Assembly (NCBI GenBank): GCA_019057475.1
Contig: DXJO01000010.1
Location: forward strand, 407,623 to 471,622
Length of the DNA stretch: 64,000 bases
Origin: Candidatus Thorarchaeota archaeon
Lineage (GTDB): Archaea > Asgardarchaeota > Thorarchaeia > Thorarchaeales > Thorarchaeaceae
Direction: 5' to 3'
Under the pieces are notes generated by a model that saw nothing but the letters and a program-made list of their open reading frames with translations, was not told the DNA's origin and did no database searches. The position numbers were made by a program, and so were the translations under genes. Below, piece after piece: positions 1-64,000 of this stretch. Every line of letters starts with the position of its first letter. Within the stretch, counting starts at the first letter, position 1.

Positions 1-385
1 CATCAGGGCTTACAACTGACTGTAGGGTCTTGGGCAGAATGTAACCACGAACTCCCTTCACAGGCTTGGGGAACAAGCCCCCCAGTGATGCCATCGAACC
101 AGCTTCAAAGAGGTATGTATGGGACTGCTCTTCCACTACAATCTCATCTCCTCTTCTTGTCTGCGCTAGGAGAGCGATGACATTGCCCTGTGTTCCTGAA
201 GTGACCAGCAGCGAAGACTCCTTTCCTAGAATCCGCGCAGCCTTATCTTCGAGCTCGTGGACGACCTCATCCTCGCCGATGACATCATCGCCGAACCTAC
301 CTTCCCTATGTGCAGACACAATCGCTTCGATCATCTCGTCCGTCGGAAGAGTCACAGTGTCACTTCGAAGGTCGATAGTCTTCAT
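1..385 (-). CDS. ltaE: Low-specificity L-threonine aldolase (3' end outside the window)
   Basis: Not in the ORF track. Manual translation from ATG at 385 gives MKTIDLRSDTVTLPT...GDDVIGED..VHELE...LLVTSGTQGN...SHTYLFEAG, with the DLRSDT, GDD and SGTxGN motifs of the family. Confidence 0.9.
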   Translation of the reverse strand, partial: MKTIDLRSDTVTLPTDEMIEAIVSAHREGRFGDDVIGEDEVVHELEDKAARILGKESSLLVTSGTQGNVIALLAQTRRGDEIVVEEQSHTYLFEAGSMASLGGLFPKPVKGVRGYILPKTLQSVVSPD

Positions 386-560
386 GATTGCCGTTGGAAC
401 TAATTTCTCGGTTTAGTCTTTCGGTGCACTGACCCATGAATGGTAAAATCTCCTGCAAGGGCTGTCTAGATTGGAGTCGCTATGTGCTATATCAGGAACG
501 CATAAAGGCGATACCGATTGTTGGTCCCTCCACACACTTCTGAAATTAGGGGATAATCCG

Positions 561-1847
561 GTGACAGAGAATGAAGAGCTTGGATACATAGGCAAGGTGC
601 GGCTCTTCAATGCAGATGCCAGGCTCTTCATCGCATTCAATGCAACGCGTGCATTCTCTTGGAGCATGGGCGGAGTCATCTTCAATCTCTACATGATTGA
701 GGCTGGCTTTGAAGCCGACTTTCTCGGTGTATTCCTGGCTGTCGCGATGTTTGCCACCGCAGGCGTTTCCATCGTTGCAGGATTGTTTACCGACAGGCGA
801 AGCAGGAAGAATATAATACTCGTATCAACTGTGGTTTCGTTTTTCGCCATCGCCCTTCAGTATGTGGTGCTCGATGCGTCTTGGCTTTTAATCTCACAGG
901 CTCTTCTCGGTTTCTCTAGCGCATTCATTATGGTTGCTTGGTCTCCGTACGTGACGGGCTTGTCAACATCTGAGGAGCGCGCCCACCTGTTCGGATTCAG
1001 CAGCGGCATTGCATTGCTTGCCATTCTTGCGGGCAGTGTCTTAGGCGGTTATCTGCCACATCTCCTTATGGAGCTACAGGGTGTTGCTCCCACACTCTTC
1101 TGGGCTTATAGGAAGACCCTCTGGCTTAGCCTCTTACCCCTAGCGGTTTCAACTCTGATTGTCGTGCCAATGACACGCGACCGTCCCGCAGGCATTACTC
1201 GAAGCTTTAGTGTTGGTCACATCAAGAATTCGAGGTTCATCGCAAAGTACGCAGCCACTGTCACAGTTGTTGGGATGGGTGCTGGGATTATTGTCATGTA
1301 CTTCAACCTGTTCTTTTCATGGTGGGGCGCAGACTCTAGTCTCATTGGTATGGTCTTTGGGCTCAACATTCTCATGCTCTCGGCTGGCAACTTCCTAGCG
1401 CCAGCTATGGCTGACCGCATCGGCAAGGTGAAGACCGTTGTAATCACCGAGGCTCTTTCGATACCATTTCTATTGATGCTTTATTGGTCACCTTTCTTCA
1501 GCTTGGCAGTCCTGGCATACATTGCAAGGGGCACGCTCATGAATATGGCTGGACCCATTTCCAGCGCCTTCTTCATGGAAGGGCTTACTAAGGATGAGCG
1601 GTCCACTGCAATGGGTGTTGTCGGAACGGGTGACCGATTCGTTCGAGGCGTGGGTGCCATTATCGGTGGATGGTTTCTTGCAGCTGGGCTGTACAAAGAA
1701 CCCTATTTGTTAGTGTCAGGACTCTACATTCTATCAGTTGTCATGTTCTACTATTTCTTCAAGAACAAGGAACAGGAGATTGAAGCAATCACGAAAGTCA
1801 AAGTCACACTGGCGGAAGAAACCGAAGCCACTTCAGATATCATCTGA
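561..1847 (+). CDS. MFS transporter
   Basis: About 12 hydrophobic segments with GLFTDRRSRK and MADRIGKVK motif-A loops. The track ORF starts at 471; GTG at 561 is the more plausible start. Confidence 0.85.
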   Translation: MTENEELGYIGKVRLFNADARLFIAFNATRAFSWSMGGVIFNLYMIEAGFEADFLGVFLAVAMFATAGVSIVAGLFTDRRSRKNIILVSTVVSFFAIALQYVVLDASWLLISQALLGFSSAFIMVAWSPYVTGLSTSEERAHLFGFSSGIALLAILAGSVLGGYLPHLLMELQGVAPTLFWAYRKTLWLSLLPLAVSTLIVVPMTRDRPAGITRSFSVGHIKNSRFIAKYAATVTVVGMGAGIIVMYFNLFFSWWGADSSLIGMVFGLNILMLSAGNFLAPAMADRIGKVKTVVITEALSIPFLLMLYWSPFFSLAVLAYIARGTLMNMAGPISSAFFMEGLTKDERSTAMGVVGTGDRFVRGVGAIIGGWFLAAGLYKEPYLLVSGLYILSVVMFYYFFKNKEQEIEAITKVKVTLAEETEATSDII

Positions 1848-2670
1848 AGTACATTTCCAGGGCGCGGCTCATTACGTCCTCGTCAGCTGGGAATACCAGT
1901 GGGATTGCCGTATAAGTTGCAGTGCAGGGATTTCCTCTGGCAACATGGAACACAGCTTTTGGTCGGCCATTCTCACCTGGGTGATCTATCTCCACTACGT
2001 AACTCGTCACTGTAGACATTTGCCCCTCGCCAGAGCTGTGTTTGCAGATGCTCGACTGACTTGGACCTTCACCGTGGTCCTTTAGAGCGGAAAAAACGCC
2101 TTGAACGCTGGTAACATTTCTGAATAGCTCATAGCCACGGTCAACGCGTAATGTCGAGTTCACAAAGCTGTCAACACCCTTTGAGTTCAAATGCTGACTA
2201 AGAACCTCCTCAGTATCAAGCATGATGTGATGTCCCGCGCGGAGCACTTTCCGTTCGGACCACTCGATTGAGTGGTCATTCCCCGCAATCTCAATGGCAA
2301 GCATACTGTCGTGGTCCGCAAGAATGAGGTTTCCCCACTGGAATTTCCGGCCGCTCTTTAGCTGGTCTACAGTCATTCTGAGACCGTCCTCTGCATCTTT
2401 GGCGAACACAAGTATCTGTTCGGTGAGGATATCATACGTTGGGTCTTCTGTGCCCATGACGTGGCTATTTGCCACTGCAAGACCGTATCGGTTCACGCCA
2501 ATCGAGAGTCCACCAGTCTTGCCTGTAACCATGTCGATTCCTCTCACACCAAATCCATCGACATCGTGAAAAAGCGCATCCTTGTGGGAGGTGGAGTACA
2601 GGTCCCTGTTTTTGAAGAGTAGCGTCTTGTTGAGGTCACGAAGAATTACTGCACCTGCAAAGCTCGCCAT
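1840..2670 (-). CDS. Ntn-hydrolase-fold protein (peptidase C45/choloylglycine hydrolase-like)
   Basis: LLFKNRD, GVNRYGLAVAN, NLILAD, SICKH, TVTS and GNPC motifs. ATG at 2670 is preceded by GAGAGGA (track ORF starts at 2748). Confidence 0.6.
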   Translation of the reverse strand: MASFAGAVILRDLNKTLLFKNRDLYSTSHKDALFHDVDGFGVRGIDMVTGKTGGLSIGVNRYGLAVANSHVMGTEDPTYDILTEQILVFAKDAEDGLRMTVDQLKSGRKFQWGNLILADHDSMLAIEIAGNDHSIEWSERKVLRAGHHIMLDTEEVLSQHLNSKGVDSFVNSTLRVDRGYELFRNVTSVQGVFSALKDHGEGPSQSSICKHSSGEGQMSTVTSYVVEIDHPGENGRPKAVFHVARGNPCTATYTAIPLVFPADEDVMSRALEMYFR

Positions 2671-2791
2671 TGTCCTCTCACACCCAATAGCAACACCGCT
2701 ATCCCGCACACAATATAAGTCATCATTGTACATAGAAGTTAAAGGCATGGCAGGGAGTCATCTAATGCGGTCTGATGGCGCTAGATGGAGC

Positions 2792-3577
2792 GTGAATGCG
2801 ATCGACCCTCGGGCTATCCTGAATGGAATTGACTTGGTTCTGCTTGAGCCGAACATTGTATGTGTGAATCAGACAGAGTCAACAAACGTCTTGGCTAGGG
2901 TCATGGTAGAAGGAGGTCTCGGAGAAGGACTTATCGCAATTGCTGATCTGCAGACCCAGGGACGAGGGAGACATGATAGGACGTGGTATTCCCCCTTGGG
3001 TGGACTCTACTTCTCTATCGTGCTGAAGCCCCGAATCGCAGACGAAACTGCGCCATTGTTGGGGTTCCTTACCGCTTGTGCAATTGCCACAGGGATTCGC
3101 GAAGTTCTTGGTTTGGAGGTTTCTCTGAAGTGGCCCAATGATATCTTGGTTGGTGAACGAAAGCTGGGCGGCATTCTTAGTGAAACCGTTTCGACGAATA
3201 GCAGTCTGTTAGCCGTTATTGGGGTCGGCATCAACCAGAACGTGAAGAGAGAAGACTTGCCAGCTGAGCTACGAGATAATACTACTACGATTCTCAGCGA
3301 AATCGGCAGAGAAACGTCAAGAGAAAATCTCATCTCAGCCATTATCAGCGGAATCGATTTCAGACTCGGCCGAGTGGAGTCCGATTCATCGTTTAGCTCA
3401 ATCCTTGATGAGTGGACTGGTCACAGCAGCACCATCGGCAGGTCAGTACGTGTTCGTGATAGATCTGAAATCATCGAAGGGCTCGCTCTCGGCATTGGAC
3501 CTGATGGATCACTGGAGGTAGAGGACAGCGACGGTCAGCTGAAGAGAATACTTATTGGAGATATCTTCCATCTCTAG
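2792..3577 (+). CDS. birA: Biotin--protein ligase (BirA/BPL, no HTH domain)
   Basis: STN, QTQGRGR, WYSPLGGLYFS, KWPND, KLGGIL and GVGIN motifs. Start is uncertain (ATG 2765, or GTG 2792 after GGAG). Confidence 0.92.
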   Translation: MNAIDPRAILNGIDLVLLEPNIVCVNQTESTNVLARVMVEGGLGEGLIAIADLQTQGRGRHDRTWYSPLGGLYFSIVLKPRIADETAPLLGFLTACAIATGIREVLGLEVSLKWPNDILVGERKLGGILSETVSTNSSLLAVIGVGINQNVKREDLPAELRDNTTTILSEIGRETSRENLISAIISGIDFRLGRVESDSSFSSILDEWTGHSSTIGRSVRVRDRSEIIEGLALGIGPDGSLEVEDSDGQLKRILIGDIFHL

Positions 3578-3671
3578 GTACATACGAAGGAAGGCTTTTC
3601 TCATGTGTCCATATTCATGAAACTGTAGATTTCCTTGTCTTGTCTAATAGTCGAAGATTTGAACGAGCGGA

Positions 3672-4544
3672 GTGGAACTATTCTTGCGAACGACTGTAAT
3701 CAAGATCGATGGCTCAGAACTCGATGAGCTACGTAGCCTGCTACTCAAGGCTCCTTCTACAGCGGAGAAGCGAACGACAAATGAGTACGAGTCTTTCAAA
3801 ATCGGATACAGCGGCGGCTCCATAATCGGCTATGCAAGCGGGAAGGTGGTCATTACTTCCGAACCAGCAGTCCAGCTTGTTCGTGAAGCCCTTCAGAAGA
3901 TGGTTTTCAAGGATGCGGACTATGATCTTATTATAGGATCTGACGAAGCTGGGAAGGGAGAATGGTTGGGTCCTATGGTCATTGCGGCAGTCGCGTTAAC
4001 TCCGACCCAATCGAGTGACTTGAGAGCACAGGGGGTCATGGATAGCAAAGACCTGTCATTAGATCGAATATCTGAGCTTGCCCCCGTGATAGTCAAGCTC
4101 AGCACAGCTCTGAAGACGGTGACTCTCCCACCAGATGCATTTAACGCGCTTCTGAAGGAGTTTCATGATGAAGGGAAGAATCTGAATGACCTCTTGGCTT
4201 GGGCTCATGCGAAGGCAATCTCACAGGTGGTCTCCGAGTTAGACTTGCGAAGTGGTACCCAACAGGTCCGGATTGTGGTTGACGAGTTTGCACGTTCCAA
4301 GACAGAGGAGCGCCTTGCCAGAGTGATAGACCTCGATTCTGTTGACCTTATTCAGAGACCTCACGCGGAAGATGAGATAGCCGTTGCGGCATCCAGCATA
4401 GTTGCTAGGAATGCACGCGAGGATTGGATTGATGAGGCTTCGGTCAGGTTGGAACTGAATCTGCGTACGTTGAGCATGAAGGAGGCGGCTAACAGGGATG
4501 ATAGCAACCTCTACGCAAAGACCAGCTATCTTCGCAGGGATTAG
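3672..4544 (+). CDS. rnhC: Ribonuclease HIII-like (TBP-like N-terminal domain + RNase H2 catalytic domain)
   Basis: IGSDEAGKGEWLGP, GVMDSK, VVDEF and VAASSIVAR motifs, plus an ~80-aa N-terminal extension containing YASGKVVI. Confidence 0.75.
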   Translation: MELFLRTTVIKIDGSELDELRSLLLKAPSTAEKRTTNEYESFKIGYSGGSIIGYASGKVVITSEPAVQLVREALQKMVFKDADYDLIIGSDEAGKGEWLGPMVIAAVALTPTQSSDLRAQGVMDSKDLSLDRISELAPVIVKLSTALKTVTLPPDAFNALLKEFHDEGKNLNDLLAWAHAKAISQVVSELDLRSGTQQVRIVVDEFARSKTEERLARVIDLDSVDLIQRPHAEDEIAVAASSIVARNAREDWIDEASVRLELNLRTLSMKEAANRDDSNLYAKTSYLRRD

Positions 4545-4573
4545 TTGTCATCCATTCCTAACTGGATTGTTTT

Positions 4574-6526
4574 GTGATTGCTAACACAACAAGGCTTAAG
4601 GTCTGGGAACCCCCTTGTAGAGTTGCTCTGGGATTGAGGCGACGGTTGACACTGCGTGTGTTTGGTTGGGATGCGAGGAAGTTTTCTAGTCTAGTTTTGA
4701 TAGCCGCGATTCTTGCTCTTGCATTATTTCCTACATCCATTAGGTCCCAGTCCCTCCCTGAGCTTGGGTTGAAGAATGGTCCCTTTGTTGACAAGATACA
4801 GTTCAAAGTAATACCGGGGGACGACCAGCAGGTTCTTGCACTGCTGAACGATGAGATTGATCTCATTGGCAGCATGATTCATCCTAGCTTCCTCTCCCAG
4901 TTGAATATGTCTGAAAGTGTCAATGTTGTTAATCACCTCCGAAATGGATATGGCTACATCGTGATCAACTGCGCAAAGTATCCTTTCAATATCACCGCCT
5001 TTAGAAGGGCCGCCGCTTTTGCTCTCGACAAGTATGCAATTTCTGAAGATATCTGGGAGGGTTTCTCACAGCCTCAGGATTCGTGCGTGCCTTCGGTGAA
5101 CCCCTTCTCTATCGAGGGTCAATTATCCTACTCCTACTACGATGCCAATATCGAGCTTGGTAATCAATTGCTTGATGATGCCGGATTCCTTGATGTGGAC
5201 GCGGATGGATTCAGAGATGCCCCTGACGGTTCAAACCTCGACGTTCTCCTACAAGTAGGGCGCGCTTCGAATATCGGGATCGAGGTCGGGGAGAAGATGG
5301 CTGAGGGACTGCGAGCCCTCAATATCAGTGCTGTTTCAGAGCCAATTGACTTTCCCGTATATGGAAGCTGGGACTTCGACATGATCTTCCTCGGCATGAG
5401 ATTCAACAGCTTCGATGTTGATTGGCTCGCATACGAGTTCTGGGGAGGGCACGCAGGTGAGCCCTGGCAGAACTTCGGGAGCTGGAGGAATGCAAGTTAT
5501 GATGGGTGGCGTGACCAGCTCATCAATTCCACTTCCTACGAGGACGTCTATGAGGCTGCGATTGAGATGCAAAGAGTGTGGGTCTATGAGTGCCCGTGGG
5601 TTATCTGCTACGAGAACTTCCACATCTCAGCCTACCGGACAGACAGGTTCGAGGGTCACGTCAACGATTGGACGGATGGAATCCCCGGCACTTGGACGAA
5701 CAAGAAAGTCCATCTAAAGGCTGATCAGGGTGGTCCGTTCGGCGGAACCCTCCGTTGGAGCAACTCGCTCGACCTCGACACATTCAACATGATGGGTGCT
5801 AGCTCAGCTTACACCCTCCGGGTGTTGATCGAGCTCTATGACAGCTTGATGACCCTTGATTCCACTGGCTTGGATATGATGTGGCTGGCTGAGTCATACC
5901 TTGCTGAAACGCATGCTGACAATGCAGCAATCCCTGCAGGACATACCCGGTTCACCTTCCAATTGCTCCAGAATGCCACTTGGACCGATGGTACTTCATT
6001 GACGGCTGAGGATGTCGCGTTCTCACTGAACTTCCTAAGAGACGCACCTGCAAACAAATATCGGCTAGACCTGCTAGAGATGAGTGCAGCGTATGCTCCA
6101 TCAACCTACACAGTCGTTGTGGAGTTCAGCACTGAATCCTACTGGCACTTACATGGCATCGCATTCAAACCAATCTTTCCGAAACATATCATGCAGGAGA
6201 TTGTGATTGAGGACTGGGCATACTGGAGCCCCAATCCTCCAGTTGAGGAGATGGTGACCTCTGGTCCATTCAACGTATCCGAGTATGTCGCAGGTGAGTT
6301 CGTTGAGCTGACGTACAACCCGAATTACTTCTTCGGACCAAACCGAAGTGCAGGAATCGAGTCAACTCCAACAGCTCCTACGAGTAACGGTACGCCGTCT
6401 GTTACCTCATTTGGCTGGCCTGACCCATTCGGTGAGATGGACCTCGTTGGACGTGTCGTAACGACTGGGTCATTATTCGTGATAGCTGTTGTCGCCGTTT
6501 TATGGTGGAAAGACACACGAATGTGA
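4574..6526 (+). CDS. ABC transporter family-5 (peptide/nickel) solute-binding protein with C-terminal membrane anchor
   Basis: FRRAAAFALDK, LAESY, TWTDGTSLTAEDVAFS and TSGPF...NPNYF motifs; signal-like N-terminal segment and C-terminal TM. Real start is probably GTG 4658 or later. Confidence 0.88.
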   Translation: MIANTTRLKVWEPPCRVALGLRRRLTLRVFGWDARKFSSLVLIAAILALALFPTSIRSQSLPELGLKNGPFVDKIQFKVIPGDDQQVLALLNDEIDLIGSMIHPSFLSQLNMSESVNVVNHLRNGYGYIVINCAKYPFNITAFRRAAAFALDKYAISEDIWEGFSQPQDSCVPSVNPFSIEGQLSYSYYDANIELGNQLLDDAGFLDVDADGFRDAPDGSNLDVLLQVGRASNIGIEVGEKMAEGLRALNISAVSEPIDFPVYGSWDFDMIFLGMRFNSFDVDWLAYEFWGGHAGEPWQNFGSWRNASYDGWRDQLINSTSYEDVYEAAIEMQRVWVYECPWVICYENFHISAYRTDRFEGHVNDWTDGIPGTWTNKKVHLKADQGGPFGGTLRWSNSLDLDTFNMMGASSAYTLRVLIELYDSLMTLDSTGLDMMWLAESYLAETHADNAAIPAGHTRFTFQLLQNATWTDGTSLTAEDVAFSLNFLRDAPANKYRLDLLEMSAAYAPSTYTVVVEFSTESYWHLHGIAFKPIFPKHIMQEIVIEDWAYWSPNPPVEEMVTSGPFNVSEYVAGEFVELTYNPNYFFGPNRSAGIESTPTAPTSNGTPSVTSFGWPDPFGEMDLVGRVVTTGSLFVIAVVAVLWWKDTRM

Positions 6527-6623
6527 CGTTGATTCTCTGCTATTCCATTATGTACTCAAAAGCACAAGAAGGCTTTTGTGAAAGTTTTGACTTAGCAAAC
6601 CCGCGTGCAGGCCGGAACGAGTC

Positions 6624-8492
6624 ATGAAAACAACGAGTCCTCATCCAAAAGGAAGAACGCTCGCTGCACTTTCTTTGATACTCGCACTCGTGTCCATGAG
6701 CGCTATTCCATGGCCTATAGTTGCCATCTGGGATGCTCCCGGTCATGCCAACAGCGGACCTTATCTCGACAAGCTCCAGGCCCAGATAATAACCCAGGAT
6801 GATCTACAGACTCTTGCCTTGCTATCCAACGAGATTGATTTGATTGGCAATTCGGTGCATCCGGATTTCTTCAATGCTCTGTCTGAGGCAACAGACATCG
6901 AGATAGTTCAGACTCCTCGCAATGGCTACGGCTACCTTACAATTAACACACTCAAGAATCCATTCAACTACACTTCATTTCGGAGAGCTCTCGCGTTTGC
7001 CATAGATAAGGAGGCAATCTCTGAAGAGGTCTGGAATGGTTTTTCAGAGCTACAGGACTCCATTGTGCCGAAGGCTAACCCGTATTCGGTTGAAGGGCAG
7101 CTGCCTTACAGCTACTACGAAGCCAGTGTCGAGCTTGGAAACCAGCTGCTAAATGAATCCAGCTTCAGCATTGACAATGAAACAGGTTTCAGGAGCGATC
7201 CGCACGGCAATCCCTTTCAAGTACATGTCGAGGTTCTCGCTTCATCCGCGGTGGCCATCGAAACTTGCCAGATGGTGATTGAGGCATTTGATGGGCTTCA
7301 TATCGATGCCGTTCTTTGGCTTCCGACCTTCTATAGCTATCTCGGTCGCCTCCACTCCCATGGGGACTACGACATCGCTTTCCTCCCGAGATCGTTCAGT
7401 AGCTGGAATGTCAACTGGCTCGCCTACAACTTTCACTCATACTTCGCGAATGTGCCAGGCTTCAATTATCCCAACTTCAGCAACGAAAGCCTCGATATTT
7501 GGATAGACCATCTCCTTCATTCTGTAGATTACAATGAGGTATACGAAGCAGCAATCGAAATTCAGAAGATTCTGGCATACGAGTGTCCGGAGATAGTCCT
7601 GTATGAGAATGTGCTTCTGTCCGCCTACAGAACTGATAGATTTGAAGGGTTCGTCAACGACGCCAGTACTGGTATCCCCTGTTGGTGGACATACCAAAGG
7701 GCACACTTGAAAGCAGTAGAGGGCGGTCCGTTCGGAGGGACCCTTCGCACAAGCATGCCTCTTGATATTCAAGGGTTTAACTTCATGACAGCCATTGCAG
7801 ATTATCCTCTGAATGGGATGCTCTACATGATGTATGATAGTCTCCTTAAACAGAATTCTGATGGCTTTGACATACCGTGGCTGGCAGAGTCATACGAGGT
7901 GACAACACATTCCGATGACTCGACAGTTCCTGAGGGCCATACCAGAGTCGTCTTTGATATTCGGAGAAATGCAACTTGGAGTGATGGTCTTCCAATCACT
8001 GCGGATGACGTTTCATTCAGTATCAATTACTACCGGGACATGCCCGGCAGTCCTTACCGTCCAAGTTTATGGAACATGTCACAAGCAATTGCGCTCACGG
8101 ACTACCGTGTTCGATTCGAGTTCAACACCGAGTCACTCTGGCATCTGCATTCGATTGCGTACAAGCCCATCATTCCGAAGCATATCTTTATCGAAATCGG
8201 TTTAGAGGGGTGGGACGAATGGAACCCAATACCTCCAGGGGACTCCATTGTTACATCAGGTCCTTTCCTGATCTCAGGTTACATCCCTGGAGATATCTTG
8301 GAGTTCAAACCCAACCCTAACTACTTCTTCAACGTTTCTGGACTATCTGATGGAACCCCCACGCCAACAGAACGCAGCGCTCCCTACGTCCGTCCTGTTG
8401 GTTTGACTGCGCTCAGTGTGGGAATCGTAGCTGCCGTGGTCGTAGTAATCGTAGGAATCTATTCCCTCCACAGGCGCCAGTACTCCCACTAG
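6624..8492 (+). CDS. ABC transporter family-5 solute-binding protein (tandem paralog)
   Basis: Colinear with the upstream paralog (FRRALAFAIDK, GGPFGGTLR, WSDGLPITADDV, TSGPF); signal peptide and C-terminal TM followed by HRR. Confidence 0.88.
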   Translation: MKTTSPHPKGRTLAALSLILALVSMSAIPWPIVAIWDAPGHANSGPYLDKLQAQIITQDDLQTLALLSNEIDLIGNSVHPDFFNALSEATDIEIVQTPRNGYGYLTINTLKNPFNYTSFRRALAFAIDKEAISEEVWNGFSELQDSIVPKANPYSVEGQLPYSYYEASVELGNQLLNESSFSIDNETGFRSDPHGNPFQVHVEVLASSAVAIETCQMVIEAFDGLHIDAVLWLPTFYSYLGRLHSHGDYDIAFLPRSFSSWNVNWLAYNFHSYFANVPGFNYPNFSNESLDIWIDHLLHSVDYNEVYEAAIEIQKILAYECPEIVLYENVLLSAYRTDRFEGFVNDASTGIPCWWTYQRAHLKAVEGGPFGGTLRTSMPLDIQGFNFMTAIADYPLNGMLYMMYDSLLKQNSDGFDIPWLAESYEVTTHSDDSTVPEGHTRVVFDIRRNATWSDGLPITADDVSFSINYYRDMPGSPYRPSLWNMSQAIALTDYRVRFEFNTESLWHLHSIAYKPIIPKHIFIEIGLEGWDEWNPIPPGDSIVTSGPFLISGYIPGDILEFKPNPNYFFNVSGLSDGTPTPTERSAPYVRPVGLTALSVGIVAAVVVVIVGIYSLHRRQYSH

Positions 8493-8511
8493 ATGCAGAG
8501 CTGATTGCTAC

Positions 8512-9429
8512 TCATCCGATATTTAGAGTTCCGCAACTCGGGCAGAGGAATTCCTCACCAGAGGCAAGAAGCCTCTGCAGAGGAGTGCCACAGTGTTGGC
8601 ATCGCGCTATATGAGTGCCATTCGACTTCAGCTTTCGCGCCACCTCCGCGGCATCAGCGGACACGAACTCGTCTGTTGATGGGTTGAACCTGCCGGAAAC
8701 TTCGCCGGCGCCAACAAGGTCAAAGACCAGTTCGCGTGTATCCCCTTCAGAGATCTCTGAATACTTCGTGAGGTTGGCCATGTTGATTCTTGGTACGGAC
8801 CTCAGAACACCAAGGACTCTCATTCTGACCCCTCCATTCACCACCGGGGCTGTGAATTGCGGTGCAGCAGCAACTGGAGCTTCGGACTTCTCAATCCAAG
8901 TAATCTTCTTCGCGAGTCTGCCTAATGCACCTCTTTTGTGGCCGGCATATCTTCGTTCGGCTTTGAGCCTTGTTCGAGAGCTCACCTCGAGGTCTCGGAG
9001 TACACCACACGAGTACAGCGGCGTAACGTCAATCTCCGGCAGAGGGTTGTTAGTGAGTACAATCTTGCTTAGTGCAATGTGGTTTGCCAGAGGCGCCAGG
9101 TTCAACTGTGTGAGGCGGTTGCTGCTCAAGTCAAGCCTCACTAATCCTGGACATTTCTCTAGTGGTGAGAGGTCGATCTCCTGCAAATGGTTTCTATGAA
9201 GTACAAGCTCTCTCAGTGTGTGGCATGTTCCTAGGGGTGTCAGGTCCAGAGTCTGTAGTTCATTTGAGTATAGCTTGAGCTTCCTCAGCCGGGTGAACTG
9301 CAAAATGGGTGAGAGGTCTATGTGTACTATATTCTTGCTGGAGAAATCAAGGTTGGTACTACTGCTTCCGACACGAATTCGTTTCTCTCTTCCCTTTTTG
9401 TTTCTATAGGTGAAAGTCATCGTGGCCAC
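8512..9429 (-). CDS. Leucine-rich-repeat protein with C-terminal winged-helix (PCI-like) domain and zinc ribbon
   Basis: About five 22-aa repeats LxxLxLxxNxLxxLDLxPL, a helical segment ending GEVSGRFNP, and CQHC...CPSC. Confidence 0.75.
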   Translation of the reverse strand: MATMTFTYRNKKGREKRIRVGSSSTNLDFSSKNIVHIDLSPILQFTRLRKLKLYSNELQTLDLTPLGTCHTLRELVLHRNHLQEIDLSPLEKCPGLVRLDLSSNRLTQLNLAPLANHIALSKIVLTNNPLPEIDVTPLYSCGVLRDLEVSSRTRLKAERRYAGHKRGALGRLAKKITWIEKSEAPVAAAPQFTAPVVNGGVRMRVLGVLRSVPRINMANLTKYSEISEGDTRELVFDLVGAGEVSGRFNPSTDEFVSADAAEVARKLKSNGTHIARCQHCGTPLQRLLASGEEFLCPSCGTLNIG

Positions 9430-9624
9430 TGGTTATCGCCTCTACTTGCTATGAACATCGAAAATCCCTCTATACCTTTTACTGTGATGAATTGTCAAGC
9501 GCATCCCCCCAAGAAGATGCCATTCTTCCACAGAGCGCGCATTATCACAGCTTTTTCTCTACGGCAGAAGATTCAAATTCCCTGAAACTGGCATCGTGAG
9601 ACTCAAGCAGTGGAGCGCCTAACG

Positions 9625-11172
9625 ATGTCAAAAAAGAAGTTCGACGAGCTCACGAAGAAGCGTGAAGAAGCCAAAATAGCCGGGGGCAAGGAACGCATCG
9701 AAAAGCAGCACAAGAAAGGCAAGTACACAGCACGGGAGAGAGTTGAGAAGCTGCTTGATCCTGACTCATTCGTAGAGATTGACGAGTTTGTTGTCCACCG
9801 CGAAACTGCATTCGGGATGGACAAGAACAAGATTCTCGGCGATGGAGTAATTACAGGTTATGGTGCGATTGACGGTCGAAAGGTGTTCATATTCTCCCAG
9901 GACTTCACCGTGTGGGGTGGGTCTCTTGCAGAGATGTATGGCTTGAAGATATGCAAAATAATGGACCTGGCGATGGAGGTTGGTGCTCCAGTCATCGGTC
10001 TGAACGATAGTGGTGGGGCTCGCATCCAAGAAGGCGTCAAGTCACTGGCCAGCTACTGCTGGATTTTCAAGCGTAACACATTGGCAAGTGGTGTAGTACC
10101 CCAGATTTCTGCGATCATGGGCCCTTGCGCAGGAGGAGCAGTCTACAGCCCGGCCGTTACCGACTTCACATTTATGGTGAAGAAAACCTCGCACATGTTC
10201 ATCACGGGCCCGGAGGTCATCAAGACGGTAACCGGCGAGAAAGTCAGTTTCGAGGAACTGGGTGGTGCCATGACGCACGCATCCACGAGTGGAGTGGCTA
10301 GTTTCGCCAGTGAGGATGAGGATGACTGCTTCATGCAGATTCGCAAACTGCTCAGCTATATGCCGAGCAATAATCTGGAAGGACCACCACGAATCAACAC
10401 TGGTCATGCCCCTGATGACGTGGACGAATCCATTGACGAGCTACTTCCAGAGGACACGAATGTGCCATACGATATGAGGGATGTTGTGACCAAGGTTGCT
10501 GACAATGGTGAGTTCTTTGAAGTCCATGAACATTGGGCGAAGAACATAATTATTGGCTTCGCACGTTTCGATGGACAATCTGCCGGAATCGTGGGCAATC
10601 AACCAGCTCATCTGGCCGGGACTCTTGACATAGATGCATCTGACAAGTGTGCTCGCTTTGTGAGATTCTGTGATGCGTTCAACATTCCAGTCATCACGTT
10701 CATGGACGTGCCTGGATTTCTCCCGGGCACATCTCAAGAGTGGGGCGGTATTATCAGACACGGTGCCAAGATCTTGTACGCCTTTGCTGAAGCCACAGTT
10801 CCCAAGATAACCATAATCACAAGAAAGGGATACGGTGGAGCTTATGACGTAATGTCGTCTCGGCACATTGGAGCTGACCTTGTCTATGCATGGCCTGCGG
10901 CGGAGATTGCAGTCATGGGGCCTGATGGTGCGACTAACATCATCTTCCGCAAGGAAATTGATAAGGCTAGGGATAAGGCGAAGAAACGAGCTGAACTTGC
11001 CAAGAAGTATCGCGAGCAGTTTGCTCATCCATACATTGCCGCCGGACTTGGATACATCGACAAGGTAATTTTCCCGCATGAAACCCGCCAGTTGATATGC
11101 AAGGGCCTTGATATTCTCTCAAGCAAACGGCAGACCAGACCGCCAAAGAAGCACGGAAATATCCCACTGTAA
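9625..11172 (+). CDS. Acyl-CoA carboxyltransferase (PccB/MmdA/transcarboxylase 12S family)
   Basis: [48 protein letters not shown] and KKHGNIPL motifs. Confidence 0.95.
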
Positions 11173-11185
11173 GAGGCAGTCCGCA

Positions 11186-12772
11186 ATGACCAAGCTCAAG
11201 ATCACGGACACAACGCTGAGAGATGCGCACCAATCTCTAATCGCTACACGCATGAGAACGGAGCATATGCTACCAATCTGCGAGAAGATTGACAAGGTGG
11301 GCTATCATTCACTTGAGATGTTCGGTGGGGCGACCTTTGACAGCATGATGCGATTCTTAGATGAAGACCCCTGGGAACGAGTAGAAGCATTACGTGATGC
11401 GATGCCCAATACGAAGTTCCAGATGCTGCTTCGAGCCTCTAATGTGGTCGGTTATCATATCTATCCTGACGATGTCTTGGAGGCTTTCGTTGTTGAGGCA
11501 GTCAAGGTCGGGATTGACATCTTTAGGATATTCGATGCGCTCAACGATATCCGAAATATGGAGGCTTCCATGAAGTTCGTGAAGCGAGAAGGAGGACATG
11601 TCCAGGCTAGTATCTGCTACACGCTTAGTCCATATCATAGCAACGAGAAGTTCGTAGAGAAAGCGAAGATGCTCTACTCGTTGGATGCTGATTCGATTTG
11701 CATCAAGGACATGGCCGGGCTTATCTCCCCAGAAGCCGCCTCTGACCTTACAATGCGCCTGAAGGATGAGATTGACATCCCAGTTCAACTGCACTCACAC
11801 TACACAAGCGGAATGGCCTCAATGGCCTATCTCAGAGCTGCAGATGCAGGGGTTGATGTAGTGGACTGCGCGATATCATCGCTTTCCCTCGCAACATCAC
11901 AACCTGCAACAGAATCGATGGTTGAGGCACTGAAGGGTACCCCGAGGGACACAGGCCTAGATGTTAACCTCCTCGCTGAGATTGCAGATTACTTCAGAAA
12001 GATTCGTCACAAGTATTCCCAGTTTGAGGGAAGTCTTCAGGGAGTGAATCCCAAGGTCTTGGTATTCCAGATCCCCGGGGGAATGCTGTCAAATTTGGAC
12101 AACCAGCTTAGAGAGCAAGATGCTCTGGACAGTTACGACGAGGTTTTGGAGGAAGTTCCTCGCGTGCGTGCGGAGCTCGGCTACCCTCCGTTAGTGACTC
12201 CATCCAGTCAGATTGTGGGAACTCAGGCTACAATGAACGTCATAACCGGGGAGCGTTACAAGATTATACCGCATGAAGTTAAGCAATACGTCAGGGGATA
12301 TTACGGACGACCGCCCACGGAGATCGACCCTGATATCAAGAAGAAGATAATCGGGGATGAGGAGTCCCTGAAGGTGCGACCTGCTGACCTGCTCGAACCT
12401 GAGTTGCCCAAGGCAAGAGCGGCGTTGAAAGACACCCCCCACCTGCCTCGAGATGAGGTTTCGTATGCATTGTTCCCGCACTATGCACTTGACTTCTTGA
12501 AGAGAAAGGCGAATCGTCTTGCGCTTGGCGAGATGACTGAGGCACAGATGATTGCCATAATCGCCTCTGTACTTCATAGCAGTACCACAAGCAGAAGCAG
12601 CATATCCTCGTCCAGCCTACGTGGTGATGCATGGACACTTGCTGGCCGTGATGACCTGATGGACGGGCGAACGGTTGAGTATGGTTCTGGTAAATGGGAA
12701 CGGGCCGAGTCTGCCTGGACTTCAGCAGGAAGAAAGGACGTGATGAAAGGCAGGCGACAGGGGGGTCCGTGA
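11186..12772 (+). CDS. Pyruvate/oxaloacetate carboxyltransferase (transcarboxylase 5S/OadA/PycB family), without fused biotinyl domain
   Basis: DTTLRDAHQSL, FRIFDALND, IKDMAG, HSHYT, IPGGMLSNL and PLVTPSSQIVG motifs; ATG at 11186 follows GAGG. Confidence 0.93.
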   Translation: MTKLKITDTTLRDAHQSLIATRMRTEHMLPICEKIDKVGYHSLEMFGGATFDSMMRFLDEDPWERVEALRDAMPNTKFQMLLRASNVVGYHIYPDDVLEAFVVEAVKVGIDIFRIFDALNDIRNMEASMKFVKREGGHVQASICYTLSPYHSNEKFVEKAKMLYSLDADSICIKDMAGLISPEAASDLTMRLKDEIDIPVQLHSHYTSGMASMAYLRAADAGVDVVDCAISSLSLATSQPATESMVEALKGTPRDTGLDVNLLAEIADYFRKIRHKYSQFEGSLQGVNPKVLVFQIPGGMLSNLDNQLREQDALDSYDEVLEEVPRVRAELGYPPLVTPSSQIVGTQATMNVITGERYKIIPHEVKQYVRGYYGRPPTEIDPDIKKKIIGDEESLKVRPADLLEPELPKARAALKDTPHLPRDEVSYALFPHYALDFLKRKANRLALGEMTEAQMIAIIASVLHSSTTSRSSISSSSLRGDAWTLAGRDDLMDGRTVEYGSGKWERAESAWTSAGRKDVMKGRRQGGP

Positions 12773-13293
12773 TGAGTCCTGAGTACGAAATCAAACTTGC
12801 TGACCGCGGTTACACCGTGGAGGTGCGAAGGTTGGACGAGGGAGGGCTTCTGGTTGTAAAGGTCGGTTCTCAGAGTTTTTCGCTGAAGCCAACACTCAAT
12901 GATGACGGCGCATGGACAGTCAGTGATACGGCGGGGGATCATAGCGTTAGAATCCTGAAGAAGGCTGGCAGCAAGGTTTCTGTGGAAGTGAATGGTCAGG
13001 CGTGTGACATCGAGTGGGTCAGGATTCGCAAGCAAGAAGAGCAAGCTCGCAAAACCACTTCTGCATCAGGCCCAAGAGTAGATGGTGGTGTATATCCACC
13101 GATGCCCGGCAAAATCAGCGAAGTACTGGTCAAGCCAGGTGATACGGTGAAGAGCGGCCAGACCGTATGCATACTCGAAGCAATGAAGATGTTTAACGAA
13201 TTGAAGTCACCGTCAGCCGGGACTGTGAAAGAGGTCAACGTTGAGCCGGGCTCCAGCGTAACCCAGAGTACACTTCTAATACTCGTTGAGTGA
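12772..13293 (+). CDS. Biotin carboxyl carrier protein with N-terminal beta-rich extension
   Basis: PPMPGKI and EAMKM biotinylation motif; its ATG overlaps the upstream TGA (TGATG). Confidence 0.93.
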   Translation: MSPEYEIKLADRGYTVEVRRLDEGGLLVVKVGSQSFSLKPTLNDDGAWTVSDTAGDHSVRILKKAGSKVSVEVNGQACDIEWVRIRKQEEQARKTTSASGPRVDGGVYPPMPGKISEVLVKPGDTVKSGQTVCILEAMKMFNELKSPSAGTVKEVNVEPGSSVTQSTLLILVE

Positions 13294-13304
13294 GGCTGCT
13301 CTAA

Positions 13305-14471
13305 ATGGAACCTGTCTATGTCGTAGGGGTTGGCATGACCCCTTTTGGAGTGCTAGAGGATTCAATCCTCGAGCTGGCTGAGAAGGCTGCGTACGAAGCA
13401 ATGAACGATTCGGGGACAATCGAGCACAGGTTTGACAGGGTTGTGGTCGGGTCCCAGAACCCTGATGAATTCACAGGAATGGGTCACCTGTCATCGCTCC
13501 TGGCTGACCGGCTGGGGATGGTTCCTGCTGGGGCAACTCGCGTGGAGACTGGGCCTTCATCGGGTTCGAGTGCTTTTGAAGTGGCCTACGCATTTGTTGC
13601 GGCTGGGTTGGCTGATCTAGTTCTTGTGATTGGCGTCGAGAAGATGTCGAGTGTGGACCGCGAAACAGCTTCTGGTATCCTTGCCAAGATGATGTCGTAT
13701 GAGAATGAAACTCAATATGGTGCAACGCCTACTGCCCTTGCTGCCATGGTCGCTAGACGCTACATGCACGACTTCGGACTTACCAGAGATGAGCTATCCA
13801 TGGTGCCGGTGAAGGCGCACCGAAACGGAGCAAAGAACCCGCTGGCACACTTCCAGAAGGAGATCTCTGTTGAAACGGTCAGCAACGGGCGTATCGTGTC
13901 AGACCCTTTGACATTGTATGATTGCTGTCCTACAAGTGACGGAGCCGCGGCTTTGGTTGTCATGTCCAAGACCAAGATGCGGGAATTTGGATGCTCTGAC
14001 AGAGCCATCAAGGTTCTAGGTGTTGGGCACGGCACCGATTTTCATGCCGTTCAACATCGCCTTTCACTAACATCGTTTGGGGCAACAGTTGAGGCGGCTC
14101 GGAATGCGTTTGGAATGGCCAACCTCCAACCGAGCGCCATTGATGTAGCTGAGATTCACGATGCATTCTCGATTCTTGAACTTGTGAATATGGAGGACAT
14201 CGGGTTTGTCGACTCTGGGAAAGCGATTGGCTTGATCAGTGATGGGTCGACTCAAGTTGAAGGTGATCTGCCGATAAACCCCAGTGGAGGTCTCAAGGCT
14301 CGGGGTCACCCGACGGGTGCCACTGGCGTCGCTCAGATTCGTGATGTGGTGCTCCAGCTCAGGAATGAATCACCAAAAGGACTGCAGGTCGACTCGCCAG
14401 AACTAGCGCTCACTCATAATATCGGGGGTTTTGGAAACAATATGGTTGTTACTATACTAAGACGACCATGA
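13305..14471 (+). CDS. Archaeal/SCP-x-type thiolase-family protein lacking the N-terminal catalytic Cys
   Basis: GVEKM, NPLAHFQ, DGAAALV, EIHDAF, NPSGGLKARGHPTGATG and HNIGG motifs. VETGPSSG stands where VExACASG is expected. Confidence 0.88.
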   Translation: MEPVYVVGVGMTPFGVLEDSILELAEKAAYEAMNDSGTIEHRFDRVVVGSQNPDEFTGMGHLSSLLADRLGMVPAGATRVETGPSSGSSAFEVAYAFVAAGLADLVLVIGVEKMSSVDRETASGILAKMMSYENETQYGATPTALAAMVARRYMHDFGLTRDELSMVPVKAHRNGAKNPLAHFQKEISVETVSNGRIVSDPLTLYDCCPTSDGAAALVVMSKTKMREFGCSDRAIKVLGVGHGTDFHAVQHRLSLTSFGATVEAARNAFGMANLQPSAIDVAEIHDAFSILELVNMEDIGFVDSGKAIGLISDGSTQVEGDLPINPSGGLKARGHPTGATGVAQIRDVVLQLRNESPKGLQVDSPELALTHNIGGFGNNMVVTILRRP

Positions 14472-14729
14472 AAGGAATTAGTGACTTCTGAATATTATAG
14501 AATTTGAAGATATATCCCATTCATTCATCCAAGAATGTCTTATTTAGTCTACACATGCTCACAATATGTACTAGCCCAAATTTTGGATTCAGCACGCTGC
14601 ATTGGCAATACAAGAAGTGACCGTGATAGTCTTGCTTATGGTTCCTAGCAAGTATGAATCTATTACGACCTCCTTCTATGCTAAACAGCATGTATGTATC
14701 TGCCAGTACAATAGAACGGTGTCCCTACT

Positions 14730-17700
14730 ATGAAAAGAACTGTGTTTGCACTGGCTTTTTTTGTAACCCTCTTTGGTTTTGGTTTGATTACTCCAATTGC
14801 TGAATTTGAATCACTACAAATCCAATCAACTGATTCTCAATCATTCACAATGTCTGGCATTGGAGACAACACCGAGGACTATGTGGACCAGACCAGCGAC
14901 CTTCATGCTCCGTCAGACTTAGGTTCACATTCTAGCTTCGCTGCTATGCAGGCTGGACCAGACCAGACTAATGATACTCTTACAGAAACAGATACAGGCG
15001 CCGGTGGTGGTTCTGAATGGCTCTGGGTTGATTCATTTGATGCGACAACTCAAGACTGGACAGAAGTAGGAGCCTCACCCTTCCTTGGCGCGCAAGACCA
15101 GCCGACCAACTACATCTATTGTACGTCAGGAATCAACATCGACCACGGGTTCTTCGGTTTCACTAATACTACATCAAGCTCGATAACAGACGTCAACATC
15201 TCCATCTACCACAACACAGCAGAACAGACTCAGATAATACTCTATAATTCTACTACAAGCACCACTATCAACTTCGGCAACTCCGGTGGTGTCTGGGCTT
15301 GGGAAACCATTACAGTTGATGGAGATGCGGTAGAACTAGAGATTATGTTTCCTACTGTTGATGAGGTCAACAATGCTTATGCAACGGTGAGCGGAAAATC
15401 CCAAGGTGGTCCTGGCCAAGTCGATGTAGATGCTATGCGACTCGGCGTCACAGGAACTGGCGGTGGTTCGAACTACGAGCTGGACCTTGAAGTAGGTTGG
15501 ACAGCCGCCGACTTCGACGAGTCCAACGAGGAGCTTTGTATCTTCGCTGGTCCTCAGGATGCCGAGTCCCTGAAGGTCGATGTGTGGAACGACACTGACT
15601 CTGCATGGGTCAATGTCATCGCAGACCTCACCTACAACCAGTGGAATAATGTCAGTATCGCCTCACATCTTGTGGACACTAGTCTTGAGATTCGATTCCT
15701 TGGTGGTACAGAAACAGGGGATACAACACAAGACACTTGGGAGATAGATGCAGTACTAATTCACACATGGACACCAAGCTACGCTCCCGTGAACGATCAA
15801 GCACCCTCCTTGGACAATCCAAGTGATACTGACAACATGTATGGACAGTATCTGGAATATCAGGTCACTGTCTATGTTTCTGACCAGAACGGCTTCGCAG
15901 ATATCGACTACTTAGAGATTGGACTATGGGACAACACCCAGACCACAGAGTACTGCAGATTCAGGTACGATGAAGACATGAACACCTTCACTGAGCAGTA
16001 TGATGGTGGAACTTATGTTTCTCTAAACACTGGAAGCTCCACTGCTACAGAGAGCGGCAATGATATCGATGCAACCTTCTATTTCACAGTAGACTGGGAC
16101 TTCCCTGACTCTACAGATTTAGACGCTAAATGTTATGTTATTGACACACAGACCGAATCAGCTACCACATGGTATGAGGTCAATTGGGATGTAGAAACCC
16201 GCCTTGATTATTCTGTTGCTCCAAGTATTGATGATGCCTCTGGCACCGCTGACAGAGGTGACTTTGATGGTTCATTCTCACTGACTGGTACCGTCATCTA
16301 CTACACTTCTGTGGATGATTTTCCAGCATCAACTGATGTCGATGCCTGGGTGTCTGCATCAGAGTATGGTACCACTGTGGGACCCTGGAGCGACCTGACC
16401 CTCATCTCTGGTGCATTCGATGTCACCTGCTATGGAGATGATGTGGTGGGTCAGGACACCTACACAATCAAGGTGGTTGAAGAGGGTGCAGGTTCAGGAG
16501 GTACTGACCTCTACTATACAACCAGCGTCACTGACACCTACATTGCAGACCGCGTTCAGGTGCAATCTTACTCTGTTGCTGATGACCGGGTAAATGTAAA
16601 TGACAATGTAGACATTGATGTGACACTCTATTATGATTATGACAACTCCGCAGTCATTGACGGCACTGTGACTGTCAATGGAGCATCAGCAACTCATCAA
16701 GGGGCTGGTGTCTGGCGAATAACTGATTCAGAAGCTACAGTCATGGCCAATACCTACAACACTGTGGCCTGCTCTGGTGGAACACATGGCATAACCACAG
16801 TGGACCAGAACGGACAGTCTCAGACTGTTATCTGGGACCAAGTGATTGTGGTTTCATACTCTGTAACTGATAACAGAGTCGATATCAATACGGTAGTGAA
16901 TGTAGACGTTACACTCCAATATGACTATGACAACACTGCAGTGACTGATGGCACAGTCACAATCAATACGATCTCTGCCACTCATCAAGGCTCAGGTGTC
17001 TGGAGAATTACACCCTCTCAGGCATCTGTGACTGCAGTTACTTACAACTCAGTTGCAGCCAGTGGTAATACTCATGGAATCACATCAGTAAATCAGAACG
17101 GACAAAGCCAACAGGTCATCTGGGACCAGATCACTGTGACGGGTTACACAGTGTCTGACGCTCGTGTCAACATCAATGATAATGTGAACGTAGATGTCAC
17201 AATCGAGTATGCATATGACAATACAGCTGTGACTGATGGTATAGTCACAATCAACGGAGCTTCAGCAACCCATCAAGGAGCGGGAGTATGGCGAATAGTA
17301 ACCTCACAGAGCACGGTCCAACAAGTCACTTACAACACAGTAGCCGCCTCTGGAAACACTGAAGGGATTACTTCAGTAAATCAGAATGGTCAATCTACCG
17401 CTGTCATATGGGACAGAATCAGCGTACAGACAACTGTTGTTGATGATGGTCGTGTGGGCGTAGGCACAAGTGCAGAGGTTCGCGTCACACTATGGCTTGA
17501 ATACGACAGTACATTTCTCGGTGCTGGCGACACAGTAACACTAGATGGCGTCGCGATGACTTGGGATGCTGTAAACTTATGGTTTGATCTATCTCGCACT
17601 CAAGCCTCAGTTGGCTTGTGGGTCTACTTTGTGAACTCCAGTTCGGAGACCGGTTTTGGCATCACTGAATTGAACCTCAACTCTCAGAGTGTTTCTGTAA

Positions 17701-20700
17701 TCTGGGACCGTGTTCAAGTTCAGTCCTATTCGGTCGCAGACAGTCGGGTGAACATCAATGACAATATCGATGTTGACGTGACACTCTATTATGATTATGA
17801 CAACACTGCAGTCACAGACGGTACTGTGACCATCAATGGTCTATCTGCAACACATCAGGGTGCAGGTGTCTGGAGGGCCACTGACTCGAAAGCCACAGTC
17901 CAGCTCTTTACCTACAACTCAGTTGCAGCGTCAGGGAACACCCATGGAATCTCAGTCGTCGACCAGAACTCCCAGACACAGGATGTCATCTGGGATCGAG
18001 TTCAGGTTCAATCTTACAGTGTGGCTGATGCTCGAGTTAACATCAATGACAATGTGGATATCGATGTCACTCTTGTCTATGACTACGACAATACCGCAGT
18101 CACAGATGGAACTGTGACCATCAACGGAGCTTCAGCAGCACATCAAGGAGCTGGAGTGTGGAGAATCACTGATTCTGAAGCCGTTGTAATGTCCAATACT
18201 TACAATACTGTAGCATCATCCGGAAACACTCACGGAATCTCAACTGTGGACCAGAACGGTCAATCCCAACAGGTCATCTGGGACCAGATCACTGTGACGG
18301 GTTATGCAGTGTCTGACGCTCGAGCCAACATCAATGATAATGTGAACGTGGATGTAACCATAGAGTATGCTTATGACAACTCCGCCGTAACTGATGGTAC
18401 TGTTATGATTAATGGAAATTTGGCTACACATCAGGGATCCGGTATCTGGCGGATTGTGGAATCACAAAGTACGGTCCAACAAGTTACTTACAACACTGTT
18501 GCGGCATCAGGGAACACTGAAGGGATTACTTCAGTCAATCAGAACGGTCAATCTACAGCGGTCGTGTGGGATAGAATCAGTGTCCAGACTACAGTTGTTG
18601 ATGACGGACGAGTCGGAATCGGTTCTAGTGTCGAGATTCGAGTCACATTATGGTTAGAATATGACAGCACATTCCTTGGTGCGGGTGACTCGGTCACTCT
18701 AGATGGCGTTGCTATGACATGGGATGGGGTCAACACATGGTTTGATTTGTCCCGCTCTCAGGCTTCAGTTGGTCTGTGGATCTACTTTGTGAACACAAGT
18801 TCAGAAGCTACCTACGGCATTACTGCTTTGAATCTTAACTCTCAGAGTGTTTCTGTAATCTGGGATCGAGTACAGGTCCAGTCCTACTCAGTGTCAGACA
18901 GTCGGGTGAACATCAATGACAATGTCGACATCGATTCCACGCTCTACTATAACTATGACAACACCGCAGTCACAGATGGTACTGTCACAATCAACGGTCT
19001 GTCTGCAACTCATCAGGGAGCCGGTGTCTGGCGCGTCACTGACTCAAAAGCTACAGTTCAGCTCTTCACCTATGACACCGTTGCAGCTTCAGGGAATGCT
19101 CACGCCATCACAGTCGTTGACCAGAACTCCCAGACACAGGATGTCATCTGGGACCGTGTCCAAATACAGTCCTACAGCGTGACTGATGCTAGAGTGAATA
19201 TCAACGACAATGTCGATGTTGATGTCACCCTGGTCTATGATTATGACAATACAGCAGTCACAGATGGTACAGTAACAATCAACGGAGCCTCTGCTACCCA
19301 TCAGGGTGTTGGAGTGTGGAGAATCACCGATTCAGAAGCTGTTGTAATGTCCAATACTTACAACATCATAGCAACATCCGGAAACACTCACGGAATCTCA
19401 ACAGTGGATCAGAATGGTCAGAGCCAACTTGTCATTTGGGACCAGATTACAGTGAGAAGCTACATAGTAGCTGACACAAGAGTCAACATCAATGACAACA
19501 TGAATATTGATGTGACCATCGAATACGAATATGATGATTCTGCGGTCACCGATGGAACTGTGACCATCAACGGAGCTTCGGCAACCCATCAAGGAGCTGG
19601 AGTGTGGAGGATTACAGATTCAGAAGCCACAGTCATGATGAACACCTATGATACAATTGTGTGTTCAGGGAATGCTGAGGGAATCACATCAGTGAATCAA
19701 AACTCTCAGTCTGTGGATGTTATATGGGATCGAATACAAGTACAATCCTACTCTGTTGCTGATACAAGAGTCAACATTTCAGATACTGTCGACATTGATT
19801 TCACACTCTACTATGATTATGACAATTCAGCTGTGACTGATGGTACAGTGACAGTCAATGGAATCTCTGCAACTCATCAAGGTGCTGGAGTGTGGAGAAT
19901 AACAGATTCTGAGGTGACCGTGACTGCAAATACCTATGACACAGTTGTTTGCTCTGGTGGAACCCACGGAATCACGACAGTGGATCAGAATGGTCAATCA
20001 CAGCAAGTCATCTGGGATCAAGTGACTGTTGTTTCATACTCCGTTGCTGACAGCAGGGTGGACATCAACACGGTTGTAAATGTTGACGTTACTATCCAAT
20101 ATGATTATGACAATTCAGCTGTGACTGATGGAACAGTCACAATCAATGGCATTTCAGCTACTCATCAGGGCGCTGGAGTCTGGCGAATTTCGCCTTCACA
20201 GGCTGCAGTGACTGGCGTAACCTACAATCTTGTCGTGGCCAGTGCAAATACTCATGGAATTACATCTGTAGACCAGAACAGCCAGAGTCAGGATGTAATC
20301 TGGGACAGGGTGCAAGTTCAATCTTACAGTGTTCTCGATGCTCGTGTCAATATCAACGACAATGTCGACATCAATGTGACACTATTCTATGATTATGACA
20401 ACACAGCTATCACTGACGGCACAGTGACAATCAATGGCATCTCAGCCACTCATATTGCGAACGGTGTGTGGCTGATCACTGAGACAGAATCAACAGTCAC
20501 TTCCAACACTTACCTGACTGTAGCTGCTTCAGGCAACACCCACGGAATTGACTTTGTGGATCAGAATGGTCAGAACCAACAGGTCATCTGGGATCAGATA
20601 ACAGTGAGAAGCTACAGTGTTGCTGATACTCGGGTCAATGTGGGCGATAGTGTGAATATTGACGTGACAATCGAATACGAGTATGACGATACAGCTGTGA

Positions 20701-23700
20701 CAGACGGTACAGTCACAATCAATGGTCTAACCGCTACCCATCAGGGTGCAGGAGTCTGGAGAGTTGTTGACTCAGAAGCCACGGTAGTGTTGAACACCTA
20801 CAATCTCGTGGCCTGCTCTGCTAACGCTGAAGGAATCACATCAGTCAATCAGAACGCTCAGTCTGTTGATGTAATATGGGACAGAGTACAAGTTCAGTCC
20901 TATTCAGTTTCTGATGGCCGAGTCGGTCTGAACGATAATGTGAACATCGATGTCACCATTGTCTACGACTATGACAACTCTGCAGTAACAGATGGTGTAG
21001 TCACTATTAACGGTCTTTCAGCATCTCATCAAGGTGCTGGAGTTTGGATGGTAACTGACTCAAAAGCAACTGTGCAGCTCTTCACCTATGACAGCATTGC
21101 AGTGTCAGGGATTACCCATGGTATATCAGTTGTTGACCAGAACTCTCAGAGTGTTGATGTGATTTGGGACCAGATAGTTGTACAAACAACTGTTGTAGAT
21201 GATAATCGATTGGATGTCAGTGCAAATGCTGAGATTCGAGTGACTCTCATGCTTGCTTATGACAACACGTTCCTCGGTGCAGGTGACACTGTCACTCTTG
21301 ATGGAACAGCTATGACTTGGGATGTTGGCAACTCTTGGTTTGATTTGACAGTAAGTCAATCCACTGTTGGTGCGTGGACTTACTTTGTAAACTCCACAAC
21401 AGATTCCACCTATGGAATCACAAGCCTAGATTTGAACTCTCAACAGGTGCAGGTCATATGGGATGAGATCGTAGTTCAGACAACAGTGGCTGACGATACT
21501 CGTGTGAACATGGGAATCAATGTAGAGATCCGAGTAACACTCTTGCTAGCATATGACAGCACATTCCTTGGTGCAGGCGACACTGTTACACTTGATGGCA
21601 CCGCCATGACCTGGGATGGGGCGAACTCCTGGTTCAATCTGACAGTGTCCCAAGCTTCAGTAGGTCTATGGTCCTACTTTGTGAACTCAAGCTCTGATGC
21701 AACATATGGAATCATTGCACTAGACCTGAATTCCCAGAGTGTTGATGTGATTTGGGATAGAATTGTTGTCCAGAGCACTGTTGTTGACGATGGAAGGGTT
21801 GACACAAGCGCAAATGCTGAGGTTCGGGTCACACTCATGCTTGAGTATGACAGCACCTTCCTAGGAGCAGCTGATTCTGTCACACTTGATGGCACCGCGA
21901 TGACATGGGACGCTGGCAACTCCTGGTTTGATTTGGCAGTAAGTCAATCAACAGTTGGATCCTGGACATACTTTGTGAACGCAAGTCTTGACTCCAGCTA
22001 TGGTATAGACCTGTTGGACCTCAATGGCAACAGTGTCAGTGTTATCTGGGATAGGGTACAGGTCCAGTCATACTCTGTGATTGATGATCGTGTCAATATT
22101 GGCGATAGTGTTGACGTCGATGTTTCACTGCTCTATGATTATGATGACGCACCAGTCACAGATGGTACTATCACTGTGAATGGAATAGCAGCCACTCATC
22201 AAGGAGCTGGTGACTGGAGGTTCTCTGACTCTGAAGTTGCAGTTTCCTTGAACACTTACAACCTCGTTTCGAGCAGTGGTAACGCTTATGGACTCACTGT
22301 TGTGGACCAGAACTCACAGACACAGGATGTCATCTGGGACAGACTCGTCATTGTCATAGGCGTTGATGATGCATCTTCACTGAATGGTCATCAGGCAAAC
22401 TTCACACTCACTGTGACGTATGACTATGATGATGTAGTCTGTACAACCTACCAGATCGTGATTGACAGAAATGCCACCTGGTGGCACTTGTTCATCGACA
22501 CCAATGTATCGCTCTTCGTCGACACTAACACAGACGTCACATACTTGTACAATGCAAGTCTTGTATCAAGCGAATCCACATACGGTATCACAGCGTTCAC
22601 CACCAACACTCTACAGGTGACTTGGTCACTAGCTCCAAATGAGCTTCCTGTCAATGACTCAAGTCCAGTACTGACAAACGGTGATGACACTGACTATCTC
22701 TATGCCCGATATCGTTACTATGTGATCACAACCTCTGTGAGTGACCTCGATGGTTATGCTGACATCAGCTATGTCGAGTTGACACTCTATTCAGACGACC
22801 AGATCACTCAATACTGGACTATACGATACACAGTTGGAACAGATGCTTTCTCAGTCGAATCTGGTGGATTGAATATCACTGTTGGTGCAATGTCAAATGC
22901 AGTTGGCGTTGGAAACACTCTGACTGTAACTTGGCATATCAAGATTGGCTGGGACCATGCAGACATTGTAGACTCAGATATTCAACAGATCGTCAATGAT
23001 GGTACTGCGACCGATTCAGACCTTTATGAGACCAATTGGAACGTAGAGACCCGTCTAGATTACTCCGTTGTACCCTCTCTATCTGATGATCGTGGGGATG
23101 TGGACACCGCGGACCTTGTTGCAACAGGTACCATCACATACTACCAATCTAGTCTTAATCCTCTATCAAACGAAACTGATGTTTGGGTGTTGCATGATTC
23201 TGCTGGGACCTGGAGTGGAGACCTAATAGCTGGTAGTTTTAGCATCACCAGCATTGGGTCGTCTGCATTAGTGAGACTAAACAATTACACAATCAAGATT
23301 GTTGCTGAAGGTAGTGGATCTGGAGGTACAGACCTATATTTCTCGACCAGTCTGACTGATACCTTCATCACTGACAGGATTGAGATCTACGAGGCAGGTG
23401 TTGTCGATAGTCGAATCAACATCAACTCTGACTGTGAGGTCTGGTGGAGAGCAAGGTACGGGTATGACGGCACCGAGATTCAGAGTGCATTGACACTCGA
23501 GCTCAACGGTTCTAGAACTCTTGTTTGGGATGATGGTAGCCTCTATTGGAGATGGCAAGAAACCTCGATAAGTCCTGCATCAGCAGGCTTTGATGTTGCA
23601 TCTGCCAGTGAGTCGACTTACGGACTAACTGCTTGGTCAGCAACAACCTCAGTACAGCAGGTGATTTGGGACGCTCTAGTCATCACCTTGACTGATCCTG

Positions 23701-25646
23701 TTGACCAGAGAATCGATGTTGGTGCCAACGCAACAGGTATCTTCGTAAGTGCAGTCTATGCATTCGATGGAGCTGCTTTTGATGGTAGTTTTACGCTGAA
23801 TAACACTAACTTCCAATATGCATCGCCACAGATGCAAGGTTACACTGTGCTTACTGTGTCAGGAGATACTCATGGCATCACAGCAATCCAGACTAATGCC
23901 GCCACATTTTGCATCTGGGATTCACTGACCATCACAATCACTGGTCCATCAGATCAGCGAATCAACATCAATGCGAACGCATCAGGTATTGTAGTGACTG
24001 CCATCTATGAATATGATGGTTCAGCGTTTGATGGTAGTTTCACGCTGAACAACACTAACTTCCAATATGCTGTGCCGCAGGTGCAGGGTTACACTGTGCT
24101 TACTGCGTCAGGTGATACCCACGGCATTACAGCAATCCAGTCTAATGATGCTACATACTGCATCTGGGATAGAGTTCTGGTTGTTTCAATTAATGCTGAC
24201 GAAATCTACCATGACCCAGATGATGATGTGATGATATCTGCTGAGTTACAGTACGAGTATGATAGTTCTCCAGTCTTAACTGGCACATTTGTTATTGCCG
24301 GTTACCCAATGACTCATGTTAGTTCTGGCGTGTGGGAGGCTCAAGTCACAATAAGCACATACCAGGCAATAGACTTTGATGATCTCACAGCAAGCGATGC
24401 AACTCTCTATGGTATTAGTGAGTACAACATGGATGGTAATTCAGCAACTGTATACTGGGATCGACTTGAGTTCTATTCTGTATCAGTGGATGATGACAGG
24501 ATCAATGTTGGGGCTTCAACTGAGATTCAATGGAGTGTGAGGCTTGAGAATGCAGGTGTCTCCATTACTACTGGAGTTACAGCTCAAATGACTGGTGCCA
24601 TCGCGCTCACACCATCAGCTGGTGTCTATACTGCTACAATTACTGAGAGTGCGGTTGGAAGTGTGACCTATAGCATTCTGACAGCGTCACTTGGAGAGAT
24701 TGGTCAATTTATCCAGAGTGAGTCTGACGCGACCGTTATCTGGGATCAGGTCTTGTTGACATCGATTGTTGCAACACCACTCTCCCTAGACATAAGGACA
24801 GCAACAGAAATCCGAGTTACACTGGTCTATGAATTCGACTCCACTGATGTCACAACAGGCGTTGTCAATCTTGATGATGATGGTGTTTCAGTTGCAATGT
24901 CTTACAATTCTGCAGGTGGCTATTGGAGTGCTTCTGTCACAAAGAACACTGCTGGTAATTACGCCTTCACAGTTGACAGTGTTTCAGGCAACACTCATGG
25001 TATCTCTTCACTCAATACAGATGGTCTGAGTGTAGAGGTTGAGTGGGTAGGTGTTTCTGGCTTCGTGCCAGACACAATGACTCTGATGCTTATTGGTGGT
25101 GGTGTTGGTATTGCTGTAATTGGTGCGGCTATTGTTGCCTCACGTCGAAGGAGAGATGGACTTGCAGTTGGCGTTGGTGATATCGAGCCCGGCGATTTCG
25201 GTGTTGCTGAGCCAACTGAAGCTGTTGCTCCTGTCGAACCGGAGGTCATTGAGCCTGAGGTTGAAGCAATCCCTGAGGAAATTGAACCAGAAGAGATTGA
25301 GCCTACAGAGCCTGAAGTTATGGAGGAACCAGAGGAATTGGTTTCTGATGTTGAAGCTGACTTAGTCGATGAAGCAGTTGAACCAGAGGAAGTTGAACTT
25401 CCTCCGATCGATGAAGAACTCACAGAGCTTGAAGCAGAAGATGCCGCAATCGAACCTGAAGTAGAAGTGGTCGAGGAAATTCCAGAGCCAGAGGTCCCAG
25501 TAGATCTGTCAAAGTTGACTAAGAAAAAGATTCTTGATCTCATCCCCGATCACATCAAAGAAACCACCTTACCTAAGGAGCTTAAACGGCTCACTAAACG
25601 GGAATTGATAAGCATAATCGAGTTATTCAAGGATGATGAGGGATAG
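14730..25646 (+). CDS. Giant (3638 aa) cell-surface repeat protein: signal peptide, ~27 Ig-like WD-bounded repeats, C-terminal TM and acidic cytoplasmic tail
   Basis: MKR plus hydrophobic signal; T/V/D/N-rich repeats; TM IGGGVGIAVIGAAIVAS followed by RRRR; Glu/Pro-rich tail. Confidence 0.9.
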   Translation: MKRTVFALAFFVTLFGFGLITPIAEFESLQIQSTDSQSFTMSGIGDNTEDYVDQTSDLHAPSDLGSHSSFAAMQAGPDQTNDTLTETDTGAGGGSEWLWVDSFDATTQDWTEVGASPFLGAQDQPTNYIYCTSGINIDHGFFGFTNTTSSSITDVNISIYHNTAEQTQIILYNSTTSTTINFGNSGGVWAWETITVDGDAVELEIMFPTVDEVNNAYATVSGKSQGGPGQVDVDAMRLGVTGTGGGSNYELDLEVGWTAADFDESNEELCIFAGPQDAESLKVDVWNDTDSAWVNVIADLTYNQWNNVSIASHLVDTSLEIRFLGGTETGDTTQDTWEIDAVLIHTWTPSYAPVNDQAPSLDNPSDTDNMYGQYLEYQVTVYVSDQNGFADIDYLEIGLWDNTQTTEYCRFRYDEDMNTFTEQYDGGTYVSLNTGSSTATESGNDIDATFYFTVDWDFPDSTDLDAKCYVIDTQTESATTWYEVNWDVETRLDYSVAPSIDDASGTADRGDFDGSFSLTGTVIYYTSVDDFPASTDVDAWVSASEYGTTVGPWSDLTLISGAFDVTCYGDDVVGQDTYTIKVVEEGAGSGGTDLYYTTSVTDTYIADRVQVQSYSVADDRVNVNDNVDIDVTLYYDYDNSAVIDGTVTVNGASATHQGAGVWRITDSEATVMANTYNTVACSGGTHGITTVDQNGQSQTVIWDQVIVVSYSVTDNRVDINTVVNVDVTLQYDYDNTAVTDGTVTINTISATHQGSGVWRITPSQASVTAVTYNSVAASGNTHGITSVNQNGQSQQVIWDQITVTGYTVSDARVNINDNVNVDVTIEYAYDNTAVTDGIVTINGASATHQGAGVWRIVTSQSTVQQVTYNTVAASGNTEGITSVNQNGQSTAVIWDRISVQTTVVDDGRVGVGTSAEVRVTLWLEYDSTFLGAGDTVTLDGVAMTWDAVNLWFDLSRTQASVGLWVYFVNSSSETGFGITELNLNSQSVSVIWDRVQVQSYSVADSRVNINDNIDVDVTLYYDYDNTAVTDGTVTINGLSATHQGAGVWRATDSKATVQLFTYNSVAASGNTHGISVVDQNSQTQDVIWDRVQVQSYSVADARVNINDNVDIDVTLVYDYDNTAVTDGTVTINGASAAHQGAGVWRITDSEAVVMSNTYNTVASSGNTHGISTVDQNGQSQQVIWDQITVTGYAVSDARANINDNVNVDVTIEYAYDNSAVTDGTVMINGNLATHQGSGIWRIVESQSTVQQVTYNTVAASGNTEGITSVNQNGQSTAVVWDRISVQTTVVDDGRVGIGSSVEIRVTLWLEYDSTFLGAGDSVTLDGVAMTWDGVNTWFDLSRSQASVGLWIYFVNTSSEATYGITALNLNSQSVSVIWDRVQVQSYSVSDSRVNINDNVDIDSTLYYNYDNTAVTDGTVTINGLSATHQGAGVWRVTDSKATVQLFTYDTVAASGNAHAITVVDQNSQTQDVIWDRVQIQSYSVTDARVNINDNVDVDVTLVYDYDNTAVTDGTVTINGASATHQGVGVWRITDSEAVVMSNTYNIIATSGNTHGISTVDQNGQSQLVIWDQITVRSYIVADTRVNINDNMNIDVTIEYEYDDSAVTDGTVTINGASATHQGAGVWRITDSEATVMMNTYDTIVCSGNAEGITSVNQNSQSVDVIWDRIQVQSYSVADTRVNISDTVDIDFTLYYDYDNSAVTDGTVTVNGISATHQGAGVWRITDSEVTVTANTYDTVVCSGGTHGITTVDQNGQSQQVIWDQVTVVSYSVADSRVDINTVVNVDVTIQYDYDNSAVTDGTVTINGISATHQGAGVWRISPSQAAVTGVTYNLVVASANTHGITSVDQNSQSQDVIWDRVQVQSYSVLDARVNINDNVDINVTLFYDYDNTAITDGTVTINGISATHIANGVWLITETESTVTSNTYLTVAASGNTHGIDFVDQNGQNQQVIWDQITVRSYSVADTRVNVGDSVNIDVTIEYEYDDTAVTDGTVTINGLTATHQGAGVWRVVDSEATVVLNTYNLVACSANAEGITSVNQNAQSVDVIWDRVQVQSYSVSDGRVGLNDNVNIDVTIVYDYDNSAVTDGVVTINGLSASHQGAGVWMVTDSKATVQLFTYDSIAVSGITHGISVVDQNSQSVDVIWDQIVVQTTVVDDNRLDVSANAEIRVTLMLAYDNTFLGAGDTVTLDGTAMTWDVGNSWFDLTVSQSTVGAWTYFVNSTTDSTYGITSLDLNSQQVQVIWDEIVVQTTVADDTRVNMGINVEIRVTLLLAYDSTFLGAGDTVTLDGTAMTWDGANSWFNLTVSQASVGLWSYFVNSSSDATYGIIALDLNSQSVDVIWDRIVVQSTVVDDGRVDTSANAEVRVTLMLEYDSTFLGAADSVTLDGTAMTWDAGNSWFDLAVSQSTVGSWTYFVNASLDSSYGIDLLDLNGNSVSVIWDRVQVQSYSVIDDRVNIGDSVDVDVSLLYDYDDAPVTDGTITVNGIAATHQGAGDWRFSDSEVAVSLNTYNLVSSSGNAYGLTVVDQNSQTQDVIWDRLVIVIGVDDASSLNGHQANFTLTVTYDYDDVVCTTYQIVIDRNATWWHLFIDTNVSLFVDTNTDVTYLYNASLVSSESTYGITAFTTNTLQVTWSLAPNELPVNDSSPVLTNGDDTDYLYARYRYYVITTSVSDLDGYADISYVELTLYSDDQITQYWTIRYTVGTDAFSVESGGLNITVGAMSNAVGVGNTLTVTWHIKIGWDHADIVDSDIQQIVNDGTATDSDLYETNWNVETRLDYSVVPSLSDDRGDVDTADLVATGTITYYQSSLNPLSNETDVWVLHDSAGTWSGDLIAGSFSITSIGSSALVRLNNYTIKIVAEGSGSGGTDLYFSTSLTDTFITDRIEIYEAGVVDSRININSDCEVWWRARYGYDGTEIQSALTLELNGSRTLVWDDGSLYWRWQETSISPASAGFDVASASESTYGLTAWSATTSVQQVIWDALVITLTDPVDQRIDVGANATGIFVSAVYAFDGAAFDGSFTLNNTNFQYASPQMQGYTVLTVSGDTHGITAIQTNAATFCIWDSLTITITGPSDQRININANASGIVVTAIYEYDGSAFDGSFTLNNTNFQYAVPQVQGYTVLTASGDTHGITAIQSNDATYCIWDRVLVVSINADEIYHDPDDDVMISAELQYEYDSSPVLTGTFVIAGYPMTHVSSGVWEAQVTISTYQAIDFDDLTASDATLYGISEYNMDGNSATVYWDRLEFYSVSVDDDRINVGASTEIQWSVRLENAGVSITTGVTAQMTGAIALTPSAGVYTATITESAVGSVTYSILTASLGEIGQFIQSESDATVIWDQVLLTSIVATPLSLDIRTATEIRVTLVYEFDSTDVTTGVVNLDDDGVSVAMSYNSAGGYWSASVTKNTAGNYAFTVDSVSGNTHGISSLNTDGLSVEVEWVGVSGFVPDTMTLMLIGGGVGIAVIGAAIVASRRRRDGLAVGVGDIEPGDFGVAEPTEAVAPVEPEVIEPEVEAIPEEIEPEEIEPTEPEVMEEPEELVSDVEADLVDEAVEPEEVELPPIDEELTELEAEDAAIEPEVEVVEEIPEPEVPVDLSKLTKKKILDLIPDHIKETTLPKELKRLTKRELISIIELFKDDEG
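16545..22335 (+). repeat. Intragenic tandem array of 20 repeats: type A 288 nt (96 aa) and type B 294 nt (98 aa)
   Basis: TGGGAY (WD) boundaries at 16833, 17121, 17409, 17703, 17991 and 18279 give 288/294-nt spacing. A = WDRVQVQSYSV..RVNIND..YDYDN.AVTDG..HQGAGVW; B = WDRI.VQTTVVDD..YDSTFLGAGD. Confidence 0.9.
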
Positions 25647-25659
25647 TCTGGTCACACTT

Positions 25660-25692
25660 GGGAGTCCAAATTCGTGGGCTCCCTTGTTGCTT
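25660..25692 (+). terminator. Putative terminator hairpin after the giant gene
   Basis: GGGAGTCCA-AATTCG-TGGGCTCCC (9-bp stem with one G-U pair) followed by TTGTTGCTT. Confidence 0.55.
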
Positions 25693-25732
25693 ACGAAACC
25701 TTTTCATGAAGTGAGATTAGGATTAGAATGCC

Positions 25733-26065
25733 ATGTCGGGGAAGACCATAACCAGCTCAAAGTGTAAAGCGTGTAGTAGAGTAATAGTCCCTCCAAGGGA
25801 GACCTGTCCTTATTGTGGAAAGAATGCTGGTCCTATGGAAAAGATAGAGTTGCCAAATCGAGGTGTAGTTCAAAGTTACACGACTCTTCAGATGCCTCCT
25901 GAAGGCTTCAAAGCTCCTTTGTCAATGGCACTTGTTGAGCTTGAGCATGGAGCCTTGATTTTGTGTTTAGCTAGTGAGCATGCTGGAACTCCAATCAATA
26001 TTGGAAACCAAGTCGAGATAGAAGTTGACTCAGAAGATAGATTCTGTTATCGAGCTATCACTTGA
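25733..26065 (+). CDS. DUF35-family Zn-ribbon/OB-fold acyl-CoA-binding protein (thiolase partner)
   Basis: CKAC...PPRETCPYC, GVVQSYT, P.GFKAP and ALVELEHG motifs. Confidence 0.88.
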   Translation: MSGKTITSSKCKACSRVIVPPRETCPYCGKNAGPMEKIELPNRGVVQSYTTLQMPPEGFKAPLSMALVELEHGALILCLASEHAGTPINIGNQVEIEVDSEDRFCYRAIT

Positions 26066-26130
26066 TGACAGAGTGCATGGGCAGCTATGGATTTAAGCAT
26101 GTTTTCTTCTGCCCAGCACGGGTTTCAACA

Positions 26131-27306
26131 ATGGTTGACTATCTTTCTAATGCACTTTGGACTGATGATGAAATAGCCTTTAGAAAAGAAGTACACGAGT
26201 TCTGTGCTAAAGAGATTGCACCAATTGCGGATGAGATAGACAAGGGTCCTTTTCCCAGAGAGCTACTGAGCAAGATCGGAAAGGCTGGTTATATGGGTGT
26301 CCACCATGACAAATTTGTTGGTGGAACAGAAAGGGGTCTCTCCTATGAGGTCATAGTTGCTGAGGAAATCTCAGCCGTTAATGGTGGTCTCGATATGGCT
26401 CGAATGGCATCAGCCACTCTTTATGGTATGCCTGTTGCTCGGTTTGGTACTGCAGAACAGAAGGAGGAGTACCTGAAGCCAGTTGTCGCGGGAGAGAAGA
26501 TCGGCTGCATCGGCATCACTGAGCCAGACGTCGGCTCTGATGTTGCAGCCATGAAGACCAGGGCAGAGAAGGATGGCGATGAGTGGGTCATCAATGGGGA
26601 GAAGCGGTTTATCACAAACGGCAGCCAGGCCGACTACATGTGCGCCTTTGTGGTCACAGACCCATCCGTCAAGTCGAAAGATGGCATGACAGCATTCATT
26701 ATTGACACAAAGAGCGAAGGTTTCAGCGTCGTGCAAGACCATGACCTGCTTGGTATGAAATCTGCGAGAGTTTCGTGGTTGAAGATGGAAGATGTGCGTG
26801 TACCTCCCGGGATGGTCCTCGGCGAGCTAGGACAAGGGTTCCAAATCATGATGGATGAACTTGATAGTGAAAGGACTGCCATCGCAGGCGAGGCTATTGG
26901 GTACGGTCGAACCCCGTATGAGATAGCTATCAAGTATTCAACTGAGCGCGAGCAGTTCGGGCGGCAAATCAGGATGTTCGAGGGTGTCAGTTTCAAGATT
27001 GCGAACATGGCAATGAAGCTTGAGGCTGGCCGCGCACTCACGTTGACAGCAGCCCGGATGTACGACAAAGGAATGAGGATTACAAAAGAGGCAGCGATTG
27101 CCAAGCTGTACACGACTGAGGCCGCGATAGAGATTACTAATGATGCGCTGCAGATACTAGGTGGCGTGGGTTACACTACCGACTATCCAGTTGAGCGCTT
27201 CCTTAGAGATGCAAGATTGATGACAATAGGCGGCGGCACTGCTGAGATTCTAAGATTCATCATTCAGCGTGAGGTCTTCAAGGAACTGAAGGCTGGACTC
27301 ATCTAG
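26131..27306 (+). CDS. Acyl-CoA dehydrogenase
   Basis: ITEPDVGSD, NGEKRFITNG, REQFGR, QILGGVGY and TIGGGTAEI motifs. ATG 26131 is preferred over 26062. Confidence 0.93.
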   Translation: MVDYLSNALWTDDEIAFRKEVHEFCAKEIAPIADEIDKGPFPRELLSKIGKAGYMGVHHDKFVGGTERGLSYEVIVAEEISAVNGGLDMARMASATLYGMPVARFGTAEQKEEYLKPVVAGEKIGCIGITEPDVGSDVAAMKTRAEKDGDEWVINGEKRFITNGSQADYMCAFVVTDPSVKSKDGMTAFIIDTKSEGFSVVQDHDLLGMKSARVSWLKMEDVRVPPGMVLGELGQGFQIMMDELDSERTAIAGEAIGYGRTPYEIAIKYSTEREQFGRQIRMFEGVSFKIANMAMKLEAGRALTLTAARMYDKGMRITKEAAIAKLYTTEAAIEITNDALQILGGVGYTTDYPVERFLRDARLMTIGGGTAEILRFIIQREVFKELKAGLI

Positions 27307-27412
27307 GAAGCAAGTTCAGGTCAGCTGCGTTTCGTCAAGGCTGGCATAACATGTTTCTTAAGAAACGAGCAGTTGACTTAGCTAACGCATTCTAAGAAAG
27401 AGGTTCCAAAAA

Positions 27413-27960
27413 ATGCCTGCACTCGAGTATCTGATGGTTTACACTAAATCTGGATTGCCGATTTACTCCAAATGCTATGGAGGCTTCTGCACAGCCGCGT
27501 TTAAGAATCCTGAGCTCTTAACCGGTTTCCTTTCTGCTCTGGAAACGCTGCCGAGCACGATGGGCGGCGGCTTGAGTCAGTTAAGATGGGTCCCACTGAG
27601 ATGAGATTCTCCAAAACCACACCGACTGGTCATTCAGTCGTCATTGGCTTGGGGAAGGATTCACCCAATATAGCAGAGGATATCTATCGCGAAGTATCAA
27701 AGATACTTGCCGGCGACCGTTTTGTGAATGTTGACTGGACCTACCTGACCTCCGATCTAATGGACGCGTTTGAGAAAGAACTGTTGGAAACCGCTCTTGT
27801 CGATGCCATGCATGATCACGGCGGCTTCACGGATCAATGCCCCTTGGGCGACAGGTGCCCGATGCACACGACTGCAATCCAATCGAGAAAAGGGCGAATC
27901 TGGTCTTCAATTAAAGACAAGTATCGCGCAATGCGTGAGAAGATGGCTGGTCGCAGCTAG
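27413..27960 (+). pseudogene. Longin-like domain protein split by a 1-nt frameshift near 27570 (true pseudogene or sequencing error)
   Basis: YLMVYTKSGLPIYSK...NPELLTGFLSAL continues in the -1 frame as LESVKMGPTEMRFSK...; joined product is about 180 aa. Confidence 0.6.
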
Positions 27961-28003
27961 ACTACTGATTTCAATCCAAACTGATAACAGCAAAGGGCGC
28001 AGA

Positions 28004-28024
28004 GAGGGGAGATAATCCCCCCTC
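28004..28024. terminator. Hairpin between convergent genes
   Basis: GAGGGGAGA-TAA-TCCCCCCTC, located 6 nt from the stop of the minus-strand gene. Confidence 0.4.
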
Positions 28025-28029
28025 CCTTG

Positions 28030-29808
28030 CTAGTTCTTGACAAAGGCCACGATTCGATGTTGTTCTCCTACAATCTGGATTGTGGCTGTGAAGCTTTCGC
28101 CAGGTTCGATTGTGAGAAGCGCATACCAGTCAGTGTGGTTCATCCACATTTTTGCACCCTCAATGAACAAGTAGGACGAATTGTCGGTGCCGAGGAGGAC
28201 GTGTGTGTCCCCGTTGTCGACAAAGGCTGTCGTACTGGTGACATTCGCAGTCAACTCGAATATGTCTGAGAGAGTGGCTCCGAACAGAGCGACGAAGCCC
28301 TCTCGCGTTGTTCGAACGAGGTCTTCTCCCCAGATTGTGCCGCCTGTTTCCTGGATGTAGTATCTATTGATATTCGATGCATCGACGAGGGCAAGGGCAT
28401 GCAGGTTCATGTCCGTGAAAACGTAATAGTCTGAATCATCCCAGTAGCCTTTCACCCAGAAAATGGGCGCATACCAAGTCCATGCGGTCTGAGATGGACT
28501 AATCTCAACGGGATAGAGAAGCGGCATTGAGGCGAAGTAGAATCCGGATGCAGGGGGAGTCAGTTGACCGACCACGTTCTCAGCTGCAGCATCTCCGCTC
28601 ACGTAGCTATAGGAACTAAGATCGTGGTAGTACACAGTAGTACGTGTAGCTCTGAAGATACCTGCAAGTGTTCTTGAGCTTGTAACGGGGTGAACCGCAA
28701 CCAATGCCTCAACTCTATTGCTGTCAGGGTTGATTATGTATCGAGTATCCTCTGTCATCTCAAGTCGGTCGCTTGAGGGGGCAATGGTCCAAAGGAAACC
28801 TCCTGCGAACAAATCAAAGCCATCTTCTCTGCGGTATCCTCCCCATCTGGACACCTGTCTCTCCAGCCACTCCTCAGAGTAGGCTTGAGTGATCCAATCG
28901 GGAGTTTCCTCAATAGTTTCATACGTAATGATAGAGCCATTCTCGAAATAGACGATTGGACCAATTGCTCTCTCGACGAAACCAAAGTCTATTGGAGTGC
29001 GGGTCTGGACATAAGCGAGGACGCCCAGCGGATCCCAAGTTGGGTAAGCATACTGAAATGCTGAGGTCATATCGTTGAGGTAATTGCTAAACTGAATGTT
29101 CTTGTCCCAGAATAGACTCTCTCCCAATGGAAGGTTAATGTCCTCTATTATCTCAGGTTCTATCCCCTGTGGGTCGTTAGCATCCACTACAACAAGAGCT
29201 TTGATGTAGTTCGCAGCCAACGTGTTTGTAGAAACCACGATGACAACCCAGACCAGCCGCCCGTTTCGAGTCGTTATATGAGCTGCCGCAGGAATCCATT
29301 CAGAACCTAGTGGTGCGATGTGTTGCTGTGCTACGTAGAGAGCGTACTCCTGGGTCACAAGCCGCACTTGGCCATCAGGTATAGTTGAGTTGAAGAGTGG
29401 TTGATCAGTTTCTACAATCATTTCATCGAATACTTGCGCGTTTGCCACATCCGAGGTCCACGCAACAACTCCCGAATACACGGGCACCGTGATTAGGACG
29501 ATAATGCCAATGCACACCAAAGCCATGCTGGCTTCCTGGGTGGGACGAATCCGATGGAAGCCCATCGTACGAAGGCCCACTCCTGAAAGCAGAAGCACCA
29601 ATCCAAAGCTTGTTGCCAGAGTGAGGTACGCCCAGGGAAGTGTCATGCCCATGATCAGGCAGATGAATACCCACGCGACGGTGCCCCAGACAAGCCTGAA
29701 TGGTAGCCATCTAAGCAACCGACGGGGCCGGAACAGCTCGGGGTTGAAAGGCAGAGGTATTGAGTGCACTATTAGCGAAATAACTAGGAACAGCATAACG
29801 TTCAACAA
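28030..29808 (-). CDS. Hypothetical membrane protein (3-4 N-terminal TMs + large soluble domain)
   Basis: 592-aa ORF with a hydrophobic first ~115 aa and an aromatic, beta-rich remainder. Confidence 0.7.
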   Translation of the reverse strand: MLNVMLFLVISLIVHSIPLPFNPELFRPRRLLRWLPFRLVWGTVAWVFICLIMGMTLPWAYLTLATSFGLVLLLSGVGLRTMGFHRIRPTQEASMALVCIGIIVLITVPVYSGVVAWTSDVANAQVFDEMIVETDQPLFNSTIPDGQVRLVTQEYALYVAQQHIAPLGSEWIPAAAHITTRNGRLVWVVIVVSTNTLAANYIKALVVVDANDPQGIEPEIIEDINLPLGESLFWDKNIQFSNYLNDMTSAFQYAYPTWDPLGVLAYVQTRTPIDFGFVERAIGPIVYFENGSIITYETIEETPDWITQAYSEEWLERQVSRWGGYRREDGFDLFAGGFLWTIAPSSDRLEMTEDTRYIINPDSNRVEALVAVHPVTSSRTLAGIFRATRTTVYYHDLSSYSYVSGDAAAENVVGQLTPPASGFYFASMPLLYPVEISPSQTAWTWYAPIFWVKGYWDDSDYYVFTDMNLHALALVDASNINRYYIQETGGTIWGEDLVRTTREGFVALFGATLSDIFELTANVTSTTAFVDNGDTHVLLGTDNSSYLFIEGAKMWMNHTDWYALLTIEPGESFTATIQIVGEQHRIVAFVKN

Positions 29809-29881
29809 GAATCCTCCGATATTGGTAGCGCTTGAAATAGCCGGGAGTGCATGCTTTTAGCGTTTTCCAGTGGTCAATCGC

Positions 29882-30385
29882 TTACTTTTGTTGTCGAAAC
29901 CGAGGCACGGCGCCTCCTGCTCTGAGCAAGTCAAGCATCATCTGAGGGAGTGCATCACCCTTAAGGACCTCTCCTGTTTCATCGACTGTCAGCGTGCCTT
30001 CGCTGAGGTCAACTGTGAGCTTCATACCGTTTCTCACAACTGCCGTAACTTCTGGCACAGTCATGAGAGGCAGGCCCACATTGAATCCATTTCTATAGAA
30101 TATCCTTGCAAATGATTCTGCCACAACGCAGCCAACACCTGTTCTAACCAGAATTTGAGGTGCCTCTTCTCTGGATGATCCTCCACCAAAGTTCCTTCCT
30201 GCTATGATAATGTCATTCTTCCTCACTGCAGAGGCGAACTCTGGTCTGGGTATCTCAAATGCGTGTTTCGCCATCTCCGCATAATCAAGTAGGGTCAGGT
30301 AGCGCCCTTGGATGATTTGGTCGGTGTCCACATTGTTGCCGAACACCCACGCACGTCCTTTGATCTGTTCCAGCTTCTTCACCAA
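29882..30385 (-). CDS. leuD: 3-isopropylmalate dehydratase/homoaconitase small subunit
   Basis: NVDTDQII.GRYL, GRNFGGGSSREEAP and AESFARIFYRN motifs. Confidence 0.9.
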   Translation of the reverse strand: MVKKLEQIKGRAWVFGNNVDTDQIIQGRYLTLLDYAEMAKHAFEIPRPEFASAVRKNDIIIAGRNFGGGSSREEAPQILVRTGVGCVVAESFARIFYRNGFNVGLPLMTVPEVTAVVRNGMKLTVDLSEGTLTVDETGEVLKGDALPQMMLDLLRAGGAVPRFRQQK

Positions 30386-31654
30386 TCACCGCACACTCCT
30401 TGGGTCAGTAATGACACCTTTCAGAGCGCTTGCTGCCACTGTTGCAGGCGATGCCAGATAGACAAGGGATTCTGGATGTCCCATTCGCCCTCTGAAGTTC
30501 CTGTTTGTAGATGAGATGCAGACCTCACCTGAGCCTAATACTCCAAGATGCCCTCCAACACAAGCTCCACATGTTGAGTTCGTGACGATAGCCCCTGCCT
30601 GAATGAAGGTTTCAATGTAACCCAGCCTGAGTGCTTGAAGGTAAGTTTCTCTGCTGGCCGGAGTGATGATCATTCTTAGGCCCGGGTTGACTTGTTTTCC
30701 TTTCAGGATTCTTGCCGCGATTTCCAAATCTTCTAGTCTTCCATTGGTGCATGAACCGATGAATGCTTGATCTAGCTCAACTCCCTCTACTTCTGACACC
30801 GGCTTTCCATTGGATGGGCTATGCGGAACAGCCACTATTGGATCAATTGGCTCCTTTTGCAGGTCTATGTCGATTTGCTCCACGTATTTGGCATCGTCAT
30901 CTGGAACAACCTCTTTCCACTTGACGCCAGGCGCCCTTGTCGCCATCCACATCCGAACTGCGTCGTTAACCGTCATCAGGCCGCTTTTTGCCCCAGCTTC
31001 GACACTCATGTTAGCAACTGTCATCCTCGATTCAATCGACATGGAGTCCATCGTGGGCCCGTGGAATTCAATCGATTTGTAATTCGCCCCATCTGGTCCT
31101 AAATCAGTCACAATTTTCAGTATCAAGTCCTTACTCATCACCATATCAGGAAGGTCTCCACTGATGTTGATTCTGAGCGATTCTGGCACTCGGAACCAAC
31201 ATTTTCCTGTGGCGATGATGAGCGCACTGTCCGTAGCCGCCAAGCCTGTTGAGAAAGCGTTGAAGGCTCCATAGCTTGTCGAATGTGAGTCGGATCCGAT
31301 TACGAGATCTCCGGGCTTCACAAGGCCCATTTCAGGCAGTACCTGATGACAGATTCCGCAATTTACATCACAGAAGTGCTTGATGCTGTGCTTAGCAACA
31401 AATTGACGATTCCTCTGGTGTATCTCTGCGCTCATGGAGTCTTTTGCAGGTGCCCAATGATCATTCACGACTAGTATTCTCTCTGGGTCCCATACTTTTT
31501 CCACGCCCATCTCTTCTAGGATTGGAATGATTCTCGAGCCTAGAACCTCATGCACCATCAGGAAATCGACAGTCGCTTCCACTATCTCTCCAGCTGTCGC
31601 GTCGCCCTTCTTAGTATGTGACCCCAGGATTTTCTCAGCCAGTGTTTTACCCAA
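30386..31654 (-). CDS. leuC: 3-isopropylmalate dehydratase/homoaconitase large subunit
   Basis: GICHQV, GSDSHST, IGSCTNGR, CGACVGG and NRNFRGRMG motifs. Confidence 0.92.
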   Translation of the reverse strand: MGKTLAEKILGSHTKKGDATAGEIVEATVDFLMVHEVLGSRIIPILEEMGVEKVWDPERILVVNDHWAPAKDSMSAEIHQRNRQFVAKHSIKHFCDVNCGICHQVLPEMGLVKPGDLVIGSDSHSTSYGAFNAFSTGLAATDSALIIATGKCWFRVPESLRINISGDLPDMVMSKDLILKIVTDLGPDGANYKSIEFHGPTMDSMSIESRMTVANMSVEAGAKSGLMTVNDAVRMWMATRAPGVKWKEVVPDDDAKYVEQIDIDLQKEPIDPIVAVPHSPSNGKPVSEVEGVELDQAFIGSCTNGRLEDLEIAARILKGKQVNPGLRMIITPASRETYLQALRLGYIETFIQAGAIVTNSTCGACVGGHLGVLGSGEVCISSTNRNFRGRMGHPESLVYLASPATVAASALKGVITDPRSVR

Positions 31655-31664
31655 TCACATCACC

Positions 31665-32822
31665 TCATAGCGAGGCCTTCCGAATTCGATCTGCTATTGC
31701 AGTGGCCACTGTTTCAGTAGATGATGGTGTGATACCTCTCCAATTGCCTGTGCAGATATCGTAAGTCCGAATCTTGCCTTCTTTGAGTACATCAGTCACG
31801 GATTGAGTTACGAGCTCACCCGCCTTGGCGACGTTCTTATCCTTTCTCGTGGTGCCGAGCCAATTAAGCATCATTGCGCCTGCTAGGATTGCTGCAATTG
31901 GATTCGCCTTGTTCTGACCCGCATGCTTTGGTGCTGATCCATGAACCGGCTCGAACACTCCTTTTCCTTCACCGATATTGCCAGCTGGGGCCATCCCTAG
32001 CCCGCCTTGAATGGATGCACCGAGATCAGTAATGATATCCCCAAATTCATTGGGTGTTACGAGCAAGTCGTAGTACTCTGGCTTTCTCAAGCACCATTGT
32101 GTCCAGGCATCAACATAGGCATAGTCGCGTTCTACCTGTGGGTAATCCTGTGCCACTTCATCATAGGTTTCCCTGAACAGCTGGCAGCCTGCAAGTAGAT
32201 TGCTCTTGTCAACACAAGTAACTCTCATGACGCCATCAACAGGTGCTCCCTGCTTTCTCGCGACTGACTGTTCAAATGCGAACTTGGCTACTCTTCTCGC
32301 GCCCTTCTTTGTTATCACGCGCAAGTCCACGGCAAGCTCGGTTTCCCCGCCCTTCTCCAGTCTTCCTCTTGCAGGGGTGTATAGCCCCTCCGTATTCTCA
32401 CGGATGATTATCATGTCAATGTCATTGTGAGTCTTCTCTGCAAGTGGAGTTGGGACCCCTTCGTAGAGCTTTATTGGGCGTACGTTAGCGTACAGGTCAA
32501 GTTGGAATCTCAATCCCAGCACAATATTGTAGCCTGCTAGGTTCTTATCCGGAAGTCTTACCTGTTCACCATCGGGACCGACAGCCCCCACTGCTCCTAG
32601 CAAGACTGCGTCAGCCTTTTCCTTGGTGAAGGTCTCTGCTTCTTCTGACCATTCTCGCCCTGTCTTCAGATAGTATTCTCCCCCACATTCATACTCAATT
32701 GGTTCCAGTTGAAATCCACTAACCTTCTCTTCAGCCGCCAGCAAGACACGGAGTGCTGCGGGTATCACTTCCCTTCCGATACCGTCGCCAGGCAGAACTG
32801 CTATCTTGTATTTCCGGGGCAA
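31665..32822 (-). CDS. Isopropylmalate/isohomocitrate/tartrate-family beta-decarboxylating dehydrogenase
   Basis: GDGIGREV, LYANVRP, RENTEGLY, NEFGDIITD and FEPVHGSAP motifs. Confidence 0.9.
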   Translation of the reverse strand: MPRKYKIAVLPGDGIGREVIPAALRVLLAAEEKVSGFQLEPIEYECGGEYYLKTGREWSEEAETFTKEKADAVLLGAVGAVGPDGEQVRLPDKNLAGYNIVLGLRFQLDLYANVRPIKLYEGVPTPLAEKTHNDIDMIIIRENTEGLYTPARGRLEKGGETELAVDLRVITKKGARRVAKFAFEQSVARKQGAPVDGVMRVTCVDKSNLLAGCQLFRETYDEVAQDYPQVERDYAYVDAWTQWCLRKPEYYDLLVTPNEFGDIITDLGASIQGGLGMAPAGNIGEGKGVFEPVHGSAPKHAGQNKANPIAAILAGAMMLNWLGTTRKDKNVAKAGELVTQSVTDVLKEGKIRTYDICTGNWRGITPSSTETVATAIADRIRKASL

Positions 32823-32832
32823 ATTGCCTCAC

Positions 32833-33189
32833 CTAGTAGCTTCCTAGCCAGCCCAAATCATTGCCTCTGTCGTCGAGCAGGCTTACCATTGTGTCAATCA
32901 TCTTCCCATCAACATATCTCACTTTGCATCTAATGGTGAATCGTTTCTTACACTTTTCGCATTCCACAAGCCAGTCCTCTACAACCACTTCAATGCTATG
33001 CCCTTGGATACTTGGCGGATCCTTTGTGACGCTAATCACTGTTAGTTCCTTTCCATCACAGGCATAAGTACACTCTTTGAGCGGAATCGGTTCCATCCCT
33101 CTTCTACCGAGAGCAACAAAGACCACATCTGGCAAGTCGTCAATCGTCGGGTCTTCTTCCAAGTGTCGCACCAGCCTCGGGTTTCTCAC
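32833..33189 (-). CDS. Hypothetical protein, putative Zn-binding (CxxxC...CxxC)
   Basis: Lies 10 nt upstream of the dehydrogenase on the same strand; probable start TTG 33162. Confidence 0.6.
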   Translation of the reverse strand: MRNPRLVRHLEEDPTIDDLPDVVFVALGRRGMEPIPLKECTYACDGKELTVISVTKDPPSIQGHSIEVVVEDWLVECEKCKKRFTIRCKVRYVDGKMIDTMVSLLDDRGNDLGWLGSY

Positions 33190-33206
33190 CGCTACGTATT
33201 AATTGA

Positions 33207-34130
33207 ATGGTTACGATACCCTCAACCATGAGACTCGTCAGCTACTCACGGCTTGGAGTACCATCCATCGGCGTGGAAACAGAATCCGGTATCTTGGACA
33301 TACCTGAGGCGGCGTCTCGCTTTGGGCGGAAGTACAATATTGGAGGCCATGGATTCCCGGCAACCATGAAACACCTTCTACGATGGGAATCAGGTATCGA
33401 AGTCGTTCAGCAAATCGTTGAAAGCTTTGAGAAAACGTCTCCAACGGAACGTCCTATGGTATACGAAGAATCTGAAACTAAGCTCGAGGCACCGATTTCT
33501 CGTCCAGGCAAGGTTGTAGCGTTGGGTCTCAACTACAAAGGACACATCGAGGAAACAGGTAGAGAGGTTCCTGATTTCCCTGTGATTTTTTGCAAGTTCT
33601 CTTCAAGTATTGTTGGACCTGACACTTCAATCCTCCATCCCAAGGTCACCAAGAAGCTCGACTGGGAGGTTGAGCTAGGCATTGTGATTGGTAAGGTATG
33701 CAGGAACGTAACTAAGAAAGATGCACTGGACTACGTGGCTGGCTACACGGTAATCAATGACCTAAGCGCGCGGGATCTACAGCGAGGGGATGTTCAATTC
33801 ATTCGTGGCAAGTCATTAGATGGGTTATGTCCTATGGGTCCATGTATTGTAACGACTGACGAACTGGGTGATGCCTCAGGTCTCGAACTCCGTACAAAGG
33901 TCAACGGAGTGATTAAGCAGCAGTCTAACACTTCAGACCTTCTCCGCGATGTACCGACAATAGTATCCTACTTATCAGAGTACTTTACTCTTGAACCCGG
34001 GGACATCATCGCAAGTGGCACACCTTCAGGAGTTGGCGCCGCTCGAACCCCTCCGGAATTTCTCAAGCCTGGTGACGAGGTTGAGCTGTTCATCGAGAAA
34101 ATCGGGTATCTTCGAAACAAAATTATCTAG
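33207..34130 (+). CDS. Fumarylacetoacetate hydrolase family protein
   Basis: GLNYKGH, LDWEVEL, NDLSARD, GKSLDG and GTPSGVG motifs. Start may be ATG 33228. Confidence 0.92.
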   Translation: MVTIPSTMRLVSYSRLGVPSIGVETESGILDIPEAASRFGRKYNIGGHGFPATMKHLLRWESGIEVVQQIVESFEKTSPTERPMVYEESETKLEAPISRPGKVVALGLNYKGHIEETGREVPDFPVIFCKFSSSIVGPDTSILHPKVTKKLDWEVELGIVIGKVCRNVTKKDALDYVAGYTVINDLSARDLQRGDVQFIRGKSLDGLCPMGPCIVTTDELGDASGLELRTKVNGVIKQQSNTSDLLRDVPTIVSYLSEYFTLEPGDIIASGTPSGVGAARTPPEFLKPGDEVELFIEKIGYLRNKII

Positions 34131-34135
34131 GGCCC

Positions 34136-36430
34136 TCATTTCGCGAACTCAAGTCGAACAATCTGCCCTTGCTTGAATTGGTATCTAACAGCGACAACCT
34201 CCGGCGCAATAATCTCTATCTTGACCTGTTCATCGCTGATGTATGCGCGCTCGGGCGTCCAGTTTCCTCCGAAGACAAAGAAAATTGCCTCGGGTTCATT
34301 CGTTGTCCTTGCTACAATGACTCTTAATGCACGCTCTTCTGGGTTCCATTCTAGCTGGGACAGCTCAACCGCACCTTGGGTGAAGTGCATGCTTGTGCTA
34401 AGCACATCTGGAATGTTTCCAGCGGGTCTGATGCACAGTAGTCGACAGGAGTGCGGCTTCAGCCCCATTAACTCAATGTTGCCCTCAATAAGACCCTCAT
34501 AGCGCTCATCCCAGAAATCAAAAACATGATGAAATGCATCTTCATCCAGCCCAATCTCACTCAGTGAGAACGAGGCGCCAACGGGCTTTTCCGTGAGGTT
34601 GATTGCTGCGACTACAGCCCATCTCCCCAGAGGGGTCTCTATTGGAAGAGCGAACACTCGAGGCTCAGCTTCAACGAGAGAGTCAAGGGCAATTCCTCCG
34701 CGTCTATGGGCTGGCAAGATTTTCTCCAAGAGATGAATGCGCTCCTTAGAGACCTCCATGATTCGATCGCTTAGCATAATGCTACCCCCACTCAGAGCGA
34801 CGACAGAGAGCCAGAGCTTGATCTCATCCAAAGTGAGGTTATTGTCATCCTGTCTAACAAGAACGCAATCACCATCATTGATCCACCATCGATCGTGAAG
34901 AATGGCCCTTGACATCGTGTTGATTGCGCACTGGTACACGCCTCCTCCCCAATCGTACTTCCATACAGTGGCAATGTCATTCCCGATTCTCATGGCGTTT
35001 ACAATACCGATACAAGGTCCGAGTGGTGCTCCGCAACCCAGGATGAAAGCATCGCCTACTGCATGTCTGATTGCTTCCAATCCTCTCCTCAAGGTTTGTC
35101 CACGTGTCATTCTCTTGTTGCGTCGAACTCCCTCTAGGCACGCATGGTACAAGAAATCGATTTTGAAGTATTCAAAACCCTCTTCTTTCAGCTTTTCGAA
35201 CACGCTCTCAATGTGACTGATGACTTCAGGATTTGTCAAGTCTAGGGCATAGAACTTGCCAAGCCACAGTGGGTTTTCGCCAACAACCGAAAATCTACCA
35301 TCAATATCCTTGACAAACCAGTCTTGTTCGTTCTTAAACAAATCAGAGTGTTCTGATGCAATGAACGGAGCAACCCAGATACCCGCCTTGAAGCCGAGTT
35401 TATTGATCTTCTTCACAAGTGTGTTCAGGCCATTCTTGAACCTGTCATTCTCGGTCCAATCGCCTATGGCCTTCTGATAGCCATCGTCTATCTGAATCCA
35501 CTCGATATGCTCTGGAAGCTTCTCTTTGAGAGCATTTGCATTTGATTCAATCTCTTTTTCATCAGGAGTAGTGAAGTAGAAGTACCAGCTGCACCAACCT
35601 TGTGGTACCTTGTCCCAACCGAGAGCTTTCATTCTATTGGATACGATCTCAACATAAAGTGCCAATAACTCAAGCGCGTGCTCGCCCGCTACTACGAACA
35701 GTTCTTCGGATACAATGGTTTCCTTATCCAAGACTGGAATATCATCACATAGACTAGATGCTACCAGTCTTTCAAGCGTGCTTTCCTCATCCTCACGACC
35801 ATACGCCGAAATCGTAGAGAGCTGGTCTGCCATTGTAACAAATCCAAGAACCAGAGCCTTCTTGGTTTCAGTGTTATTCACTACGGTGTAGAAGTGACTA
35901 GTATTCTCTCCGCTCTCAATGGGTAACGCTTGACTGAGTTCCCAAGAATGGAATCCGTTCCTGAAGAATCGAAGCCTGCGACCATTCCATCCAGTCAGTA
36001 GTCTTGATGGATCATCCACGTCAAGAATAAATGGGCTAATCGACTTGATTCTGAGTTCCTCGTCTGAGCGGCTCTTGAACTGGACACTGCACGTGTAGCA
36101 CGGAAGGCTCCTTATCACGCTGAGTTTGAGGTTCATTTCACCTCTTTTATCGGGACCTTGCAGCCTGAAGACAACCGCCTTGCCCTGTCCCATATCGTCC
36201 TCGAAATCCAGCGTGCTGAAGGCTTTGTAGGTCATATTGCGAGAATCGAACGTATACTGATCTGTCTGCACTTGCACGTAGCCGCGCGAGAAGATATCAT
36301 TTCCAGTAGTCAAGTCAGTGAACGTGAGGATGCCTAACCGGGTGTCAAATGAAATACTAACCAAACCATTGCTCAAGATTACTGCTTCGTCGGTGATCCT
36401 CAGCGTGCAGTCCTGACTAATGTCTGGCAA
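34136..36430 (-). CDS. Alpha-galactosidase-like glycoside hydrolase (GH36)
   Basis: GWCSWY, IQIDDGYQ, GIWVAPF, FKIDFL (nucleophile), GCGAPL and MRIGND (acid/base) motifs. Confidence 0.88.
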   Translation of the reverse strand: MPDISQDCTLRITDEAVILSNGLVSISFDTRLGILTFTDLTTGNDIFSRGYVQVQTDQYTFDSRNMTYKAFSTLDFEDDMGQGKAVVFRLQGPDKRGEMNLKLSVIRSLPCYTCSVQFKSRSDEELRIKSISPFILDVDDPSRLLTGWNGRRLRFFRNGFHSWELSQALPIESGENTSHFYTVVNNTETKKALVLGFVTMADQLSTISAYGREDEESTLERLVASSLCDDIPVLDKETIVSEELFVVAGEHALELLALYVEIVSNRMKALGWDKVPQGWCSWYFYFTTPDEKEIESNANALKEKLPEHIEWIQIDDGYQKAIGDWTENDRFKNGLNTLVKKINKLGFKAGIWVAPFIASEHSDLFKNEQDWFVKDIDGRFSVVGENPLWLGKFYALDLTNPEVISHIESVFEKLKEEGFEYFKIDFLYHACLEGVRRNKRMTRGQTLRRGLEAIRHAVGDAFILGCGAPLGPCIGIVNAMRIGNDIATVWKYDWGGGVYQCAINTMSRAILHDRWWINDGDCVLVRQDDNNLTLDEIKLWLSVVALSGGSIMLSDRIMEVSKERIHLLEKILPAHRRGGIALDSLVEAEPRVFALPIETPLGRWAVVAAINLTEKPVGASFSLSEIGLDEDAFHHVFDFWDERYEGLIEGNIELMGLKPHSCRLLCIRPAGNIPDVLSTSMHFTQGAVELSQLEWNPEERALRVIVARTTNEPEAIFFVFGGNWTPERAYISDEQVKIEIIAPEVVAVRYQFKQGQIVRLEFAK

Positions 36431-36493
36431 GGAGAATGCCTCTCATGTGACTGTGCATTTATTCACAGTTGACCTCTTATGCTTTCTCGAAGA

Positions 36494-37030
36494 CTAGAGC
36501 CCGGATGCACGGATCTCCGCTTCTTGGGCCTCCGCATACTCAAACAGCCTTTTATGTGCTCGTGCCAGTAGATTCCATACTTCCTTGTCATTGGGTTGAA
36601 GTTCGAGGTAACGCTTGAGGAAATCTCTCATGTCTTCGCTCTTGTCAAGCTTGTCATAACATAGAGCACCGTAGTACAGTGCCCTCTTGTGGTCCTTCGC
36701 CGGCCCCATTACATCCTTGAAGACCTCAAGGGCGGCTGTCCATTCTTCGTCCTCGAAGAGCACCAATCCATCCTTGAATCTATCTTCAAGCTTTTGGTAA
36801 TCCGGCAAATTTGACACATAGCTTCCTAGGAATGCGCAAGAAGTGCAGAAAACGATTATAGTCACAAGAATAAATGTAAAACCGATAATAATCCCCGGGT
36901 CTTGATTTATGTAACCGTGGCCTGCGAGAAACGCCAGCCCGAAGCCGCCGACAATGATTACAGAAACTGCCAAACCAATCTTCTTGAAACTGAGCTTCTT
37001 TGACAAGTCTGATGAATTTTCCGGGACCAC
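36494..37030 (-). CDS. Two-TM protein with C-terminal TPR repeats
   Basis: Two hydrophobic segments followed by ALYYGALCY...YLELQPNDKEVW TPR pattern. Confidence 0.7.
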   Translation of the reverse strand: MVPENSSDLSKKLSFKKIGLAVSVIIVGGFGLAFLAGHGYINQDPGIIIGFTFILVTIIVFCTSCAFLGSYVSNLPDYQKLEDRFKDGLVLFEDEEWTAALEVFKDVMGPAKDHKRALYYGALCYDKLDKSEDMRDFLKRYLELQPNDKEVWNLLARAHKRLFEYAEAQEAEIRASGL

Positions 37031-37080
37031 AGTTCGAACCTCAGTTCATCGGAGCAGTCTTGGCTTTTAGGTATGACGAA

Positions 37081-37746
37081 TCAATCAACGGAATTCGAGT
37101 TTTGGATGTTTAGATCGGAGAGCTTTTTCTTCTCCTTCTTGGCTTTGTCATATTCGCGTTGGTCTTGAGCGGAGGCCAGTCTTGCCCTTGATACGTGTAT
37201 CCACTCCTTCACTCGTGTTTCAAGTGACGGGTTCAATTCCAATGCCACTTCAGCATATGCTATTGCGTGCTGATCTTCCTGTTCGATGAAATGAGCGTTC
37301 GCTTTGTTGTAGAATGCTTCTGCGTAGTCGGGTTTCAATGCTACTGCTCGCGTGTATGCTTCAATTGCTGGACGCCCGTTTCCCATCTTAGAATGAGAAT
37401 TGCCTAAGTTGTTCCAAGCCTCAGCATCCTCTGGATTAATTTCGAGTGCTTTCTCGTAGCACTCCTTAGCTTTCTTGAAGTCTGCAAGTTCGTAAAGCAC
37501 TGCCGCCTTATTGAACCAAATCTCGAAGATCATGTTGTCGATAGCGAGTGCTTCGTCATAGGCCTTCAGTGCCTCCTCTTGACGGTCAATGGCTCCCAGT
37601 GCACATCCGTAGTTGTACCACGCATCAATCGAATCAGGGTTTCCCTCCAAGTAGGGTTCCAAGATCTCGATGGCCGCTTTGTACTGTTCTGCTTGTATGA
37701 GGTTCACTGCCGATGTGACTTGTTCGTTGCTATTTCTACTCATCAC
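37081..37746 (-). CDS. Tetratricopeptide repeat protein
   Basis: Four to five canonical 34-aa TPRs (AWYNYG, IWFNKA, AWNNLG, AFYNKA). Confidence 0.9.
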   Translation of the reverse strand: MMSRNSNEQVTSAVNLIQAEQYKAAIEILEPYLEGNPDSIDAWYNYGCALGAIDRQEEALKAYDEALAIDNMIFEIWFNKAAVLYELADFKKAKECYEKALEINPEDAEAWNNLGNSHSKMGNGRPAIEAYTRAVALKPDYAEAFYNKANAHFIEQEDQHAIAYAEVALELNPSLETRVKEWIHVSRARLASAQDQREYDKAKKEKKKLSDLNIQNSNSVD

Positions 37747-37776
37747 GGAGCCTTCCGATGCTGTCCACTTTGCGTC

Positions 37777-38205
37777 CTATTCGGGTTTGCCTGCCATCTT
37801 ACGTCCGAGGATTGCGAGAACTGCGCCTAACCACCCAGAGCCTTGTGACACCATTAGGTTAACGTAATCAATGACTCCAGATGTTCCGACGAGCATGAAA
37901 TGCTGTGCCAGAACGATGACCAAACCAATGAGGCCCATTCCTGCAGCTATGCCGATAACGAACTTGCCAGTTCCAACACGGTCGGTCATCAACATGAATG
38001 CCCCGATGATGACTCCGATTCCCCCAAGACCTGCTATGAAACTGAGAATCAACAGCACGTTGTCAAGGACCCCAACCATCTCTGGGTACTGGTCAGCCAC
38101 GAATGCGATAATGGCACCGTACATCCCGATACTGCCTATGGCGCTTGCCAAGAACAATAGAATACCTCCTACAAGGCACATGATGAATGCTTTCTTGTTG
38201 TGCAT
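37777..38205 (-). CDS. Gly-rich four-TM hypothetical membrane protein
   Basis: Four hydrophobic helices with GxxG patterns; GGTGA upstream of the ATG. Confidence 0.7.
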   Translation of the reverse strand: MHNKKAFIMCLVGGILLFLASAIGSIGMYGAIIAFVADQYPEMVGVLDNVLLILSFIAGLGGIGVIIGAFMLMTDRVGTGKFVIGIAAGMGLIGLVIVLAQHFMLVGTSGVIDYVNLMVSQGSGWLGAVLAILGRKMAGKPE

Positions 38206-38292
38206 GATTTCACCGCTCTAGCGCACGGCAATGATGGCCCGTTTATCTGTATCTATGCGCTCAGAATCGCAGAATGCACATGACCTACAGGT

Positions 38293-39147
38293 TCACGGGT
38301 TTTCTTGCACAACGAACGGGGTTGCTCTTCGTCTATCAAAAGATGCCGGGGAATCAAATCCGCATTCCTTGATGATCTTCAATGCTAGCTCGATACCCTG
38401 TCCCACATCGCTAGGTCTGTGCGCATCAGAACCAACAGTCACAGTTTCTATTCCCTCTTTCCTCAGAGCTGCGACCATAGATGACTCTGGCATTGGCTCA
38501 TCCATTCCCTTCCTTAGTGATGAGGTGTTAACCTCAAAGCCAACATTGAACCGCTTCATCACACTGGCCAAGTCGGATACGTGAGCCCTCCAGAGAGACC
38601 TAATCTCACTGCCATAGAACTCCTCCCCGTAGCGTCGATATAGGTCGAGGTGACCCAAGATATCAAACAGCCCTGATTCCACACAGTCCATCAGAAGGGA
38701 GAAGTAGATGTCGCCCATCTGTTCCAGATTGTGTTTTGAGAAGAATTCATGTGACTCTTCCTTGACGGAGATGGCTAGGTGATCTACTAAGTGGGCCGAA
38801 CCCATTACGAGATCGAACTCCGTATCGTGAAATCTTTCAGGTAGATGGTCCATTACTCCCGGATAGTAGTCGACCTCAACACCAAGGCGTACTTCAAGTC
38901 CTTGGCCTCTGTACTGGTCTCCCGCTATTCGAACTGAGTTCTCGTAATCCTCCAACCAACTACTTGACCAAACATCCACCCTCTTTCCGCGGACAATAAC
39001 GTACGCATCATTCCTGACTGCGTCTGTGTCAAGGTGTGTAGTGAAACAAATCTCTCTGAATTCTCGTTCCAAGGCGACCTTACAGAATTCGTCGATGCTT
39101 CCCTCTGCATCTGCTGAGTAGTTGGGGTGAACATGATAGTCAATCAT
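38293..39147 (-). CDS. PHP-family histidinol-phosphatase (HisJ/HisK-like)
   Basis: DYHVH, FTTH, LGVEVDY, GSAH, GHLDL, EVNTS and GSDAH motifs. Confidence 0.85.
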   Translation of the reverse strand: MIDYHVHPNYSADAEGSIDEFCKVALEREFREICFTTHLDTDAVRNDAYVIVRGKRVDVWSSSWLEDYENSVRIAGDQYRGQGLEVRLGVEVDYYPGVMDHLPERFHDTEFDLVMGSAHLVDHLAISVKEESHEFFSKHNLEQMGDIYFSLLMDCVESGLFDILGHLDLYRRYGEEFYGSEIRSLWRAHVSDLASVMKRFNVGFEVNTSSLRKGMDEPMPESSMVAALRKEGIETVTVGSDAHRPSDVGQGIELALKIIKECGFDSPASFDRRRATPFVVQENP

Positions 39148-39228
39148 CTAGCCAGAAATACAGGAATTGGCATATCAGCTTGACTGATTGGGCTGTTATA
39201 TGGTCAAATGCCATGCGACATTGTAGAG

Positions 39229-40440
39229 TTAGGGATTAGTCAACGCCTCTGGAACGATCGTGGTATCAGTTCCCTCCTTGAGTAAGAAAGCCACTAGTGT
39301 CGCAAGGGTCGTGGTAACAACAAGGAACAGAATCGAAGCCGATAGACCGTAGATATCACCTATGGCTCCAAAGATTATCGGTGACAGTGCGCCAGGTATT
39401 GCCCCCACAGAGAAGAGAAGACCGAAGGCAAGACCTTGCGCATGTTTTGGACTTACCTCTATGAGGTATGCCGTGTTTGGCGGCACGCCTAGAAAGTAGA
39501 AGAAACCTATGCCAATCAGCACGATGATGAGGGCGGTGTTATCAAGAGAGAAGTTCAGCAGAAGTAGGCACGGTGTTGTGAACAGAGTCGACGCGATGAT
39601 GAACGGCACTCTGCGTCCAATCCTGTCTGAGAGCGGTGCTGACACCATCTCTCCGACAAGACCTGCAATGAGCATCACGGTTGTGAGGAGACCGGCCCAT
39701 ACAGGTTCATAACCGTACATTATGGCAAGATAAAACGGCATCAGAAGGGTTGTGCATCGGAATGCCATTCCTCGAAGGCCCATGACGACGACGGAGAGCG
39801 CGTAGCTTCGGGTCCATCCATCCGCTCCGCCAGTTTCCCCAAGCCCCTCACCGACATCGAACTCGGGTCGCCTCGAATACCTCATTAGTAGCACTGTCGG
39901 AACAAACAGGGCTATTCCAAGGGCCCCAATCAACATCAATGGCAGTTGCCAACCACCAAGCATAGCCATCATTACGGCACCCGCAATGGGGATTACAGCC
40001 ATGCCAACAAGACCCCCCATTGCTTGCATCCCTGTGGACTTGGCTCTGGCTCCAGCTGGGAACTTCTCTGAGAGTGCGGGGAATGCACTGGGGTGATACC
40101 CAGAGGCTCCAAGTCCTAGCAAGACCTGTACAAGCACAAGCATCAAGAATGTGGTCACAAATCCAGTAAGCAGGATTGCAACAGCACTCACTAGCACGCT
40201 CGCCGGTATGAAGATATCTCGCCATCCCTTATCCCCATAGTAGCCAATCGCCAGATGTGCAAGTGTCATCGTAATAACCGCAGCACTTGCTACCAATCCA
40301 ATCTCGGTGTACGAAAGAGTGAGGTCAATCTGTATTTGATACAAGAATGGTGAGAGTGCACCTGTGTAGATGTGATTTAGGAAGTGCGTGATGGTGCACG
40401 CTATCAATACGGCATACGATGCCTTCGTGATCTTTGTCAA
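39229..40440 (-). CDS. MFS transporter (Fsr-like)
   Basis: THFLNH, GYHP, SAPLSDRIGRR motifs and ~12 TMs. TTG 40440 is chosen as start because the track extension to 40581 runs through a terminator. Confidence 0.85.
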   Translation of the reverse strand: MTKITKASYAVLIACTITHFLNHIYTGALSPFLYQIQIDLTLSYTEIGLVASAAVITMTLAHLAIGYYGDKGWRDIFIPASVLVSAVAILLTGFVTTFLMLVLVQVLLGLGASGYHPSAFPALSEKFPAGARAKSTGMQAMGGLVGMAVIPIAGAVMMAMLGGWQLPLMLIGALGIALFVPTVLLMRYSRRPEFDVGEGLGETGGADGWTRSYALSVVVMGLRGMAFRCTTLLMPFYLAIMYGYEPVWAGLLTTVMLIAGLVGEMVSAPLSDRIGRRVPFIIASTLFTTPCLLLLNFSLDNTALIIVLIGIGFFYFLGVPPNTAYLIEVSPKHAQGLAFGLLFSVGAIPGALSPIIFGAIGDIYGLSASILFLVVTTTLATLVAFLLKEGTDTTIVPEALTNP

Positions 40441-40527
40441 CTTGATTCCCCACAGGTTGGCAGGTTCAACTTCTGCGCGCTCACACCACAAGTTAAACGT
40501 GGTGATGGATGCCCCTTGCAATTTATG

Positions 40528-40579
40528 AAAAAAGAACTGGAAAAAGCTGATGACCAAGGATTTCTCCTGAGCCATCAGC
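40528..40579 (-). terminator. Strong intrinsic-type terminator at the left edge of the mobile remnant
   Basis: Minus strand reads GCTGATGGC-TC-AGGA-GAAA-TCCT-TG-GTCATCAGC followed by TTTTTCCAGTTCTTTTTT. Confidence 0.7.
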
Positions 40580-40917
40580 ACACCCGTTTTTCGACTCGGT
40601 TGTTTAGTATTCTTTTCTCGGTTTCGTGCCTTTTAAACATCTGAAATCAAGCAATCAAGGTGTTTTCGGGCACACTTCCTATTACCAGACTTGCAGGTAG
40701 TGCCTAGCGGTGGGTACGGCTTGACCCCACTCTCATTGGCTATCCGTGTTTCTCAGCGAATCATCATTCGTTACCACGAGCAGTTTCACGAGTGGGGCTC
40801 AGTTGCACACATTGAAGACATTAGGCTCCGAGCCCAAGAACTCTATGAAGCGAGCGTTGTCGTCCTTACCATCAAGGAGCAGTGACCATGTTAGTGCCTC
40901 GTCGATGTTGAGGGTCG

Positions 40918-41334
40918 ATGCAATCTGCGAAGCTGGATGAAGGAATAGCTCAGTGCTTTATGGGCCACTCGACCAGCATAAGCGGCACCTACTTGTCGAA
41001 GGATCCAAGCTGGCTACTCGGCCAGTACCTGCGAATGCAAGACTATGTGACCATATTCCCCAGCCCTAGCGAACGCGAGGACGTCAAGAAACTCAAAAAG
41101 TCACTTGAGGCAGCTAGACTAGAGCGGGATGAGCTTAGGGATGAACTGAAGAAACAGACTGAAAGAATGACGGTCACCGAGGATGATGCTAAGGCCGAGC
41201 GCGATAGAGCACAGTTCGCGGACAACTCAGGACTGGGTGGCGGTATCTTTCTCAAACCGTGGGATGAACTTAGTGACGAAGAGAAGTTCAAGTACAAACA
41301 ACGCGCACTCATGCGAAAGATGTTGGGTGAGTGA
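40918..41334 (+). pseudogene. C-terminal fragment of a tyrosine recombinase/integrase with coiled-coil tail
   Basis: IAQCFMGH.....GTY box-II motif; an in-frame TGA at 40909 leaves no upstream R or HxxR motif. Confidence 0.6.
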
Positions 41335-41345
41335 AAAGAAAGGTC

Positions 41346-41374
41346 GTGGGGGTCTAGGCCCCCACTCTTGTTTT
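41346..41374 (+). terminator. Terminator hairpin between convergent genes
   Basis: GTGGGGGTC-TA-GGCCCCCAC followed by TCTTGTTTT, with an A-rich run on the other side. Confidence 0.65.
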
Positions 41375-41423
41375 ATGACATACTGAAGTCGTGAAACATA
41401 GCTTTGAAGAAAACCTTCAGTTG

Positions 41424-43342
41424 TTAGAACGAAACTGCAGGTGCGCCTCCTGCTCCACCAGAAGCATAAGAAACCCAACCATTGTAGTCACAAACTGCAT
41501 AACTGAATACTTCATAGTTGAAAACACGATAAATGTCTGTATCCTTATAATATTGAAGCCATGCAGGGTCAGTACCAAATGGTGTGTCCCATGTTGTATC
41601 CAAGAACATCCACCATCCTTCACCATACGGCATTGGGTCATTATAGCCATAATAGAATCCCCATGTTTCTGATGGTCTTGCTCCCCAAGTATTGTTCCAC
41701 CAAATCATAGGAACACCATGATAAAGTCCCTGGCCGTAATTCCACTCTGGGTCATGTATGACAACAATCATTGTGTCAAATCCACAAGACTCAAGATATG
41801 CCGCTGTAAGAATTGCTTGGTCCTCACAGTCACCCATTGTCCTGAATGCCGTTTCAACAGGGAACTTGATGTAGTCCCAGCTGTAGAGTTCTTGACTTCT
41901 TGTTATGTCTGTGTCGTACTCATAGTCAATCTCATCGACACACCATTGAACTACTTGTGCAATAGCGTTCAATTCATTAACTGGGAGATTAAACCCGGCC
42001 CAATTGGGAATCCAAGGCCACAAGACCCACCAGAAGTTCTCGAAGGCCAGAAGCTCAGTTTGGTTTCCATATCTCAAGCTGTCAGCAAGAGCATTTGATA
42101 CATCAGGAAACCATGAGCCCGCCAAGGAGGAATACCCTATCTGGGAGTCATGCAGAATCACATCACGACAAAATCGTACAAACTCTGTCCAGTATCCTGA
42201 GAAGTTCCCTTCTCCCCACTTGTTCTGAACATAGAAGTCCTCGAAGTAGTACCTTCGGACAGCCTCAGCAAAGACCATGTACTGAGCAGGCAAAATCTGT
42301 TGTCTAATCCATGTTGTGAGTGTGTCCAATGCAAGCTGTAAGTCATTATAATCGGCTTGGAGCTGGACATAGGAAGCGTCGAGAGCCCAGTACGAAACAT
42401 TGAGAGCATCGTAGTCGACCTGAAGCTGAGTCAGCTCCGCATAGCAGGCATCGTACTCTGACTGCAAGACCCAGTAGGATGCGTTCAGTGTGTCATACTC
42501 AGTCTGGAGATTCAGGTAGTCCTGCTCAAGTTGGTTATACTCTGATTGAAGCAGGTCGTATTGGGCCTGAAGGCTGTTGTACTGTTGCTGGAGTGTATTA
42601 TAGTCGCTCTCCAGTTGCTGATGAGCCGCCCAGAGTATATTGTAGTCAAGCAACAAGTTGTCGTAGTCTGACTGGAGGGCATCGTAGTTCGTTTGGAGCG
42701 TTGCATAGTCATCAAGTAAGGTGTAATAGGTCGCGTTCAGGGTGTTGAAGTCTGACAGGAGCGAGTCGTACTCAACCTGAAGAGCATCATGTTCTGCCTG
42801 AAGCTGATAGTAGGTCATATTGAGTGCATCGTATTCCCCCTGAAGGATGGCACAGGCATCAACGAGGTCAAAGTAAGTCGTGTTGAGTTGGTTGTACTGT
42901 TGGGTCAAGATTTGATAGGTTTCGTTGAGAGCATCGAACTCACCCGTGAGAATGTAGTAGGTAAGGTTCAGATCCTCGAAGTCGGTCAACAGGTCCAGAT
43001 AGGTCTGATTGAGTGCGCTGAGCTCTAGGGTCGTGTCGAGGAGTGTTTGGATGGTCCTCTCATAGCTGTCTAGGAGCTCATCATGAGCCGCCAGCAACAC
43101 TGTGTAGGTGTTGTTGAGTTGGTCGTACTCAGCCACCTTTGACTGATACTGACCATATATTGTTTCGTAGTCCCCAATTATCTCATCGTACTGTGAGGGT
43201 AGGTTTCGTATTCTAGTTGGAGCTCTTGGAATTGGGAGTCAAGAGCGGTGTAGCTCATCTGAGAGGTGACAGCTACGCTACTGACACCAATCACCCCAAT
43301 CAAGAGGCCCACAACTATCACACTCGAGATGTTGCGTTCCAT
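41424..43342 (-). CDS. Membrane-anchored long coiled-coil protein with C-terminal transglutaminase-like (Cys-His-Asp) domain; 1-nt frameshift near 43205
   Basis: ATG 43342 with GGAGG, then a TM and heptad repeats. Adding one base at 43204-43206 joins it to the 570-aa ORF. Motifs KFPVET...GDCEDQAIL, HGVP and FLDTT. Confidence 0.75.
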
Positions 43343-43376
43343 TGTTTCTCTTCTCCTCCACCACCATCGGTGAAAG

Positions 43377-43400
43377 TAACGTTGATTAATCTCAACGTTA
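43377..43400. promoter_or_regulatory. Perfect 9-6-9 inverted repeat (operator or recombination-site-like)
   Basis: TAACGTTGA-TTAATC-TCAACGTTA, 35 nt upstream of ATG 43342. Confidence 0.55.
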
Positions 43401-43623
43401 TTCAACTAATAGGTTAAGGAACTGTTAAGTGTTGGGGACAGTCCTCCTTGCGAGTCCCCTCTCTGCGACAACCTCCTTTGCGAGCTGTCTGACTATGACC
43501 GGCTTCATCTCTTCAGGAAGGGCCATTATCCTTGGGGTTACCTGCCTTTGGATCTCGACGAGAATCCCGGCCGAGAGTTTCGCATCATCTGAGTACTTGT
43601 GTCACTCCGTGAGAGGCGGTCAC

Positions 43624-44144
43624 CTAGTCCTCACGTATCTCCTTGAATGGCGGCAATGCGTCCCCCACTAGCACCTTATGTTCTTCAATCCCAATGACAC
43701 CAGCGAACCTTCTCATCAGAGTTTCAAGAGCCTCTATCCGCATCTCCATGGTCGACTCTCTCTGCCTCGCCTGTCGCAGTAGCTCTTCTTCAGTCAGCGG
43801 CAGCTTGCACCTAACACAGCTCTGGCTCCCCTCATCGTTCGGAGCTCCGCAGTTCAGACACCATACAATTCCATTAGTCTTCTGCTCCTCCCCTCTTGCA
43901 CCCATATACCTAAGCTCTACATCTGCCTGGTCATACTCGTCGATAATAGCATAGTACTGCTCAAGCATCATCGAGTGCTTCTTATGGCCCAGCCTCATCT
44001 TGACCTCGATGTCGCTGAACTTCTTCTCCCTCAGCAGCTGGGTTGCCCTCGACTTCCTGAAAAGATACAGGTTCAGGTTCTTCCCGATTCTATCCTGATG
44101 CTGCCGCTTGAGAGTTATCAGGAGTTGTAGACTCTCATATTTCA
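43624..44144 (-). pseudogene. C-terminal fragment of an archaeal-type tyrosine integrase with zinc ribbon
   Basis: NLYLFRKSRAT, RLGH...QYY and CLNC...CVRC motifs; N-terminal half absent. Confidence 0.75.
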
Positions 44145-44477
44145 TACTGGAATGGGACATTGGGTCACACAGCGACTTGGCAGTCATCAGACCTGTATCC
44201 TGCATACTACACCCTCCTGCTGAACGGAAGCATAGTTCAGCAGGGTGCTTGGAACGGTTCGAGCCTGACATTCGACATCGACGGATTGAATCTCGGTACA
44301 TATAACCTCACCTTGGTCACCTACGATACAAGTGGGAATAGGGCCAGTGACACAGTACTTGTGAGAGTAGTGCCCCCTGAGTCTTCCGTCCCCTTGGTAC
44401 TGTCGTTGAGTATTGCTGTCATTCTCTGCATTGCTTTGGTCGCCTTGGTTCTGCATTTAGAACGAACCGGAACTTGA
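44136..44477 (+). pseudogene. 3' fragment of a cell-surface protein (last Ig-like repeat + TM)
   Basis: ISYWNGTLGHTATW..SDLYP..Y....NG.....WNGS......DGLNLGTYNLTL...D.SGN...DTV.V.V followed by a TM; no signal peptide or credible start. Confidence 0.65.
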
Positions 44478-44710
44478 ACAAGGCTCTGCTGCAGCTCCAT
44501 GGGAATAGACAGTTCTGAGCGTTTGATGCCCACGACATGAAATCAGAGAGCAATGGTTCGCGCCTCACGCAGAGATGTCAAGGGGCGATGTCTAATGTGC
44601 CTTTTTCTCTACCAAGGTGTGTAACGAGTACAAGTGAAACCTTCCGCCAGTCCATTGCTATTCATCCCCTAGCTACAGGCCAATCCTCACAAAGATGTAG
44701 ATCTATGCCA

Positions 44711-46681
44711 CTACATGAGGCGAGTGACCCAAAGCATAATCCTGAGTGCCAGCAAGGCGTCGTCATCTGCGGCATACATGCCCAGCATTCCCCAATTGTC
44801 CAAAGCGAAGTTAGTACCAGTGACAACAATCCTACCTCCGCTATCGTCTTGCATGGATGCAAGGACTATGCTTGCTGAGTAGTACGCAAGGGCAGTGGCG
44901 TTCTCAGGTATCGTCACAATCCCTCCGTAGAAGTCGAAGCTCTCTACTCCTGCTGTAATGATATGCGATTCAATCTGAGTAATCTCGATTGGGTCCCCCA
45001 TGCTCGGAACCTGCGTGTAGCCTATTGCAAAGCCGCTCCAATTCAAGAAGTCATTAACAGAAGCGATGTCCAGACTGTCGTTCGACAGGGCAGCAACGAA
45101 GATGCCGCCTCCGCTCTCATAGTATGCTTCATACGCCGCCTTCTCGTTCTCAGTAAAGGGAATGGAGAACACTTCCACACTCGATGGATTGGTATCATTC
45201 AGTTCCCAAGCACACGGATCAAGAATGACCACCGCATCAAACTCCTGAAGGGTCGCCAGTGTCGTTTGGGTTCCATCCCTGATTTCTGTCACAGAGATGT
45301 CATTTGATGTAAGCTCGACGTAGAAGTTCCTGAACTGCCCATATACTGTATCAATTGACCAAAGTGTGTGACTAATATCAAAGGCCACTCGAGCCACTGG
45401 TTCTGATACGTCGAAGTAGACAGCAAAAGCAGTGTAACCGTAAGTATCGGATGTGAATGTGATATCTGCTTGGTATATCGATGGTCCTGTGTCCGGTATT
45501 TCAACATCTAGCAACACGAAGCCGGTCTGATTGATGATAACGTGTGACGGTAGTCCGAAAACCGCTGGTGTGTCACTATTGATGTCTATCTCGAAGTCAG
45601 TCAGACCTGATGTCATTAGTTGTACGCTGAACTGATAGCTATCACCATAGAACAGGGTTTCATAGTCCAGAGGAAGCGATTTGGGGTGTGCGTAGGAGAT
45701 GGCAGGGAGATTCCCGTCGGTAGATGTCTGTGCCATGAGCGTGATTGATGCTTGCAAGTTAAGCCTCCCTGCGCCCACAACGTACTCTTCATAGGGCATG
45801 GATGAAGCTCCCATTAACAATGCAGTCATGATTGACCCTGGTGTGTATGTGATGTTGTTGGTCAAGCAATATCCTATCAAGTCGGCAGCTGCTCCGGCGA
45901 CTCTGGGTGATGCGAAGCTAGTTCCGAAGTACGTTGCACCAGATGTTTCAAAATAACCTGGAGCTGCGATATCCGGTTTCATGTATCTTGACGCTGTGGG
46001 GCCTGTGCCTGAGAATCCTCCTGGCGTGCCATCAGTGTTAAGCGCTGCAGCAGCCAGACAGTATGGGAATAACCCCGGAGACTCGATGCTTGTGCCCGTC
46101 ACACCATCTTGTCCGTCATTGCCTGCCGCCGCTACTACGACGACACCCTGATTGAATGCCCACTCAACGGCTTCTTGAAGGGGGTCTCCAAATGATGGAG
46201 TGGAACCCAGACTGAGGTTGATGACACTGCAATTCTCCTCAACGGCCCAACGAATCGCCGCAAGGATTCCCATTACGGTGGCTGAGCCTTCAAAGTCCAG
46301 GACCTTGGCATTTACAATAATGGCGCTCTCACTATCAGAAACTACGGTCTTAGCTACCATCGTGCCATGCGGTATGTCATCAGGTTTTGAGTCGCTGGTT
46401 GAATCATCATTCACACCATAACCATTCTCTACCGTTATGAAGCTCCTTTGAGAAGCAACCCGTCCCTGTAGAGCGAAATCGATATCGATTCCAGTGTCGA
46501 GAACTGCCACCCTCACTCCGCTGGGGGGCGTCGCCTGCGGAATCATGCGAAAGATAATGATCACTCCTCCTGCAATCACAAGCATGAGGACAATTATCAC
46601 TGCTAGGATTTTGATTCCTGATGACGAAGATGACTCCTGTGCTCTAGTATCTGGCTCCCAATAGTACGACATGATTGACAC
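44711..46681 (-). CDS. Membrane-anchored S8 subtilase with C-terminal Ig-like and GATase/GIFT-like domains (site-1-protease-like architecture)
   Basis: VAVLDTG, HGT, AAAGN, KPDIAAPG and GTSFASP motifs; N-terminal TM; C-terminal RVAFDISH, GGGIFV and GGRIVVTG motifs. Confidence 0.88.
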   Translation of the reverse strand: MSIMSYYWEPDTRAQESSSSSGIKILAVIIVLMLVIAGGVIIIFRMIPQATPPSGVRVAVLDTGIDIDFALQGRVASQRSFITVENGYGVNDDSTSDSKPDDIPHGTMVAKTVVSDSESAIIVNAKVLDFEGSATVMGILAAIRWAVEENCSVINLSLGSTPSFGDPLQEAVEWAFNQGVVVVAAAGNDGQDGVTGTSIESPGLFPYCLAAAALNTDGTPGGFSGTGPTASRYMKPDIAAPGYFETSGATYFGTSFASPRVAGAAADLIGYCLTNNITYTPGSIMTALLMGASSMPYEEYVVGAGRLNLQASITLMAQTSTDGNLPAISYAHPKSLPLDYETLFYGDSYQFSVQLMTSGLTDFEIDINSDTPAVFGLPSHVIINQTGFVLLDVEIPDTGPSIYQADITFTSDTYGYTAFAVYFDVSEPVARVAFDISHTLWSIDTVYGQFRNFYVELTSNDISVTEIRDGTQTTLATLQEFDAVVILDPCAWELNDTNPSSVEVFSIPFTENEKAAYEAYYESGGGIFVAALSNDSLDIASVNDFLNWSGFAIGYTQVPSMGDPIEITQIESHIITAGVESFDFYGGIVTIPENATALAYYSASIVLASMQDDSGGRIVVTGTNFALDNWGMLGMYAADDDALLALRIMLWVTRLM

Positions 46682-46901
46682 CCGGGTGCTAGGGCCGCGT
46701 GCGGCGTGATTTCTGAAACGTAACGTCTGATGAACTTATCGACCCCGACATTAGCTCCTGCATTCATCTTTGGTAATCCTGAAAACATTCAAAAGATATG
46801 GCACTTCGATTCGTACGTCCGGGGTCAGCTAGCTTGTCAATTACAAGTTCATTTATTTATGCTAGCGCCTCCGTTCCTTTACAACCTTAAGAGGTGCCCC
46901 C

Positions 46902-49844
46902 ATGACCGCAAGCGACGCCATCCCGAGCAGTTTTGATGACCCTCAGAGGTTTCACTCAATGCCCATTGAGGAGGTTTTTGAATCTCTCTCAGTTGCGCCT
47001 GAGAAGGGCCTTGCGAATGATCAGATCAAGACGCGTCGAGATAGATACGGTCGCAACGCCATTCAGAAAATCAAGGGTTCCTTTTGGCAAGTCTATCTTG
47101 CTCCCATCTTCAATTGGTTAATCACCATCTACCTCTTGAGTTCATTTGCTCTAGTCGCGCTGGCTCTAATGTTCCCAGGACCAGGGAATCAGATGGGACA
47201 GGCGATAATGTGGCTCGGCATAGTCAGTGTTAATTGCGTTGTCGCAATATTCCAGCAGTTTCGCGCTCAGAAAAAGCTCGAATCGCTGGAGCGACTATCT
47301 GCTGGGGAGGCTCGAGTTATTCGAAATGGTTCCGAGCTAAGTATCGACCCGACAGAATTAGTTCCCGGAGACGTATACATCTTGGAACAGGGCGATAGAA
47401 TTCCTGCGGACGGTAGACTGATTTCGTCTGCAAACCTTACAGCAAACGAAGCGTCACTCACTGGTGAGAGCGTTCCTGCAGACAAGGATGCTCGCTTGGC
47501 GGTAAGAGATGATGTTCCACTGACCGATATGCGAAATATGGTCTTCCTCGGTACGTATGTTTCGACAGGGACTGCCACAGTAGTAACTACGACGACCGGA
47601 GTGCTCACAGAGATTGGGAAGATTCAGAGTGAACTACAAGTTCTAAACACTGGGGATATCCCATTGCGCAAGAAAGTGAACCTTCTTGCAAAGTACTTGG
47701 GGATTGCAGCCATCTTTCTCATGGCAATCTCTGTATCTTGGCTGGCAATTATCAGTCCGCTCATGAGAGGTGAACCGATTATTCAAGACATTGGCGCCAT
47801 CGCAGACGTCCTCAGCGACGGAATTACCAAAGCAATGACGATAATGCCAATTAACATCCCGCTTCTGACGACAATAGTTCTTCTCACCGGCGTCTTGGCA
47901 ATGGCGAAGAAAGGGGTGATAATCAGAGACCTCTCAGCAGTCGAGAGCCTGGGACGGGTCAGCATTATCTGCTCAGATAAGACTGGCACCATGACTCGTA
48001 ATGAGATGACAGTGACATACATTTGGGAGACGAAAAACCTCTATACAGTCACTGGGGATGGATACTATCCAGAAGGTGCCATCTATCGCGTACCGGAATC
48101 AATCGACATTGATGCCACGAATGAGGGTGCGGGCAAACATGTCAAAGATGTTTCCCGCAACAAAGGCCTGACACGCCTGATTGTCTGTGGGGGGATAAAC
48201 AACGATTCAGAGATTATTGAGAAAAAGATTGCAGGTCAAGGAATCACCTGGACCCCTTTAGGAGATCCAACGGATGCTGCGTTGTTGACCCTATTCAGGA
48301 AGAGCGGGCTTGATGAGGCGAAGGTTAGAAAGGATTACGAGGTTATAACGGAGTTTCCCTTCGAATCAGAGCTTAAGCGAATGTCAAAAGTCTGCAAGAA
48401 TGGTAACAAGTTCATCGTCTTCGCTAAGGGTGCAACGGAGGTCCTGCTTTCCAAGTGTACCATGGTCAATAGTGATACTGACGCAGCTAGGCTTACCAAA
48501 GCGAAGGCCTCGAAGATACAGGCGATGACTGACAAGTTCGCTTCGGAGGGATATCGCGTTATCTCTTTAGCGTACAAGAACATGAACTCCTTGCCTACTA
48601 CTGAGAACGCAAGAGATCTGGTTGAGAGCGACCTCATCTATCTGGGCTTTACAAGCATTGTTGATCCGCCCAGAACTGGCGTGAAGGAATCTGTGAATGC
48701 GTGTCATAGTGCAGGAATAAACGTGGTCATGATTACAGGCGATGCTGCTGCCACAGCGAAGACTATTGCTGAGAACTTGAATGTCTTCGATTCAAACTCC
48801 CTTGTCGTCGAGGGCTATGAGATTGAGGATCTCAATAAAAAGGACTTTGCAAAGGTCAATGTGTTTGCAAGAGTCAATCCTGAACACAAGCAGGTCATTG
48901 TTGAGAGGTATCAGGACCAGGACAAAGTAGTAGCTATGACTGGCGACGGCGTTAACGACGCACTGGCATTAGCCATGAGCGATACGGGAATTGCCATGGG
49001 AATCACCGGGACCGATGTAGCAAAAGAAGCGGCCGATATGGTGATTACCGACGACAGCTTCGCATCCATTGTTACGGGCGTCCATGAAGGCCGAGGCCTC
49101 TTCAACAAGATACGAACCATGGTCTACTTCTATGTCACCATCAACCTTTTTGAGAGCATCGTATTCTTTGGAGCACTCTTCCTCCTCCCTTCGATTCTTC
49201 CTCCAGCCATCGAGTTTCTTTCACAGTGGCAAAGCATGTATCTCGTGGTTACCACTCATTCGTTTCCAGGCTTAGCTCTTGTGTTTGACAAGATATCGCC
49301 CCGCGCCATGGAGGATAAGCCGCGAGACAGCGAGGAGATTATCACAATACCCATCGCGAAGTACATGGCCATCAATGTGTTGTTGATGGCTATTGGCGCC
49401 GCAGGAATCTACGTCCTGACTCTCACGGGCTGGCTCGGTATTATTCAAGTCTACCCTGAGAATATCGGGGGTGTCTACGCAGATCTCATGATTGGTCTGA
49501 ATGCTGCTCCGATGAAAGCCACAATCATGATGCTGACGGTTATTCTATTTGTTGAGAGCATCATGGTTCTGAGCATTCGAAGAATAAACATGCCGTTAAC
49601 CAAGAGTCTCCGAGAGCCCGGCACGATCAGGTACGTGCCTCTACTAGGTCTAATCTATCTAGCTCACTATCTCTTGATGTATTGGCCGCTTGCACAAGAG
49701 CTTCTTTCGGAATACGGGCTGGACTTCTTCTTCATACCCCTCACAGGCTATGATTGGCTGCTCTGCGCGCTATTCGCAGCGCCTGCGATTATTGGCATGG
49801 AACTGTACAAATGGCACCTAAGGTCTCAGAGCAAGGAACTGTGA
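46902..49844 (+). CDS. P-type ATPase, P2-like scaffold with atypical membrane ion site
   Basis: PADGR, LTGES, CSDKTGT, KGATE, DPPR, MITGD and TGDGVND motifs; about 10 TMs. Confidence 0.93.
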   Translation: MTASDAIPSSFDDPQRFHSMPIEEVFESLSVAPEKGLANDQIKTRRDRYGRNAIQKIKGSFWQVYLAPIFNWLITIYLLSSFALVALALMFPGPGNQMGQAIMWLGIVSVNCVVAIFQQFRAQKKLESLERLSAGEARVIRNGSELSIDPTELVPGDVYILEQGDRIPADGRLISSANLTANEASLTGESVPADKDARLAVRDDVPLTDMRNMVFLGTYVSTGTATVVTTTTGVLTEIGKIQSELQVLNTGDIPLRKKVNLLAKYLGIAAIFLMAISVSWLAIISPLMRGEPIIQDIGAIADVLSDGITKAMTIMPINIPLLTTIVLLTGVLAMAKKGVIIRDLSAVESLGRVSIICSDKTGTMTRNEMTVTYIWETKNLYTVTGDGYYPEGAIYRVPESIDIDATNEGAGKHVKDVSRNKGLTRLIVCGGINNDSEIIEKKIAGQGITWTPLGDPTDAALLTLFRKSGLDEAKVRKDYEVITEFPFESELKRMSKVCKNGNKFIVFAKGATEVLLSKCTMVNSDTDAARLTKAKASKIQAMTDKFASEGYRVISLAYKNMNSLPTTENARDLVESDLIYLGFTSIVDPPRTGVKESVNACHSAGINVVMITGDAAATAKTIAENLNVFDSNSLVVEGYEIEDLNKKDFAKVNVFARVNPEHKQVIVERYQDQDKVVAMTGDGVNDALALAMSDTGIAMGITGTDVAKEAADMVITDDSFASIVTGVHEGRGLFNKIRTMVYFYVTINLFESIVFFGALFLLPSILPPAIEFLSQWQSMYLVVTTHSFPGLALVFDKISPRAMEDKPRDSEEIITIPIAKYMAINVLLMAIGAAGIYVLTLTGWLGIIQVYPENIGGVYADLMIGLNAAPMKATIMMLTVILFVESIMVLSIRRINMPLTKSLREPGTIRYVPLLGLIYLAHYLLMYWPLAQELLSEYGLDFFFIPLTGYDWLLCALFAAPAIIGMELYKWHLRSQSKEL

Positions 49845-49937
49845 GAAAAGCCGAAGAACTTGGAACTCCCATGCATGTATATGGTGGGATATGTTTTCCG
49901 AAGGAACTCTATAAATACATGAATATCTCCCGAAACG

Positions 49938-50804
49938 GTGGCGAATATTTTGGCACGAAAGACCACTTACTCACTCAAGAAGATGAAGCGCAAGGGCAAG
50001 AAGATTGTTATGCTCACGGCTTACGATGCTCCGTCAGCCAGCATTCTCAGCGAGTGCGGCGTGGACATGATCCTCGTGGGTGACTCGGTCGGCAATAGTC
50101 TGCTTGGATATGAAAGCACGATTCCAGTCACGCTCTCAGACATCATCCATCATTGCGCCGCGGTTGCTCGCGCTAAACCCAAGAGTCTGATTGTTGGTGA
50201 CATGCCATTCATGTCCTACAAGGTCAGCATCCCTCAAGCGCTCAAGAACTGCAGCCGCATGCTGCAAGAAGGCGGAGCTGAGGCAGTCAAGATTGAGGGC
50301 GGTGGCAATGTGGTGGACATTGTTGAAGCTCTTGTTGATGCAGGAATCCCCGTGATGGGGCACATAGGGCTCACACCTCAGTCAATATTCGAGCTAGGTG
50401 GATATCGTGTCCAGGGTAGAACTGCTGATCAAGCTGAGGTTCTAGTTGAACAGGCTCTGCGTCTTGAGAAGGCCGGGGTATTCTCTCTCGTCATCGAACT
50501 AGTGCCGTCAGAAACTGCAAAAATAATCACTGAGGCCGTTGAGATACCCACAATTGGCATCGGGGCTGGGCCTTACTGCGATGGACAAGTACTGGTACTA
50601 TGGGATATGCTCGGTTTGTTCGAGGACTTCAAGCCCAAGTTCGTGAAAAAATACGCCAATATTAGGCAAGTCATAACAGATGCAGTTCAAGAATATACAA
50701 AAGACGTGAGGGAAGGCAACTTCCCAACACCGGAACACAGTTTCGAGATGACCGAGGAGGAGTCCGGTCGTCTTTACGGACGCAACAAGCCTGCTGACTC
50801 CTGA
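49938..50804 (+). CDS. panB: 3-methyl-2-oxobutanoate hydroxymethyltransferase
   Basis: LTAYD, LVGDS, DMPFMSY, VKIEGG, GHIGLTPQ and IGIGAG.CDGQVLV motifs. Confidence 0.96.
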   Translation: MANILARKTTYSLKKMKRKGKKIVMLTAYDAPSASILSECGVDMILVGDSVGNSLLGYESTIPVTLSDIIHHCAAVARAKPKSLIVGDMPFMSYKVSIPQALKNCSRMLQEGGAEAVKIEGGGNVVDIVEALVDAGIPVMGHIGLTPQSIFELGGYRVQGRTADQAEVLVEQALRLEKAGVFSLVIELVPSETAKIITEAVEIPTIGIGAGPYCDGQVLVLWDMLGLFEDFKPKFVKKYANIRQVITDAVQEYTKDVREGNFPTPEHSFEMTEEESGRLYGRNKPADS

Positions 50805-50823
50805 CTCCCTCCAATCTCAAGGT

Positions 50824-51033
50824 CTACTCTTTCGTTTCTACTACTTTGTTTAGAGCTACAACGAAGTCATCTACAGAAATCCCGTGGGCTGCAGCACCCT
50901 GCTCGAGGGTTTCATACCTAGCTACAGCACAGCCATAGCAGTGTAGGCCCCACTCCATGAAGGTACCAGCTGTTTCTGGATACTTCGCGACAATCTCGCC
51001 AATGCTCATCTCTTTTGTAACAGTGTCACTCAT
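50824..51033 (-). CDS. DUF1858 / hybrid-cluster-associated redox disulfide domain protein
   Basis: M.IGEIV..YP....F...GLHCYGC....ETLEQGA..HG pattern. Confidence 0.85.
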   Translation of the reverse strand: MSDTVTKEMSIGEIVAKYPETAGTFMEWGLHCYGCAVARYETLEQGAAAHGISVDDFVVALNKVVETKE

Positions 51034-51093
51034 TGTTCTAACCTCTTGAGGTTAACTATATTGAAGCGTAGCAACTTCTTCTCTTTTATAGCT

Positions 51094-52071
51094 TTAGGTA
51101 AGTGCGCCTTGGCCAAAGATGTAAAGATTGCCCACGCTCCCTTGCACGTAAGAGTCGGGAAACGCTCGAGCCATGGCATGCTGTGCCTTCCAACCGGTGC
51201 AGTGTGTGGGAACAAGCATCGATAAGTCAAACGGTTTCAGGTCGTTAATGGTCGGGAGAATTTTGGGCTCATTTTTCTTGCCTATGAGGTGAAGACCTCC
51301 AACCACACCATGCACTCGGGTTTCGCCCGTCAGACGGACTGTCTCCTTGAGTATGTTGATGAGTCCTGCATGACTACAGCCGGACATCACGACCAGCCCT
51401 TTCTTTTTCACATTGGCAATCAGGCACCGATCATCTATGATGGCTTCATCGTTCTGCCACTCACCATCAATGAATGCTCTGTGTCCAGGCATGCCCTTCT
51501 CATATTCAGTAATTCTGGGTATCTCACCGCTCAACAGCAGGGTGTTCTCGGCAATCCCTACTGGGCCAGTTCCCAGTATTGGTCTGCCTCCGGCGCTCTT
51601 AATCTCGTCGATAGATGGAATCGGATCCAAGTCCCTGAACTGCTCTCCCTGTGGTGTTGACCAAACGACCCTTCTAGGGTAGAACATCCGCGGGTGGATA
51701 TAGACAGGGAAGCCTTTCCTGTTTGTGTCTGAAATGGCCTGGATCAGACCGCCCGTGTGATCCCAGTGTCCGTGAGACAGGACCACTCCTTCGATTTCCT
51801 TTAAGTCTAGATTCATTGCGCTCAAATTGTGGGAAAGGAGTTTTCCGGAGGCACCAGTATCATACAGGACTTCGTGCTTGACAGCATCAATGTAGGTTCT
51901 GATAAGCAAACTCAGCCCGTGGCCAGCCATGACCATGTGCGATAGATCAGATTCGCTTGCCCACTGACGGGGGTTCATCACATCATTGCGGGAATCGCTT
52001 GAAGAGAAGTCAATTGTATTGTCCACTAGCACAATGACCTCAAGGCGGTCCACTGGTTGAAGCCCGGTCAA
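51094..52071 (-). CDS. MBL-fold metallohydrolase (MJ0301/DHPS-like subgroup)
   Basis: HGLS, YDTG, LSHGHWDHTGG, SGCSHAG, GGLHL and PTHCTG motifs. Confidence 0.85.
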   Translation of the reverse strand: MTGLQPVDRLEVIVLVDNTIDFSSSDSRNDVMNPRQWASESDLSHMVMAGHGLSLLIRTYIDAVKHEVLYDTGASGKLLSHNLSAMNLDLKEIEGVVLSHGHWDHTGGLIQAISDTNRKGFPVYIHPRMFYPRRVVWSTPQGEQFRDLDPIPSIDEIKSAGGRPILGTGPVGIAENTLLLSGEIPRITEYEKGMPGHRAFIDGEWQNDEAIIDDRCLIANVKKKGLVVMSGCSHAGLINILKETVRLTGETRVHGVVGGLHLIGKKNEPKILPTINDLKPFDLSMLVPTHCTGWKAQHAMARAFPDSYVQGSVGNLYIFGQGALT

Positions 52072-52093
52072 CCGAAAGTCTCCAGTGAAGGAG

Positions 52094-52516
52094 TCACAGA
52101 ACCATGTTGTCCAGGCCCATTTCCTTCAATACTTCAGGGTAAATCTGGAAGAGTGGCTTAATCTTGGAAAGGAGCCCCAGAGCCTTGGCGACAGAGCCCT
52201 TCATTTTGGTCTGACCTTTCGCCATGGCAACAGTTGTGTTCAGCTTGCCTTGCCAGAACTTGTTGGTCGTTTCAGAGGTGCTCCACACAGATATCTCAGG
52301 CTCAACGTCTGAGTCAAAGGACATTGTGCCTATCTCGCCTGCGGGACCAGGGTCTCTGAAATTCATGGTCACATGAAGTTCCGGTTGTTCTATGTCAAAC
52401 CTGACAACAACCTGCGATTTGGCGAGCTTTCTCATAACCTCTTCATCTTGCTTTGCAAGCACCCAAAATTTCTCGAATACTTCTTGAAGTTGTTCACTAC
52501 TTTCATAGAATGGCAT
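52094..52516 (-). CDS. SCP2 sterol/lipid-binding domain protein
   Basis: FWQGKLN...AMAKGQ.KMKGS...AL.L SCP2 signature; ATG 52516 preferred over 52579. Confidence 0.8.
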   Translation of the reverse strand: MPFYESSEQLQEVFEKFWVLAKQDEEVMRKLAKSQVVVRFDIEQPELHVTMNFRDPGPAGEIGTMSFDSDVEPEISVWSTSETTNKFWQGKLNTTVAMAKGQTKMKGSVAKALGLLSKIKPLFQIYPEVLKEMGLDNMVL

Positions 52517-52579
52517 TATATCGCACTCCGTTAGCTGCTGGAACCTATATCTGGATGAGATAGAAGTCTTTTGGGTCAT

Positions 52580-53881
52580 CTAGCTAGCCAAGAGGTAACG
52601 CTCCATTTCCCAGCTTGTGATATGACTTGGTCCGGGATCGCCCGTAGCATCCACGTACTCTGACCATTCCTTGGTTCTAATGTCCACAATCATGTCCACT
52701 ACACGGTCTCCCAGGGCATGCCTGAGTGTTGAGTCCCTGTTCAGTTCCTCTATTGCATGAATGAGGGACACTGGTAGACTTGCCACGTCGGTTTCAGATT
52801 CGAAGAGGTTCTTATCAGTCGGGCTCGGTGGTTCCAGGGATCTTCTTACGCCATCTAGTCCAGCGGCCAGGATAGCTGCTATGGCTAAGTGAGGGTTGCA
52901 GGACGGATCAGGACATCGAAACTCGATTCGGGCTTTCATGTTGGATCCGTTGAACTGTGGCACTCTAATCATGGTGCTTCTGTTTCGTGGGCCCCAAGCG
53001 ATTCGTGTTGGGGCCTCGAAGCCGGGAGTGAGTCTCTTGTATGAGTTGATCGTGGGCGCAACAATTGCAGCAAGAGCTCCTGCGTGAGTGAGAAGACCTG
53101 CGACGTAGTGTCCTGCCATGTCTGAGAGTGCGCCCGCGGTGTCCGTTGCAAAGAGGTTCTTGTCGACGTTAATATCCCAGAGGCTCTGGTGTAGGTGCAT
53201 GCCACTTCCGTTGCATCCTACGAAGGGCTTTGGCATGAATGTGGCAATCATTCCCTCTTGATGGGCGAGCTCAGCGATGGCCAACTTGGACAGCATCACG
53301 GAATCCGGAATCTCCACAGCGGATCCGTGCCTCAGGCAAATTTCATTCTGTCCTTGAGCAGTTTCATGATGATGTGCCGTAGTGGCTATGCCCATCAGTC
53401 TCAATGTTTTCACAACTCGTCTTCTAAAGCCAAGTCCACCATCAGATGGAAGGACATCGAAATAGCCGCCTCGATCTATGGGTGAAATTCCACTTGCTGC
53501 CTCCCTTGTGACCAAGAAAAATTCCAGTTCGCTCCCGACCTCCAAATGGTATCCCTCATCTGACGCTTCACCCAGAACTCTTCGCAGAATGAGTCTTGGA
53601 TCAGAAGGGTGCGGCTCACCAGAGACCTCGTGAACCGCACATAGCAAAACAGCCACACTGGGGTCCCAGGGCTGCACGAGTGGGAGAGAAGAGGTTGGCT
53701 TAAGCAGCAAGTCGCTTGAATTTACGACCGCGTACCCGGGGACTGAGGAGCCATCGAAGTAGTAACCATTACTAGCCACTTCCCTGAAGCTATCGTAATC
53801 TATCTCAATGCTCTTCGTTGTACCTAGGCTCGTGGTGAATACGAGTCGTAGGAAATCGGGTCCCTGATGTGTATCGTACAT
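52580..53881 (-). CDS. glnA: Glutamine synthetase, type I
   Basis: FDGSS, ELEFFL, HHE...GQNEI, FMPKP...NGSGMH, NSYKRL.PGFEAP, NRS and RIEFRCPD motifs. Confidence 0.9.
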   Translation of the reverse strand: MYDTHQGPDFLRLVFTTSLGTTKSIEIDYDSFREVASNGYYFDGSSVPGYAVVNSSDLLLKPTSSLPLVQPWDPSVAVLLCAVHEVSGEPHPSDPRLILRRVLGEASDEGYHLEVGSELEFFLVTREAASGISPIDRGGYFDVLPSDGGLGFRRRVVKTLRLMGIATTAHHHETAQGQNEICLRHGSAVEIPDSVMLSKLAIAELAHQEGMIATFMPKPFVGCNGSGMHLHQSLWDINVDKNLFATDTAGALSDMAGHYVAGLLTHAGALAAIVAPTINSYKRLTPGFEAPTRIAWGPRNRSTMIRVPQFNGSNMKARIEFRCPDPSCNPHLAIAAILAAGLDGVRRSLEPPSPTDKNLFESETDVASLPVSLIHAIEELNRDSTLRHALGDRVVDMIVDIRTKEWSEYVDATGDPGPSHITSWEMERYLLAS

Positions 53882-53925
53882 GGCATACTTGCTCCATGGA
53901 AGTTGTTGCGTACCGATGGGTAGTA

Positions 53926-54029
53926 GAAACAGAGGTGCACCAATCCCTTGGTAACAGCCCTTTCAGGGCGTGGCGCACTGAGCATTGCTCGCTTTCCTAT
54001 TCATGTATGACTAGTGCTTTCTCTGTTTC
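53926..54029 (-). ncRNA. Candidate structured cis-regulatory leader RNA of glnA
   Basis: 18-bp closing helix in two stems enclosing two inner hairpins. G-U pairs form only on the minus strand, and the 5' end lies 24 nt from a TATA box. Confidence 0.55.
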
Positions 54030-54052
54030 ACGATGAATGGCGCTTCAAATGG

Positions 54053-54089
54053 GTATAAAATTTTCCTGTGAAAAACAGAACATTTTTCA
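54053..54089. promoter_or_regulatory. Divergent BRE/TATA promoter and palindromic operator between glnA and the Lrp gene
   Basis: Minus strand AGGAAAA-TTTTATAC (54067-54053); palindrome TGAAAAA-N7-TTTTTCA at 54069-54089. Confidence 0.6.
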
Positions 54090-54112
54090 GTTTCATTCTA
54101 CGTAAGTACCCC

Positions 54113-54607
54113 ATGGCCGGAAATTTTTCGAAAGAGCTTGACACGACTGACATGAAAATCCTAGAGCTTCTCCAAGGGAATTGCAAGATGAGCATTTCCA
54201 AGATTGCTAAGAAGGTCGGCAGGGGCATCTCTGCTGTTCACAGCAGGATCAAAGCCCTGGAGAGTGCGGGAGTAATCAAGCAATACACTGCGGTACTCGA
54301 TCCAGTCAAGATGGGACGCTCTGTTCTTGCTATCATCCTCATAACAATACGATACCGCATCCCAGGTAAAGAAGAAGTTCTTTCTCAGCGAGAGTTCTGT
54401 CGGGAGATTGCGCATCACCCCCTGGTTCAAGATGTGCACGTATTGAGTGGAGAGTTCGATGTACTGCTCAAAGTACGGGCACGCTCAATCGATGAGATGA
54501 ATGGGTTCATTGTCGACTTCTTGAGAGGAATACCTGCAGTTGATAAGACGCTCACTATGTTCGCAATGGACTCCTATCTTGAAACGCTGGAATTTAGGAA
54601 CCTCTAG
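54113..54607 (+). CDS. Lrp/AsnC family transcriptional regulator
   Basis: LDTTDMKILELLQ HTH, RIKALESAGVIKQY and SGEFDVLLKV RAM-domain motif; ATG 54113. Confidence 0.93.
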   Translation: MAGNFSKELDTTDMKILELLQGNCKMSISKIAKKVGRGISAVHSRIKALESAGVIKQYTAVLDPVKMGRSVLAIILITIRYRIPGKEEVLSQREFCREIAHHPLVQDVHVLSGEFDVLLKVRARSIDEMNGFIVDFLRGIPAVDKTLTMFAMDSYLETLEFRNL

Positions 54608-54715
54608 TTTCAGGAGAACAAGAGGGATACCCATGCACCGCACGTACTCTCATATCTGAAACTATAGGCATTCTTCTCGCCTATGAGCCCTTAGAATCGA
54701 TTAAGAGAACATCTC

Positions 54716-57700
54716 CTACTCAACGGAACCACCCATATCCTCCAACAGGGTATCTATCTCAGCCTTGGTCAGAGTCTTTGCATTCTCAATTAGGAGGTCA
54801 AGCTGCTCTTCACTGAAGCCCATGGCTTCAAACTTTGCGCGTACTTCTTCGAGCTCAGCCTTGGTAACAGTCTTCCTTTTTGCTTTTTTCTCCCTTTTCT
54901 TCTCCGCGATATCTTCTGACCTGCGGGCTTTCTCCTGACGAATGACTTCCATTAGGAATCCCGGCCTTTCACTAGGCTTCATTCTCATAAGGTCGGCATT
55001 GAAGGCTGATATGTCCTCCTCAGTAAGACCTGTGATCTCTGCTAGTTCACTAAGCAATGCCTCAGTTTCAGGTACCACAAGCTCGATTGTTTCCATTGGA
55101 ATCTCATCAATTGGCTTGGATATGTTGACAGCGACTAGGCCGGTGTTGATAATCTCCTGAATTATCTCATCTCTGCCAGGAGCCTCTGGGGCTTCGGGTA
55201 TCTTGCCCTTGGACATCGTCTTGATCATGCCATTCAGGCGACGTATCACTTTCGGAATGCTGAAGACCTTAACATAGAGGAGGGCACCGATGAGAATGAG
55301 TATCACGCCCAAGCCTCCCCCGTAGGTTATCATTGTCATCAGCGGATCGACTACCACAGGAGAGGCGACTATGACAACAGTGATTTCCTGAGCATCATAG
55401 TTCGTTCCTTTCTGGGCACGTATCAAGATGCTGAACTGCTGGTCAACCGGCACGATGAATGATATGATATATTGACCGGGCGCATCACCATCAGCGACTG
55501 TCCAATCATTCTCATCGATAATCCCGCCCTCTTGTAGCACAGATATCGCGGCGTTTGATATGGGTATGTTGTGGTCCGTGTCCATGAAGACCACGGTTAT
55601 CTGAACTAGTTCCCCTATTGTGACACTAACGAATTCATTACCGCTAAGTGTTGTAAGCTCGGTGGCAATCTCGCGAACTATGACTGTTATCCGCACACTG
55701 GCAGTTTCGTGATTGGCCTTACTGAGGATGAATGTCACATAGTAGGTGTCAATTGCAACTGTTTCAGGTACTGTAAAGGAGTATTCACCATCTCCGACAT
55801 GAACGAGATTCGGATTTCCGAAGTCCCATACTGCCACAGCTGTGGCATCGCTGACCGTTCTGTTGTAAGATGTATCGTTATAGAGGACATGGATTGTCAG
55901 GGCGTCACCAACAGGAGTTGTGTAATACTCGTCAACAATGATTTCGGTAGCTATGGCGCGTACCTCTAGCGTTGATGATGCAGTTCTGAAGATGTAGTTG
56001 CTCTTCAAGGCGCTCACGTGGATATCGTACAGTCCAGGACCCACAAGGACGCTATCAAGGTCAACGCCATAGATTCCGTTTCCTATCTCCTCAAGGACAC
56101 CCGTTCCGCCCAACCATCTGTATTCAAGTGTGGCATTCTCAATTGGAAGCCCATAGTGTATATCGGTGTAGTTGAAGAAGAACGTGGCGGTAGACTCATA
56201 GACAACAGTCAGTGACGGATGCGTAAGTGCTAGGGTAGTGTCAATCCGGGCTGCCTCCACGAGGAGACCGAGTGTACAGGTTTCATATCCGGCTTTTGTG
56301 GCCACAACATAAAGGCTGAAAGTCCCAGCGTACAGCTGGGAGGTGTCGATCGTGCTGTTGTAGATTCCTGGTTGGTATTCGGTCAGAATACCTGTGTAGT
56401 TTGCATCACTAAACCTGAAATACAAGGAGGCATTAGTGACGGGTTCATTCAGGTTCGTGTTCGTGTAGTTGACGAGCAATGTCGCTATTTCACCGAAGGT
56501 CACTCGAAGAGTAAGCTCGCCCACTGGCGTTAGTTCGGTTTCAATTACACCCACATCAAGACTGAAGTAGATGCTGGCTTCGACGTGGTTCGTCTTGTTG
56601 GCTCTCACGTAGAGTGTGTATATGTTCACCAGAGCTCCCGTTGCATTAATCGTGGCTGTGTAGTATCCAGGTGTGCCATTTGTGACTAGCTGCCCGTTGC
56701 CGTAGTCCCAGAGGTATGACACGTTGGCATCACTCACGCCAAATCCGAATGCTGTCTCGTGGTAATACACGAGTAGGTCGATGCATTCTCCACTTACGAT
56801 GGAGTACGAATATAATCCATCAACACTCTCGAACACAGTCTGAAGAACAGATACTACAAGAGTGACCTGAACGATTCTGGTTTCGTAGTTTGTCTTGTTG
56901 GCTGTTATGATGATGATATAGGTTCCCACATCTACGAGTGCGGTGTCGATAAGAGCCACGTATGCCGTGCCGTTCGAAGAAAGATCAAATGATAAGCCGC
57001 CCAACGTCGCCTTGACTGTTGCGTCGGGCACTAGTCCACCAACATCTAGGTTGTCATAGTTTGCTGCAAGATCCACTTGATTGCTCCAGTTCACCAAGAT
57101 GATAGAGCTGTCAATATAGAGCTCCGTCCTGACCTGTATGAGGTCGATGTCTACATTAAGAGATGCTGGATCATGATTGCTTGCTACTGCGGAGATGTCA
57201 TACGTGTAGGTGCCGTAGCTCTCTTGCCATAGGAAGTAAATTATCTCATATGCTCCGTTACCCACCTCTATCCAGGAATATGTACCCGGCAGGGCAGTAG
57301 TGTATATTTCCGCACCCTCTACACCAGTCCCATGGTCCAAGTCTTCCAGCGTGACTGTGACGGTCACGTTACTCCCTGCAACGGTGGTGCTAGGGACGTC
57401 GGCAGATATTCCAGTTCGTATCAATCGAACCTCGAACTTGACACTAGCCACTCCTTGACTACAGCCATCCCTAGTAACGGTGAACGTTACGGTGTACTTG
57501 ATAAGATTGGTGACATTCTCCGTGTACAGAGTCACTCTGAAGCCTCCGTTCGTCACCCTTGTCCAAGCCCAACCGTAAGTCCAGTCAGTCTGGATGTTTC
57601 CATCTGTGATGTTGACCTGGTGGTCTGTATCATAGTAGGTGACCTCCAGAATCACAGCGTCCCCAACAGGCACTATCGGAGGATCTGGGGCGGTTGTAGT

Positions 57701-60700
57701 TGATACCATGCTAAGGAGCCTTATTGTGATCTGGACTGTTGCAATCTTGGTTAGATAGAATGTCTTGTTGAAGGTGAACTGCACGCTGAACGAACCAAGA
57801 GTAGTGATGCCTGTGGTTGAGAGTGTCACGTTGAACCTACCGTCGCCGAGGACTGCATAGGACCATTCATACAGCCAGTTGGAGTCAATGTCCGCTCCCA
57901 GGACATTGTTGTCGTGGTCAAGGTCGTAGAAAGATATCACAACGCTCACGTTATCCCCGATTGGCACAGTCCCTGGACTTGGTGCATCTGCGATGGTCTG
58001 CGTGTATATGTTTCGAATGACTGAGCGGACTAAGGTCCCAGTGATGTTTGGATAATACGGTATCTGATCATACGTCCAAGTCACATTGACTTCAAAGAAT
58101 ATCGACCCGGTGGTCCAGAATGGAGTGCTGTTTATCGAATAGACAAACCTACCCGGTTCTGGATTCTCGAGCCAGTACTGGAATGAACCCACAACCGTAT
58201 TGTTGAGTGGGACTATTGTGATGTGTATGTAACCAGAGCTATTTGAGATTCCGTTGCCTGTGCCACTGTCTTTGTACTCTACTATCAAGGTGATGTTGTC
58301 ACCGATCGGGACGTGAGGTGGTGGTGTGTAACTGAGGATTGCACCCGATCCCGTCACAGAAACAGTGAACTCAAGAGAACGGTTGGCGTAGTACGGCTTG
58401 CCACCTATCCAAGCGAAGGTTGCCTTGAATCCGAATTCGCCGGTTGTTCCCAAGCTCGTGGCGTTAATTACCACTCGGAACGTACCTGGAGAAACCTGTT
58501 CAACCCACCAATCAGTCGTTCCATTTAGTGCTACCGAAACGCCGCCGGTATCATTGTCCAGGCCGATATTGGCATCTAGGTCAACATAGTAGAACGTGAT
58601 GGTGGCATTCTGAGTGTAGCTTGTCTGAGCAATTGGTGCAGTCGTCAGTTGAGTGTTTCTGGTGCGAATGTTTGATCCAAACCAAATTGTCCGGTTTTCG
58701 TAATATATGGTCTTGCCCGAAACTGAAACGGTTAGATTGTAGTGCCCATAGACATCGAGTTTTGTCGTATTCACTATCAGACGGTAGGTGGCTCCTGAAA
58801 CATACTCCACCCAATAATAGGAGCTGTCTACAGAAGTGCTGTTGATGGTGTCAAGTGTGAAATGAGACTGAGCATCGGGAATCCCTACCAGTCCCGCATC
58901 CACATCATAGTACCTGAGAGTAATTGTGAGATTGTTTCCGAATGGGGTTTCTGTTGGTGGGTCGTAGGTTAGCATTGTTGCTCTCTTTCTTACTTGCACG
59001 GGAACATCCACAGTTCTGTTTTGATAGAACGGAACACCGGACCACTCCGCCCGTATCTCAATTGAGAACTCACCCAAGCCTAGTACTGTGCTATTGACAA
59101 GGATATCGTACACGCCATCGGACAATGCATCTATCCAGTAATCTGTGCCCTCAGTCAGGGTCGTGCCTGTGGTCAAGACAAAACTGGCACCAGCAATTCC
59201 GGTTGATGTGTCGATATCTTCGAATGTCAAGGTGATACTGACATTGTCCAGATATGGTGCAGCTCCTGAAACGTCGTAGGTGAGCTGTGTCAGTCGGTAC
59301 GAAACTCTGGCTGCGATGTTTCTTGATTTCTCCAAGAGCCACCAGTCAGCTGTGGAGTTGGTAATAATCTCCAGACTATAAGTATCGGGTGCTCCGAGCG
59401 CAACTGTGCTCACATTGATTGTGTAGATGCCATTCCCAGCATACTGATACCAGAAATCAACTCCAAGGTTCAGTTGTTCACCGGACTTCAGGAGGTAGAT
59501 CTGTGCCGAGTCAACTCCCACGGCGGGACTCGCGTCGACATCCAAGTAGGTGACGTTGAAGATCATGTAGTTCCCGTAGGGTACTGCTGAAATCGCTTCA
59601 TAATCTAGGCTTGTTGCACGACTTCCAACTACTCCGGTGATATTCCACAGAAGGATGGAATAATACGGTGCAGTGTACGAGTGGTTGAAGGCGATCTCCA
59701 GGATGTATTGACCTGTCTGACCGAAGATTGTTGTGTTGAACGTGACCATGTATTTCCCGTCGCTTCCACCAACATATGATATCACTGGTGTTTCAGCAAC
59801 GTTCGGAACCTTGAACACTGCGGAGATAAACGACTCGTTGTTGTTTATGTATTCCATTGAATGAGTGTCTTGCAGGTAGATGTGGAACGTGACATTGTCC
59901 AAGTACGGCGTGGCTGCAGGATACTCCATCTCAATATCGACCATTCTTAGATTGATATTCAGGGTCACTTTGATACTGGTCTGGTTCTCAAAGAATGGCT
60001 TACCAGACCATTCGATTGTGATGTTGATCTGAATGCGTCCAAGCAAGCCAGTGCTCCGGGTCACAATTTCAATCTCGTAGAATCCATCTACCGGGTCTGG
60101 ATTCACGTAGTAGGTCAGGCCATCAGATACCGAGATATTGAGCGAACTACCAGTTATCAGCAGGCTCGCATTATCAAGGTCAACGTACTGCAGACGAATG
60201 GTTGCATTCTCTCCGTAGGGTATCGAATCTGTCTGAATCTGAGGAATCGCAGTATCGCGCATCCTCACGACTATAGATACTAGCTTGTCGAGTTGGTCTT
60301 CGTAGTAGGGCGCTTGACTAGGATTAGTCCAATTGATACTTACTCTGAACTCATAGGTACGATAGTCATCCAAGTAGCTAGTGTTCAGTAGAAGGAAGAA
60401 GGTCGCGTATTCCCCGACGTCTTGACCTTGAACAACCATCAGAATCATCGGGTCTGATGTGTCCAGCAATGGCTGGGTTATGCACTGGACTGTTATCTCT
60501 ACATCTACACCGAGTTCGCAGTTGACAGGAGCGCCTGAGTCTAGATCGCCCCAGTAGAACGTTACATTGGCAAGGTTTCCAAAGGGCACCGGGTCACTCG
60601 GATCCCACGCAAACTCGGTTGATGTGCCGGTTATCTGGAAGCGAACGACTATTGTCTGATTCTGATAGTAGGGGATGCCGAAGTAGGTCATGTTAATGCG

Positions 60701-63700
60701 CACTGCCGTATACTCGAATGCCACAAACTGGTTCGCAGGCAGTTCTATCACGAATGAACCTGGCTCCGCACCGTCGGATACATAATAGGTGGTTTGGTTT
60801 GTTATTAGACTAAGCGCTGATGTTACGTTACTGATGCCGCTGTTCCCTAAGTCTGAGTCAGAGTAGTACACTGTGATTGTAACATTGTCTGTATAGCCGA
60901 CTGCCCCCACCGGGTCGTATGCTAGCAGAGTATGCCGTTCTCGGACATAGACTCTCACGTAGATAGTTGTATCTGCATAGTTTGCTAGAGCCCCTGAATT
61001 CTGAGTTACCAGCTCGACCCAGTAGTTGCCAATCTCTAGGAACGCGCTCGTGTTTATCCTGACCTCGTAGAGATTTCCTCCTATTGGGGTTATTGTCCAA
61101 TTCCCATTCAATGTAATATTGTTGATAGAGATAGATGCGCCGTCGATTGGAAGTCCAGTGTCAAGATCCATGTAGCGCAACAGGAACGTTGTATTCAGTC
61201 CAAATCCAGTCCGTGCCGCTGGTTCATGGAGCTGCAGCTCGGTGGAGTGCTTTCGTATTGATATTGTAAGCTTCACTACTCGGTATCCATAGTACGGGGG
61301 TGCGTAGTCATAGCTCACATTTAGGAAGATGACGTGAGTTCCAACGTCCAGAATGTTGGTAATGGCCACATAGTAGGTATCAGTCCCGGGTGTCCAAGTG
61401 CTAGTAAGACCGAGTAACTCCAGGTCTGTGGCATTCTGACTCGCTAGACCAATCTTGACGCCTCCGGTGGAGTTCGACACTAGTGCTGCTGTTTCACCGT
61501 CAGTGAGGTGCAGCGTAATTTCGATGTTCTGCAGCCAAGCTGTATTGCCTACAGGATCAGCAGTCGCTAGGATCGCTCGATAGAGCACACTGAATGTGAA
61601 CTGAGCGTCTGCATCGTTTCCATACCTAGAACCACCATAAGTCATGTGAGCGTTGACTGAGTAGGCACCTGGTTCAAGGAATGCCGTGGTATTCAGAACA
61701 ACTGTGTATGTCCCATCACCATTGTCAATTACTGTGTAGTTTCCAGCAATATTCAGCCCTGCACTTGTCAAGACAAGTGTTCCGGTGTCCATCCCAGCGC
61801 TACTGCCATCTATCAGATCAAGATATGTGAAGTCAATGGTGACATTGCTATTGAAGAATGTCGGCGTGGGAGCAGTGTATGTGAGTTGTGTTGGTCTGTA
61901 AGTCACCTCTAGCCTTACGAGCTTAGTCTGGTTTCGATAGAAGGGCGCGCCGCCCCACGAAACATTGAGGGAAAGGTTGACTGGGCCCGGTACGCCTATT
62001 GACGTGGTGTTGACAATGACAATCCAAGCCTTGCTTCCGCCGTCATAACTCAGCCAGTAGACCAGGCCAACGTTATCAAGTTGCACATGCAGCTGGCTCG
62101 AGTTCTCTATGATCGAGTTCGATGGTGAATCGGTGAATGTGAAGGTAAACGTAGCGTTCTCATCAAAGGCTGTGTTCACAGGCGGAACAACGTCCAGCAA
62201 CGTGGTCCTGACCAGGAGAGTGATTGTTAGGGCAAGAGTCCGATTCTCATAGTATGGATTGGCCGTGGCGTTCCAATCTAGGTAGGTGCGTATCACGAAC
62301 GAGCCACATGCCGTGAAGAGGGAGGAGTTGAGGAGAAACCGATAATGACCATTTCCCAGACTGGATATCTGGAAGTCTGAGGGGTCAATTGACTGACCTG
62401 CTGTTTCCACCTCGGCAGAAACCCAAACATTCCCTGTTGAGTTATCAATACCCGTTCCAGCATCTGTGTTCTCATAGTAGAGCGTGAAGTTGACCCAGTC
62501 GCCGTAGTATATCGCCGGGGGTGCAATATAGACTGACAGGTCTGTTTGTGTGCCACGCAGTTCCACAGAGAAGTTTCGAGTGAGATTGAGGTACTTGGGC
62601 ACCCCTGTCCAATTGAAGAATGCTGTAAACGAAACGTCATACAAGCCTCCAAACTGACCGGCAGGGATGAGGATTATGTAATGACCCACACCCAAGTCCA
62701 GATTGTTTTGCACTGTGAAGCTCGTAGAGCTTGTTATGCTATTGTTTACATCTACTATTATGCTACCCGTAGCGTTGGAGATTCCAGTGCTCATGCTGAC
62801 ATCTTCGTAGAACAGATGCACTTCGATGCTGGACCCTACGCCTGTTGGAAGCACCGGTTCATCAAACGAGAGGTAGGTGGAGTGTGTCTTGACTGTGATT
62901 ATTATCAATACGTATGCATCTTCGAAATTATCCTTGGTGAGATTGAACCTCAGCGAATAGCTACCCAGAGGAGTACTATCCAGTGTTTCAATCTCAACCT
63001 CATAGACGCCGCTGCCCAATTCGCTGTAAGAACAAATGAACGTTCCATTGTTGACTAACAGTGCTCCGGCTATCCCTTCATTGTGATCGATGTCAGTGAA
63101 CTCTATGGTAAATGTCACGTTAGTGCCGAGTGGGACGTCGAATCTGTAGCCAGATGCCACCGCTTCGGTTTCCGTCAGTCGTATCCTGAACCTCACAGTT
63201 GTGGTTGCATTCTCGTAATTACTTCTCACACATGTAACAGTCACCTGATGGTTGCCGATGACCAGAGAGGATGTCACCATTGACACTCGGTAGTAACCTT
63301 CGCTGATCCAAATGACTGTGAAACCGCCCTCAACAGGACCTGTGCCATTCAGGAAGATGCTGGATGCATTTACAAGTGCTCCAGCTGCGTCACGGTCTCT
63401 GAACTCAACATAGAACACCAAGTCGTCGAGGTATGGAACGGGGTCAGGTGAAGCTGAGTATGCCTCGGTATAGCGGGTCCTGACCTCTATGGTCACCGTG
63501 GTCGAACCGTCTGTGTAGTGCTTTGGTGGCTCGCTTGTGGTCACTTGAATTGTACTAACATAGAATCCAACAGCCAAGTCATCAGTATCTATTGCTAGTA
63601 TGAACTCTCCTGCTGAGTAGGTCCAATTCGCGGATGTGAATGTCTGCCCCCCAATGACAATCTTTGAGATATTGCCGGGCAGTACTATTAACGAACCATT

Positions 63701-64000
63701 ATTGACATCCAGGATTCGAATCGTAAGAGTCGTATTCTCCAACCATGGAGTTGCAGCAGGTCGAACTGCTTCCACGGCCATTGTGTGGCTGACAATCGGA
63801 ATTGCGACATTACCAGCAGCATTGCGATAGAACTTCTCGACTGCTGAGCTGGTAGTGACAGTGACAGGGTATGTGTTTGAACCGATGACCCATGTGGATG
63901 TATCCACTGTGCAGGTGAAGGATCCAGCGGAATACGTCCAGCTGCTGGCAGTGAATGTCTGTCCAGCAATAACTATCTGCGTAACATTGTCCTGGCTCAC
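54716..64000 (-). CDS. Giant (>3094 aa, 5'-partial) cell-surface glycoprotein with many ~100-120-aa Ig-like repeats, C-terminal TM and helical cytoplasmic domain
   Basis: Frame is open to the window edge. Recurring P.P[YF]G.N.T....Y.D.D...GI...G.Y.....T..L..G.Y...YY.N.T pattern, many NxS/T sequons, and TM YGGGLGVILILIGALLYV. Confidence 0.9.
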   Translation of the reverse strand: MSQDNVTQIVIAGQTFTASSWTYSAGSFTCTVDTSTWVIGSNTYPVTVTTSSAVEKFYRNAAGNVAIPIVSHTMAVEAVRPAATPWLENTTLTIRILDVNNGSLIVLPGNISKIVIGGQTFTSANWTYSAGEFILAIDTDDLAVGFYVSTIQVTTSEPPKHYTDGSTTVTIEVRTRYTEAYSASPDPVPYLDDLVFYVEFRDRDAAGALVNASSIFLNGTGPVEGGFTVIWISEGYYRVSMVTSSLVIGNHQVTVTCVRSNYENATTTVRFRIRLTETEAVASGYRFDVPLGTNVTFTIEFTDIDHNEGIAGALLVNNGTFICSYSELGSGVYEVEIETLDSTPLGSYSLRFNLTKDNFEDAYVLIIITVKTHSTYLSFDEPVLPTGVGSSIEVHLFYEDVSMSTGISNATGSIIVDVNNSITSSTSFTVQNNLDLGVGHYIILIPAGQFGGLYDVSFTAFFNWTGVPKYLNLTRNFSVELRGTQTDLSVYIAPPAIYYGDWVNFTLYYENTDAGTGIDNSTGNVWVSAEVETAGQSIDPSDFQISSLGNGHYRFLLNSSLFTACGSFVIRTYLDWNATANPYYENRTLALTITLLVRTTLLDVVPPVNTAFDENATFTFTFTDSPSNSIIENSSQLHVQLDNVGLVYWLSYDGGSKAWIVIVNTTSIGVPGPVNLSLNVSWGGAPFYRNQTKLVRLEVTYRPTQLTYTAPTPTFFNSNVTIDFTYLDLIDGSSAGMDTGTLVLTSAGLNIAGNYTVIDNGDGTYTVVLNTTAFLEPGAYSVNAHMTYGGSRYGNDADAQFTFSVLYRAILATADPVGNTAWLQNIEITLHLTDGETAALVSNSTGGVKIGLASQNATDLELLGLTSTWTPGTDTYYVAITNILDVGTHVIFLNVSYDYAPPYYGYRVVKLTISIRKHSTELQLHEPAARTGFGLNTTFLLRYMDLDTGLPIDGASISINNITLNGNWTITPIGGNLYEVRINTSAFLEIGNYWVELVTQNSGALANYADTTIYVRVYVRERHTLLAYDPVGAVGYTDNVTITVYYSDSDLGNSGISNVTSALSLITNQTTYYVSDGAEPGSFVIELPANQFVAFEYTAVRINMTYFGIPYYQNQTIVVRFQITGTSTEFAWDPSDPVPFGNLANVTFYWGDLDSGAPVNCELGVDVEITVQCITQPLLDTSDPMILMVVQGQDVGEYATFFLLLNTSYLDDYRTYEFRVSINWTNPSQAPYYEDQLDKLVSIVVRMRDTAIPQIQTDSIPYGENATIRLQYVDLDNASLLITGSSLNISVSDGLTYYVNPDPVDGFYEIEIVTRSTGLLGRIQINITIEWSGKPFFENQTSIKVTLNINLRMVDIEMEYPAATPYLDNVTFHIYLQDTHSMEYINNNESFISAVFKVPNVAETPVISYVGGSDGKYMVTFNTTIFGQTGQYILEIAFNHSYTAPYYSILLWNITGVVGSRATSLDYEAISAVPYGNYMIFNVTYLDVDASPAVGVDSAQIYLLKSGEQLNLGVDFWYQYAGNGIYTINVSTVALGAPDTYSLEIITNSTADWWLLEKSRNIAARVSYRLTQLTYDVSGAAPYLDNVSITLTFEDIDTSTGIAGASFVLTTGTTLTEGTDYWIDALSDGVYDILVNSTVLGLGEFSIEIRAEWSGVPFYQNRTVDVPVQVRKRATMLTYDPPTETPFGNNLTITLRYYDVDAGLVGIPDAQSHFTLDTINSTSVDSSYYWVEYVSGATYRLIVNTTKLDVYGHYNLTVSVSGKTIYYENRTIWFGSNIRTRNTQLTTAPIAQTSYTQNATITFYYVDLDANIGLDNDTGGVSVALNGTTDWWVEQVSPGTFRVVINATSLGTTGEFGFKATFAWIGGKPYYANRSLEFTVSVTGSGAILSYTPPPHVPIGDNITLIVEYKDSGTGNGISNSSGYIHITIVPLNNTVVGSFQYWLENPEPGRFVYSINSTPFWTTGSIFFEVNVTWTYDQIPYYPNITGTLVRSVIRNIYTQTIADAPSPGTVPIGDNVSVVISFYDLDHDNNVLGADIDSNWLYEWSYAVLGDGRFNVTLSTTGITTLGSFSVQFTFNKTFYLTKIATVQITIRLLSMVSTTTAPDPPIVPVGDAVILEVTYYDTDHQVNITDGNIQTDWTYGWAWTRVTNGGFRVTLYTENVTNLIKYTVTFTVTRDGCSQGVASVKFEVRLIRTGISADVPSTTVAGSNVTVTVTLEDLDHGTGVEGAEIYTTALPGTYSWIEVGNGAYEIIYFLWQESYGTYTYDISAVASNHDPASLNVDIDLIQVRTELYIDSSIILVNWSNQVDLAANYDNLDVGGLVPDATVKATLGGLSFDLSSNGTAYVALIDTALVDVGTYIIIITANKTNYETRIVQVTLVVSVLQTVFESVDGLYSYSIVSGECIDLLVYYHETAFGFGVSDANVSYLWDYGNGQLVTNGTPGYYTATINATGALVNIYTLYVRANKTNHVEASIYFSLDVGVIETELTPVGELTLRVTFGEIATLLVNYTNTNLNEPVTNASLYFRFSDANYTGILTEYQPGIYNSTIDTSQLYAGTFSLYVVATKAGYETCTLGLLVEAARIDTTLALTHPSLTVVYESTATFFFNYTDIHYGLPIENATLEYRWLGGTGVLEEIGNGIYGVDLDSVLVGPGLYDIHVSALKSNYIFRTASSTLEVRAIATEIIVDEYYTTPVGDALTIHVLYNDTSYNRTVSDATAVAVWDFGNPNLVHVGDGEYSFTVPETVAIDTYYVTFILSKANHETASVRITVIVREIATELTTLSGNEFVSVTIGELVQITVVFMDTDHNIPISNAAISVLQEGGIIDENDWTVADGDAPGQYIISFIVPVDQQFSILIRAQKGTNYDAQEITVVIVASPVVVDPLMTMITYGGGLGVILILIGALLYVKVFSIPKVIRRLNGMIKTMSKGKIPEAPEAPGRDEIIQEIINTGLVAVNISKPIDEIPMETIELVVPETEALLSELAEITGLTEEDISAFNADLMRMKPSERPGFLMEVIRQEKARRSEDIAEKKREKKAKRKTVTKAELEEVRAKFEAMGFSEEQLDLLIENAKTLTKAEIDTLLEDMGGSVE

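Follow-up and report, generated by a model that had tools for sequence, protein, structure and literature searches.

A structured 5' leader of glnA in Thorarchaeota: a narrowly distributed RNA motif with a possible protein partner

The region between an Lrp-family regulator gene and a glutamine synthetase gene (glnA) of a Candidatus Thorarchaeota archaeon harbors, 5' of glnA, a segment that folds as RNA, which raises the question of what such a structure might do at this place. It had been described as riboswitch-like in the original prediction. Hereafter, the window is the whole stretch of DNA analyzed (64,000 nucleotides), G000 is the genome it comes from, g1 is the genus of that genome, and g3, g5, g6, g11, and g12 are other Thorarchaeota genera. 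The features of the locus are as follows, in window coordinates.

52094..52579, minus strand: SCP2-domain gene abutting glnA; same gene order at loci L131 and L147
52580..53881, minus strand: glnA, type I-alpha glutamine synthetase-like, 433 aa (TIGR00653, PDB match, active-site residues)
53882..53925, minus strand: 44-nt weakly structured spacer, with an SD-like GGAG (53895-53892) 10 nt before the ATG (53881)
53926..53934, minus strand: 3' strand of P1a (sequence pairing, g1 conservation)
53937..53945, minus strand: 3' strand of P1b (sequence pairing, g1 conservation)
53950..53969, minus strand: P3 hairpin (GCCCU-GAA-AGGGC) and the linker following it, the best-conserved inner block and a candidate binding site
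53980..53990, minus strand: GAGC/GCUC hairpin of the window genome, which lacks conservation and is at best a weak stem that varies; the region is 79% identical
53992..54008, minus strand: A-rich linker ending in GGAAA(G); pairwise identity in g1 62% for the linker and 94% for GGAAA
54009..54017, minus strand: 5' strand of P1b, a helix that reaches 11 bp in relatives; in g1, 97.5% of its cells are paired
54021..54029, minus strand: 5' strand of P1a, its first base the putative transcription start; invariant in 11 g1 sequences
54053..54067, minus strand: BRE/TATA promoter of glnA, same element and spacing in orthologues
54076..54090, no strand: GAAA-N3-TTTC palindrome just upstream of the BRE, a candidate Lrp operator at the DNA level
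54113..54607, plus strand: Lrp/AsnC-family regulator gene, divergent from glnA (Pfam AsnC_trans_reg and HTH)

GlnA scores 422 bits against TIGR00653, just below the cut-off of 429, and its best PDB match is the glutamine synthetase (GS) of Methanothermococcus. The equivalents of D50, Y179, and E327 are lost by amine ligases (PMC8394153); in GlnA they are D43, Y140, and E289, all present and invariant, and by these residues the protein qualifies as a type I-alpha GS. An orthologue was found in 57 of 86 family genomes, and the SCP2 gene is probably co-transcribed with glnA, as judged from the gene arrangement. A second GS paralogue of G000 is encoded on another contig (L132 1463-2770), after an aminotransferase gene; it has kept the Arg of an RVESSD stretch that is missing from the window GS.

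On the other side of the element, the divergent Lrp gene that had been predicted to adjoin it was borne out by Pfam, and the lrp-glnA pair is kept across the orthologues of the family, the close relatives of this Lrp being from Candidatus Thorarchaeota. Of about 60 orthologous promoters, nearly all contain the palindrome with no more than one mismatch, whether a leader is present or absent, and we infer that Lrp binds there. Such palindromes lie between lrp and glnA, often in two to three copies, in nearly all orthologues; those of the window, at 54076-54090 and, by the lrp start, near 54107-54121, form a candidate Lrp operator array. At another locus (L150 1623-1801), the gene opposite an Lrp relative of 66% identity codes for a GH94 glycoside phosphorylase; the operator there is similar, and no structured leader was found. 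The gene that ends just downstream of lrp (minus strand, from 54716 to beyond 64000) encodes a giant surface protein, 3094 aa or longer, that has repeated domains, a single membrane helix at the C terminus, and a charged tail in the cytoplasm.

The leader element itself occupies 54029-53926 of the minus strand (104 nt). In its closing helix, P1, the outer part P1a pairs 54029-54021 with 53934-53926; after an AAA/AC internal loop, P1b pairs 54017-54009 with 53945-53937 and includes two G-U pairs. Inside, the P3 hairpin lies at 53969-53957. The BRE/TATA, pairings, internal loop, hairpins, and GGAG were all found in the sequence, base for base, where the original prediction had placed them.

Where transcription begins can be estimated by comparison. 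P1 begins 23 nt after the TATA in the window; in seven g3 genomes the ATG comes 23 nt after the TATA, which identifies them as leaderless, and the leaderless orthologues L013, L069, L070, and L072 have a TATA-ATG distance equal to the TATA-P1 distance of the window. Since P1 begins at one common distance from the TATA in g1, g5, g11, and g12, its coincidence with the ATG offset of leaderless g3 indicates that the helix probably starts at the first transcribed base, around 54029. The element sits between the TATA and the SD, in what would be the 5' UTR of glnA, and since no second TATA was found between P1 and the ATG, it is taken to belong to the glnA mRNA. An upstream open reading frame was considered and rejected: most g1 relatives lack the ATG at 54003, and in g5 the AUG of the P1b strand is not consistently in frame.

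The element folds with a predicted energy of -38 kcal/mol and a z-score of -4.11 (none of 200 shuffles was as good), which falls to -1.7 once the 44-nt spacer is added to the folded segment. The closing helix is present in the MFE structure, and the interior is poorly defined, with MFE and centroid differing. In a survey of 220 sampled upstream regions of the same genome, 3.6% had a best window with z of -4 or lower, on a coarse grid on which the element itself scored -2.8; the fold alone is therefore only moderately unusual, and conservation constitutes the stronger evidence. Across the genome, helices of at least 14 bp are no more frequent in upstream regions than in shuffled sequence (138 real versus 138 shuffled), and only four of them lie at TATA distance. 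No second copy of the element was found in the 3.3-Mb window genome, and no tRNA or tmRNA at the element.

Conservation within g1 was measured on 11 distinct same-genus sequences. P1a is paired in 100% of cells and P1b in 97.5%; P1 shows ten extra pair types and one double change, which does not exceed shuffles. The 19-nt block made up of P3 and the next linker has a pairwise identity of 98-99%, compared with 71% in the TATA-to-start spacer and 62% in the A-rich linker. Only one of the two hairpins originally assigned to the junction thus holds: GCCCU/AGGGC is near-invariant, whereas GAGC/GCUC is paired in 74% of cells, with one pair broken in four of five sequences, and a loose, irregular stem may replace it.

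A three-way junction is found in the same place in 23 g5 genomes, in the order P1a, internal loop, P1b, an A/U-rich linker, P2 (GAAAC/GUUUC), P3 (CCC/GGG), and a CCGCAC-like linker, followed in 21 of the 23 sequences by an SD-like GAGG 9 nt before the ATG. On the model-fitted alignment pairing is kept in 92.6% of cells, and both sides have changed in 10 of 22 pairs, more than in any of 500 shuffles or any slid control; on the unfitted alignment the count is 7 of 22, again higher than in shuffled and slid controls, and relatedness among the g5 sequences can inflate such counts. RNAalifold recovered almost no structure from the raw MAFFT alignment, a result attributable to register shifts in GA/UC repeats; a hand-set structure was used in its place, and the counts lean towards it. 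Over 24 leaders the strands of P2 and P3 are 92-100% identical, versus 33-37% in the flanking spacers, an invariance that deprives P2 and P3 of covariation support. The length of the P2 loop is variable, which argues against a DNA operator. The comparison of orthologous glnA upstream regions that had been proposed with the original prediction has thus shown the structure to be kept in g1 and in g5, with compensatory changes. In one genome (G073; L131 1397-1722), only about 70 codons of glnA are left ahead of the SCP2 gene, while promoter and leader remain; this leader, which was outside the model-building set, keeps P1b via G-U changes.

Among the 55 genomes with a readable promoter, the long closing helix is present in 29 (g1, 4; g5, 22; g11, 1; g12, 2); in another two, both g6 (L031, L032), glnA has a different leader, about 110 nt long, whose interior is C-rich and whose closing stem is weaker, and which neither the g1 nor the g5 model recognized; the remaining 24 have a short leader or none. 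This distribution requires at least three changes on the GlnA tree, on which a monophyletic grouping of the leader-bearing lineages is neither established nor rejected (p-AU 0.11). Among candidates scored from 151 genomes of the phylum, the g1 and g5 covariance models had no match outside their own genus, and in every genome searched the element was single-copy, at glnA only.

How much the leaders of the four lineages have in common depends on the part considered. By hand anchoring, all four have GCA/UGC at the base of the helix, next to the internal loop; position 4 of P1b passes through C-G, U-A, A-U, and G-C, all four Watson-Crick types, with adjacent pairs turning over as well, and the length enclosed by P1 stays within 51-63 nt. 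On this comparison P1 is probably homologous across the four lineages. In 94 kb searched with the g1 model, g5 and g11 leaders made up nine of the ten best matches, aligned over their full length, the best at 22 bits (E 0.009). The reverse search with the g5 model gave the g1 element 6-11 bits and skipped the interior, suggesting that the interiors share at most the GGAAA, found at a similar place in g1, g5, and g12, and a CCC/GGG hairpin that in g5 takes the place equivalent to P3 of g1. The g1 and g5 leaders are probably homologous, weakly so by score. As for g11 and g12, they share P1 and have interiors unlike those of g1 and g5.

That only P1, its position, and an approximate loop size are common to the four lineages, the interiors of g11 and g12 differing from those of g1 and g5, would suit a constitutive 5' stabilizer or spacer, devoid of sensing, in which nothing but the long helix at +1 matters and serves to raise the half-life of the mRNA. 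Such a device would leave unexplained both the near-invariant inner stems of the 24 g5 leaders, set between spacers of about 35% identity, and the invariant 19-nt block of g1, and it is regarded as unlikely.

The patchy distribution, with its three or more changes on the GlnA tree, and the inverted ends also bring to mind a miniature mobile element surviving as a relic, or a DNA palindrome, inserted at the start site. Dispersed copies, which had been named at the outset as the sign of a MITE, were not found, the element being single-copy in every genome searched. The original prediction had read the two G-U pairs as evidence for an RNA structure on the minus strand rather than a DNA palindrome, and this reading holds: the sense strand folds better than the opposite one (z -4.11 versus -2.82), and compensatory changes and variable P2 loop lengths point the same way. 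A relic of this kind is largely refuted and thus highly improbable. A blind count of G-U against A-C combinations over all arms, 23 to 15, was set aside as confounded by internal-loop columns.

Alternatively, the element might be released from the mRNA by premature termination or processing and act in trans as a small RNA in the manner of sRNA154, with C-rich loops directed at SD sequences. Its ends are joined by a long helix, C-rich tracts occur inside the interiors of g11, g12, and g5, other closed-stem non-coding RNAs are present in G000, and G073 retains the element though most of its glnA is missing. On the other hand, the shortening of that gene may be a recent event or an assembly artefact; no conserved U-tract follows P1, no second promoter was found in the 35-45-nt spacer, inspection revealed no bulge-helix-bulge geometry, and no anti-SD tract was found in g1. 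Taken together, a released RNA appears decidedly improbable.

The possibility first suggested, a metabolite riboswitch, would have glutamine, glutamate, 2-oxoglutarate, or an amine substrate bind to the junction and stabilize P1a, keeping its 3' strand from pairing with the SD, as an ON switch. The g5 leaders form a three-way junction with near-invariant nucleotides 5' of a metabolic gene, and in about half of the 22 modeled, the freed 3' strand of P1a prefers the SD as its partner. In addition, searches of G000 (96% complete) found no P-II, Amt, or NrpR, despite its two GS paralogues, and the usual nitrogen sensors may be missing; a candidate NrpR box was discarded for its wrong spacing. Aptamer cores are usually conserved far more widely than one family. 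Here, the interior differs even between genera of a single family, and no second copy was found at other genes among the candidates scored. P1 is very stable, with a predicted opening cost of about 4-20 kcal/mol, and opening it leaves the mean SD exposure almost unchanged (from 0.39 to 0.31-0.35 in g1, from 0.26 to 0.19-0.20 in g5). No terminator was found after the element, nor a consistent SD switch. The term 'riboswitch-like' is thus not sustained: a riboswitch is quite unlikely, and a new Thorarchaeota-only class that senses a nitrogen metabolite in place of P-II and NrpR signaling would be an equally slim prospect.

Lineage-specific invariant stems in the absence of a switch are better accommodated by a macromolecular partner than by a small ligand. 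The preferred reading, held tentatively and at somewhat less than an even chance, is that of an undescribed leader, folded and acting in cis at the 5' end of the glnA(-scp2) mRNA, and putatively bound by a protein. Transcription would start around 54029 under the control of the divergent Lrp, and the first base would be drawn directly into a long, probably permanently folded helix, whose structure is supported by conservation. Leaving no single-stranded 5' end, P1 might slow decay from that end; in a search of G000 for a 5' exonuclease that P1 could block, no aRNase J scored above the cut-off and only weak beta-CASP-like matches were obtained, which counts against this stabilizing step. P1 would also hold an inner domain of 55-63 nt whose short, near-invariant hairpins might be recognized by a macromolecule, probably a protein, either GlnA itself or an RNA-binding regulator. 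Binding of this partner could tune how long the mRNA lasts or how ribosomes load on the SD, which lies about 30 nt downstream. As the promoter is shared with many lineages in which the leader is short or absent, the structured leader would represent an optional second layer, after transcriptional control by Lrp.

Other structured candidates came to light in the same genome. Upstream of a PhzF-like gene (L159 ~1075-1160, contig C24 of G000) lies a separate element whose core, about 55 nt long, is almost invariant; the element is present at 14 of 23 orthologous loci, including L164-L168, L171, L174, L175, L178, L181, L182, L184, and L185. Its closing stem changes sequence between genera yet stays paired, and no Rfam match was found; it looks like an undescribed Thorarchaeota non-coding RNA. 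Long closed-stem structures without an Rfam match also lie upstream of genes on contigs C17 (L160, near 10428) and C47 (L161, near 3084), the latter at TATA distance.

With about 40 natural variants, leaderless natural controls under the same promoter, and a defined, if deduced, start, the bounded covarying glnA motif makes post-transcriptional nitrogen control in a lineage related to eukaryotes testable in vitro. If it bound a metabolite, it would constitute a new riboswitch class, and to our knowledge the first native to Asgard archaea; if it bound a protein, it would be a rare archaeal case of leader-based glnA feedback. Its general importance is limited by its narrow range, part of one family.

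Searches of Rfam 15 gave no match on the leader of the window, 13 g5 loci, L104, L111, or the g11, g12, and g6 loci, and the hits obtained at permissive E-values, all inside coding regions, are due to chance. In keeping with the original claim of an undescribed structured leader, the element combines this lack of a match with a single-copy state and conserved pairs that show compensatory changes; literature searches turned up no account of an RNA leader at glnA in this archaeal group, the Asgard archaea. A column-pair scan, noisy and of low power, revealed no stacked pseudoknot or extra helix, and no long-range G-C pair stood out. Likenesses to cobalamin, purine, and ykkC motifs were without model support. 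An archaeal BHB intron or K-turn RNA was dismissed on inspection, the internal loop being 3x2 in g1 and 3x3 in g5, with variable bases and neither bulge-helix-bulge nor tandem G-A geometry, and a link of the GAAAC/GTTTC words with CRISPR repeats on account of their wrong order and the lack of an Rfam CRISPR match.

Known riboswitch classes in archaea are very few, mostly TPP and fluoride (PMC5473149). Glutamine riboswitches have been reported from cyanobacterial and marine sequences (PMC6212724), and the glutamine-I and glutamine-II classes are, like the leader element, 5' leaders tied to the control of glutamine synthetase; glutamine-I even has P1, P2, and P3 stems, as in the g5 form (PMC6212724). 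They are, however, about 55 nt long with a short, ligand-dependent P1 (PMC6212724), in contrast with a P1 of 14-20 bp here. Both were excluded by covariance-model search: glutamine-I (RF01739) had no match up to E 10 in the region, its best genome-wide score being 19 bits elsewhere against a cut-off of 35, which agrees with the unlikeness to the cyanobacterial glnA motif noted at first, and glutamine-II (downstream-peptide, RF01704) had none in the window or the homologous loci. In Halobacterium salinarum, Lrp activates the adjacent glnA, in the same Lrp-beside-glnA arrangement as in the window, and the accessible part of that report describes transcriptional control only and mentions no structured glnA leader (PMC2894021). 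In Methanosarcina mazei, sRNA154 stabilizes the glnA1 mRNA and blocks glnA2 translation (PMC5867862). There too, as is proposed for the leader element, an archaeal glnA is controlled at the RNA level; sRNA154 is intergenic and trans-acting, with many targets (PMC5867862), whereas the leader element lies in cis at the putative +1.

Parallels may also be found in bacteria, which have autogenous protein-binding leaders as well as 5'-terminal stabilizing stem-loops such as that of E. coli ompA. The element resembles these in being single-copy and lineage-restricted, with invariant short stems and a helix from the first base, and has no sequence or Rfam relation to them. What is new is the motif itself; its kind, a structured cis-regulatory leader of narrow range, is already known.
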